A stretch of 63,824 nucleotides of DNA, filler included, from Reticulomyxa filosa (taxonomy: Eukaryota > Protista > Foraminifera): NCBI GenBank assembly GCA_000512085.1. It is 12 parts of 12 records of this genome, joined end to end, with 100 filler letters (N's around TTAATTAATTAA, not from the genome) between each part and the next. Parts side by side here need not be neighbours in the genome. Positions count along the whole stretch, not along the records: positions 1 to 3,173 come from ASPP01036433.1; 11 more parts are not named here. The stretch is one strand, 5' to 3'. The notes below the pieces were generated by a model, which saw nothing but the letters and a program-made list of their open reading frames with translations, made no database searches and was not told the origin of the DNA. Below, one piece after another: positions 1 through 63,824 of the stretch (within the stretch, counting starts at the first letter, position 1; every line of letters starts with the position of its first letter). The position numbers and the translations under genes are program-made.

Positions 1-719
1 CGATTCTCTTCATATAGTGCCATTTAGGTATTGTAGTTTTTTTTCAATCTACTGTATTAAAATTATTGCTTATATTTTTTTTATTCTCTAAAAATGATCA
101 CAATAACCAAAATGATGTTTATTTTGGAAAAAAAATTTTTGAAAATTCTTGCTTGATTCATTTTTAAGCAATATTTATCTCGTTATTATTGCCAGTAGCG
201 TTTGACCAAAGATAGATTATGTAAAAAAATATGACAAGTCCATACTATAGATTGCTGAACTCTGAAAGAGTTGAGGAGCATCCAGTGGGTTAAACTTCTC
301 CACTATTCTTACTTTGTTACTTTTCTTTACTTTCCTTTTGTTATTTCGTTTTATTATTTAATTTACTCGTTTTACAAAAACTACTATCCTCTTTTAAGTA
401 AACACCTCTCGTATTACAGTTAGTGCACCAACACTATCAGCAAACGTTCCACAGATGATTTTTGTTTTTAGTGCATTTTCCAAAATTGTTGTTATTCGTT
501 TCCGTTACGAAATTTTGTTTTTTTTTAAAATTAATGCCAATTGAATAAAAATTAATATAGAACCCAATGCAAAAACGGGCAATGCGATCTTAAAACATAT
601 TGTTCCAACAAAGCAAGTAGCAAGCTTCTGTAACCAGCCGAGAAGTGCGTCTCTCTGATAGCATGCAGGTAAGGAAAACAAAAAATATTGCAAGCTGATG
701 ATTTAAAAAGTTCAAAATA

Positions 720-3173
720 TTAAAGTACTTCTTTTTCAAAACATTCATTTTTCAAATATTTGGAGATGTCAGGTCTCTTCAAACGGTCAGCAACATCCAA
801 AAGTTCCTTATTTGTAAATTTTCACACATTCGCAGACATTGACAACATTTAAGTGTTATTATATCATAAACAACATTATGCACTACCTTATTTTTCTGGT
901 CTAACAACTCCTTCCATACGGTTAGAGGCATTTTTTCTTCCAAGCACTTTAAGTTGCATAATGCATTTATATTTTCGCTCGACACAACCAGATGTATCAT
1001 ATTTAGATTTTCCAAGCCATGACACTTTTTCTGTTCTCATCATACATTCAAACAAAAAAAAACCCATTCATACTAATATGAAGAGATCTTATAAATAGAC
1101 AAACATTTGTTGTCATCTTCCAAAAATACAGGTTTTTGTCGTTCATTGGTGTTAGCAAAGATATAATGTCTTCATTCATTTCAGGGGACTTCCATAGTGC
1201 GAACATCAAAGGCGTTCGGCCATACTAAATGTGTATTTGTAATTGAATTATTCTTTATGTAATGATGCATTAAAATCAAAACAACATAAAAATAAAAAAA
1301 AGCGCATATTACACTTTATTTCCTTCCTTTAGCTCAACTTCGTCACGTGTGATAACAAGTTTCTCCCAAGATTCATCAGGCACATATTTCTTCATCAACC
1401 TTAATCGTTCTTCTACATTTGGTAAAGCCTTTTCGAACATTAAGTGCAATATGTTTTTCCCAATCTATTTTTTTATTATTATTGAAATAGATTTATTTAT
1501 GCATCATATTTGAAACTTAAAAAGAAATTTCTCATAAAAAGTGTTAACTCCATATTCATTACACTTGCATTCCCAGAACTTATAATTCTCTTTGAAATTT
1601 TGTGGAATAAGTGATTGTATGATATCATCATTCAATTTCGATTGGTGTATTAATGCATTCATCAATGGAGTCAATCCTTGCTATTTTTCCAAGCAAACCA
1701 ATTCTGTGTATTTTTCAATTATTCAAATCCACATATGCGGATATATATTGTGCGTGTATAACACACATTGATGTCTTGGATTTCGATAAACTTTTGCCAA
1801 TTGTCTTTATCAATCTCTGCTTTCAGCCAGTTCAAGAGCTCCAAAACATTGACATTCGTATTTCGGACAGCAAGACCGATGCAAGACTGCTTTTTCTGTA
1901 ACGAATATCGAAACAAAGCATTTGGTTATTTCATTTGTTATATATGCATATATGTTATACATTCGTTTCTTAACGTTGTTTAATGAATTCCATACACTAT
2001 ATTTGCTCTTTTCATTGGAAGGAACGAAGAGTTTTATGCATTCAATAGATCTTTGCTTGGATACGGCATACATTAAAGGGTATGTACCATTCTCATCCGC
2101 TGTGATGAGTTGAGATTGAACAAACTCGTCAGAAAAAAAGTCACCGTTGTAAAAAAGCAGATTGGCATAATCATAGGTAACGTTGGAATTGTTAGCCATC
2201 TGCGATATGAAATTTTCACCGTTAGGACCGAGCGAGTGAATGAACGATGAATGGCGGAACTTATTGGGGAAATAAAACATAAGATTGGCCATGTCTCTGC
2301 GATTGAATGAGGCAATTTGCAATTGCTTGTCGAATGGCAATTTATCCATAATCTCGAAAGAACCCTGTATAAACGATTCTTGTCTCGATATCTCATAAAA
2401 AGGATGCGTTTTGTAATTGAAAACTGATACAATTTCAAGCAGGAACTGCACTTCACCAACAATACTCTTTCCATCTTTTTTGAATAAAATATTTATTCTC
2501 ACGTCTTTGTTCTTTTGAGGGATGTTGAATGATGTTATTTCGTTATTGTCGTTATCACTTTTCCCTTGTTGTGCATCCTCAAATCCATTCTTTACGCGTA
2601 CCACTTTGAATTTCTCAGAATATTGTGGAGAACGGATCAAAGAAGTGAAGTGTTCCAATCCTTGCACTAAACGTTCGATATTGGGGAATGTGGCCTGACA
2701 TCGTAATACATCAATAATGTGAGCTGATTTTGGAAACTTTTTATCTTTGTATTCTACTTGTGCTTTCAATTTGCATTGGTTGTGCGTCTTAATTGGACCT
2801 GGTTCAAACTTGCATCCTTCACAACTCCGAAAGATATTTTCCATTTCAGTTTGGAAGGAGTCGTTCATGATGTGAGCCCTGGCCAATAACTCGTTCAAAT
2901 ACATCTCAAAGTCGTAGACGTGTTTGAGATTAAAGGTCGCCTCATTGCTGTTGATTTGCATTTTCAATAACTTTTGTTCGTTAAATATGCTTTTTACACC
3001 ATTGAGATCGTTGTCTTGGCGACATTCTTTGTCCTTGTCTCGATGTTTCACGCATGATTTAATATTGAATTGGGTCAATTTCTTGTAGTTGTCCAGAGAT
3101 TCCTCATTCGATGTAATCTCTTTCTCAAATGCTTTCTTAAGTTTTTTCTCTGCTTTTTCGATTTCCTTAATGC
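720..3173 (-). CDS. RelA/SpoT-synthetase-like nucleotidyltransferase domain + C-terminal ankyrin-like repeats (5'-truncated, 7 exons)
   Basis: Frame is open to the contig edge at 3173. Motifs GPIK..K...Y, IIDVLRC, VRVKNGF, DVRINILF, GEVQFLL and HPFYEISR. Predicted GT-AG exons 3173-1975, 1895-1767, 1680-1549, 1464-1339, 1224-1105, 1024(or 1030)-887, 806-720. These encode GTYPLMYA, QGLTPLMNA, GKNILHL, YGRTPLMFA and ELLDVAD...KYL; stop TAA at 722-720. Confidence 0.75.
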
Positions 3174-3273
3174 NNNNNNNNNNNNNNNNNNNNNNNNNNN
3201 NNNNNNNNNNNNNNNNNTTAATTAATTAANNNNNNNNNNNNNNNNNNNNNNNNNNNNNNNNNNNNNNNNNNNN
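3174..3273. other. Artificial contig spacer (N44-TTAATTAATTAA-N44)
   Basis: Identical 100-bp all-frame-stop linker repeated 11 times. Confidence 0.98.
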
Positions 3274-3885
3274 GTTCTTGTGGAAAAAGTTTGATTTCGG
3301 TGGGGATATCATCGTCGGTAGTAATGTGCATACCCATCTTAGCGGGTTGATGTGACATTGGCTTTCTGACCATGTTTGGATACCCATTATTGCAGTAGCC
3401 TCCCATGCCCCCCCCCTCCTCCCCCCTCCTCCTCCCCTCATCATCATCATCGACGCATGCAAGGCTGGCATTGACGAAAACATGTTGGAGATGTCCAACT
3501 CATTAGGGGGAGGCGGAAGAAATCGCAGCGGAGATGTACTCGCCGCAGACGAAAACATTGGCCATCCGCGATACATACTTGCATTGTTATCTTTGTTGCT
3601 ATCTTTGCTACTCTCTTTACTTTCGGCTTTGTGTTTGCTGTCTTTGTCGATGTCAATGCTTCCATTCGACATGTAGTGCGGATCTGTGGCCCTTCTTCGG
3701 CTATACGTACTGCCATGCACTGCTGGCAAGTAAGGGGGTTGAGGTGGATTATTGAACATGCACGTCTGAGACGAATTCATGCTATAGCAAGTCCCAGAAT
3801 ACATTTCGACCACTTTGGGCAATGCACTTGATTGGATTTCTTCTTTTTTTTTTTTTTTTTCGTCGGTCGTGTTACACAAAAACAC
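3274..3885 (-). CDS. Hypothetical low-complexity (Pro/Ser/Met/Gly-rich) protein, partial
   Basis: ORF 3885-3274 with higher GC than its flanks; probable frameshift in the G/C run near 3410-3440; runs into the spacer. Confidence 0.45.
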
Positions 3886-4520
3886 ACATACAAACTAACA
3901 TTGTGGCTCGTCTAGTGTTCTTTTTGTGTCACACAAGTTGGACTTTTTTTTTTTTTCCTTGTCTCAATGTTATACTTTTTTTTAAAAAAAAAAACAAACA
4001 AACAAAAAAAAAAAAGTGTGTGGGTATGTGTATCGCAAATTATCAAGACAACAATGCAAAACTTATTGATCAAAGAAACGTTGAGAGAACAGTATGCTAC
4101 GAAAATTCTAACTCCCGTTTTTTTTTCTACAAGTGAATTTTTTTCTTGCTGAGCTTAAAAAGAAGCAACCGCTCTGAAAAGCGTGATCCCGTTGATCAAT
4201 CACATGCATGTGTGCTGTGGTTGTCATTTCAACACGTTTAAGGAAGAATAGTTCAGTCACCAAATAGCTTTAACGTAAAGACTTGGCATAGTACCAACAA
4301 AAACAAATTAGAAAGCAACAAAGTTTTTGAATTTCAGTCGAAAAGGAGTGCTTTAAGTGATACCTATTTCAAATGATATTACTTTAAGCTTACAAAAGTA
4401 AAAAAAAAGAATACAAAACAGTAAAACAAAAACATCTTTCAAAAGTTTAAGTGCACAAGTTTTTCTCCCCTCCATTTGTGAACTTCTTTTTGCCAACGTT
4501 GGTCAGGAAAAGAAAGAGCA

Positions 4521-5322
4521 ATGTCAGTTTGGCTTGCAATTGCAGTTGTCGTGATTGGCGTGAGTTTTGGTCAGGAGAGCTGCTATTGGTACAACTGGAA
4601 CGATAACGACTGGGCACCGTCAAACCAAAACTTTAGCCAAACAAAGTATGCGTTGTCGCATCCCTCTAGTTATTTCGACAGTCACGATTTTGCTGCAGGG
4701 GGTCGCTTTTACGGACAAAAATGGACGGACGTGTTTTTTTCGAGTCCTTTCTACTACCGACCATTGGGCTTCCGCTACGGCATTCTAGGTGCCTGGAACG
4801 TTCCAACCCTTTGCATCAACATTACTGGCGGTGGTAATTATCAAGTGGAGTTGATGGTAATTGTATGTGTGTGTGTACATGTTTTTTTTTTATTTATTTA
4901 TAGAATACGTATTTTTAAAAAAAATGGACATTTTTTTCCTCCCCCCCTCCCCTCTTCCTTTCCCCTTCTGCTAAATTAGGCGTATTCTCTTACTCCTGGC
5001 GCAAGTCTTGCTGCTGCTGATTTAGGGATTGACCCATTTGACTTGCAGTCCAATGCAGCTACGAACGTGTATGGAAAAGCTAAACTGTATCAATGTTTTA
5101 TGGCCCCAACTGATGTCAATGCCATGCTGCGGTAAGTTTTTTTTTAAATCTGTAGCCGAGAAGAAGGGTACGTATACTCAAACTTTGTAACACATTAGTT
5201 TTTTTTTTTTTTGGTATCATAAACAGTCTGTCCATTTATTGTCCTCGTGATAATTGCCAAGAAGGAGAAACTCATGTATTATGGAGACTGAGGCGATCAG
5301 AAACGTCATTTGCAGAGAAAGG
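4521..5322 (+). CDS. Secreted hypothetical protein (signal peptide), 3'-truncated, 3 exons
   Basis: MSVWLAIAVVVIGVSFG is signal-like. GT-AG introns at about 4857-4979 and 5132-5226. Coding sequence continues to the contig end. Confidence 0.65.
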
Positions 5323-5422
5323 NNNNNNNNNNNNNNNNNNNNNNNNNNNNNNNNNNNNNNNNNNNNTTAATTAATTAANNNNNNNNNNNNNNNNNNNNNN
5401 NNNNNNNNNNNNNNNNNNNNNN
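5323..5422. other. Artificial contig spacer
   Basis: N44-TTAATTAATTAA-N44. Confidence 0.98.
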
Positions 5423-5559
5423 CAGTCTCAACTCTTTCTTTTCTTCTAAATATTTTCTCAACTGTAAGCGTTCTAAATTTGAGTCTATCCAAAAAGAATA
5501 TATTATTTATAAATATATAATATCCATATTGTTAGATGTGCTAATTGTAGGATTGAAGC

Positions 5560-6560
5560 CACTTGAGCCTATTGCAAATGGTGGCGATAGAAGATTTGGA
5601 GGACAAAGGTACAAACACTGAAAAAGTTTTTGTTTTATTTTGAACGTAGGATGTACTTATATGGAACCTTTGATCGAATTTGGGGAGTGGAACTGGACGA
5701 GTGGGATGCCAATGCTATGGTTGAGACATTCAAAGGACGTAAATTCCAATAGAGGAGTATTTGCCCATTGATCTGGAGTAATTGAAAATTTAGGTACCAA
5801 AGTAATATAATGACGATTTAAGTGAAGGCAAGTTTGTAAAGATCAAATAGTATGGCATTATTGGATTGGAAATGTAGATATCAAAGAGTATTTCATCACG
5901 GAGTTTGCCAAAGACGTATGTATGGATCGAACTCGTGTTAGAAAACTTTTTCGGCCAATGCCATAGACAGAGCACCAGCCAAGAGCGCTTTTTATTTTAG
6001 GATGCATTCATATCGGCCAAAGCATCTCATCAAAAACTTGGGTTTAATTATCGACGAGCCATTCAATATGATACCGCAGACCAATAGCGTCAAGCGTGAC
6101 ATCCTGTTGACAGAAGGAGGCACCGGCGTTATAAAATATATTGACATGGAAACTGGCAACGATTCGAATGACCCCCCCCTCGAATGTGCTACCTGCGATG
6201 CAAAAAGCCCCGACCGTGAAAAGTCGGTGATAGAGTCATTCTCGACACAGGAGACATTGACAAGGCTATGTTTGTGGGATCGATCAGCTTTGACGACCGA
6301 AAAATCTTTCGTATTTTGTTGGACAATTTTTGTCTAATGGTCACAAGCTTACTGACTCCCTTTGATTCCGTGAAGAAGAATGTGAAAAGCGACAAGCGAA
6401 GGAATTCAGTGAAATTGAACTCCGTCAATGAAGACGAACTAAAGTCCATCCAAATATACTCTGATTTGCCATTCAAACACCACCACATAAGAAATACTCT
6501 TTTTTTCATGATAGCTGGTTAGTTATAACTGGCATTGCAAAATATTTGCAACATCTCTCG
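5560..6560 (+). pseudogene. Decayed tandem CAP-Gly domain gene, copy 1
   Basis: GVELDEWDANA..TFKGRKF and ILLTEGGTGVIKYI remnants with stops and frameshifts; colinear with 59170-60820. Confidence 0.6.
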
Positions 6561-7899
6561 ATTATGCATTGTTTATTTATTGGTGAAAAAGTTTATAGAT
6601 ACGAGCTCAATTGATTATGTATGGATACGAAGAAATAGGGGAGGGGATGAGTGTGCACTTGTCTGAAAGTAATAACAAGTATCAAGACAATGCATTGACG
6701 TTAGGAGCAGCAGACGCAAATGTTGTTTCCACACATGAATACATTCGATCTCACAATGATACCCATATGAACCGTCAAGCGAGAGGATTGATGATGTTTG
6801 GTAATTGTTTACTTACTATCAAGGAATCTTTCGATATATGGAACAACTTTAACAACAGCAATTTCATGTGTAGGAAGTGTATTATTCTTTGTCATGGTTC
6901 CTTTACACCATTTCAATACGACGACAAAATTTGTCACAGTTTAATGCAATCAAACACTGGTGATCTAGCTCGATAAATTAGGCCAATATCGGGTCAGTGG
7001 TGGACAATATTTTGTTTTTATACATTTCTTTATTGTAATCAAGAAATAATGCGATAAGTTGCTCCATCAATTGTCACAACATGGACGAAAACACACATGC
7101 TATCTTATGTTAATTGTGACATGGAAGTGTCGAGAACACATCAAATGCGTTTGCAATCGTCATACTTCGGATTAGGAGTGGTGGATGACAAACTTTATTG
7201 TCGAAAAGAAGTTCCCAAACATTGTGATATCTTTTTTTTTAACTCTTGTGTTACCATTAATATCTTTATAATCTTCTTTTTCTGTTCTTTTTTGGAGTCC
7301 TTTGTTACTTTTCGTAACCAAAGAACTTGTACATCTTCATAACTTCCAATCATCCAATATTACTGTATTTTTGTTCTCATTGGCTTAATTGGATTTAGAC
7401 TCTACTTCTTCTTTCTCTTCCTTTTCTTTGTCGTCTTCTTGTTCCTTTCTGTTATACGCTCTTCTTCTTCTTATCATCTACTCCTACATGACGATAAGAA
7501 TCAATACCTATTTCGCACAGTCGACGTTTAAGCGTATCTCTTTTGAGCACTTATTGTTTTGTTAAGACCTGCAATTAATTCCAATTCAGTTTTTTCAAAG
7601 ACAAAAGCGAAAAACAAATTACTTTCTTTTACATTTGAAATATTAAAATTCAAAAATTTTTTTACGATGAGTATAATTTGATAAAGATTTCAGGTGAGCT
7701 GGAGGAAGAAATTTAATTATTATTTAAAAAAATACAATTCAAACAAAAAAATCAAAAATTTTGAGACAAGTGCTAAATACTTGCAATCGAATATTCACTA
7801 CTTTATCTTTGTTTACTGGTACCGCAACCATCACATACACTTTCCACATGTATTGTATTCTTTGGAGACCTATGTTATAAACGTGTGTATTGATTGCAT

Positions 7900-8700
7900 A
7901 TATTTCAATCATCAAAAAAAAAAAACATTATAACTTGGAATATAGGTTGCACACATAATCACTATGATCATCAGCTCACCACTTTCAATTATGCAATTTA
8001 ATTTCAATCCATCATGAGCCACACATACACACGATATGGACCTCTCAATTTTTTTCCCAAATTATACGTTATTCAAAACGCAATACTATAATCCACATTC
8101 GACGCACGTCATCACTAATAAATATTTGTTCAATAATGAATACATAAATTTTATTGGAGAAATGACAGATGCGCGTGTTGTAGTGGGCTTCCATGATTTC
8201 CATCATCAGCAACAATTCAACAATGATGTTGCCAGTGTTACTTTTATCTACTGCAACCATCGATATTGATACTGCTGCTGTTGCTATTACTATTGCCATT
8301 ATCGCTGGAGACTCGCTACAGCACCAATGACAATATAAATAACACAAACATTTCCATCCACATTCCAAAACTTCATTGACACATCTTGGAATATCTATTA
8401 AAAAATTTCAAGTAACACATAAATAAATAATCAATATACGTATAAAGGTGTTGCTATTAGTTTTAATATGTACATATTTAAAAAAAAAAGTACACAAAAA
8501 ACCTTTTCAAGTAATGGATCTAAACACGAATTATAGCGTCAGGTAACCAAAAGGGGGGCAGGCGCACAAACGACCAACCAAAATAACAGTAACTTTTGAT
8601 GTCTTGCGAATGCACGCTTCAATTTCAATGATTACTCTTCCCATCAAGTATTTTGTTATTTTAGGACGACTGACGGACTTGGGGGAAAATTGTCATCATT
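7900..8700 (-). pseudogene. Possible decayed TLC/Lag1 ceramide-synthase-like membrane protein
   Basis: KFLECGWKCLCYLY resembles the Lag1 KFxESxWKxxYY motif, followed by DVRR; multiple stops. Confidence 0.3.
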
Positions 8701-8971
8701 GAAAAGGCTCGTCCCCTAGAGCTACCATTTTTTTAAGTGGTGGTCTTGTCGATTGTAAACTCTTCCACATTTCGAATCCGAGTGATTCGATTTTTTTTTT
8801 TTAAACCAAATAATTCATGCCATATCGACGCTGTCTATGGGAGGGAGAGAGAAGGCTCGACTGCTGACACAAAATGATGTTCGTGTATCCATTCATCAGG
8901 GCCAACACATTGCCAATATCCATGCCTTTTTCTTGATTTGTCAAATAATGGCGCGACTTTTGAATCTCGAT

Positions 8972-9071
8972 NNNNNNNNNNNNNNNNNNNNNNNNNNNNN
9001 NNNNNNNNNNNNNNNTTAATTAATTAANNNNNNNNNNNNNNNNNNNNNNNNNNNNNNNNNNNNNNNNNNNN
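8972..9071. other. Artificial contig spacer
   Basis: N44-TTAATTAATTAA-N44. Confidence 0.98.
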
Positions 9072-9078
9072 AAAAAAA

Positions 9079-9112
<34 letters not shown>

Positions 9113-9169
9113 TTACAGTTACAATTATTGTTTCTTTCATTAGCCATTGCATTTAAAAACCCAAAGAAA

Positions 9170-10195
9170 AAAAATTCCAACTCAACTTCGCCTTCGTTGG
9201 TCTCTACGAACGCGCCAGCATTTGAAATTGTCTTGATCCGACAAGAAACGACATCTCCAACGCGAATTCCAAGAGATATGGCATCAGTGATCAACGACTT
9301 GCCTTTTCCAAAGCTATACAAATATATGTTATTATGTGCATATTGACACAAAGTATAATAAAAATTTTTTTTTTTTTTTTTAAAAAAAAATAAACCATCA
9401 TTGTCAGGTGCAGTAATTTCGACAATGGAATTGTCAAAATTGACTTCCAAATCACAACGTGACTGTATCTCGATGAGTCTTTTGGTCTGTCCTCCCGGTC
9501 CGAGGAGCAAAGCAAAGTCACGCGGTTCCAATTTGCGCAAAGCGATTTTCGGGGCGTGGTTTTTGAGTTCGGGCCTGGATTTTTCAATGGCTTGATTCAT
9601 AGTCTCCAAAATATGTAGACGTGCTTTTCTAGCTATATCGACAGCCTGAATCAAAATATCCAGTGGCACTCCTGGCAATTTGATATCCATTTGCACGGCT
9701 GTGATTCCTTTGATCGTCCCGGCAATCTTAAAGTCCATATCGCCAAATTGGTCTTCCAATCCGAGCACGTCAGTCAGCAATCGATAGTCTGCAATGCTGG
9801 TCTTGAGTTGATTCGTTACTTTCTTGGTCACCAAACCCATGGAAATGCCTGCGGCGGCATTGGACATGGGCACTCCTGCGTCCATGAGTGCGAGAGACCC
9901 GCCGCACACGGATGCCATGCTGGACGAGCCATCCGACGACGAAATGTTCGACGCCACGCGCACAGAGAATGCAAACGTGTCAAAGCCTGGAAGCAATGGC
10001 TCCAGTGCCTTCCCGGCCAAAGCCCCGTGGCCTTGCGCACGGCGCGATTTCGTCACATTCTTAATTTCGTGCGTGGCGTAAGGAGGCATGTCGTACTCAA
10101 AGTACAGTCGCTGCAGGTCGTATTCATAATTGTATACGTTTACATTGCGCTTGCGAGCCAAGTTTGGAGGACCCAACGTCGTCGTGCACAAGCTC
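9170..10195 (-). CDS. PNPT1: Polyribonucleotide nucleotidyltransferase (PNPase), internal part: RNase PH domain 2, KH, start of S1
   Basis: RRAQGHGALA, SDGSSSMASVCGGSLALMDAGVP, DVLGLEDQFGDMDFKIAGT..GITAVQMDIK, KH motif LLGPGG; intron at about 9315-9396. Confidence 0.93.
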
Positions 10196-10258
10196 TAAAA
10201 CAAACAGCATATCATTATATACATATACACACACATATACATATATATATATATATAT

Positions 10259-10358
10259 NNNNNNNNNNNNNNNNNNNNNNNNNNNNNNNNNNNNNNNNNN
10301 NNTTAATTAATTAANNNNNNNNNNNNNNNNNNNNNNNNNNNNNNNNNNNNNNNNNNNN
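10259..10358. other. Artificial contig spacer
   Basis: N44-TTAATTAATTAA-N44. Confidence 0.98.
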
Positions 10359-10426
10359 AAGAAGGGAAAAAAAAAATACGTACATCGAATAACCCATTTT
10401 TTTTCTAAAAAAAAAAAAAAAAAAAA

Positions 10427-11220
10427 GGGGCGCGTTGGAAAAAACAAATTACATGTCACCCGAATGCTATAGCAGAAAAGATTATGACCCACATGCGAAT
10501 GACATTTGGTGCCTGGGTGTGATGTTGTTTATGATGTTGATTGGCGCTCCTCCACCGATTCGCGACAAAGTGGCACTGCCTTACATTGTGTCCGGACGCC
10601 TGAAGCTGCTGCTGGAACAATGGAAACGCGCGCATCTGGTGAATGGACCGGCCTTGGACTGTCTGAATCGTATGCTGACACTGGAGAAACATCGGATCAC
10701 AATGGACAAGCTGCTTGCCCATCCCTTTGTCGCCGAAGACATGCCCGCGCCCGACTCGCCAGTGGCCAAAATCGAAACGGCCAAGAAATTTGTGTCGGAT
10801 TGGCGGAAGTTGCGACGCTCGAAAATTTCGGTGGGGGATGTCCGAGACAAGTTGTTGGAAGGAGAGTCGATCATGAATACACTGCTCACTGAGAAGAAAC
10901 AATTGGCCAAAGTGCAAAAAAAAGAAGCTGGAGAAAAGGGTGAAAAAGGAGAAGGAGGAGGAGGTGATAAAGCGAATAATAAACATTCCAACTCTTCTAC
11001 ACTGTCACCGTCACAAGGAACAAAAGATAAGGAAGAAGAAAGCAAACAACAGATTAATGACGAACAAATATCTCTTTCTAACAAATTTCACTTGAAAGGA
11101 AATCATACAACCAATCCCGATGAACATGCCTTGCTTGTTACCCTCTTTGAACAATCCATTGGCGAATTGCAAGATGTCTTGACTGAAATGCAGGAAATTG
11201 TTCAAAAAAACACTTTGTAA
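10427..11220 (+). CDS. Ser/Thr protein kinase, C-terminal exon (5'-truncated)
   Basis: Subdomains VIII-XI: KTNYMSPE, DIWCLGVMLFMMLIG, RITMDKLLAHPFV. Confidence 0.88.
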
Positions 11221-12137
11221 TAACCAATTTTTTGTTTTGTTTTGTTTTGCTTTGTTTTTTCCTTTTTTTTTTTTTTTTTTTTGACTTGGTTATGTTGATT
11301 GGTTTATTTTTTTTTCTTTTTTTTTGTTTTCTCTTTTAGTGAGTGTGAGAAAGTGGAAAAGGGCGGTGGGGAGGGAAAGGGAGGTTAGGGGAATATTGAT
11401 GGCGTCAATTCAATGAATATGTTAGGGTGGAGATGGAAAACACAGGAGGGGGGGCAAAATAACCAATTTGCGTTGAAAATATATCAATCGACGTGACATC
11501 AAAATACAACCAAAAACACCATTTAAAACAACATACAACATGGTTGTTGTTAAGGGAGAGATAAACTTGAAGAAAATGCCAAAAAAAAAAACAACGTGCA
11601 AAATGACTTTGATAAATTGTATTATAATTGGAAAAAAAAAATTTATAATGACGTATCTATTTATTTTGTTATAGTTTTCCAAATTCTATCCTTGTGTTTT
11701 TAACTCGGTTCACACTCAAAAACAGTAAGAGAAACAAATTTGTGAAAACGCTCATTTCTATAAAATCCACTCCTGAAAATCGGTTCACTCATTTTCTGCT
11801 ACAAAGGCGTAAGCTATCAACTTTTTATATGTCACTCCTAACTTTTGGAAAATAATGCTTTTCCGAAGAATATTTAAGATGGCAACGCTTTCACTCAGTT
11901 TCTTGGATCTCGGGTGCTTTTTTAAAAGAAGAATATAACATAGTCTGAGAAAGGCCGACACGGATGTCATTATTGTCAGGAAAAAAATGGAAAAATGCAC
12001 ACAACAAATCTAAAGAGTGGCCAGATAATTTTTATACATAATAAAACTGAGAAATAAAACGTCTCAACAGTTTGTCAAACAAAGAATTTTTACGGTGTAG
12101 TTCAAAAAAGAAAAAAAAAACAACAAAGGAAAAATAA

Positions 12138-12830
12138 ATGCTCCAAGGTTCTGAAGATCGTAGAAACATCGGCAAGAGACCAACAGTCTCTTTGGAAGAT
12201 ATATATGGGAAAGGTTCTTCCCGACATACATGGCATGAAGGGAATGCAAGTACACTAGGGATCCCTGAAAAAAGTTATCGTAGTTCGATAGGGGCACCAA
12301 GGATGAGTTCAGTGTCCATGCGCGGAGGGTTCCAAAGCCCGACAAATGTGTCAATGCCACAAGTGTGGTTTCATCCATCGTATAGCGTATATAGTAAGAT
12401 AGGAATGGAAGCAATGGTGCAGTCATTTGAAAAGAATCAGAAAGCATTGAAAAAGAAGTCAAGCATGCCTTCAGGTATAAGTCAAAGTGACGATGAGACA
12501 AAGAGGATTGACGATGGGGCGAAAATGTACACACCAACGTTGCAAGAGCGAAAGGAGAAGACGATAACAAGAAACAACAGTACGTCGCTACACGAAATGA
12601 AAACGCCGAATAAGACAGGAATGTTTGGCATGTTTGCAAAACCGGTGATATGTCAGAGGATGAATGGATGCTGCAAATATTCGAATTCGAGGCATCTGGA
12701 GAGTGGATTGAAGCAAGAGAGTCATTATCGGGGAGAATTTTGTGGTTCAACTCCAAGTCATTCCGAATTGTATTTGATAACCCACCTTCTGGAGTCTATC
12801 CTGTTTCATCAACTATCGTTGCAAAAACAG
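12138..12830 (+). CDS. Hypothetical protein with a WW-like motif, 3'-truncated, one apparent frameshift
   Basis: The ORF from 12138 switches frame at the A-run near 12638 into EWIEARESLSGRILWFNSKS...FDNPP (WW-like). Confidence 0.5.
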
Positions 12831-12838
12831 TATCAAGC

Positions 12839-12880
<42 letters not shown>

Positions 12881-12980
12881 NNNNNNNNNNNNNNNNNNNN
12901 NNNNNNNNNNNNNNNNNNNNNNNNTTAATTAATTAANNNNNNNNNNNNNNNNNNNNNNNNNNNNNNNNNNNNNNNNNNNN
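12881..12980. other. Artificial contig spacer
   Basis: N44-TTAATTAATTAA-N44. Confidence 0.98.
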
Positions 12981-13220
12981 GGCAGACATGTTCGGAAGTG
13001 TAGTTAACATGTCTGATTTACCATTATATCTGATGATTGATCCAATTACATGTGGGGTATTTTGTCCCAGCATTGCTTGCAGTAGAGCCATTGGGGTAAA
13101 TACACCTTACCTCGACCGTCCGGATCGCCTTACAAGCATTGCTATCAGCAAATGGGTTTCGGTTTTGCCCGAGGTTCAGTAGAAGTTACTGACCCTCGGA
13201 GTTCTCTTTCTTGGTCCGGA
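12981..13220 (+). ncRNA. Candidate structured RNA or repeat-element terminus (unidentified)
   Basis: At least five stems in 240 nt, several with G-U pairs that only form on the + strand; more GC-rich than the downstream DNA. Confidence 0.35.
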
Positions 13221-15105
13221 ATTTCTTGTCCTAGACGATGTTTGAAATCCTTATTTTACTTTTAAGAAAAGTTAATATTAATGATGAAGGTTGTTAATTT
13301 TTTTTTAAAGACTTACAGGATTAAACATGCAGTGCATCAATGTGGAAGAATGTGTTGCAACAACATTTCGCATCAACTTCATGTCGCACAGCGACTTGTA
13401 CTTGCATTTGCAACCCAAATCGGTAATATCATCTTTTTTTGACAATTTCCTTTTCTTTGTCTTGTTGTTTGACATGTTGTTAATATCCATCGCTGATTGA
13501 TTCGATCTTTGGTATAACGTAATCCCAGAATTTTCAATATCAATATCAAATAACTTATTCAATTTATCCAATTTCATCCTATATTTCAATTTACCATTGA
13601 ATACCTTGGGATTACAATCGGTATCACCACTTTGAGAATTTGCATCTTATTTTGAATATCAAACAAAAGTTTTAAAGCTCCAGATTGCCTTTTTTCAGTC
13701 GCAAAATAAGGACTTATAAACGCATTACTTCTTTTATGAACATGTGTTGCTATGCATGAGTATAGCATCTCTAGATTACGTCTTTAAATGAAATGTATTC
13801 AACACTGTAACAACTTCATTAATTAGTGAGGTTGCTGACTATACCTTTATTTAGCCAGCAAGCCTTGCTAAACTGCTTTCTTATTATCACAATTAGTAAA
13901 AGACACTTTCCTTTAACCGCTCGTGCCTCAAAAGTCATGTAAAATTGCTTAACCGACTTAGACCCCTCCCAAAAAATAAATTGAAACAATACGTAACAAT
14001 TTAGAAGACGCAATACTTGCAATATCTCAAAAATTAATCACTATAAAAAATTTTTTATAAGTTAAAAAAATTTATTTTCTGAATTTGATCTTTACAATTT
14101 TGTTGACTTGATAATAGATATTTTCTTGCGATTTCGATATTCTTCGAAATATATATCTATCTTGACCTCTGTTGACTGGATACTAGCTAATCTTGGAAAA
14201 TCTTCAAGATAATCGTTGATTATCTAATATATTTTTTTTTCCCTTCTTTACATTGCAATGGAACAGATATTGGATTTGCGAATAAATTGATGCTCTAAGT
14301 CCATTTTTCAAAATGAAGGAACCGCACAAATAAATTTGTTGCCGCATTTTCAATACAACACATCAAACCTTAGAAGTTTGGTGGGAACAACATCTCGTTT
14401 ATATCCTTCATGATTTATTTTACTTGTTTTTTATTGAAAAGTCGCCCAGATAGCAATATTTCGTTACACTTTATGGCAGAAATGATTAAACAAAGCCATT
14501 ATATTTTTTACTGTCAATTTTACGTAATTTACAGCAATTAAAGCGAAAATACATCAACATCAGTACTTTGATCCAACCATTAATGATAACTTGTATTCTA
14601 GTTTACACTCGAGTAAATTCTAAAAAAGTGTAGTCGCAACAGTTCAAAACTCTCCTCAAAGCCCAGCATTATAATTTTAACGTAATTTTGAGCAACAAAA
14701 TTCTTTCTTCTTTCCATTAAATCGACACTGTGTACTGACTTTTATTGACTCGTATGGATTTACATAACTACAAACAATTGTGAAGTTGGGTTTAAACAAT
14801 TGGCCATAAACAAAGCTGTCAGCAAGAACACAATGCTGCACCATCGTCAGATGGAATATTACATTTCACAAAACATTTCATAAAAACGAAAACAAAACAA
14901 CACTGCAAACATTAATGACAATTTTCTCTTCACAAAGATAGAAATCCAATCTAAAAAATCGCGAAGAGAGAATGAGAAGAAAAAAAAGTGAAGCAAATAA
15001 CTACGCTCGCTTAATAAATTGCGATGAATGTAAGCTGAATAAAAAGACAACGACAACACAAATGTCAGAGGAGAACATAAGAAAAAGCGAGAGGAAGAAA
15101 AAAAA

Positions 15106-16720
15106 TCAAAAAGAGACATAGCGAAGGATGGTTTCATGTTCATTGTTGGCATCACGCTGCACAACAACAAAAGACTTGTCATTTTCATCAGAGTGTTTTC
15201 TGGTAAAAATGGCACAAGGTTGATCCCACACTTCTCGTTTTACAGTTTCGGTTGGAAACAAAGAGGATATTCGTAGCGAGCTGTAGGCTTTTAATTGAAA
15301 AATTTTTTCCAAGTTGCTGTCAAAAATTAATTCTTTTCCATTGCGCTTCAACTTGTTGTTCTATCAATACAGGTGTACACGACAAAGCAGGAAATGAAGT
15401 TCAGATCGTCAAAACAGTATCTCACACAAATTATACAATGTTAAGTACATACGTTTGCATACATCCAAAACAATTTCAATAAATCGTTTCTCATAACGAA
15501 ACCTTCGATTTGCAACAGTTTTGCAAAGCTGTCATTAGTCACTCGTACCCAATGATTCCACCCTCGAGTGGGTTGATGCATTGCTATCAGCTTCGTCGAT
15601 CCTGTTGTTGTCATTGTTGATGTTGCATTCGTTACTTTCTCTTTTTTTTTTTAGGACTATTCTGATTGGTTTTTTTCGGTTTGGATTTGGATTTAGATTT
15701 GGATTTTGAATTGGGCTTTTTGGATTTGGACTTTGGTGTTGAATGTGATTCGGAGTTGGTTGTTTGTCCTTTTGTGTTGGCATCGGTGTTGTGTTGCTCG
15801 TGGCCATGATTGCATTTGAGATCATTGGACGCCGTTGTGTCCATCGTGGACGTGGTGACGGTAGAAGACGACAACACAGACAACGACGGGAACAACGAAG
15901 GGGGATTGGGATAATCGCAAGGAATAGGCTCCTTTGGTAAATGGCTTTGGAACGGATACCTCTGTTGGTAAAGACCATTGAGTTCGCCGATCCATTGCAG
16001 TGTCATTAATTCGTTTGTATTCATTTCCATTAATTTGTTTTTATTTACAATTGTGTTATCATTTGATTTTGTTGTCTTTTCATCCATTTCCTGGTTCTTT
16101 TGTTTGTCATTTCGTTGACTACTATCCGTGCTTATCATCTCTTCCTTGTTTCTTTTTTTACTCTTTTTTTTGTTTGGTTTTGTCTGTGATTCCTTTTCTC
16201 TTATTGTCACACTGTGCGCATTTTCCATCTTATTTGTATTTATGCTTACATTTGCAGTTACATTTACATTCGCCATTAGTTTTCGTGTTTCCACTATCGC
16301 GAACTGTTTTTATTTGTACGTATTTCAGATTTGACAATGTTTGCGTATACATCCTAGTGACCCTATTTGCAATCAGTACGCTCTTTCGCGTTTCAACTCC
16401 TCTTTTTCCTTGTTTCAGAAACATTCCTGGAAATGAGAGGCAAAAAGATAATACAAATAAAAAGAGCTACAATTAACGTTGTATATAAAAGTCTTGAACT
16501 GTTTCATATCCTTTCCGTATTTCGATTGAAGAAACCGAAAAACGTCTCTTTGAGAGACTTTCGTCAAATCATTTCTTGATAGAAAAGATGCTATGTCGCT
16601 TTCGAGTTGAGCTTTCCATTTTCCTTGTTCCGCTTGTTGGTATCGCTTTTTTGTTTGTTTGGTTTAGTTTGGAATATACACAACTCTTCTCCCAAAGTAA
16701 CATACCGCAACAGTCGACAT
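15106..16720 (-). CDS. DEK_C + SWIB/MDM2 domain protein (UAF30/Tri1/spp27-like)
   Basis: Exon about 16640-16480 encodes LESDIASFLSRNDLTKVSQRDVFRFLQSKYGKDMKQFKTFI (DEK_C). C-terminal FAKLLQIEGFVMRNDLLKLFWMYAN|NNKLKRNGKELIFDSNLEKIF (SWIB). Frameshift in the poly-A near 15645. 3' end uncertain. Confidence 0.75.
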
Positions 16721-17053
16721 TCAGTTTTCGTTAGGAAAACCTCTTTTTGACGAGATTTGAGAAGCGTTTTATTTACGTTTCAAAAGGGGCACACTTAAAA
16801 AAGGAAAACATTTTGCGCTTCTTTTGAAAAAAAGATAGTACATTGAATTATCTTAGATGTGATGAAACTGATAAATTGTCGCAGTTTATTCAACAATACT
16901 CATTTAAGGCTTTGATTGAGATGTTCCAAAAATTTGTTTGAGATATGACAATCCCAAAATGGAAAGAGGGGGGAAAAAAAAGGGGGTGACAAGTTACAAT
17001 GATTTGTCACAAGTCACAGAAAAAGCGAATAGACAGAGTTGTTTAGGGTATAC

Positions 17054-18132
17054 TTAAAGTATAAAACATTGACAGCGTGAAGTGGAATTAGTATTTTCAG
17101 TTTGCGGAGTAGGGTTAGAAGGAGGAGCGGTAGAGCTTCGACATTTACGGACTAACTCTTCGAAAGCTGCCGCAACATTGTGTGCAGTGAGGGCAGACCC
17201 TTCAAAAAAAAGGAATTTTCCAAGATTTGGCCATATTTTCACCTTGCAATACTTTTACTTCCCTTTTGTCATCTTCCAAATCGTTTTTATTTCCAAACAA
17301 TACAACATAGTGTTCCTTGCCGTCTTTTATAGCTTTTATTTTACCATAAATGTCCTGGGCTATTTTAAATGACGATTCCGAGTCTATAGAATATACCACT
17401 AGAAATCCTAACCCTTGCTTTATCCCTTTTTTTTGTGTTCCCACCACACATCCCCACAAACACAAGAAAAATATACGTATACTTTTTCTTTTTCCTTGAA
17501 CTTTTAAAAATACAAGATGATATGAAATAGCATATCGCTAGCAACATTAAAACAGAAAAAGAGACACCAAACAATTTTCTTGCATCGCCACGAATTGTTC
17601 TTGTCCTCCCGTGTCAAGTATTTCCAATATTGAAGTTTCTCCATCCACCTCTAGTGCTTTTCTGTCAACAATTTTTTAGGTTTGTATACGTTAAAAAAAC
17701 GCTCAATTCCTAGTGAGTTTTTCCGTTTGTAGTATTTTTTTTTGGAACAGTACATACATCCATAAAAATAAAAGGATCAACTCACGTGTAGCTATCTATG
17801 GTTGAATATATATATTATGTTGAAGCAAAAAAAACAAACAACAGATATTAAAGATCTGTGACCATGAGTGCAACAAAAGAAATTATTTTTTTGATGCAAA
17901 GGGATCAGTGTATACCTTCAATGGTTGGGTCATGGTTCGCGTCGAATTTGTCTTTGACAATTCGTAGTGTTAGAGCACTTTTTCCAACTGCTCCTCCACC
18001 CAACAGGACTATGTTGAACTGTTTTGAGTTTGTTTTAGCTTCTAAGTCTGATAGAGAATCAAAAAATCGTACATACAATTACATAACTGTTCCACTTGCA
18101 TTTGTTCCCTTTGTTCTTCGATGATCGTCCAT
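17054..18132 (-). CDS. Ras/Rap-family small GTPase (multi-exon)
   Basis: G1 GGGAVGKS, effector HDPTIE, G3 LDTGGQE, G4 GNKND, G5 SAL, CAAX CFIL*; homopolymer frameshift near 17205. Confidence 0.92.
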
Positions 18133-18579
18133 ATGTTTTTTTGTATATCTGTCCCTTGGTTGTTTTTCTGGTGACAACACTAAAAAGTTTTCATATGACC
18201 ATCATCAATAAAATAGATCCTACAAAGAACAATAATGAAAAGAAGAAGTGAATATTTCTTAAAAATAGCCGACTATATTCCTCCTTCAAAGTTATTGATA
18301 TTTCACAATGTTTTATCTAAATTATCTTTTGATGGATACAACTAGCGATAAAAAACTGCAGGTATTTTTTTAATGCTACAATCCGACATTTATTGTACAG
18401 TCAAAAGAACTTCAAAATAGTCGGAATTGAAGATATCAAAAGAAATCTTTTGTTAAATAAATATACCAAAATGGTGCCCTGTCGGAAGAAGGAAAAAACA
18501 AAACAAAACAAAAAAGTAATCAGCCACATTTTTTGACAATTTACTGCCTGTTCCTTTTTTTGTGTTTCAGTGTTTGTAT

Positions 18580-21500
18580 CTACTCTTCGTGTTCAATAGG
18601 TCTGATCTCCTCATGATCACTTTCACTAGCAATGCCTTTGCTAACCTTCAAAGGATTTACATTTTCTTTTTCATTGCCATCGTTATCTTCTATTTCTGGT
18701 GCTGACGATTTTTCATGAGACTTTTCAAATGGATCTCGATGCATTGCACCATCGTCTTGATTTTGTCTATTCATAACATCTGCCATTTCAACGTCTGCGC
18801 GATCTTCCTTATCGTTTGCTTTAGAGTCCTGTGGATTTGCAGGATCATCGGCTATTTTCCCACGCTTTACGTTAGCTATAAGACATACATATGAAACTAT
18901 TTTAAAAGTGGATTTGTATTGATCACATTCAATCAAATATTGTTTTTTTTGTTTTTTTTTCACTCCTCTCGTCTCTCGCTCAATGTAAAATACAAAACAT
19001 TACATTTGTTCCAGTTTTTCTCCAATTCTGTTTTGAAGGTCGAAAAATATAATTGTAATCCGACATTATTTCTGAAAATGCCTTCCAAGAGATCGGAGAC
19101 GCTGCCTTCCAACACTTTGAAGTGTTCCCAGCTATTGTTGTCAAAAAAAAAATTAGTGAAATAGTAATGACATCAAAATAAAGAAACAAGGAATGTTAAC
19201 AAGGTGATCTTATCTCTGTTTCTGGATCTTCGAATGAAGTGAAGTAGTCCAGGCAACAAGACAAAGTATTTCTTTTCGTGGCAATTTTCTTCGCTCAATA
19301 CGAGATCCAACGTTTTGGTGACAAAGGTTTGGAAATACGCACGACTTTTGATGGCGACTCCGCCGACGGAAGCCAAAGCTTTGCATAGCGTATCGAGTGC
19401 GGCCTCTTCCACCGGGACGCTTTCATCGTTGCACAGCATTTTCAGAGCATCGAGCATCATTAATTGCAGTTCCACGTGATTGGTTTTGTCCAAATGGCCA
19501 AGGAATTGTCTGGTTATGTCGTTGAAGCGACCTGAAACACCTTCTTTAAAGCGTTGCACGTTTGCATTGATCTCTGTTTGTTCCATATCGGACCTGTTAT
19601 ATATATATATTGCATGTATATATTATGCCTAACGAGATGATACAACACAAAAACTCAACTCTCCAGGTAGTGTTATGATTTGACGAGACAGCAACCGGTA
19701 ATGGAATTTGGAAATGACCAGCGTTCCAAAGGACAACATTTCGACGCAATTGTAAATGCACAAACGAGCGGCACTCATTAGAGCACGCATGTGGTCGTGT
19801 TCTGTTTTTAAAATGATTGACGGATTCAAAGGATCATGCAACAATGGACGACTCAATGCGAATTGCAACACTTGCAACAGCAGATCTTTCAAATTGGGAA
19901 ACTCGCTGTTTTCGTCAAACAGCTCGCGATTGAAGACACTGCTAGTCAATTCATTTTCATTGGCGTGAGGACAGAACAGCGGCAAAATGTCGATCAAATC
20001 CAAAGATAGTGACACAAACAAACTGTCGTGGGCCTCTCTCCACTCGTTTATTTCATCGTTGAAGTTACCAACCAATTTTTGGCATAAAAAGTGTAGCACT
20101 TTGCAGTAGCCACTTCGGAGTTGCTGTAACGACCCAATGCTGTTGGCATCGGCACGTGTGTGATCAAGTCCTTTGGTTTGCCACATTATGCAATAGATGA
20201 GTGCAGGAACCAATCCTTCCAACATCTTTTTTTGTGTTCATTTCTTTAAAAAAAGAAAAAAATTCATTGTTGCAATGGAGAAGAGAATACAAAACTGAAT
20301 GATGAACATGATCATTAACAACCGAGTCAAGTAATTGCTGTAACTCGTCTCCAAACGACAATTGACCAATATTCATATGTTGCAATAGGCCATTCATTCG
20401 ATACAAATTGCTAAAGCAGTCTTGTAGACATTTCTTTGCTTCTTCTGCTTGTTCTTGTTCTTCATCATTGTTATCATCATCCTCATTGTCGTCGGTGTGT
20501 TTATGTTCACGTTCCTTTCGACCTCGTTGTTGACCTTGCTTTAACGCCTTTGTCGTCATTGTCATCATCCTCTTATCCTTATCCTTATCATTGCCTTCGT
20601 CATAAAGACGATGCAAGTTGACTCCATCGTCCAAAGCGGTTTGAATGTCGACAAGACTCTTGTGCAGCTGCTTGGCCAAGTCGGTGGCCATATCAAAGAC
20701 CGACTTTTGGGACTCGTGTTTGTAGTCATACGTGACGAAGGTCAAGTGGGCTAATGACTTGCCGATCATCGAGTACATTTGCGACTCGACATAGTATTTG
20801 GCGTCCTGAGCTAAATTGGGTTGTGACGAAAACAACGGTTCGCCAGTCGGCTTGGGTTCACTTTGGGCCACGGCCTCTGCAAATTGCTTCCATCGCTCGT
20901 TCCAGTTGACACGTGTCCAATGATCGATTCGAATTTCGTGTTTGAAGAACGAGTTCTTCAGCGACGCTAGAATCTCGTCCAGACACTGCTTTCCCAGAGA
21001 AGAGTTGAATCCCGAAATGGGAATCAATGACACCATTTGGATGACGGCAAATGACTTGAGAGGATCTGTTTGAAATGTGCGCAGCAATGTTGGCAACGAT
21101 GGTAACACGTCTTTGCAAATATTTGTCATTTGTTCGGCGCGTCTTTTTTCCACATTCGCTTTTTCAGTCGCGCGAGGCTTTCTCGGATTGGACACGAGTG
21201 CATCCAGTCTTCCATTGGCCGCCTTCATGGCGGAGAGCATTAAAAAGCACAAAATGGTCTGTCCAAAGTCGTCCAAGTCGAGTTCGCTAATGATTTGCAA
21301 CACCTTTTTGTTGTTGTGAATATCTGTCTCAGACTCGCTGCTCTCCGCGTCCTTGGAGTTCTTCTTGTTGTGACCGGCATTCAATTGCATGCGACGCAGC
21401 ATTCTTTCGTTTTTATCGTTTTGCGATTCTTCCGTGGATAAAATACCCTCGATCATCATGTCGAAGCGTGACAACACGACCAGCTTGTCTTGCATGCCAT

Positions 21501-24403
21501 AGATGAGATAGTCGCACACTTGCTCGTAATTGTAGTACAACGCACTCGTCCCAAGGGAATGCAAAAAGTGTGCATTGTACGTTTCGCACAGCTCTGCCTT
21601 TTGCAACGCGTGCAGCACTTTGGTATTCAATCCGATGATGCGATCTCGCACCAAAGAGATTAACTCGCGTAGATCATCGCGATAGCGTTCAAATAGTGTC
21701 ACTTTCAATTCCAATGGCTCCTGACTACTTGCGTCCATACTCTTCTGTTGTTGTTGTTGTTGTTGTCGTTTGTAATCTTGTGCTGTTGTCGCCATCAACG
21801 CTGCGTCGTCGAACGTGTCGTAAAAGATAAAGTCTGCGCCCACTTTGCGGATTTCATCGTTCTCTTCCAAAAAACAGTCCAGGATTTCGTCGCCCTCGGT
21901 GGCGGCCAATTGGTCATTGCGCAGCATCAGATTGATCAATGCGATGGCGTTGGACGCCACGCTGGCATTCGCGTCTTTGACTAAAAAGAACACCAGATGT
22001 TTGATTCGATCCCAAAACGTGCTCAGCGTGTGCATGCGATCGCGATGAACCGACACACCTGTCGACGCGCTCGTGATTCGCGTGCGTCCGTCTTGTCCTT
22101 TGTTTCGAACGGGGGACGACTTTACACGGTTTTTTCCATGGTTGCGATTGTCTGGGTCAAACAATGACTGCAAGTTAGTCAACGCGCATTCACGTACTTT
22201 TGCGTCCTTTTTTTGAAAAAATATATATATGCATGTACATATATACATATATACATATATACATTTATACATATATACATTTATACATTTATGTAATGCC
22301 ATCATTAAACAAAACAAAACTCGATCGGAAAGTGCACCCTGCAAATATCGCCAATACGTGTCATTGAAAAAAGACAATGGACTCGGGTCGGCGTTGACCC
22401 ATTCGGTAATGCAGTTCAAAGCCCAAATGCGGATGTCACTGTTCGAGTCTTTGGATTTGTACACAATCACATTTTCAAAAATAAACGTGACAATTTTTTG
22501 AATGGCTTCGATACGCTGTCGAAAATCGAATGCGCTTTCTTCTAATTTGGTCATCTTTGCACTCTTTTTATCTTTCTTCGGACTTCGCAGACTCTTCGCT
22601 TGATGGTTGCGTTTCTTTCTCTCTTGTTTCGACTCTTCGCTCTTGTCATCCTCAATCTCCTCGTTTCCTTGGCCTGATTGCTTCGATTGCAATGCCTTCT
22701 CCGCTCGCAGTCGCCGTTCACACTTTTCCAAGCTCTGACGGGCTTTCGCCATCAAGTGCACACATCCGCTGCCGATGCAAATGGCCGTGTACACACCCAC
22801 TTTACGCAAGTGTGTAATTTTCGATTCTCTTTACATATACATATTTATATACATATATATTAATCTCAAAACAAAGTTTTGTAAGGTACAAAAAAGACCT
22901 GGCCAACAATTCACAAAATCTCAAAATACATGCAATGGAATCGTCTCTATTGTCATACAACAAGTCTTCCAAGGCATTGATAATATGTTGCCAAAACGAT
23001 TTGTAGCGTGTCATCAATTGTTTTTTGCTCAATATTTTGGCCTTGTCGGTGTCGTCCTTTTTGTCTTCTTCTTTTTCTTGCTCCGCCAATTCGTGTTCCT
23101 TTTCGACTTCATCCTCCATTTGATCCTGTTGCAACTTTCGCTTGTCGAAAAATAAAATTTCCTGTTTTTTGCCGTTTACAAATATGTCATGCCATTTCAT
23201 ATACGTGCCATTGTCTTTGTCCAATTGCACGTCGTTCGCTTCATCCGAAATGCCAAGCTCTTCTCTCACTTTCTTTATCATCGCCTGTTTGTCGGGCGAA
23301 TGCTGAACACTTATTTCGATCATGTCCATTATTTTCCACTTCAGTTTTCTGTCCACTGGTGCGTTCAACGTCAAGTCCGGTTTGTTCAATTCCCATGTTC
23401 GAATGCCTCCACACTTGCGTTTATATTTTTTATTTTATGTTTTATGTATATCATAATAATAATAATTTTTTATTATTATTATTATCATTATGCTCCAAAC
23501 AGATACATATTTTTTGTTGAGTGTTGTTCGGACTTTTATTACAAGTGGAATAACATTTAAATTTTTTTTTAAAAAAAAAAAAGCTTAACGTAAAACATGA
23601 AATTGGTCAAATCCATTCCAAATTCATCGTCGGCATTTAATTCCATTGCCCAGTCTTGTAATTTGTCGTAATTTGCCTTCATTGAGGCATTGCCATAAAA
23701 CCATTCTTTTTTTTTTTATTTTATTAATGTTTGATTATTTTTATCATTTCAATGGCAATGTAAAGAAAAAAAAAAATGAAAAAATCCAAACTGATCATTT
23801 GCTCAACGCGGTTGTTGTATTGAACAAAACATTCTGGGAAATTGGGATCAACACCCATTTCTGCATCGTAATCATTTTGTCCCGGAGATTTAGCTCTGGA
23901 TCGACTTCTCCTATTCTTTTTCGATTCGGGGTCAAATTCCGATTCATTGTCACTTTCGCGCACCTTATACTTTTTAGATCGACGCTCATCTTCGTCGTCT
24001 GAATGTTTGCTTTTTGATACTTTTTTTGTCTTCACTGTTTCTTTTTGTTTTTTTGATGATTTTTTGGCACCCCGACGAATGCGTTTTTGGCTCCTTTTTT
24101 TATTTTTTATTTTTATTTTATTTTGTGCTCTCCTTTCACCATCAATCATATTGGCAACAATTTGTAATGTGTAATCGAGTTTACTCAACGCTTCTGACTC
24201 ATTTTGGGCTTTTTCATTGACTTCACTTTCTTTCACGTCCTTCAAATTTCGCTTTCGTGTTCGTTGGGAGGTTCTAGTTGGCCTACAATAGGTTTTGTTC
24301 TTGCTTTAGAACTCACTTCTAGTACCAAAAAAAAAAAAAGAAAACTCAGCTTTGCTGCAACGTCTTTTTCAACAATAGCTCGTGAACGAGTTCGTACAGG
24401 CAT
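18580..24403 (-). CDS. SCC3: Cohesin subunit STAG/SA/Scc3 (multi-exon)
   Basis: Stromalin conserved domain IFENVIVYKSKDSNSDIRIWALNCITEWV...FFNDTYWRYLQGALSD|KDAKVRECALTNL; HEAT-like remainder; ORFs 23724-24245, 22802-23389, 20164-22809, 19629-20225 and 19173-19586 join via introns. Confidence 0.85.
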
Positions 24404-24810
24404 AATAATCAAACAAATACTACAAAGTAAAAATTGATCTGCGTTTTTGCCACCGCAAAAAGTTTGATGATGAAAATTTCTTTCAAAGGGTCCAGCACAC
24501 GTTCACTGCTGGGCACAGTACTTCTTCTACACGAGGGCTCGAAATGAAGGGTATTCAATTCAACAGATCGTAGATTTGTAACAAAAGCAATCTCGTGTAT
24601 TAGCCAAAAAACACAAAAATATCGAATACAATTCTTACACGTTGTGTAAGCAGATTTTGAGTACTGTGATGAAATGCTGTTAAAAAATATTTAAAGGAAA
24701 GACAATTCTACAAGTTATTTAGCTATTTAAAGTAATATTTATACGTATTAATTAAATTTATTTTTTCAAAATACTTAAACGTAATCGTCAAAAAAAAACA
24801 AAAATTCCAA

Positions 24811-25626
24811 CTAACGCATAATAGAATCTACAATAATGTCCCCGCCAAATTGTTTACTTTCGTATGGCTTGAAGACTTTTTCTTGAATGGAATAGTACAT
24901 CCAACGCGATTTTTTGTGACCAAGAATGTCATCTTCCGAGTATAACAATGCATGGGACTTGTCTCTTGTGTCCTGAGAGTCAGAGCACATTTTCCATTTT
25001 CTGTTTTTGTAATAGATACAAAACGAATTCACTGGTTTTGATTTTATTTGATCGCTTCTGTTCAACGAAATTTGTCGAAACAATGGCATGTTTTCATATA
25101 TATCTTGAGTTGGCATGTGTACGTATATACCATTTAATCTCTCGGAATTCGCTTGCCCATTCGTGTTAAACTTATTTACGCATACGAATAAATACCAACA
25201 TTTGTTTCGCAACTTTAAAAGGCAATCATAGCATTTCACGCTGAGATGGGTTGACAACAAGCTCATTGACTCGGATTCCAGTATCACTAGGTCATGGAGA
25301 GTATAAATATCTTGTTTTCGCAGATCACCTTTCCATTTAAACAATCGCTCGTTGTCAATTTCACTGAACACGCATTTAAGACAATCGATAATGTCCAGAT
25401 CCTTCAGATGGGGCTTTTCGGGGGATTGAGTAGCAGCAAGCGCTTCTTTTTGTTCTCCATTTGCCACATTGACAACAGAAACTTGTTCGGACAGCGGAGA
25501 AGCGTTTAACTTTGTCACTGGCGCATCTATTATGTCCATGTCCTTTTCTCCTTCTACTTTCGTTTGAGGAATTAAAGGTTCTTCCTGCTTTTTTCTTGGA
25601 GATCTTTGTGATTGGACTGCCTCCAT
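24811..25626 (-). CDS. Hypothetical protein, possible SAM-like helical domain
   Basis: 271-aa ORF; KWKGDLRKQDIYTLHDLVILESESMSLL weakly resembles a SAM domain. Confidence 0.55.
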   Translation of the reverse strand: MEAVQSQRSPRKKQEEPLIPQTKVEGEKDMDIIDAPVTKLNASPLSEQVSVVNVANGEQKEALAATQSPEKPHLKDLDIIDCLKCVFSEIDNERLFKWKGDLRKQDIYTLHDLVILESESMSLLSTHLSVKCYDCLLKLRNKCWYLFVCVNKFNTNGQANSERLNGIYVHMPTQDIYENMPLFRQISLNRSDQIKSKPVNSFCIYYKNRKWKMCSDSQDTRDKSHALLYSEDDILGHKKSRWMYYSIQEKVFKPYESKQFGGDIIVDSIMR

Positions 25627-26462
25627 TTACTTGACCCAAAGTTTGTCTTTAGATGTTTCAAAATGAAAAAAAATAAGTCTTTTTGTTGTACTCTTTGTGA
25701 ACTTTACAAAACAAAGGGCGCTGAACGTGCTGCGTCGGAGCATGTGCAAATTAAGAACGCTTTATGTTGATATCTTTTACAAAAATTCTTAACACTTCTA
25801 AGTTTCAAAAACAGTTTATTTTGATTAGTTATTTTTGTTTTAGTGTTACCTTTTTTGATGAAAAAACGGGCTAAACGAAGCTATAAATATTTGGTAGATG
25901 TCACAAGTAACTAAAAAATTCAAGCAAGAAAATGCAGATTTCGCAATATATCCCTTATTTCAAAATGCATTATGTCAACAAGTTGCAATTGTCAGCGATG
26001 GGTACAGTGTAAAAAATTCTGTCTATTAAACTTTCAAATGTCATAGTTGGTTTTATGAAAAAAATTCTGAAGGTACGAACACCAGAAAAATTTTTAGGGA
26101 ACAAGATGTTTCATTAGTATCAAAGATTTTATTTTTGATTACTCCTTACGATATGCGCCAATTTTTCATCTTATTCTGTTCAAATAAGTAAGTCTTGGGC
26201 AAAACGTTTTCGGGGGAACGTAAAAACTCTAAGTTCAGCGCAGAATTCTGTTGATATTTCTTGTAATAATTCTGGTTTCGTCTAGTGCTAAATGGGAAGT
26301 AGGGCAATAAAAGCTCAGAAAACCGAAGCCAAAGAACAACGAACATATTCGGTGAAAAACCTTAGTTTTTAAAAAAGTGGTTTATGCACTGGTGCTTTTT
26401 AAGAGAAGGAGCTAAGATAGAACGAAGAAATAATAGCCTTCTACTTTTAATAATATACATAG

Positions 26463-27521
26463 ATAGAAGAAGAAGTGGAGCTAGTTCTTCAAAGTTGGAT
26501 TCGAAGTTTAGATGTTAAATTAATATGGATCGGTGATCTTGATAAAATTATTGCAAAATACGTTTCGTGATTTGTATTGTATTTTTTAAATTTGAATAAG
26601 TTGTTCATTTTAATATTGGTTACAATATAGGCCAAACATTTTAGATTGCTCAAAATTTTAGAAGGACACGACGATAAAGTAAAAAGTGTAAGGTTTTCAA
26701 AAGATGGTCTCAGGATTATTTCATCATCATTTGATAAAACAATCCGAATATGGGATATTGCATCAGGAGAACAAATCAAAACTTTTAAAGGCCATTCATA
26801 TTGGATCTACGTCGCGGAATTCTCTCCAAATGAGCATACTGTTGTCTCATGTTCATGGGATAATACAATTCGATTTTGGGATGTAAAATCAGGAGATGAA
26901 TTGATGCGATTTGGAGGGCATTTAAATGCAATATCAGATGTAAATTATTCTCCAGATGGTCAAAAGATTGCGTCGAGTTCATCTGATGGAGCAATACGAA
27001 TATGGGATGTAGGATCAGGACAAATGACTAAAAAACTAATCGGACATTCTGGAGGTGTATTAAATGGACAATTTTCACCAGATGGTCAAATGCTTGTATC
27101 ATCTTCATATGATAATACAGTCACCTTATGGGATGTGGCATCAGGAATAAGACTGAAACAATTATTAGGACATGTAGGCTTTGGAACGCGCGCGAGATTT
27201 TCTCCAGACGGTCGATTTATTGTGTCATGTTCAAATGATAAAACTATTCGCATATGGGATGTGAAATCAGGAAAAGAATTAAAAAAGATAGAAGGGCATT
27301 CAGATACGATAAGAGAAGTAAGATATTTTCCAGATGGACAAACTATTGTTTCTTGTTCATCTGATCATACAATTCGTTTGTGGGATGCAAAGTTAGGAAA
27401 TGAAATGCAAAGATTGGAAGGACATTTCGATCAGGTGACAGGAATTGACGTGTCACCAGATAGTAGTACAATTATCTCATGTTCTTATGACAAAACGATT
27501 CGAATTTGGAGATGTCAATGA
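26463..27521 (+). CDS. WD40 beta-propeller protein (7 repeats) with N-terminal family module
   Basis: GH...FSPDG..IVSxSxDxTIRIWD repeats; upstream exon [32 protein letters not shown]; start not resolved. Confidence 0.93.
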
Positions 27522-28662
27522 CACAACAATGTTTCTTAATTGTTTTTTATGCCATCGAAATCAGAAAAAAATTAAATTTTTGTTGTTCAGTTGAATTTAA
27601 ATACTACAAATACAAAGCAAAGATTTGCATCAAGCTTTATTAATGAAATAATAACCAAACTGGATCTTTTTATCATTATACAAAGATATACAAAAGTTGC
27701 GATAAGTTCCAAAACCAAAATACATACTTTGAAATATAATATGTTTTCACTCTAAAAAATCGCTATTTTTCACCTTTTTCAATTCTGCAAATATTCAAGT
27801 GTCAAAATAATTCTATTTTTTTCTACAGTTTTGTCAATTATAAATATTTTATTCTTTTCACAACTTTATTATTTTTACTTTGTGTTTTAGAAATTTTTTG
27901 GTATTTAATTAATTTGATTTCTTTTTTTAAATGTCTATTTTTTTATTTTTTGCAATTTTTTTTGTTCATTTGTTATTGGAATGTTTCAGTTATTATTATA
28001 GCTTTGATTAGTTTTTTTTTATTTGTCAACAGCTTTGACTCGTGAATTAAAGTTTTTTTAGTGCTATTCTTTCTTTGTCTGTTTTTGCTTACTGATTATT
28101 ACTTCAGGCTTTGCTGTTTTTCAAATAGCCCAAAAAATTTAAATTTTGTTATACAAGCTCAATGAAAACATTTGTCATGAGATAATCTTGTCGTAGTTCA
28201 AAAATAATTCTAAAGAAATACAAATGGAAAAACTGCAAAAAGTATAAATAAACAACCGACAAAAAATTGTGGAAAAAATTAAGTGCAGTGTTTTCTTAAC
28301 CTTTACAACAAACTTTATGCTTGTTAAAGGACTTGTACAAACATTATCTTGATACACTTTGTTTGACGTAGTTTTTTTTTTGTCACAACCTTTGAACTTT
28401 GCAAGGACAACTTTTTCATTCAAAAAAATAGTGCCTAGAATTTACTTACCCATTTGAAAAATTGGAGTTTGATTTTTTTTTTATGTTCTTTATAATGTAC
28501 TTTTCTTTGTACAATTGCAACAAAACTCAGTGAACAAACAAAGAAACGAGAACAAGGCATTAAGCATTGCAGAAACAAAGACTTATAAGGTAAATTTCTC
28601 TATTTTTGTCCTGGTTCACAAAGCATAAAACTGCAATAACATCTTTGAAAAACATTGTACAG

Positions 28663-29714
28663 AACAAAGAAAGAGTTGATTTTATTTTAGAAAATTGGAA
28701 TCGATCTTTGTCCATTAGAAGGGGATGGATCGCTGATTTCAATAAAATAATCCTTCAATACGTTTAGCCTGTTTATACTGTACGACATTGTTTTTTTTTC
28801 CTACTTTCAAAACCATTTAAAAAAAGGTCAAATATTATCAAGAACTAGCAGTGTTACGTGAACATTCAAGTGGTGTTAGAAGTGCAAGATTTTCTCCAGA
28901 TGTCACCAAAATTGCATCCTCTTCTATTGATAAAACAATCCGAATATGGGATGTAAAATCAAAAAAGAGAATACACTTATTAGAGGGTCATTCAGATTTG
29001 ATTAATGACGCACAATTTTCACCAGATGGCAATACTATTTTATCCTGTTCGTGGGATAGCACAATTCGATTGTGGGATGCAAATTCAGGAGAAGAAAAAA
29101 CAGCAATAAAGCGTGATTCAAGTTGTGTAACGTGTGCCCAATTTTCACCAGATGGACAAACAATTGTGTCAAGCTCATTGAGTAACATTGTACGAATATT
29201 GGATGTGAATTCAGGGCAATTGATTAAAACAATGGATGGGCTTTTTTGCGAGGTATTTAATGTACAATTTTCACCAAATGGACAACAAATTGTTATATCT
29301 TCTTATGACAAAACGATTGGGATATGGGATGTAAGATCATGTAAACAGGTACAGGAATTACTAGGACATTCATTGGAAGTAATGAAAGCACGCTTCTCTC
29401 CAGATGGTCAAATTATTGTGTCATGTTCGAAAGATAAAACAATTCGATTGTGGGATGTGAGAACAGGTCGAGAATTAAAAAAATTGTTAAGACATTCGAA
29501 TTGGACGACAGATGTAAAATTCTCATTCGATGGAAAAACAATTCTTTCATGCTCAAAAGATGAAACAATTCGATTATGGGATGTGAAATCAGGCAATGAA
29601 ACACAAGAATTAAAGGGACATACCAATTCAGTAACAGGAGTAGATATTTCACGAGACGGAAATATGATTGTGTCATCTTCTTATGATACAACAATCCGGT
29701 TGTGGGAACTATGA
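28663..29714 (+). CDS. WD40 beta-propeller protein (7 repeats), tandem paralogue
   Basis: Same repeat type; upstream exon NKERVDFILENWNRSLSIRRGWIADFNKIILQY at 28663-28761; start not resolved. Confidence 0.93.
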
Positions 29715-30214
29715 TAACTTGGCCAAAAAGTGTCAGTATTTTTTGCAACGGAAAGAAGTCTTTTCTAAAAAAGCTTAATGTATTAATTTTCTACATATTA
29801 AAAATACTCGACAAGCACAAGCAAATAAGCTTTGCAATAAGTTCGGAAAGAAATTTTGTTGTACAATTTGGCTTAGGAGAAATCAAACTAAACTTTTCTT
29901 CTTTGTTAGCACTAGCATAAAATCTGTTTTAACAATTATTTGCAAATGGGTCGTAATGTTTACTTAGTTTTATCCATATGTAAAACTAAAGGTAGTGCTA
30001 TTTGATCACAACTTTTTTTTCGAATAAATGGCGTGTGATACATGTTTGGAATTTTTGTTAACTATTTTTCTATCAAAAAAAAAGAGTAACAAAAGCAATT
30101 TTTGAAAGATATCGTAGTTAGTTGCTCTAGACTGTCCAAGTTTGCAAAAAAAAAAAAAAGAAATCAAAAAAATCTATCAAATACAACGCTAAAAAAGATG
30201 ACAATTTGGTGTTA

Positions 30215-31693
30215 CTAAATGGAATCAGTATGTAACTCTTTCACCAAATTGAGATGCCAAAGCTGAAAATTCCATAAATATTCACTGTCTAACATTGGAT
30301 GTTTTTGTCTTGGTTGTGCTTGTAAAAGAGAGGAATTCGATGTTTCACGAAGATTGTCTATTGCTAACAGTTCCTTGTCGGACTTGTTCTCTGAGATATG
30401 GTTATTACCAATAATCTCGAAATCGTCATCCGCTGAATCTTTATTCTCCGGTATTATGTTTGATGTAAGTTGATTATTTTCATTACTATCAGAAGAAACA
30501 GTTTGAAGTGAGCCATCCATTTGAGCTATTAGTTGAGTTGTATCAACCTTATTTTTTTCTTCTTTTATTTCTTTATCGCTTTCGCTTTCATTTTCATTCT
30601 CGCCTTTGTCGTCGTCGTGAATCAGAGCCATGATTTGAAGTGGCGACGGCATGTATTTATGCAAGCCAAATTGCATACCTAACATTTGGATCGCATACTC
30701 TTTGGGAATAATCATGTGCGAATAAAAAGACATTGTCCACACGTAGTCCGGCTCATACCAATATTTGCAAAGTTCATTATTATTCGACATTATCGCTTTG
30801 CGTTGACTCACGGACATATTGACGAATCTTTCATCTTTTTTTTTTTTAAATGCATCATTCATTAATTATGCAATGGAGTTGTAATTTGTAACATATTTTA
30901 TTACAAAAAAAAAAATTCGCTAACATAATAGGATACTCGAAAGTACCTAATGCAGATAAATCTTCCCACGGTTCGTTTGGCAACGCAATTTCGTCTCCAG
31001 GCTTGCAAATGTTAATTATTTGCGCAGCATTGGCTAATGACGACACAAAATGCGGTACTGTGCCATGCACTTCTGCACGCAGGCCTGGCGACAGTGTACG
31101 CACCAAGTGCAAACCCGCTGATGCCAAGTATATCCCAGGGAACTGTCTCAATGGCGAATCGAACACTTGGCCTGTCAGTACCTTGTCAAAACGGATACGT
31201 CGTAAGAATTGGCCCTATTCTTGTAGAGTGTATGTACGCTTTTTTTTGCACTTGGAAAACTAGTGAGATCGACCTTGCGAGAAAGAAAGGGGAAAGAAGG
31301 GATACTCGAGAAAGGGGAGGAAAAGAAGAAAAAAAAAAAAGGGTTCCCTCTCTTTCCAGACACCTGGACAGTGAAATCCATCTGACGTTTTCTGTCACGA
31401 AAATACCAGTCTTCTGTGTTTTCCGCACCGTTGACTCTCACGATCGCCTTTCCACGGAAAGACTTGCTCTCGAAGTCAAACACTTTGTTTAGTGGGATGG
31501 CCACTGTCTCATCATGGGGCGTGCGGATGTAGCTCTGGTGAGACACGTGAGTGCACAGCAACAAAGGACCGTCTGTCCAGTGCTGAGGTTTTAATGGTAA
31601 ATACGAATGCTTCGCGTCAGTAGGTATTGAATTCTTCGGTTCTTGGTCTTTTACTTCCACTTTGCCCACGGAAACTTTTGCTTCTTGTGCCAT
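30215..31693 (-). CDS. DUF1769 domain protein (multi-exon)
   Basis: FDFESKSFRGKAIVR..YFRDRKRQMDFTVQ, FDSPL, YEPDYVWTMSFYSH, PLQIMA, YLWNFQLWH. Confidence 0.75.
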
Positions 31694-32215
31694 TGCATAA
31701 TAATAACGATTAGAAAATTAAAAATTTCGAGCCAAAAAATCTTTTTTTTTAATTTTTTGCTTTTAGCGTAAAAGAACTAGACAACTGAAAAAATATTATT
31801 AGAAACAAATAACCTTATATAATGTTGCCAAAAATAGGCTCGGCGCTTTTTTTAATTTTTAATTTATCCAAGCAGTTATCAAAGCAAGGTATGCTAATTG
31901 TAATTACTCCGCTCTTGCAAAGTAAAGTTTATCAATTTAAAATCTAATGTAAATATTGACATTTTTAAATACATTTTTTTATTTGTATTGTCATTGTCTT
32001 TTTATTCTTTTCATTGGTTTGATAATCGATTTGCATTGAAAGACGGGCTGGTGCGATTTGAAGATTGACAGAAATGGCATATCTGTAGGCACAGTAAGTT
32101 TGAAACTGCACACAAGTACATTGACAAAGGAGAAAAGTTGTTTTACAAAAGAGCTACTTGTCAACCTTGACAAAGACTGAAATGGCCAAACAATGTGTTC
32201 ATTGAAACAAGATGC

Positions 32216-32881
32216 TTAAGCTCCGCGGAACTTCCGCCGTGCAATTTCGTTAGTAATATTATACATATCCGAGCCAAACAGTACAAAAGAAATATGTGTA
32301 AGAAATCTCTTTTTGTGCTGTGCACATGTGTCCAGTGCAATTTCCATGGCCGCCTCTTTGGGATATCCGTAGACCCCACAAGAGATGGCCGGAAATGCAA
32401 TGGTTTTGATTTTGCCGTTTTGTTCTTCTGCCAAATTCAATGAATTTTTGTAACAACTTGTCAATAGAAGATGTGGACTTTGGACATTACCAAAAATAGG
32501 CCCAACCGTATGTATAATATAAGACGCCTTAAGGTTAAAACCAGGAGTTATTTTGGCTTCCCCTGTCCGACATCTAACTCCTGAACTTGAAGCGGCTACG
32601 TGCTGTAAACAAAATTCTCGCAGTTGTGGCCCTGCTGCACGATGGATTGCCCCATCTACACCACCTCCACCTAGCATCACTTCATTTGCCGCGTTTACTA
32701 TGCAATCACCTTCAAACTTTGTTAAGTCTCCTTGCTTCACTATCAAGTTGACACCGTTCGGCATGACGTACGATTGTTCAAGGTTAGAACAATGTCTCTT
32801 TCCGTTTAGTGAAATATTATCACTCAAACGGCTGAAGAAACAACTGTCTTGCCAAAATTTCATTCCTAATCGTGCGATCAT
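32216..32881 (-). CDS. Macrodomain protein (MacroD/YmdB-like ADP-ribose / O-acetyl-ADP-ribose hydrolase)
   Basis: GDLT, IVNAAN..LGGGGVDGAIHRAAGP, IIHTVGP, AFPAISCGVYGYP; intronless. Confidence 0.93.
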   Translation of the reverse strand: MIARLGMKFWQDSCFFSRLSDNISLNGKRHCSNLEQSYVMPNGVNLIVKQGDLTKFEGDCIVNAANEVMLGGGGVDGAIHRAAGPQLREFCLQHVAASSSGVRCRTGEAKITPGFNLKASYIIHTVGPIFGNVQSPHLLLTSCYKNSLNLAEEQNGKIKTIAFPAISCGVYGYPKEAAMEIALDTCAQHKKRFLTHISFVLFGSDMYNITNEIARRKFRGA

Positions 32882-32959
32882 TAACAAATATTTTTTTTTT
32901 TGTGATGTTTATTGTGTTCCCCTTATTCATTTATTGGGTATTCGATCTAGTGAACAATT

Positions 32960-33256
32960 CAGATGTCCATGGACATTCACATATTGTATAAGCTGTTGAA
33001 TATTCACCAATTGTAGTAAATAACAAAGAAATTAGTGATATTTCCAATGTAATATGTTCTGCATCTGGTGATGGTACAATTTGTCTTTGGGACATTTGGT
33101 CAAAAGATGGGTTGTACGTAATCGATTAGATAGTTATCATGATATAGAAGTAATGTGTCTTAAATTCTTAAAATTAAAAACGAACAAAAATAATATTGCT
33201 GGATTTGGTATTAATCTATGTTATGGGACACTCAATTGCATAAATATTTGAGGATA
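32960..33256 (+). pseudogene. WD40-family C-terminal relic
   Basis: VEYSPIV..NVICSASGDGTICLWDI and MCLKFLKLK..GINLCYG fragments with stops. Confidence 0.65.
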
Positions 33257-33819
33257 GTTTCATTTTCCAACAATAAAAAATATTTTGAGTGATTTGACTT
33301 GTTCTAAAGTGTTAATAACAATTATTATATTTTAAAAATATTACTTAACATATTTGATAATACATAATAGTATCGAAGATATACTTACACTAAACTTTCT
33401 CGCAACATATCGAATAATAGACCCACTAATCAACATACTAACAGACTACTTTCTTAAAAGAATACAAATGTTTCAAAATTTTAAACAACAATTAAAAATA
33501 TCAACGACAAAAAAACAATTTAACAAACACATAAAAAAAATTTTATATTTAAAAGCTGTGCAATATAATCACAAACGTGTAGTCAATGAAATTGAAAAGT
33601 GTTTTTAATCTTCACCATATTCAATTGATAATAATTTCTTTTACAAACAACATCATTCATAATTTTTTTCTTTTTAAATCTAATTTTTTGCTTTAATTAT
33701 CTATTGTCCATTTTCTAAATTTGGTACAAAGCAATGAAATGTTAGTATATTTTTAGTTCGTAAGTATCATGCTCAATAAATCGAAATGTATTTAAAGCAA
33801 ATATACTAATATTATTTTT

Positions 33820-34255
33820 AGAATAAGTGATAAACAGCAAATAATTGTTGCTTCCGCTAATCAATGCCGCACCCCACAATAGCTATATCTTTCCTTTCAA
33901 TGTAAATTGGCTGGTTGTTATTGTTTGTGAAAGGAACTCATTGATTATAATTGTTTGACTTGTTCATTTCATTGTCATTGTTCCAAACATTTGTATACTT
34001 CATCTAATGTATACTTATAACATCCACCAAAAGACAATAAAGTGATTTTATTGCTGTCTTTGTAGTATTGTTGTTATATACTAGTTTTACTACAGTGTCC
34101 CCATAATGCAACATCGCTTGGACGATAAGAATAACAATCTCTTGTCTATGACCTCCACAGATAACGATTTCATGTTTGTGCAGTACACGTTCAAATGTTT
34201 CAAGTAGAGTGCGCAAATCCTTCAAACTTCGAAAATGAATTGAAGTAATCATATG
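33820..34255 (-). pseudogene. Kelch-repeat family relic
   Basis: FRSLKDL...VLHKHEIVICGG, VVKLVYNNN, GAALISGSNNYLLFITY-like fragments with frameshifts. Confidence 0.65.
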
Positions 34256-34332
34256 TTGGCTTTGTTCAGGTTATCTTTCAGGAGATTTTTATGTTTTATT
34301 ATGATGTACATGTTGTAAATGTTGATGAGCTA

Positions 34333-34911
34333 TTAAGTAAGTGATGATGTTGCCCTATCAAATATCCATTGCATTTGCTCACCATTTACTTCTTTTTGAA
34401 TGTGCGGAATGATATATTCCTCTTTTATATCCCTTTGCTTCGCTTGCTTAGACTCCCAATAATTCATGTACTCTGACAATGTCATCTCTGTCCGTTTTTG
34501 ATCACTGTAACCTTTCTCACCACAATTTGCGACTGTCACTGTGGCATCACCAAATTTCGTTTTCACATAGTTCGTACTTAATAAAGACTCAGTTTTTGTT
34601 GAAGGATGGAGCCAATCTTTTGTTATGTTCCAATCATTGCTCATATTTCTTTTTTTTTTTTTTATATTATAAAAAGAATATTTCAAATTGTTTTTAAAGA
34701 GTATTTTTTTTAAAAGATGAGAAAAAAAAGTACAAAACTGAATGATACAAGGCTGATTGGGAATCAAATGATACCAAACAAAAACTTGATAAGTCATCTT
34801 TGATATGCCGTATACTGGAATTTTTTCTGCTCGGTATTCCTTCACCACACGCTTAGGAGGTGACCATTTTGTCCAAAATTGCTGATTGCTTGGAAGTTTT
34901 GATAGTGGCAT
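34333..34911 (-). pseudogene. JMJD4-like oxygenase N-terminal fragment (no JmjC core)
   Basis: YQVFVWYHLIPNQPCII, FGDATVTVANCG..YSDQKRTEMTLSEYMNYW; stops before the expected YLKDWH/JmjC region. Confidence 0.65.
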
Positions 34912-36529
34912 TCCTTGAGAGTATTTGTCATATCTCTATATCTTCAAAGGAAAAAAAAAGTATCCTTTTCAAAAAAACTTTTTTTTTAAGTTGCTTGTCA
35001 ATAAAACTTTTTTTGTATTTTTTACATTTGGATTATGTTTCAATTTGCCAAAAATATTTTTACAGTTCAACATAAAAATAATAAACTTCGATATCATGAC
35101 AAATTATCAATAATTTTTGTTTATTTCGCAATATTTTCATAGTCTGCATATTTTTCAATTGTAAACTCTTTTGACATTTCTTGATTTCAACATAGATTAT
35201 TCAACAAATACTATTAATTTCAATTTTCGTTATTGATCAAATTTTTACATTTTTAAAAAAAAAAAAAGATAAAATTAGAATATTGGGAGGCATTTGCTTT
35301 CAGGAAGGGCCCGTAGAATTAGCAACAGTAAGTTAGGGTAGCTGCCCTATTAAACAACTTATTAGATGCCGAGAATTGACCCATTTTTAAAGTTGTTAAA
35401 AAAAAATATCTATTGATATTTTAAAAAATTCTTTTCTAAATATAGAAAATTATTTTTTATATTAAATTTCTCATGAACTTAATATTTTTACAACTGACTT
35501 ATTAAAAAATAATTTTTTTTCTTTGATAAGGTGAACAAAAGTCACCGACAAATTATAACAAATAAATGTATCTTATAAATAAAATGTACTTTATATACAC
35601 TTATTTTATTAAGTTTTTTAAAAAATTCTATTTTCAAATTTTTTGAAAAAATTCAAAACATCAATTTCGAATAATTACGTTACACAATATTCGTGAAAAG
35701 TTTGTTTGCAGAAATGGATACGACATACTGGTTCATTGGTCGTAAAGTTATACTAACAAACTTTGCAACAAGTAACTTTGTTATCAAGTTCCAAATAAAT
35801 TATCACTTGCAAGGTTTCCCAATAACACAGTTTGATCATTTTACTATATTGACCAACGTTTGTTTCATCATTTTATTTTTTTATTTTTGCAATAATTGTC
35901 TTGTGAAATCTAAATTCCTTATCTTTCTCTGCAACGGCAAAAAGACTTATTGGTTCATTTACTTTTTTTGGACTAACAGGGATTTCAGTATCATCATTGT
36001 TTCATAAAATGGTGCTGTTGTAACAAACAAAACAATTGCATTAATATTGAACAAATTATTAACTTTTTCCTTCGTTATTGTTGATATTACAGAAAGTAAG
36101 AAGATAAATTACAAAAGGTCGTTTTTGACTAATTTGCGGAAGACTGCTTCTTTGTTCTGGAGTTGACAAGAGACGTTTACAATCTTCACTTCTTAGAAAT
36201 AGCCTGGATTCGTTACGAAGAAACAACACAATAAAGCGAATACAACAAAATACTTTGAATACCTGCCTTGTCCTTTGAAACACGGATTTTCTCTAGACAG
36301 TACCACAATTGCATCTTGTTCACTTGCACAACTATCGTGTAAACAGTGTAAAATATGAATTAAATAAATTTGGAATATTATTTAAATAAAAGAAACAATG
36401 ATCATTTTATTTTTGATTGAAAAGAAATAAAAAAAATGTTCTTTGTTTATTATTGTTCTCTTCAAAATGCAAGAGCCACTTTGTCTTGATACTCAAAAAG
36501 TTTAATGTTTTTCAATCTGATGCAAAAGG

Positions 36530-36754
36530 TTTAGAAACGAATTCTACTGTGGTTGAAGAAGAAGGTGAAATGATGAGTGTCACCAAATTGAAAAATAGGC
36601 CACCTTTGGTAAGTTAGTTCTTATGTATATCCTTATAAACGCCGTGATTATCGAATTAAAAAAAATAAAACAGTATGAAAAAGAGATTTCAACAATTATT
36701 CAAAACTGGTTTCGAATTTTAAAAGTGAGATTTGACAAAATTGTTGCTAAATAT
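36530..36754 (+). pseudogene. Orphan N-terminal module of the WD40 family
   Basis: Exon 36674-36754 YEKEISTIIQNWFRILKVRFDKIVAKY (GWIxD part missing), flanked by AG and GT; no intact WD repeats follow. Confidence 0.6.
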
Positions 36755-37324
36755 GTTATGTTTTTTTTGCATTTTTATTGTTGAATTGAAGATATATTTC
36801 AAAATTAAAATAGAAAGTTTTTTAATTGTTATGATTTGAACATAGTTTTGATGTGATCAGACATGGTCTTCAAACGTTGAAGTAGTTTGGAGTCAAAATC
36901 AAAACAGACACAAATAATGACCGATTAGTTGTTTAGATTTTTGTAGAGAAAAATTTAAAACACAAATATCACGTTTATTTTTTTTACGTGGAATGCATAC
37001 AATCTTTGTTGCATGTCTAAAGGCAGTCATTACGTCCAAATAAACAAAAAAAACATGTCAAACCAAAGCAAAAAAAAAAAAACCATAACAATTCGGAGAG
37101 AATTAAAACAAAAACATTACCAAACAACTCTAAACAATTACATATAAACAAATAAAAACGTAAGGTACTATCAATCAAAAACAAAATGTATGTATATAGA
37201 CATATATCACCATTCAAAAATCAGCATAAACTTTACTGTTAATCAAAACAAATCAAGACAATCTTCATATACAAGATAAGAGCAAAAGAGGAAAGAAGGG
37301 AAAAAAAAGAAAAAAAGTAGAATC

Positions 37325-38410
37325 TTATAAGGATGTTTCCACAAACACAACGTAATGTTCATCTTCACAAGCAATATTTGAAGCGTCTGCATTTGTTGCA
37401 TCCATTTGTGTATTATTGTTGTGCACCGCCATTTCCATAGCGCTTTGCTGAATCAGCAAAGAGTACTGGGCCCTTGAGCCTTTGGATTTGAACAAAAGAT
37501 TAACATTTATTTATTGCGAATAAATTGAAAGAGAAAAGAAAAGGGGAGAAAAAAAAAAAACACATTGCAGACAGATTGTTGTTGAATAAGAGCAGCTTAC
37601 GTTGAAATGAAACGGTTGCAATTGGGAATCAACAGGTAGGCCAGCAGAAAACAGCAGTGTGTGAGGAGTAGTAGCAGTAGCAGTAGCAGTAGCAGTAATA
37701 GTAGGAGAGATGGGTGTGGCATCGGGTGCCGTGTCGCTGTGAATGCTGTCAATACGATTGGCAACGACTTCGGGTTCACAAGCCTTGGATGTATCCATTA
37801 AAACCAAAGATACCGCTTTTTCCATCTTTGTATTCTGTGTTTGTGTTTCCTCACTTTGGCCATCTTCCTTCCTGCTCTCAGTGTCGTCGCGATCACGAGG
37901 GCTAACCGATAACACCCTTCGCGACATTGTCGAAAGTGTATGTAGTCTAATACGTATACCAAAAAAAAAAAATAAAAAATAAAAATAGACAAAATGATAA
38001 TTGTGCTAAATATTATCAATTACTTATGCACTTATTAACAACGTTGTAGATATTTATATATGTGTATGTGTATATACTTTTGAAGCATCCAATGATCGGA
38101 TGAGTCAGCAGAGTTGGTCCGGAAGCAGCAAGCGAGGACAAGTCGGTTCCAGTATGGATCGGCAAAGTGGAACATGAACCACACGCAAAAGCAGTTGACG
38201 ATACACTCGATGGGTTCCAGCAACACCACATCCACGACCACAGCGCCAGCGCCAAAGATGACGATGGAAGACATGACCCCGATCAACACCAGAACGGTCT
38301 GTTTGTGCATCACGCGGCGCATTCTGTCGTGCGTGGACTTGTGAATGCGGTTCTGTTGTATCGACGACGGTGTTTGTCCGTCATCTTGCGCTTGCGTAAC
38401 TTTGAGGATC
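37325..38410 (-). CDS. Multi-pass membrane protein C-terminus (GPCR-like), 5'-truncated, multi-exon
   Basis: KQTVLVLIGVMSSIVIF..IECIVNCFCVWFMFHFADPYW..CC gives two TM helices followed by a cytoplasmic tail; stop at 37327-37325. Confidence 0.55.
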
Positions 38411-38457
38411 TTTTTTTTTTTTTCACAAGTGTTATAAGTAATATTTATGTAGCGTGC

Positions 38458-38493
<36 letters not shown>

Positions 38494-38498
38494 GGGGA

Positions 38499-38598
38499 NN
38501 NNNNNNNNNNNNNNNNNNNNNNNNNNNNNNNNNNNNNNNNNNTTAATTAATTAANNNNNNNNNNNNNNNNNNNNNNNNNNNNNNNNNNNNNNNNNNNN
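38499..38598. other. Artificial contig spacer
   Basis: N44-TTAATTAATTAA-N44. Confidence 0.98.
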
Positions 38599-38639
38599 AA
38601 TTTATTTGACAAAATATACTAAAAAAAAAAAAAGAAACC

Positions 38640-39025
38640 AGGTTTATTTGATAAGGAAAATATTTTGAAATGAAAAGGTTCAATATCAAAGATATACTCT
38701 TTTATTTTCACTTTAAGGTCTTCATCCACTTCTTCCGCTTCTTCCTTCGTCTTTGTCTCAGATTCGGCAAAGTACTGCTTACGTATACTTTGCATCAACT
38801 GAGTCCTTTTAGACATAACGTCACCAACATACAAAATTGTATGTCCGCCAAATGCACCTTCTTTGCTATGATCCAAACGACTCATTTGTGACTGATTTTG
38901 GGCCAGTTGTCGTCGATTTCGTCGTTTATCTTTGATTCTGAATTTTGATTACACGAGGTCGTTTGTGAATCCTCGTCTTTTGTTATATTACGCATTGAAC
39001 GCCACAAACCACGAACACTTGACAT
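38640..39025 (-). CDS. Hypothetical protein N-terminus, possibly a degenerate G-alpha/Arf-like fold (3'-truncated)
   Basis: ATG at 39025; frameshift near 38932; HTILYVGDVMSKRTQLMQSIRKQY ... IKEYIFDIEPFHFKIFSL. Confidence 0.4.
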
Positions 39026-39864
39026 TCTCCTTGCACTATATTTCGTCCTAGAGTTTTTTAAAATTAAAACATTACTTTGCTAGACACCCTTGCCGGTGTG
39101 CATTAAAAAGAAAAAAAGATTTTTTTCAATGACAAATAATTTTGAGCAAAAATAATATTTTCATTACTTTATTCCAATTTATGGTATCTAACATATAGCT
39201 CCTTGGTTTTGTCAATTTCATCAATATCTTGTTTTTATATCATAGAGTTAAAAGAATAATATCCTTTTAACTCTTTCTATGATCGGATTATACGTGCAAT
39301 CAAAAAAGAAAGCTATCTATCTAAAATATTACCGCCAATATCATTTTTATGCAAGTAATACGTGTTTTGTGAATCGTTCGACAATATTCAAATGCAAACT
39401 CAAATTAATGCCTTAGAGATACGCAAAAAGAACTAAAGCAACTTTAAAAACTTTTAATCTGTTGGAAGCAAAACCAAAATTTTTAAATCACTCTGTTCAT
39501 ACCATATCGGAGTGCCGAGGTACATTCTTTTTGTCTTAAATATCTTCTAATTTGCTCCAATCTGAAATTTCAATTAAAAAATATTTGAAATGATTTTATA
39601 TATTTTTTTTCACTATTTTCAAAAATCCAAAAGCTGGCAGAAAGCAAATTTCAGGCCTTACACAATTACTTGTGAAATTTATGCAAAAAAAAACTCAAAA
39701 CAGCAAATGATCAATTATCAAAAATGTGGAGTGGCATTGAAACATTGCATTTTGGTGCCACTGTTGGCCGTATCGCAAAGAGGGAAGTACCACAACTGCA
39801 ATAGCAACAAACAAACAAAAAAAAATTTGTTATTGTTTGCATTTTTGTTTTTATTTTGATTATT

Positions 39865-42418
39865 TTAGTCCTTCTTTTCTTCTGTAATCAAATTATCAAA
39901 ATCGAAATCAGTGTTCTTTTGCAAATTTCTTGCTTTTGCTTCAATGGCCAGTTCAAAGTTTTCAGGCGTGATGAACCCTTCATTATCAACAGCCAACTCG
40001 ATCATAGCTAAGAGCGCGCTAATGCCAATTCCGGAGCTCTTTTCAGGGAATTTGTCACAAACGTCTTTGATACTAGGTTTGCATTTCTTGCCATATGCAG
40101 ATTGTTCCATGACCGTTTCGGTTTCCTTTCTGGAGTGGACCAAGGGGATGTCCCTAACCCAATCAAACACTTTATCAATTTGGAGCGTGCGAATGGCCTC
40201 ATAAGTGCACGTGGCGATAACAAAGATTTTGCGGTTCAATTCGCTGGGATTGCGACGGATGCTCGTCAAAATGGTCTGCAAGACGGGGTTGCTAAAGCGA
40301 ACGCCCACTGTGTAGCCAATCAATCGTTCCAAGTCGTCAATAATGACGACCGAAGCATCGGACTTGTACGCATCATCAAATATTTTGGCGATGCGTGCGC
40401 AAACCGTGCCATCGGCAGCGCCGACATAATCATCGGCACGAATGACGCGAACAAAAGGGAAGTTGGCTTCTTTGGCCAAAAAGCAGGCAAGCGCAGATTT
40501 GCCACAAGCCAAGTCACCTTGCAGCAGCAATGACTGTCGATTCATGACATTGCTGCGCACCAAGCGAGTGACAATTTTTCTGCTTAGGTCAATAATTTCT
40601 TCGACATCGTCATTGAAGAGAATAATACCGCGCGAAAAGTTGATTTGCAAGTCGTCGTCATTCACACCAAATTCGGGCTGCACTTCTTGCAAGGCCAGTT
40701 CAAAGTACTCCTTGGAGATCTTGATGTTGCGCATTTTCTTCAAGTCGATCTTCTGCAGATTTTCGACATCGATATGCTCTTGCATTGCATAGGACACGGC
40801 GCTGCGCACGACTGCCTCGATTTCTGCACCGCTGTAGTTTTTGGTGCGCGCCGCATATTCGCTCAACGAAATGTCGTCCGCCAAAAAGCCATTTTCTCGA
40901 AGCAAGCGAGTATGAATGCGGAAGATTTGTTCCCTGCCACGTTCATCAGGGAGTCCGATTTCAATGTGCACCTCCAAGCGTCCACTGCGAAGCAAGGCCT
41001 CATCGATCAGGTCTTTACGATTGGTCATGCCAATGACAAGGATGTTGTTCAACGAGTTGACACCATCGATCATCGACAGCAACTGGTTCACCACCGTGTC
41101 ATGCACGCCAGTGCCGGTATTGGTCGATCCTCGCTGCTTGCAAATGGCATCGATTTCATCAAAGATGATAATATGCAGTCCAGCCTTGTCGCCATTTTTT
41201 TGCTGGTCCTCTTGCGCGTCGCGGAACAATTCTCGAATATTCTCTTCCGACTGTCCGACAAACTTGTTCAACACTTCGGGTCCGTTCACCACCTTTGGTT
41301 CCCTTTCTGTCAACATCTTGCCAATGCTCCTCGCGATCAGCGTCTTGCCCGTTCCAGGGGGGCCGTACAGCAACATGCCTTTCACGTGCTTGACTCCCAG
41401 TTGCTTCACAATATCTGGCGGGTACAGACGACTGGCAAACGCTCTTCGGAAGATCGTTCCAAATTGCATATCCAATCCACCAATGCCCAACGACTCCGGG
41501 TCCCAATCTGGCCCAAAGGCTCGAATAGGCCCTGCCTGGACCAACACCAGATTCGGGTTGTTCGCTGTCATCAGATTGATCACTGTGTCATCGTCGATCG
41601 TCGCGTATTGCACCGATTGCATATTGGCCAGACGCACTTTCGCAGAAAGCGCTTTTTCTTCCGTCTCGTGGCTCGTCGGGTCCTTGGGCGTGTACAGGTT
41701 CACAATACGTAACGACAGCCAATATGTCGTCCCTTGCTGCGGCCAACTCACAATAAATCTTTGGTCTTTACAAAAGATCTCATCTTTCAACTTCGTCAAG
41801 ATATGCGTTTCGATCTTCTCCGCCTCCACACGGGTCTCCACTTTCAACAGCGTGTCCACCACCACTGTCATCGTGTGTGCGACAGGCCGCTGCGGGTTGC
41901 TGCTCGTGCACTTCTCCACGTGCACCAACGAGCTCAGGTTTTGATGGATTGCCATGCGTTGCAACGCTGTCGTTCCCAATGCCTTTCGGTCCAATTTATC
42001 TTCACCTGTCTTCTTTGCATCCCCTTTGCTCTTTGCTTGGCCCGCGATATATGCTCTTTCAAATACACAAACACGTTTACATTACATTTTTTTTTTTTTA
42101 TAAAAAAAAAAATACTAATGTTATACGTTTTTTTTTTTTTTTTTTTATGTACTGATCCCCTTTCCCCCCCCCTTTTTTTTTTTTTTTAATACACTCCAAT
42201 CACGTTTTTAAGGTCTCTGGAGTAGTTGTTTTTTTTTTCCATTACCTACAACGGCCTACAACCAATTTCCCCACCCAAACAAAGTCATTCTCTGCTATGT
42301 TCAGATCCTTCATGTCTTCTGGGTGCATATAAAAGCAATTCGTGTACCAGTATTCTTGGTTCACCAAACCCGTTACCGTAAAATTACTCGTTGTCGAGGT
42401 TGTTGTTGTTGACGTCAT
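39865..42418 (-). CDS. NSF: Vesicle-fusing ATPase NSF/Sec18
   Basis: GIGGLDMQFGTIFRRAFASR, GPPGTGKTLIAR, IIIFDEIDAICKQRG, GMTNRKDLIDEALLRSGRLEV; second AAA domain; short 5' exons from ATG at 42418. Confidence 0.96.
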
Positions 42419-42760
42419 TTTTTATGGTATAAAATTGCAAACAGCCAAATCTTCAATAGCTAAAATCACAAAATGTTTTCAAATTATTATTTTTCTTTTA
42501 AATATCGAAATTGAAAATTTTTATGTTCGACAGAAAAAAACAGCTTGCTCCCCGTTTTGGGAGAAGGGATATCCGTTGTTTCAGGGGTGCCTTTTGTGTG
42601 CCTGTTGAATAAAAAATTAAAGCAAACGATTGAAAGTTTGCTTGTTCAATTGAGTGCACTTCACGAAGAACGTTTTGCTTCGGTTATGGTTTTTATAATA
42701 GAAACCCGAAGTAGTTTTGGGATAGTTCAAAATAACTTTTTCTTTCTGTAATATACAAAA

Positions 42761-44546
42761 ATGATGTCACCAAAAATACAATTTATAATTGCAATATTCT
42801 TGTCATGGTGTAGTTGGGCGTTTTCAAAAAATTTGCAAGTGATAATTCCAACGGATGGAATGAACATCACAAGCAGTGTAAAGTTTGCTCCAGGTACGTA
42901 CTATCTGGCCCATGGCGTGAACATTGCCGCTGACAACATAGAAGTAGATCTAAACAACTGCAGTATTGTGGGAAAGGACTTTGAGAACGTTGGAATATCG
43001 ATAATTGGCCACAATAACGTGAAAGTACAAAATGGTAACATCAGCAGCTATTATTATGGAGTTAAACTGGTAGATTGCAATTTTGTTTATATTATGTCAA
43101 ATATCATATCAAACAATTGGTTGGATCCAAATGCATACAACACAACACCTCCATGGTTGAATATCAATGTGACACCAGATGATTTTGGCGATAGGACCAA
43201 TTTGGGAGGTATATGTTTCGATTTGCGTATTATTTTTATATTGGGGTTGAATGAGATAAAACAAATACAACAGGTGGACTATGGGCACAAAATTGTAGCA
43301 ATTTGTACGTAACTGGAAATGGGATGAATGGACAAGAAAATGGTATGGATTTGTTCTATGTCAATGATAGTGAGATTTTTGGAAATGATTGCAGTTACAA
43401 TGTTGGCTGGGGTAAGTTATTGTACTCAATGTACTTGTTATATCGTGCAAACTGTAGATAAAACAATCGAACATATATCCTTTTGTGAAGGTATTCATTT
43501 GTACAAGTCGAGTGATAACACAATACAAAATAACGTGGCAAACAATTGCACCAGATATGGTCCTGATCCATATTATACATGCGATACTGCTGGACTATTG
43601 TTGAATTGCCAATGTCATAACAACATTGTTGTGGAAAACCAGTTTTTGTATGGCGGAGATGGTATTTTTTTTTTTGTTTGTTTATTTTTGTTTTTGTTTT
43701 GTTAGTGTAATATTACCACATACTTTTGGATTTGTTAAGGTATATTCATGAGCGGATTTCCAAGAAACTCAGAAAAATGAATGCTGTCCGTCAAATAATA
43801 ATTATATTGCCAACAATGATTGCCGTTATTCCCCAAATAATGCAATTGAAAGTACTTTTGCACAAGGCAATGTGTTTGCAAACAATGTATTGAATGGAAG
43901 CAATTATGGCTTGTGGCTAGGATACAGTCACAATGGTAATGTTGTGAGTGGAAATATTATTGCAGATTGTCATACTGCAGGTGTTGCTATTGAGCATGGA
44001 AGAGACAACGTGATAACAGAAAACTTGATTATTGGAAACTCTAATGGTATTTTATTATGGACGGACATGACTGTTCATTTTCCAAGTACACAATATCAGT
44101 GCTTGGATATTCCAAATCAACAATACAGCAGTAATTATACAGTAACCAATAATCGTATTATCAACAATCAAGTTGGAATCAATTTTGTTAACACAACATA
44201 TAGCAATGTTTATAATAACTTTGTATCCATTCACAATAATAATTCTATCACTGCTCAAGATTTAGAATGGAATATTGGAAATTTGTGGAATTTGCTTGAA
44301 CCAGTAAACATGATTAACATTGTTGGTGGACCTTTCATTGGTGGTAACTATTGGAGTGATTACACTGGACATATGGACAACAGTGGGAATGGATTTGGAA
44401 ACATTCCTTATAATAATGGATTTTTGAGTGGTGAAGGAGATCAATTGCCTTTAGTTGTGATAAGCAGTAGAAATGAGAACACAACAAATCGCATGCAAAT
44501 AGAATCCGAGATAATTGAAAAATTTAATGTAAAAAATTTTCCTTGA
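42761..44546 (+). CDS. Secreted right-handed parallel beta-helix (NosD/CASH-like) protein, 4 exons
   Basis: Signal peptide; Asn-rich PbH1 repeats; SPNNAIESTF..SNYGLWLGYS; C-terminal NIVGGPFIGGNYWSDYTG..GFGNIPY..DQLPL; introns at about 43209-43273, 43413-43490 and 43662-43739; +1 frameshift near 43775. Confidence 0.85.
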
Positions 44547-44861
44547 TACATAATCTTTTTTTTTTTTTTTTGATAAATGAATCAATTATTTTTAAGACAA
44601 AAAAAAAAAGTGCTTTTTTTCTTGTCGAAATGTATTGATTCTATTTACAAATATTAATACTTCGAAACAGAAAAATAGTACTATACAATCGTATTTTCAA
44701 TTCTTTTTTTATCCGTTGTTCATCATCGTAGCAAAACAAGAGAATAATAGAGTTACAATGCAGTACACAAGGAAAATGAAGCAACAAAAAAGTAAAATTG
44801 TGATACTGGGTGTGTATTCACAATAGCGATTATGAAAACAAAAAAAAAGAAACGCCAAGAG

Positions 44862-47800
44862 TCATTTCACAGCCACACTTAACAAGTTTGCCATCTCTCT
44901 TGAACTTAATGTTGCTTTATGATAGTCTCCAAATATTTCACTGTATATTTTCCATGACTTTTCATAATATTCATATGCTGTTGCCCCAATATTCCATTTT
45001 TTATAAATGCGCTCGCAAAGTTCCAATACAAATAACCAATTACTCTTTTTCATCAACCACAGCTCTTATTTTTGCTGCATTATCATAACATTCAATTGCT
45101 CCGGAATGCTGTCCATTGCCATCAAGGGCAATTCCTAAATTGAGATAAGTCTCAAATACATCAATATGACTGGATCCAAAAGATTCCAATCTAATTTTTA
45201 AAGATTGTTCATAGCATTCAATTGCTTTGGTGTGTCGATCCATTTCTTCATAATTACATCCTAATTCGAAGTAAGAATCAGCGACATCAATGTGATTTGG
45301 ACCAAATATCTCTAGTCTAATTTTTAAGGCTTTTTCATGACATTCTATCGCCTTATCATATTGTTCGCTGCAAGAATAAGCGCATCCTAAGGCATCATAA
45401 CATTGTGCAATGTCGTTGTGAGCAATTCCAAGAATTTTTAATCTGATTTTCAATGAAGCTTCGTAAAAAGTAATTGCTTGATCATATTGATCGTCATCAT
45501 AGCATGCCTTTCCTAAATTGTAGTATGTAAGAGCAACTTCAGAATTGTTTGGACCAAGCATTTTGGTCATTATTTGAACCGCATTTTTCATACACTCTAT
45601 TCCTTTCGCTTTTTGTTCTGTATTACAATAAATCACTCCCAAGCAGGAAAGGGTACGAGCAACATCAACATGATCTAGTTCATAAATTTCGAATCTGATA
45701 CCGAGGGATTTTTCATAACATTCTTTTGCTTTGTCGTATTGTGCTACTTTATCATAAACAGTTGCTAAATTATCATAAGATGAAGCAACTTCAGTGTGGT
45801 TTGGTCCAAGAACATCTAATCTAATTTTCAATGCCTTTTCATAATATTCAATTGCCTTCTTATATTGAACCTTGTAATAATATATATTTCCTAAATTGCT
45901 GTAAATTAGTGCAACATCCACATGATTCATTCCAAAAATTTTCAATCTAATTTGCAATGCTTTTTCAAAATAATCCGTTGCTTTATCACACTCACGTTTA
46001 CTATTATGAGTAACACCTAAATTATAGTATGATAATGCAATATCTGCATGATTACTTTTATAAAGCTCTAATCTAATTTTCAACGCATTTCCATAACATT
46101 CAACGGCCTTGTCGTATTGCACTTTATTCAGATATGCGACACCCAAATTGTCATATGATGAAGCAATATCGTCGTGTTTCAATCCAAAAACTTCTATCCT
46201 AATTTTCAATGCCTTTTCGTGATACTCAATCGATTTGTCAAATTGATTTTTATAGTAATATATCAACCCCATATGGTAATATGAGTAAGCTACGCTAACG
46301 TGATTTTTCCAAAAATGTCAAGCGAACTTTCAATAGCTTTGCTATGACATATGAGAGCTTTATCGTATTGTCTGTGCTGAAAATATGCATACCCCAAATT
46401 ATTGTTAAAATCGGCGACATAAGGATGGTTGACACCAAAGGTATGCACAGAAAGTTCTATAGATTGCTTTAGACAAGAACAATCTTTCAAAATCTTTTAT
46501 TGTATAACTTTCTTTTGCTACGTCATCTAGAATTTGAAGTTTTGTGAAAATATCATAATGCAGTGCAGTATTCCATTGAATTGGAGGAACAAGACGTGCC
46601 AACTTGGGATCAATTGTTGCATCCTTTGTGACAAACAGTTCCATTGTTATATTGGCATTTCCTTTGCACTGAATTTCACAACCGACAGCGTATGCATTGC
46701 CATCAATATTTATATCATCCAATACCACCACTTTATTTTTAATAACATACAAACAATATTCACCAAATACTTGTTTGTCCGCTCGCCCACTTTTAATGAA
46801 GTTACTGAATGAAGTATCTTCATTAATTTTGTTTGTATCTTCGTGCGATATTTTATCCCATTGAGAAGTATTGCTAATAACTACGATTAATCCTTGTTCT
46901 TTTATTTTGATCATTTGTTCAACCATTTTAGCTGCTTCAACTGTTGATGTTTTCCAATTTTCATTCCAATGTTTATGATAGTTGAAAGATTTTTTAATAT
47001 TTTTGGAAATTGAGATAGTGTCATTTGTTTCTTGCTTAATATCATCATTATATCGAACAATCTGTGTTGAAGATGTAATAGATCGTGGAATTAAAACAAT
47101 ATCAAAATTTGAATTTGAAATTGCCTGTGCAACTTGTGTATCTAGAATATGATTATTTGTCAATTTAATTACTTGATTGATAATAAATGATAAACTTTTA
47201 TTCATATTCTTTTCAATTACTTGACAAAATATTTCTGTAAAATATTTTTCTTTTTTTTTTTAAATAACAATTGGTTTTTTGGAAATATTTGCATAAATAT
47301 TGAAAATATCAACATCTTGATTATATCGTATTTTATTGTCATCATATTTAATTTCTTTTGTATTTTTGATTCGATTTGAAGAAGAGATATTTTGTTGATA
47401 TATAAATTCAATTTTGATAAATATTTTTGGTTTTCCAATAAAATAATCTGTTTTTGTTATAATATCTTCTTGAATATCTTGAAAAGATTTTTTCTTTTCA
47501 TCACTTGTGATTATAATATCTTCATTATTTCCATATCCACACCAAACAAATATTAATCCATCATATGATTTATTATTTGTATTATCATTTAAATTTAAAA
47601 CATATTTTAAAATAAACTTATTCAAATCATTCAAAGTAAGTGATTCAGTACTTATATTTTGTAAATTAAAGGTATTAAATACTTGATAACCAAATTTTTC
47701 TTTAAAAAGTTTTTGTAATAGAATCAGATCATTTTTGACATTTTGCAAATATGCCATTTTTTTGTATTTTATTGCTCCTGCCAATAACACCAAGGGATTC

Positions 47801-48247
47801 TTCATTTCATTCGAAGATAGTGATAATGGTGATGGCGAAGGTGATAACAATGACGACGTTAATGGTGATGCTAGTGGTGATGCTAATGGTGCTGTTATTT
47901 CTTTTTTTTCCTTCACATCTTTCTTCTTTGTGGACTCTATCCAATATTTTAGTTCAATTTATTTTGCAAGACGTTAATCGCAACGTCTGTGCACTCTTGA
48001 AATAAAAGAAATAACTTGGCTGAAATTCAGCAAAGAAAAGAAGGCGGCCATCTTTAACAAGTCTTCTAAGATGCTGGTTTGTTGCAATATCAAATCCGTC
48101 TGCGTCAGTAACTTTTATCAATGTATTACCCCGTTGTTCACTTTTGCTCACTTCTATTATTTGTTCTTTCAAACCTGTAACCGTCAAATTCGTTAAGTTC
48201 AGTCTATATTTTTTTGACCCAATTGTCACAATGGCTTTAGAAGACAT
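44862..48247 (-). CDS. Ubiquitin-fold (PB1/CIDE-N-like) + inactive caspase-like (peptidase C14) + about 11-12 42-aa TPR repeats
   Basis: NPLVLLAGAIKY..NVKNDLILLQKLF..YDGLIFVWCGYG..FIGKPKIFI; TPR unit FGxNHxDVAxSYxNLGxxYxxxxQYDKAIEYYEKALKIRL; ORFs 47954-48247, 47260-47916, 46405-47205, 46290-46490, 45040-46272 and 44862-45056 join by an intron and by frameshifts in homopolymer runs. Confidence 0.8.
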
Positions 48248-49290
48248 TTGATGTTGGGATCGATACTTAAAAAAAAAAAGGTGATTTTTTTTGGAAATGG
48301 GAAAGAGTTTTTTGTCTTGTGCAAATTTTTACGCCATCTCCTTCTCAAGTCATGAGAGACAAAAAGTTACTGCAACCCCTTAGACACGCTAAATATTAAA
48401 AAGAACTTGTACTGAAGATATGTATAAGTATTCAAGCAATTCTAAATTGCTTGGTCTCCCAGTAATGGTAATCAAAGTGATCGTTTTAGGTGATTGTGTG
48501 GAAGAATAGCAGATGTGTTGTGACTTTTGGAACAACTTTGCGTAACAGTTGTAGTTTTGGTATTAGGATAGTGCTGTTAGTGTATGTCTCATACAAATAA
48601 AGTATGAATCATTGCTTTTTTTATAATTTCTCTTTTTGGTTTCGTATTGCTTTATGTATTCTTCCAACATCATCTCTGTGTCGAAGAGATCATTGTTTCT
48701 GTATTAGTGAGAGAAGATAGCTAAAGCTTTCTTTTGAAGAAACGTTTGATTAACCTTAGACAAAAATCTAATAGAGACAAAGTGTTGTTGTCTGATTGAC
48801 AAACGTGAGAACTAAACTCGGGTCAAGCAAGAGCTAGTTTTTGAACGCATTTATTTCGATAGAAAAAAAATTATTTTTAACTGAATTATGATTATGATAT
48901 TACAGCCCAACAATATACCCATTATGCGAAATAAGATAATATCAAAAATGAAATTGTCTGGTAGCTCAAAGTAGAGCATGCATCTGTCACTAGATGTGAT
49001 GTTTGAAACGTTTGCCACGGATGTGGTGTTTGTGTGTGTTTGAAGCATTACGCTACTTGGTTTTTACCGAGATATATATCTGGAACAAGTTTCCAGAATA
49101 TTAAGGACTGCATTAGTTACCCACAAGTTGTGCTGCCCTTAATAGTAATATACTTCACCGAAAACTCAGGCAGTTCGCATAGATGTGAGTGCGAGTCTCA
49201 CCCAGACTAATACAATATTTTTTTTTTAATTATATAACACGAAAGAAAATTATTTCATACTTTCTCTAAAGTGATTGCAATCTAAAAGTG

Positions 49291-49426
49291 AAAATTCAAT
49301 TAAATATCTTTTCATTACTTCTGATTATAATATCTTCATTATTTCCATATCCACACCAAACAAATATTAATCCATCATATGATTTTTTATTTGTATTATC
49401 ATTTAAATTATTCAAAGTAAGTGATT
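49291..49426 (-). repeat. Partial, internally deleted duplicate of the caspase-like coding region
   Basis: 49322-49409 is nearly identical to 47508-47595, then jumps to the 47629-47645 sequence. Confidence 0.8.
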
Positions 49427-49693
49427 ACGTAGTCATGTTTTGTGAATTTTGTCATAAGGAAGAAGACGTCACTGTCAAAAATTTTGCTGTAATTTTAGTT
49501 GTTTCCAGGTTCTTATTTTTCTTGTGCATATATTTTGAAAAAAATTATGTAAATTCAAAAGAGAAAAATGTTGCATATCTTATATGAAATGGAGGTTCAC
49601 AGCCACAGTCTTATGAAACAACTATCTATCAATATTTGAACTCCTTTAAAAGTTACTCAGCTGAGAAGAAAAAAGGACAACACCTTTCCTCCA

Positions 49694-51465
49694 TTATTTG
49701 GATGGCTTGTAATGGATACTAACATCACTAACGGAGCTGTTTCCTGACGCTCCCGGGCACACTTCTTCATAAATTCCAGTGAAAAGAGTTCCCAAATTAT
49801 TTTTGTTGTGAAACACATCACAAGATTGCTTTTTGCCGTTGATGATAAATCGGAATTTGTCTCCATTTTGAATCGCGGTGGGAGTGTTCACTGTTCGACT
49901 GCCGCCCAAAGTATACACACTTATGCTTGTGGATCCCAACCCCACTCCAAGACTATAATCAGTGCCGCTGCCCATGAAGTAATCCCTGTCCGTGTTTCGA
50001 TTCGACAACAAGTACGGCCAGTGGTATCATCCCCCTCTCCCTTTCTTCATCAAAACAACACCCAACAAAAATGTATCAAACATACCAATTCGTGGTAAAA
50101 GTAGTTGGAGGTGACTTGGTGAACCCAATCCACGAGTAATTGCTGACACTATTTTTTGTTTATTTTCCACCACAATTAAACAACAGCAATTGTTTTTGCT
50201 ATTTTTGTCGCGAAAAAAAAAAAACTGAACGTGTGCAAGGTAAATTCGAATGCAAATTTTTCATGTTCTTTCAATCGAATCGAGTAATTTGCAACAGCTC
50301 TCGATTGTTTTGCAGGGAATTTGGCACGATGTTTGCTTGCAAAGACAATGTCAGTGCCATGGCGTTTTTTGTTCCAATACAATTCTAGCATTACATATGA
50401 CATACACAACATATATTATATATATTATATATATTATATATAATACATATGTCAACCAACCCATCCTTTCAAATGAAACCAACAAAACTGAGTTGCTTTG
50501 TCGTGACAGGCACAATGTCGGAATATGGACCCCAACCGCTTTGGTTTTGAGCACGAATGCGGATGTAATATTTGGTTTTGCAGTTGAGCTTTTTGATTGT
50601 GTATGAGTTGTCTTTGTCCACTTTAATTTTTTTAGCTTTCCATTTGAACTTGTCCGGATCGATGCCGAGCGGGTCATCCGACTTTTCGTCTCTGCTCTCA
50701 GTGTCGCTTCCACTGTCGCTCTCGCTTTCGCTGTCACTTTCGCTGTCCGACTCGTCACTGTCGTCCGAGTCGTCTTTTTTCCGTTTTGATTTCTTCGAGC
50801 TCTTCTTGCTCTTGCTCTTACTTTTCGCGTTCGCATAGCACAATTCGTACGCTTCGATTATCGCCTTGCTCGCTTCGTCTTTCCATTCCACCTTTTCGCA
50901 CGCACGCGCGCGCGCGCAATTTATATCGCGCAAATTCGGTTCACGTTACGTTCCCCCCCCCGCGCCCCCATTAGAACAAACAAAAACAAAATGAAAGAGC
51001 TAATCACAAGTACAAGTATAAAGTATAAGCACAAATATACCTCAATTGATTCAAAAGTGATCTCCACCACTTTGATTTTAGGAGGAGGAGGCACATCACA
51101 TCCGTGCACGAGAAATGAATCCAAAAACTGTCTCATTCAAAACAAACCAAAAAAGCATTTTTTTTAAAAATTATTATTTGTCCATGCATTTATTCCATAA
51201 AGAATAATAAAGAGTGTTGTGTCAAGAGAAGCGTATGTATACACATATACATATATGTATATATATATATGTATATATGTATATATGTGCAAAACTTCAG
51301 TGAACAAGTTTCCATTACAAATCATTTTGATATCGGGTTGAGTGACCAAATCCATCTCCATGTCTTTGGAAACAATGCCACGGATCTCTCTGCCGATATA
51401 CAAGCTTCGAGAGCCGCTATCCAAGCTTGGGTTCGCCAGTCGTTCTTCACAACTTTCTTTCACCT
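49694..51465 (-). CDS. FN3 + SPRY-like domain protein (5'-truncated, multi-exon)
   Basis: PPPKIKVVEITFESIEV, YTIKKLNCKTKYYIRIRAQNQSGWGPYS (FN3 with an S/D/K-rich insert); SWIGFT, IQNGDKFRFIIN..VFHNKNNLGTLF..VCPG (SPRY-like). Confidence 0.7.
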
Positions 51466-51472
51466 ATGTAGT

Positions 51473-51512
<40 letters not shown>

Positions 51513-51612
51513 NNNNNNNNNNNNNNNNNNNNNNNNNNNNNNNNNNNNNNNNNNNNTTAATTAATTAANNNNNNNNNNNNNNNNNNNNNNNNNNNNNNNN
51601 NNNNNNNNNNNN
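51513..51612. other. Artificial contig spacer
   Basis: N44-TTAATTAATTAA-N44. Confidence 0.98.
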
Positions 51613-51660
51613 AAAAAAAAAGCAACAAAAAAAACGTTTTGTGTACAAAAAGCTTCAAAT

Positions 51661-51873
51661 TTAAGCCTCATCTTCTTCAGCTTGTTCAGAGGTCCACAAG
51701 GTCAAGTTGTCTCGCAACAATTGCATAATCAAAGTGGAATCTTTGTAGTTGGTGTCAGTTAAACCATCTAATTTTTCAATGACTGCATCAAACGATTTCT
51801 TGGCAAGTTCACAAGCTTTCTCAGGTTGTTTCAAAATTTCGTAATAGCAAACGCTAAAGTTCAAGGCTAAGCC
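51661..51873 (-). pseudogene. 14-3-3 protein C-terminal fragment (orphan last exon)
   Basis: [44 protein letters not shown]; no upstream 14-3-3 exons found on this contig. Confidence 0.8.
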
Positions 51874-52329
51874 TTGTTTAAGAGAAGAAAAATCAGACAA
51901 ATTTTAACTAGTTATGTTATAACACACTTTTCCGTGCAATCATATCTAAAATAAAAAGCTGAACCACGAAACGTACGTCTTCAACCGAAATGCTTTTCGG
52001 ATTTCAAAAAAAGATTATTCTAGACATTTTTGGACGCATGCGTCAATAGTCATTTGTATGCTATTTTTGCTTGCTATTGGATAGTTAAAAGAAAAATACG
52101 GTAAAATTTGTTCAAAATCTTGGAAAGTATCAAGAAATTTAAGTTTAACAATTTCAAATTGTGGCGTGTGAAATGAAACAGTTCAATTTCGAAAAAGTTT
52201 TACGAATTTCCTCACATCATGATTTTACTTCCGGTTTTGTTTGCATTTTTTTTCCTACTTAGCAAAGGGGAGCAAATATATCCAGGTTAAGTTGTGTAAC
52301 TCAAAAAAACAAAAGCACTTGGAAATCAA

Positions 52330-53292
52330 CAGTGAAACAGACAAAACAAACGTGCAAGATAGAAATAGAGGTAGTAGTGGAAATAGCCAACCTAACCAAG
52401 GAAGACGTATCAACAGTAGACTACAATCACTTATTTCTCACAGCACTGGACGAATCATCGGAATGGAGTAGTTACGATGAAGAGTTTGAAGAGCATGTGT
52501 CGATCACCTTAATTGAAGAACAACGTTATGTGGGTCAAATGTAAAAAAGGAGTGCAAAGACATATTTTATTTTATTTTTATTTTTTATTTTTTTTGTTAA
52601 TGTGACAACCATATAAACTTGGGTAGTATTATTTTTCTATGCATTGCATATTAGAAAAAAAGTATATACATATACGTATATATATTTTTGGCATTGGGTT
52701 TGCACAACAAATAATAATATAAAAAGACGAAGGACAAGAGTGGTTGGTGGTGGACTACGCTGTGCAAATAGTAGAACATGACTTAGTATCAAAGTTCAAA
52801 CATATAGTAACTGACAGCTCATTTCAAAGCAAATTCAATATCGCATTAAAAGAGCAGTTGGAACTAGAGCACGTCTCACATTCCGAAGAGTCGCAAGTGT
52901 ATTCAGTTCACGTTATCACAGAACACACTGACAAAAAAAAGGAAACAGAAGTTGAGAGTTTTGTTACTTTATTATTTATTCATTTTTATTTTTTTTTTTT
53001 TTTTTGCTTTCTGGCAGACAGAGTCTATTTTTGTGACACAAAAAAAAAAAAAAAAAAAAAAAAAAGATATTGGTATAATCATCGGCATAGTGATTGGTAT
53101 TTTGATACTTACGGCTATTGTTGTCGCATTGTACAATCGAACTGGTAATGTGTACACGCTTATATATGCATATACATACTTTTTCTTTTTTCGGTTGTAG
53201 TCCACTCTCCCTTTAACGAAACACAAAATGCTACAATAGAAACATATCAAAAGCACAAGAAGGAAATTGAACAAATATTTGCAAATCCATAA
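52330..53292 (+). CDS. Single-pass membrane protein (C-terminal TM), multi-exon, start unclear
   Basis: Exons at about 52330-52525, 52727-52950, 53067-53144 (DIGIIIGIVIGILILTAIVVALY) and 53200-53292. Confidence 0.5.
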
Positions 53293-53744
53293 AAAAAAAA
53301 AAACACAATCAAAAATAAGCCAATCAAAATTTTAAACCGATCATGAAAAAGCAGAATCACTTTTATGATCATTGTGTTTATTTCTCTCCAACAACTTTTA
53401 ACCACATTACCTTACAATTTTGTACAAAGAAAAAAGATGTTATCGGCTTGGTTGAGAATGAAAACTTATGTTGAGTCATAATTGCTTCCCTTAGACAAAA
53501 ACAAAATTTTTTCGTGTTAATAAAATCGACTTTCTTACTATAACCCTCAAATACCCGTCTCCAAAAACGAAATCAAAGGAAGATAGAATAATTTGCTTTT
53601 ATTGAGGAAGTAACTTTGATTATTTTGCGACAGTATCAAATGTTTAATCGTGTAGCCCCTTTTTTTTTTGTAGGTCGCTTTTCGGACGACATTGAACGAA
53701 AACATTTTTGAGTGTTTGGAAATTTTGTCTTCTCAACTGGAGTA

Positions 53745-54663
53745 ATGATGGCACAATCGCCTATTGCTGACATTGTGGCCAAATTAGGTGAGACAATGGT
53801 GTTGCTGCAGTTTTTTTTTTAAAGCCAAAAAAACACATTACAAAACAGAAAAAAAAAAAAAAATTTATATATAAAAAAATGAATGACGAAAAGGAAGCAG
53901 AATTTCTGACATTCGTTTTCGTGCGTTGGACAATATATTATTTAAACTCTCAGTGCAGCTGCTGACATTAAAAGATTTGAGCAAAGAGCCATCTTTCATT
54001 CATTTGGCAATTGAATGGTTTAAGTTCGAGCCCAACCGGTAAGCCAAACGAGAAAAAAAAAATGAAAAAGAGAAAGGGTGGGGAGGGGGGGGGGGAGGAA
54101 AAAACAAAAATAAAATAAAGAAACGTTGAAGCATGTTCTTGGCATGTACCCTTTTGAATTTTGTTTGTTAAAAAGTATACATTTTAATGAGACGTTGTTG
54201 CAAGACCATCTTTGATCGATAAGAGACCAAACTAAACTAAGTCAAATTAAATCAAACAAATAAAAAAAACAAAATGAAAAACAAAGACAAAGGTTTTATG
54301 ATATGCTGCGGATATTGAATGAGATGCTGTTGATAACGGACAAGGAAACGTCGTTTGAAGTGAAAAAGCAGATGATGTTGAACGAAGCGCGCAAAACACT
54401 GAGTAGTTTGGCGAGCGTATATGAAATGACGGCAAAAGAGGTGGAATTGGTGAGGAAGATTGAGCAGACGCTGCAACATCACGAGACAGGTGCAATGCAC
54501 ATGGCTATCAAAGACGTGAAGAAAAAAGAAAAAGAAGAACAAGAAGAAGATGACGGGAACAAAAAAGAACAGAACCGGAACAAAATGAAAGTAAGTTACG
54601 ACTCAACCTTATCGGCCTTACAACAAGAAGAAAAAGAAAAAGAAGAAGATGACGATGACGATG

Positions 54664-54695
<32 letters not shown>

Positions 54696-56239
54696 GATAA
54701 TGATGATGATGATGAAAAAAAAGAGATATTGTCGAGTGAGCAGAGGTTAACATACGAAGGGGAATGGTGCTTCCCAGTAGTGGCATTGGTGTCATCCGAT
54801 GTGGAATTGTTGCGTGACGTGGCGATGGGACTAAAGAACTGGAATAGCAATAGCGCTCGAGGACAGTACGCAATATATGAGTTGCAAAGCGTGGTATTGA
54901 ACGACTTCCCCGCCGAGGTGTGTCTGCAAAAGAACACACGTGTGCTCGCGAGTGCACTGCACGCATGGAGTCATTGGCACGCTCTCGCCACGCACGAGCG
55001 CGTCGTCGCCACGGAGTTGGCGCTGCGCTTCCTCCGCAAGCTCGTTGCCAAGTTGCAAGAGTCATTGAACCTGTTGTGCGATCCGAGTGTCATGTCTATC
55101 GCCACCTTCCATCCCAATGTCTCTACGCATATTGATTCTCTGACATCATCTTCATTCAAGCACAAGCAGGAACATTACAATAACAATAACAATGATAATG
55201 ATAATGATAATGGTGATGATGAATATACATATGACATTGCCTATGAATATCCACAATCAAGAAAAGATATATCTTTACGCAAAAAAAAATCTAATATCGA
55301 TGATGGAGATGAACACAAGGAAGAAGAAGATGAAGAGGAGAAGAAGAAAGTTCAGGCCATTTCAAAGGATTCAGATTACAGTCAAATGCATTCGCTCACA
55401 GAGTTTGTTCATCGTACCTTGTGCGTACTGTACGGACAGTGGCTGCCTCACTCCTCCTCCTCTTCCTCCTCTTCCTCCTCTGATGACGATGACGATAACG
55501 CATTTTCTGTGCTGGCCGCATCTCGCAAGCTCGTCGACTTGTATTACTTCCTTAAAAAACATGACAAAGTGCACATGACCCAATGCTCCATTCAATCCCT
55601 GCTGCAAACCCTGCTCGCCTTGCAACCTTTTTACAAAGGTCTCTTGTCTTGCTGGCCCCGTCCACATACCACTCAAGAATGGTTTGTCGTCGAAGTCTGT
55701 CGAATCACTATTCGACTTATCCAGTATTTGCCACATCATTTGGTTTTGTTTTTTTTTTTTTTTGTTTATATTATTTCCGTTCTTCGTATACCCTCTTGCA
55801 CTGATCTAGACTTAGACAAATTTGATTTTGCACAGTTGGATGATGACCACGTCCCAGAGTCCATCTCCACCGTCCTCGTTCAACTGCTCACTCAACACAT
55901 CGAACTGTCCAGTACGTGTCCCGATTTGAAATCCGAGGCTTTAGATTTGCTGCGCTTCCTACGGCCGTCCATTTGCAATGTTTTGTGTCTCAAATACACA
56001 TATATGTATATGTGCATATATAAGTGTATTTGTTTGATGAACACAAATCATAGCAAATAACATATGCGGAATATGTAATGCAAACTTTAAACGAATTGCA
56101 AACTGCCGAAATCACTGCAAACAACCTTCCATTCTTGCGATCAGTCTTTGTCGCTCTACCATTTGACAAACTGCGTTTGCAAGAGGTCGTCCGAGTTCTC
56201 TTTGTCGATCCAAGTCAAGTCATTCCATGCACATATACA

Positions 56240-56278
<39 letters not shown>
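53745..56278 (+). CDS. RTTN: Rotatin-like centriole/basal-body protein (3'-truncated)
   Basis: IVAKL..DIRFRALDNILFKL..DLSKEPSFIHLAIEWFKF (RTTN_N-like); WCFPVVALVSSD and LQSVVLNDFPAEVCLQ match rotatin motifs. Confidence 0.8.
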
Positions 56279-56378
56279 NNNNNNNNNNNNNNNNNNNNNN
56301 NNNNNNNNNNNNNNNNNNNNNNTTAATTAATTAANNNNNNNNNNNNNNNNNNNNNNNNNNNNNNNNNNNNNNNNNNNN
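56279..56378. other. Artificial contig spacer
   Basis: N44-TTAATTAATTAA-N44. Confidence 0.98.
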
Positions 56379-58366
56379 GTGAATGAAAAGGATAGACACA
56401 ATGCAATCCCTAAAAGACGCTGCTATGTGTGTTCACCAAAGATTATGAATGATTATGGATGATATTATTGAAACGAACCTCAAATAACAATGAAATGTTA
56501 TGTGCTTGAAATCACACAACAATACTCAGATTAGCGTGGACCACTTTCATTCGATGCACTTCAACTCATCAATGCACAGAATTTGGTCAAATATTATGCG
56601 TCGCCCTTTACATGTATTTGTGATTATGCTATTTATGACCTCTGATATCGACACACCAAAGCTACATTGAAACATTTCCAAGATACAATTGGAATGGTTT
56701 TTGTGTTGATTTGATGGAAAATATTAAATCGTAGTATACCGCCCGTCAAGTAAGATTGGCAGAGAATGATTAGCCTTATTGCTTCGAATGCATTTGAAAG
56801 AAGATTGAAGTTAAAAAAAAAAAGATTATTTTTGTCTTTCTAAGTAATTTGAATGAATTTGTTGTTTGTTGTTTTTGTTGTTACAAACAACTGGAATGTA
56901 CTAAGTCCACAGAGGCATAGATGGTGGAATCGCAAATGAAAAAGAAGAGAATGTGCAAAAATGCTGAAGTAAATATTGCTGTCTTGGTGAGAACGGAAGC
57001 ATCACAAAAAACAACAAAGAAAAATTTGGTTTTGCAAACGATATCCAAAAAATAATAATAGTATAGTGATTCTTCCATGATGAACAGCACCAATAACAGC
57101 GAATAATATCAATGGAAAAGACACATGAAGAGATTGGACCGGGAAACAATATTGGTTCGTCCACAGTATTGGGAGTACCATTTCCACTCAATCAAAAACA
57201 AATTGGTGGATCTTTTCCAAGACGACATGAGTCAAGAAAGTAATTTGCCATCTTTATCATAACGCGCAAACTCTCAATATCACATTTTGCACTTGCAGTA
57301 ATACCTGCGTTCTCAAGGTTCACTTCGTTTCGCCAAATACACAAATAATCCTGCTATCGTGAACATGAACACGACCACATTATTCCGCGTCTTGCCTTGG
57401 TTCATGTCCAGAAACAAAGTGACGTCTTAACACATTAAACAATGATCAAATCATTGTATTAAATGTGAATAAGAACAAGGTCACGAATACTGCCTTTCAA
57501 TTGGCTGTCATTTCCATTGTCATTGCTATTGGCTCCGTTTCGTCATTGGCACTTGAGATTACGTTGATATCATGGTCTAGTCTTGGGGTCACAGTTGTAT
57601 CAACCTATCTCCTCTTTCTTCTTTTTCTTCTTCGTCTCTTGCATTGGATGCTACCAAAGACGCTTTCGATCGAGTCTCAATGTTAGCGATGACGATACAA
57701 TGTATTGCAAAACGTGTGCTGTTGCTGCATTAGTCGAAGCAAAGTAAATACACTTACCACAGACTCGGAATACGCACAAACAACGCGGAAATGAAAAACG
57801 ACATTGTCACAATATACAAAATTGTGCAATGTTGTCCGTCCAATTCACTCGATAATGAAATACGCCACAACAAAGCATATTGGCTCATCGTTATTTGCTT
57901 TTTTTTTCTTTTTAGTTTTATTGTGTGTTTTACTGTCATTGCTGTGATCGAATGTGTTTACTCTAATTGTTGTTATTTTTTTGACCTATTCTTTCGCCAT
58001 TCTTTATTCGCATCAATGTCTGAACCAGTTGATTGAAATAAACAATCCAAATAAAGTTAAATGGATCCTTTCTTGCAATCTTCTGTTTCTGCAGTCCAAA
58101 ACATCTCATCTCCAAGTGTTTCTTCCTTGGAGAGTTTGTTTGTGAATTAGTTTTTCAATTTCACTAAACTTTTGCGGTGAACAATGTTACTTGAAAAATT
58201 CTTTTCTTTTTAAAAACAAAAAAAGTGAAAAGACAACGAAATATGAGCCGTTCGTTAACGTGATCCACTGATTGAAAAACATTGGGGAAAAAAAAGAATG
58301 AACAAATGAGACCAACAATAAGTTAATCACCTAGAATATGTATATAAGACAAAGCTAATTCAAAAT

Positions 58367-58466
58367 NNNNNNNNNNNNNNNNNNNNNNNNNNNNNNNNNN
58401 NNNNNNNNNNTTAATTAATTAANNNNNNNNNNNNNNNNNNNNNNNNNNNNNNNNNNNNNNNNNNNN
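58367..58466. other. Artificial contig spacer
   Basis: N44-TTAATTAATTAA-N44. Confidence 0.98.
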
Positions 58467-59169
58467 AATTGATTGTCCACAATAATCAGTAAGTGGAATT
58501 ACAAAAAATCGTCACAACAAGGAGGGTCAATTGTTACAACGAAGCTTCGTAATGTTAATGTACGTATTATTTTTTTATTAGATCATGTTTTTATGTTGTT
58601 TTTTTTTGTCGCTGTTTTGTGATTAAATAAGAAAAAGCTAAAAACTCATTTCAAAACATTTCGAGTCTAACACTTCAATACTTTGACTATCCAAAAAAAA
58701 AAGTCATCAATGATTTAATTTGTGCTATTTTTTTTTTTTGAATTATTACAAGTGGAAAAAATATTTGATACCGAAACAAGAAAACAGATGAAAAATCTAT
58801 GACTGAATGAAATAAAAAAATACTTTGAACGCAAACTGCTGCAATGCTGACTCAATAGTGAAAGCGCGTGATTACCGAAGACACAAATGTGCAAGACAAC
58901 GAGTTTGAATTGAATCATCGGTTTACCACAATCAGCAAAGATCGAGAAAAGTTGAAATCAAAACGAGTTGTTGATGTTGAAATAGCAGTAGGACGAACAG
59001 GTTTATTTTAATAATAATTTATCATTTATAATTTTGTTTTGTTTATTCAAGTGAACAAATGAATAAAAAAAATATATGTACATTATATATATATATGAAA
59101 GGAATCAATAGAAATGAAAGTATTGGATAAACCACTTGCTCAAGGCCATGATAGCAAAGGCAAGTTTTC

Positions 59170-60820
59170 TACGAGACATGTCTGACGATGAAAGACATTG
59201 ACAAAGTATCCCTACAATTATCCGAACTGAGCTTGTATGCAGCAATATGCAGTCGAATTGCGAATTTGTGGTCGTCCACTACATGAAACCTTTGATGAAA
59301 TTGAGGAAGGATCAACAAAGACTCTCGTGGAGTGGAACTAGACGAATGGGATGCCAATGTTATGATCGGGACATTCAAAGGACGTAAGTTCCAATAGAGG
59401 AGCATTTGTGCATTGATCTCAAGTAATCAGATACTACGATATTATTAGATTGGAAAATGGAAGTGATTGGAATATAGATATCAAAGAGTATGTCATCACG
59501 GAGTTTGCCAAAGACGCATGGGTCGGACTCGTGTTTGAATGACTTTTCGGCCAATGCCATGGCCATGGACCAGCACAGTCAAGAACGTTGTTGACTTTAG
59601 GACGCATCCATATCGAGGATTTTTTCGCGCACGCCAAAGCATCTCATCGAAAACTTGGGGTTCGATCATCAACGAGCCATTCAACATGGCGCCGCAGGCC
59701 AATAACGTCAAGCGCGATATCCACTTGAGCGTCGGAGACCACATTCTGTTGACAGAAGGAAGCACCGGCGTTGTAAAATATATTGGCAACGACTCAAGTG
59801 ATCCCCCCCCCCCTTATTGGACACAGTGTAGGCCCCAATGCCAACAATAAAACTATTTGATGGACAAACACTGTTTCAAACCAAAATGGGAAGGGACGAT
59901 AGTCAATGTTCCCAAGTGTTTGTCGTCCAAGTCCGACGCAGAATCATTGTTCAAAGAAGAAAAAGAAAAAGAAAAAGAAGATCACATTTTGTCGCATTCG
60001 AGCGAAGAAGGGGGGGTTTATCACATTGGCCGACGTAAAGTAAAACTTGGACAAATATCAGACACCATTGCAACAAGAATTGCTGAAACATCTGCGTTAG
60101 TTGATGCGAGGACGGACTGGCAAGGTAAAGTACATTGACCCTTTGTGAGCGACGAATTCTGAAATTATTGGTATCAAAATGAAACTCATAGAATCTCAAT
60201 TAACACAATTGGCAAAAGGTCTTTTTACTGGATCATATTTTACAAATCACTCCGAAATCATTAATCATATCATATTGCAGCTTACTTGGAGCAATCACAA
60301 ATCCAACTGCAGCGACAGAAGCAAATCCTCAGTATGTGAAAAACATCTTTCAAAAAAAATTGCACTCCAATATCAAGTTGGGTCAATTGCAAAATTTGAC
60401 AGAAGCCTTTGAATTCAATTATCCACATCGTCGAAAATCGAACATAGATGATGTGGTCAGATGTGTGAGTCGAACACGGCGCTAAATACCCCCTTCTTGA
60501 ATGTGCCACCTGCGACGCAAAAAAGCCTCGGCTGTGAGAACCGATGATAGAGTCATTCTTGACACAGGCGACATTGGCAAGACTGTGTTTGTGGAGTCAG
60601 TTTTGACGACCGAGAAATCTTTCGTATTTTGTTGGATAATTGGTTCGCCCAACGATCACAACGGAACTGCTGATGACATGCAATGCTTTGTGGTGCTTGA
60701 GGGAAGAAGTTTGCTGGTCCCCTTTTGCCATCCAAACACCGTCACATAAGAAACACCCTTTTTTCATGATGACCGGTCAGTTATAACTGGCATTGCAAAG
60801 TATTTGCAAGATCTCTCACA
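59170..60820 (+). pseudogene. Decayed tandem CAP-Gly domain gene, copy 2
   Basis: GVELDEWDAN..TFKGRKF, LSVGDHILLTEGSTGVVKYIG, DDRVILDTGDIGKTVFV..PNDHNGT..CF; stops and frameshifts. Confidence 0.65.
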
Positions 60821-60874
60821 ACATGCTAATGAAGAGATTTACAGCAACGAGTTACATACTTTCTCAAAAATATA

Positions 60875-60974
60875 NNNNNNNNNNNNNNNNNNNNNNNNNN
60901 NNNNNNNNNNNNNNNNNNTTAATTAATTAANNNNNNNNNNNNNNNNNNNNNNNNNNNNNNNNNNNNNNNNNNNN
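60875..60974. other. Artificial contig spacer
   Basis: N44-TTAATTAATTAA-N44. Confidence 0.98.
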
Positions 60975-61657
60975 TTTTTTTTTTTTTTGTCAACACCACG
61001 TAAAAGTCAAAAAAAAAAAAAATCGTACCATTGATAAAGCACACCGCGGGGGATTTATGTTCAGTTACAAACTTTCGAACCAAAGGTCCACTGTCTTGTG
61101 GTTTTTCGTAAAATCGTTCTTCCAAAGTTCCTTGAACTACACGCAGCCAACATTCTGATCCGCCGTGGTCATGGATAGGGCTTTTTTATCCCAAATGTTT
61201 TATTACCAAAAAAAAAAACACAAGTTTTTGAAATGGTTCTTTTTAATAAAAAAAAAATTAATTATCATTATTTTTTTGAAAGCTGACACCTGACAGTTTT
61301 AGGAGGCCAACAAAGCAACATCAATGTAAAATATTTGTTTCTTGTGATCAAATTTCTTGAGTATTTTCCTTCCTCCTCTTCCATCAATGCGAACCGTTGC
61401 CAGTCTCCAAACTTTTCATCGTACCGCTCCATTAGAGATTGCACTTCACTCATGATTGCTTTTTCATGGTAGTCTCCTTGTGATAAAGACTTGTGCAACG
61501 CAGGCACTAATTCTCGAAAATGTAATCCTCCGGTTGTCTTCTCTGGAGCCAACGGCTTGTCTTGTGCTTTTGTCTCCACTTTCTCAACGTTTTTTTCAAC
61601 GTTTGTTTCATCTTTTTTTTCCTCTTCAGGAACTATTTTTGCAATTTCTTGTGACAT
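60975..61657 (-). CDS. CDO1: Cysteine dioxygenase (3'-truncated)
   Basis: DWQRFA..KYSRNLI..FTLMLLCW, SPIHDHGGSECWLRVVQGTLEERFY (cupin HxH motif plus the cross-link Cys position). Confidence 0.88.
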
Positions 61658-62640
61658 TAAATAACTTTTTGTTGCAAGAAAGGGAAAAAATCCCAATAAT
61701 TAGAAAAGGAATTCCAAGTTTTTTTCAGCCAAAAAGTTCACTTTAAAAACAGCCCCAGACAAAACATATTCTTTTGACGCATAACAACAACGTTGTTGTA
61801 ATTTTCTTTAAATTAACGCTTATTTTTATTTTATTTTTACAGATTTTTTTCAAAGAAAAAGTAAAACACATGAAACTTTATGAATATTATTTTCTTGAAC
61901 TTTGTCAAGAATAAACAAAGATTCAAGTGTACAATTAAAGAAGAGTAAATTGCTTTCACAATTATAGGAAGCGTTCTTCCATATTACAACGTGAAAAAGT
62001 TTGGAATCTTTTTATTCCTAAAATTTTTCTTTTTACTTTCACAAAATCTTGTTTTCTAGTTTTTTATTTTTGGTAATCGTTTCTTATATAGTTTATTTTG
62101 TCTTTAAGAAAACATCGGTTGGAGTGAGCCTTCTTTCGTATTACAGTTACCGTTTCACACTCTTCTTAGGTCAAAAACTTTGTTTATTTATTTCACAAGC
62201 CAAAAAAAGTTAAATTTAAAGGAGAAATCAATAAAAAAAAATTATGTAGATAAAGTGTATAATAAAGTTTGCCTCTTTTTTTTCAAGGGGCACAACAAAT
62301 AAATAACGTTTGAGTAGTCAAAACAATAAATGTTTAATATTTTTTGTGCACAAAAGTAACCAAGTGATGGCAGACAAACTTCCACGAGTAGGTTGCCGTA
62401 AAATGACCCTTGCAACCAGAACAAATACAATAAAAACATGAGGCAAATGAGGAGAGCAAAAAACGAAAAATCTACAAAAGTTTACGTCGCATATGAGCAC
62501 ACCCCCAGAGAAAAAAAACAAAACTATCAACAAGAAAACAAAAACATGCAGAGACAAGAACACACCAAAACCACACATTTGGCTCACAAATGGTTTTCCA
62601 CGTTTATTTTTTGTACATCACCCGCAAGTTATTTTGTTTT

Positions 62641-62675
<35 letters not shown>

Positions 62676-62775
62676 NNNNNNNNNNNNNNNNNNNNNNNNN
62701 NNNNNNNNNNNNNNNNNNNTTAATTAATTAANNNNNNNNNNNNNNNNNNNNNNNNNNNNNNNNNNNNNNNNNNNN
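62676..62775. other. Artificial contig spacer
   Basis: N44-TTAATTAATTAA-N44. Confidence 0.98.
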
Positions 62776-63004
62776 CTACTACGTATACAGCTATGTGAAA
62801 AAAAAGGGTGAAGACAATACCTGCGCCAATAATCCCTCCCAACAAAAATAATGACATAATGATGCTGCTCATATGAATGGACGTTGAGCTGCCGCAGCAT
62901 CCGTCGCCTTGTGACGGCTTTATTTCGGCACCTTCGGTAGCTTCGTACTTCTCTTGAGTTACCGCAAACGGTGGAGCGCTGGGTAATGGTTCGTTGGCTG
63001 TCAT
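62776..63004 (-). CDS. Hypothetical membrane protein N-terminus (3'-truncated)
   Basis: MTANEPLPSAPP..GCCG..IIMSLFLLGGIIGAG; more GC-rich than the upstream DNA. Confidence 0.5.
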
Positions 63005-63824
63005 TTCTGCTCTATCTTGCACGATTAACTAAAAACCCAAGCGCTTTTGTGAACACGTTTTTACCCTTTTTTTTTTTAAGTTAAAAACTTCAACTTTTTT
63101 TTTGTGGTTTTTTTTTTTTTGCACTCTAAAGTGTATCGGACCGTATATTGTATAAAAACGGTCTTCCTTTGATGCAGACCCATTTTTGGAGAATTCAGTT
63201 TTACCAATATGCTGAAAAAGAAATGTGTAAAGACTGATCTAAATGTTTTAGTTTTTTGCCAGAAAGCGTCAATTAGTGGATAAATTGTTTTTTGCTCAAT
63301 AAGTAATTTGCAGACAAACAAGTTTGCAGCATTATCATTCGCTGAAACTAATAAATTAAAAGATTATCATATCTACAATCCAAACGAAAATTTTGACATG
63401 TTTCAAAAGTGTATCATCCACTTTCGGGCATTAATAATATATATGTCCATAAAACATAAATACTTTAAGCTTAACTGTAAAAATACATTCAATTGTGCTG
63501 TATATACAATTGCTTTTTTATGTGTCGTATAAATCTGTGTTAACATTGTGTTCAATGAAGCAAATGTATGTGAATATATTCGCTTGCCAGACTTCTCCAT
63601 AGTTAACTTGTTGCAATTGATGTAAAATTTGTATTTGAGTTTACTTCAAAACTAACATTTTCCAAAAAGTTCTTCCCACTAGCAACGATAGAACAGTGGT
63701 TTCTGTTTTTTCTTTTGTTGCTCATTTTCTTTTTTTTGTATGTCATTTCCCCTTTTGTGTCGTTTTCGTTTGGTTGTGGTTCTTTTTTTATTTTTTTTGA
63801 ACTTGTTTTGTGAAAAAAAACATA

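Follow-up and report, generated by a model that had tools for sequence, protein, structure and literature searches.

A foraminiferan protein joining a predicted alarmone-synthetase fold to ankyrin-like repeats, and its family's proximity to phage RelA/SpoT-type domains

What would a plastid-free foraminiferan, Reticulomyxa filosa, do with a protein whose motifs recall the alarmone synthetases? The question is raised by the first contig of the window, a stretch of 63,824 nucleotides composed of short contigs separated by 100-base spacers. Contig 1 (window positions 1 to 3173) carries a 5'-truncated gene on the minus strand, and a database protein identical to its product at 100% is R. filosa RFI_35231. 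A preliminary description had named six motifs, all of which we found in a single minus-strand frame and in the given order: GPIK...KAQVEY (2799-2749), IIDVLRC (2718-2698), VVRVKNGF (2604-2581), DVRINILF (2505-2482), GEVQFLL (2457-2437), and HPFYEISR (2406-2383). It had also noted that the N terminus is cut by the contig end, and indeed the frame is open to 3171, with an N-spacer from 3174. In our reading, which we regard as evenly poised between right and wrong, RFI_35231 belongs to an expanded family of Foraminifera whose members carry ankyrin-like repeats on the flanks of a predicted alarmone-synthetase fold, and is itself a likely weakened or inactive duplicate of what are likely ATP pyrophosphotransferases. 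The enzyme fold is known, and the family, as a variant of it, is more interesting than RFI_35231 itself; what is new is the motif type of the family, which as read from sequence is that of a phage clade and not that of RelA/RelP, together with four substitutions in RFI_35231.

Read from the contig end, the frame meets its first stop at 1810, and the gene model with predicted splicing comprises 652 codons without stops or frameshifts, six GT-AG introns of 74-90 nt, every one in phase 0, and a stop at 720 (Table 1). Splice-site candidates were chosen by eye and a script retained the longest frame, the sixth intron being set by eye; junctions 1-3 agree with the database models of paralogues (P0005, P0002, and P0008), and junctions 5 and 6 are less certain than the others. 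The inner exons of this inferred model hold 40-50 codons and one repeat apiece. The alignment of an intact paralogue to RFI_35231 begins at paralogue residue 384. No second copy of the family was found within the window, and no gene, immunity and hydrolase genes included, was seen after RFI_35231 on contig 1, where the 5' side of the gene is the contig end. Bacterial contamination was ruled out by the regular spliceosomal-type introns and by the existence of 20 named R. filosa entries, RFI_35231 included, although some of these are incomplete and may represent fragments or alleles of a single gene.

Table 1. Coordinates of the RFI_35231 gene model and of the motifs in its synthetase-fold domain
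Feature	Position	Strand	Basis
RelA/SpoT-synthetase-fold domain, residues 1-200 counted from 2940	2341..2940	-	predicted model, Foldseek, VIA
Exon 1 (5' cut by contig end): end of N-terminal helical region, synthetase-fold domain, and ~3 ankyrin-like repeats	1975..3171	-	frame, paralogue model
Intron 1 (inferred), 79 nt, GT-AG, phase 0	1896..1974	-	spacing as in paralogue P0005
Exon 2, one ankyrin-like repeat, 43 aa	1767..1895	-	gene model
Exon 3, one repeat, 44 aa; preceded by 86-nt intron 1681-1766	1549..1680	-	junction common to P0002, P0008
Exon 4, one repeat, 50 aa; preceded by 84-nt intron 1465-1548	1315..1464	-	junction common to P0008
Exon 5, one repeat, 40 aa; preceded by 90-nt intron 1225-1314	1105..1224	-	gene model
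Exon 6, one divergent repeat, 48 aa; preceded by 74-nt intron 1031-1104	887..1030	-	junction less certain
Last exon and stop codon (inferred); preceded by 80-nt intron 807-886	720..806	-	junction by eye
Syn1-type basic motif, family form P-x-K-x3-R-x3-K-x3-(D/E)-Y; K51, K59 kept, R55 -> Q (codon 2776-2778)	2749..2799	-	alignment; Tas1 same form
Syn2-type motif D77-x2-R80-C81; D77 intact, inferred Mg ligand	2698..2718	-	D 150/150, R 149/150 (best 150 of 524)
R115-x-K117-N118, intact; K-N also in part of phage clade	2587..2598	-	alignment
G-loop/Syn3, family form Y-x-D-x-K-x-N; Y144 -> N (2509-2511), K148 -> R (2497-2499)	2491..2511	-	alignment
Syn4 E163-x-Q165, intact	2446..2454	-	alignment
C-terminal helix motif K-x3-H-x2-Y-x3-R; K175 -> N (2416-2418); H, Y, R kept	2383..2418	-	alignment

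The model of the RFI_35231 domain (90 homologues; pLDDT 92.2, pTM 0.86) displays the pol-beta-like mixed alpha/beta synthetase fold of the SYNTH superfamily. Foldseek placed small alarmone synthetases on top, RelP and RelQ first (best E value, 7.4e-7), and a VIA-align comparison with 48,161 chains returned RelA/SpoT-type proteins at ranks 1 to 9, led by 8vx3 (Z 14.1, rmsd 3.5, 161 residues aligned), with RelP/RelQ at Z 12.5-13.2, CapRel at 11.6, Tas1 at 10.8, and other pol-beta nucleotidyltransferases at 9.9 or below. Phage RelA/SpoT and polyvalent proteins were the top rows among viral structure models, and the ESM Atlas gave mostly eukaryotic clusters (at 0.95-0.96) and one cluster with 34% RelA_SpoT (at 0.91). 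On the strength of these models, the domain almost certainly has the RelA/SpoT synthetase fold that had been proposed for it and belongs to the family described below. The suggested check against the RelA_SpoT profile and SAS structures came out divided: small alarmone synthetase structures match, but Pfam PF04607 (RelA_SpoT) gave no match at E≤10 for the RFI_35231 protein, none in eight R. filosa entries, and none among the matches listed for 55 homologues. A phmmer search of PDB sequences with the domain also gave zero matches at E≤10. An identity as a cGAS/CD-NTase or TENT enzyme was considered and ruled out, their VIA Z scores being lower than those of the RelA/SpoT-type chains.

The fusion to ankyrin-like repeats, also claimed in the preliminary description, was recovered with about eight repeats instead of about seven, some three in exon 1 and five on single exons followed by a short last exon. 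Pfam Ank_2 matches the database model P0002 (E 2.1e-6; 28.6 bits, the cut-off being 27.3) and the family profile matches ankyrin chains (best E value, 1.8e-8); the repeats are real ankyrin members, divergent and long (40-50 aa per exon). An ankyrin HMM made from just five repeats was too weak for repeat counting. The model of the intact paralogue P0006 (634 aa, pLDDT 89, pTM 0.84) has a helical region, the enzyme, and then the repeats, and in it the flanks and the enzyme are predicted to pack as one body. The repeats after the domain match IkB-alpha, Yar1, and Bcl-3 at middling scores (Z 6-7), and nothing in a whole-protein search clearly matched the structure of the N-terminal helical region. 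Among the matches listed for the 55 homologues scanned, ankyrin families occur in 30, frequently before as well as after the domain, WD40/coronin-type matches in one, and an additional RCC1 in one, 24 having no match; neither a PAAR nor a MuF delivery domain was seen. A "Ras GEF" label on P0012 was rejected, no Ras GEF family being among its listed matches.

The multi-copy family that had been anticipated proved large: in a set of 1.84 billion representatives, 524 clusters (50% identity) match at E≤1e-3. Since these 524 relatives were found and the motifs are nearly invariant in the best 150 of them, the motif order is not due to chance. The 29 distinct relatives that we looked up comprise 10 proteins of R. 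filosa, 2 of Bolivina argentea, 2 of Nonionella stella, and 15 metagenome proteins. A description of the family was not found in the literature searched, subscription papers lying mostly outside it, and RSH classification tables (e.g., 10.1101/575399) could list members.

Conservation was counted over 150 aligned domains (best 150 of 524), after removal of the segments, P0008 and P0009 among them, in which fewer than 100 residues were covered. Near-invariant in this set are P49, K51, R55, K59, Y64, D77, R80, C81, R115, K117, N118, Y144, D146, K148, N150, E163, Q165, K175, H179, Y182, and R186, and 94 of the 131 full-length homologues (best 150 of 524) keep all 21 signature residues, suggesting that the family is under catalytic selection. 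FaRel2 is described as using R64, K66, S70, K74, D90, G93, R95, Y128, E145, and Q147 (PMC11782079); by motif spacing, the family has Pro at R64, Arg at S70, and Arg at G93. Roles assigned by the same spacing would give RFI_35231 the Mg-binding Asp (D77), the E-x-Q motif (E163, Q165), and the Lys pair of the basic helix (K51, K59), all of which are present.

RFI_35231 departs from the family at R55Q, Y144N, K148R, and K175N, in columns where the family residue is found in 144/150, 139/147, 144/146, and 127/138 homologues, respectively (best 150 of 524). The columns are thus 92-99% conserved, and the changes affect 4 of the 25 columns of at least 90% conservation; at least four changes among the 21 signature sites occur in just 4 of the 131 full-length homologues (best 150 of 524). 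The caution that the protein might be a pseudoenzyme had pointed to two of these positions, R55 and Y144, and is strengthened by their conservation. Describing Gln as a replacement of an expected Arg is correct against the family and the Tas1 first motif but not against canonical RelA/SpoT, which carries Ser there. Asn also takes the place of the G-loop Tyr that stacks the acceptor base. In the accounts available, a G-loop Tyr-to-Ala change abolished the toxicity of four toxSAS, FaRel Y175A was still active in vitro (10.1101/575399), and FaRel2 Y128A lost tRNA modification (10.1101/2021.04.30.441581). Since toxSAS Tyr mutants can be nontoxic and FaRel Y175A remains active in vitro, impaired is better supported than dead, and RFI_35231 is likely a weakened or inactive family member that has lost four near-invariant residues.

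To which branch of the synthetases does the family belong? It had been likened to the (p)ppGpp synthetases of bacteria and plastids, which appears to be the wrong branch, for the canonical signatures are absent and those of the phage clade, partly shared by Tas1, are present. None of the 31 family rows shown has E-x-Q-x-R or Y-x-S-x-H, both of which occur in the 11 canonical rows (with Ala for Ser in PhRel), and the canonical R-x-K-x3-S-x3-K and D-x2-G/A-x-R signatures are also absent from the family. A search of PDB sequences with the family profile gave two matches, neither significant, one of which, Tas1 (E 2.1), was the sole RelA/SpoT-type protein and shares the first motif. As a follow-up of this lead, degenerate DNA patterns for the first motif yielded 25 viral and 18 bacterial loci, and inspection by eye found D-x2-R and E-x-Q downstream in 42 of the 43, the exception (L016) being cut by a contig end. 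One locus (L032) is a Tas1 orthologue (E 1e-72), and a phage row (L017) matches Tas1 at E 1.8e-14. Several Tas1 orthologues likewise have no PF04607 match. After 12 of the 43 loci had been left out as near-copies, truncated, or insert-bearing, rows were sorted by motif into a phage-rich G-Y-R-D group of 22 (20 from the patterns) and a Tas1-like group of 12 (11 from the patterns), and 11 of 15 canonical rows sought were obtained, their RelA/SpoT/RelP/RelQ labels being assigned by motif.

When only the sequence downstream of the search motif was used, 143 of 144 family domains scored best with the phage-group profile, with a median of 36.6 bits against 2.9 and 0.4 with the other two; the RFI_35231 domain reached 14.4 bits with the phage-group profile, and none of the 144 family domains reached 15 bits with the canonical one. 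The hhalign probabilities for the family against the groups were 99.4% for the phage clade, 74.8% (a weak direct match) for the Tas1-like rows, and 0.4% for the canonical enzymes. An unbiased family-profile search of 401 bacterial genomes gave three matches, all with G-Y-(R/K)-D and none a canonical RelA/SpoT. Outside eukaryotes, phage proteins make up most of the best sequence matches. In a word-index search, the family profile returned 31 proteins, none with a bacterial name; no family member of 1519-4335 aa turned up when proteins of that length were searched, a weak piece of evidence, and P0006 had no tblastn match in 50,697 phage records. The viral locus matched by P0115 was discarded as an off-frame chance match, and a metagenome search with P0115 gave five loci, two of them the gene itself and three weak.

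Two trees, a quick one of 76 rows and a careful one of 45 of those, in which Apk2, FaRel, FaRel2, CapRel, and divRel were not knowingly sampled, both set the canonical enzymes apart from the family, the phage group, and the Tas1-like rows (100/100 in the careful tree). The family formed one group (100/100), and its union with six phage rows received 88/85, below the bar of the tool, with long branches meeting at the canonical split. In the AU test, a basal position of the family beside the canonical enzymes was not rejected (p-AU 0.30). The profiles support well that the family is close to the phage group, and its motifs are not of the RelA/RelP type; a phage donor is suggested but not proven. 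The link to Tas1 is indirect, since downstream of the first motif the Tas1-like rows (best, 11.8 bits against the family) score no better than RelP/RelQ-like rows (14.0 and 10.8 bits). A tie to Tas1 chemistry may be proposed from the motifs, but structure scores run against it, Tas1 (Z 10.8) lying below RelP/RelQ and the Streptomyces SAS (Z 12.5-14.1).

Members of the phage head/polyvalent clade, such as that of Bordetella phage PHB04, have the same P-x-K-x3-R-x3-K-x3-D-Y, D-x2-R, and K...H-x2-Y-E as the family, as well as G-Y-R-D, often followed by K/x-x-N, and K-N/K-D ahead of the G-loop. They differ from it in being prokaryotic and without introns, in having no ankyrin flanks that we could see, and in that C81 and R115 are missing from the majority of rows. 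The literature searched yielded no enzyme data on this clade. The fusion partners seen in the phage group are MuF, minor capsid, DdrB-ParB, or InPase domains, and phage RelA/SpoT domains have been described in polyvalent proteins (PMC5512222). The gene order in PHB04 is portal, synthetase, small ORF, and HD hydrolase; a portal/synthetase/hydrolase layout is reported for the Apk2 (p)ppApp synthetases (PMC12226406, PMC10083569). Within short flanks, only 2 of 20 phage-group loci showed a hydrolase neighbour. Tas1/Apk1 (6ox6) resembles the family in fold, the Pro/Arg first motif, D-x2-R, and the downstream H-x2-Y, whereas its G-loop is Y-S-G-x-N, where the family has Y-x-D-x-K-x-N with D146 and K148 facing Gly and Asn. 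Syn3 of the Tas1/Apk type is given as G-x-N, and swapping such motifs left the specificity of Apk2 unswitched, according to the same account (PMC12226406). Tas1-like rows also contain an insert of about 25 residues after E-x-Q, and Tas1/Apk1 and Apk2 are delivered toxins with separate immunity genes. RelP/SAS2 and RelQ/SAS1 (6ex0, 6fgk, 5dec, 6ewz) and the exported Streptomyces SAS (8vx3), the best structural matches, share with the family the Lys pair of the helix, the Asp, the G-loop Tyr, and E-x-Q, and differ in the canonical signatures and in their low identity (9-16%). Phrann gp29 groups with the canonical enzymes, unlike the family. The divRel list, in the text available of PMC3153485, includes Dictyostelium, ascomycetes, and diatoms, foraminifera not being named there; divRel was set beside the family by description, not by sequence.

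Our working model is that, in the intact paralogues, Mg-ATP would be bound through K51/R55/K59, D77, R80, and E163, the acceptor base would be stacked on Y144, and pyrophosphate would likely be transferred from ATP to the ribose 3'-OH of a nucleotide, an adenine nucleotide or a 3'-terminal adenosine/RNA end being a more likely acceptor than GTP/GDP. The repeats and the helical shell may keep the enzyme off until a ligand binds, a putative gating for which CapRel (7ztb; Z 11.6), one of the tRNA-pyrophosphorylating toxSAS with FaRel2 and PhRel, offers an analogy in that its similar fold is likewise fused to an inhibitory sensor domain. In RFI_35231, the loss of the phosphate-binding Arg and of the base-stacking Tyr would cut turnover, and the protein may now serve as a decoy or regulate the active paralogues, or may be a decaying duplicate.

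Other explanations have to be weighed against impairment. RFI_35231 could still be a working enzyme in which the changes of R55, Y144, K148, and K175 reshape the acceptor pocket for a shifted substrate, which we consider unlikely. The intact Mg-binding and donor residues (D77, R80, E163, Q165, K51, and K59) speak for it and against impairment, as do the unbroken frame with its six introns in the inferred model, the conservative nature of K148R, the in vitro activity of FaRel Y175A mentioned above, and the occurrence of R55Q in the recent duplicates P0003 and P0004 and in P0022 (55% identical, from another source). On the other side, Asn cannot stack a base, and close duplicates of RFI_35231 (73-92% identical) hold different subsets of the four changes, P0009 keeping the basic run with Arg, P0008 the Tyr and Lys148, and P0003 Lys148, a patchiness that looks like stepwise loss. 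Furthermore, among 16 R. filosa members, 6 carry at least three changes (3-15) in the 25 conserved columns and share no new pattern, whereas 3 carry none. An unexpressed pseudogene or a mis-assembled contig, its substitutions without meaning, seems a very improbable account of the locus: the contig has just 3,173 bases and each of the four changes is one base from a family-type codon, but the 652-codon model has neither stops nor frameshifts and has regular introns, and P0003, on another contig, has two of the same changes.

Doubts about the chemistry of the family as a whole are of another kind. The preliminary description suggested a second-messenger or immune system with a repeat sensor, which would have the family make (p)ppGpp in the cytosol as a messenger of stress or immunity, and its best structural matches are indeed (p)ppGpp synthetases of the RelP/RelQ type, while divergent synthetase-only RSHs are described in Dictyostelium, some fungi, and diatoms (PMC3153485); we nevertheless find this model improbable given that the guanine-reading Y-x-S-x-H and E-x-Q-x-R are missing from every family row shown and that the canonical profile finds so little in the family. 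It seems no more credible that the fold serves another transfer, of a nucleotide or pyrophosphate onto a protein or RNA recruited by the ankyrin repeats. Near-invariant C81, R115, D146, and K148 are not in Tas1-like or canonical rows, the flanks are large and variable, as listed above, and toxSAS have already shifted to tRNA ends (10.1101/2021.04.30.441581), all of which would suit such a role; against it stand the retained basic triphosphate helix and E-x-Q and the RelA/SpoT-type chains that outrank every other pol-beta nucleotidyltransferase in the VIA comparison. ATP pyrophosphotransferases, weakened or inactive in the case of RFI_35231, remain our preferred reading.

The family provides concrete enzymes for assay, being large, strongly conserved, invisible to Pfam, and of predicted synthetase fold, and its motif type directs such an assay to (p)ppApp and RNA 3' ends besides (p)ppGpp. 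RFI_35231 by itself would be the wrong copy to assay, and would be useful as a natural impaired control beside the intact P0006, P0007, P0010, P0012, and P0015. By analogy only, a defence role fits the expansion, the variable flanks, and the many worn copies. A wider scenario, speculative and in our opinion rather unlikely to hold as a whole, is that an alarmone-toxin domain of phages, from the Tas1/Apk side, was acquired by Foraminifera and by one or more further lineages of marine eukaryotes, in which it multiplied into hundreds of cytosolic enzymes gated by ankyrin repeats. In defence, these would produce (p)ppApp or would cap the 3' ends of RNA, worn copies acting as decoys or regulators and the one-repeat-per-exon tails allowing the sensors to be reshuffled. 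If uptake, expansion, and defence all proved true, this would be a eukaryotic alarmone immune system. A deep-branching member of the family likely comes from another eukaryote lineage, since it lies on a marine contig of 59% GC and has an apparent intron.

Four further R. filosa proteins homologous to the RFI_35231 domain (P0014, P0020, P0033 and P0035) each carry 7-15 changes at conserved columns of the family alignment; they are paralogues worn, that is, substituted at near-invariant family residues, more heavily than RFI_35231 itself. R. filosa entries account for five of the seven full-length homologues with at least three changes. In the inferred gene model of RFI_35231, the C-terminal repeats are encoded one per exon and every such exon is in phase 0, a layout that would allow repeats to be skipped or shuffled without a frameshift. 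A further family member lies on a marine contig of 59% GC (L077), with an apparent intron past the E-V codons.

A phage-rich RelA/SpoT clade is marked by a G-Y-R-D motif; most of its members fall under the Pfam cut-off, and their fusion partners are head or polyvalent-protein domains. The member in Bordetella phage PHB04 is annotated only as hypothetical and has an HD hydrolase gene downstream; at locus L005 a PPDK_N-type gene is located downstream.

Features in the window and at related loci
Feature	Location	Strand	Remark
RFI_35231 C-terminal repeat exons	window 720-1974	-	
PNPase-like fragment	window 9016-10194	-	judged by eye
Cohesin SCC3/SA-like protein	window 20164-22830	-	
WD40 open frame	window 26631-27521	+	~297 aa, seven repeats, intronless
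WD40 open frame	window 28821-29714	+	~297 aa, seven repeats, intronless
Macro domain, stand-alone	window 32216-32908	-	E 3e-42
AAA ATPase, NSF-like in appearance	window 39865-42081	-	
NosD-like right-handed beta-helix	window 43752-44546	+	E 2e-21
Long TPR array	window 45040-47958	-	
Synthetase-family member	L077 4971-5700	+	
Phage-rich clade	L001-L025		
Phage-rich clade	L057 1715-3196	+	
Phage-rich clade	L069-L071		

Elsewhere in the window, the NSF-like, SCC3/SA-like and PNPase-like loci are ordinary eukaryotic genes; the NosD-like beta-helix is of a domain type commoner in prokaryotes. Two open frames ahead of the TPR array gave no match in a Pfam search, and the first may contain a caspase-fold domain, which it resembles by eye. 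The two WD40 frames are neighbours.
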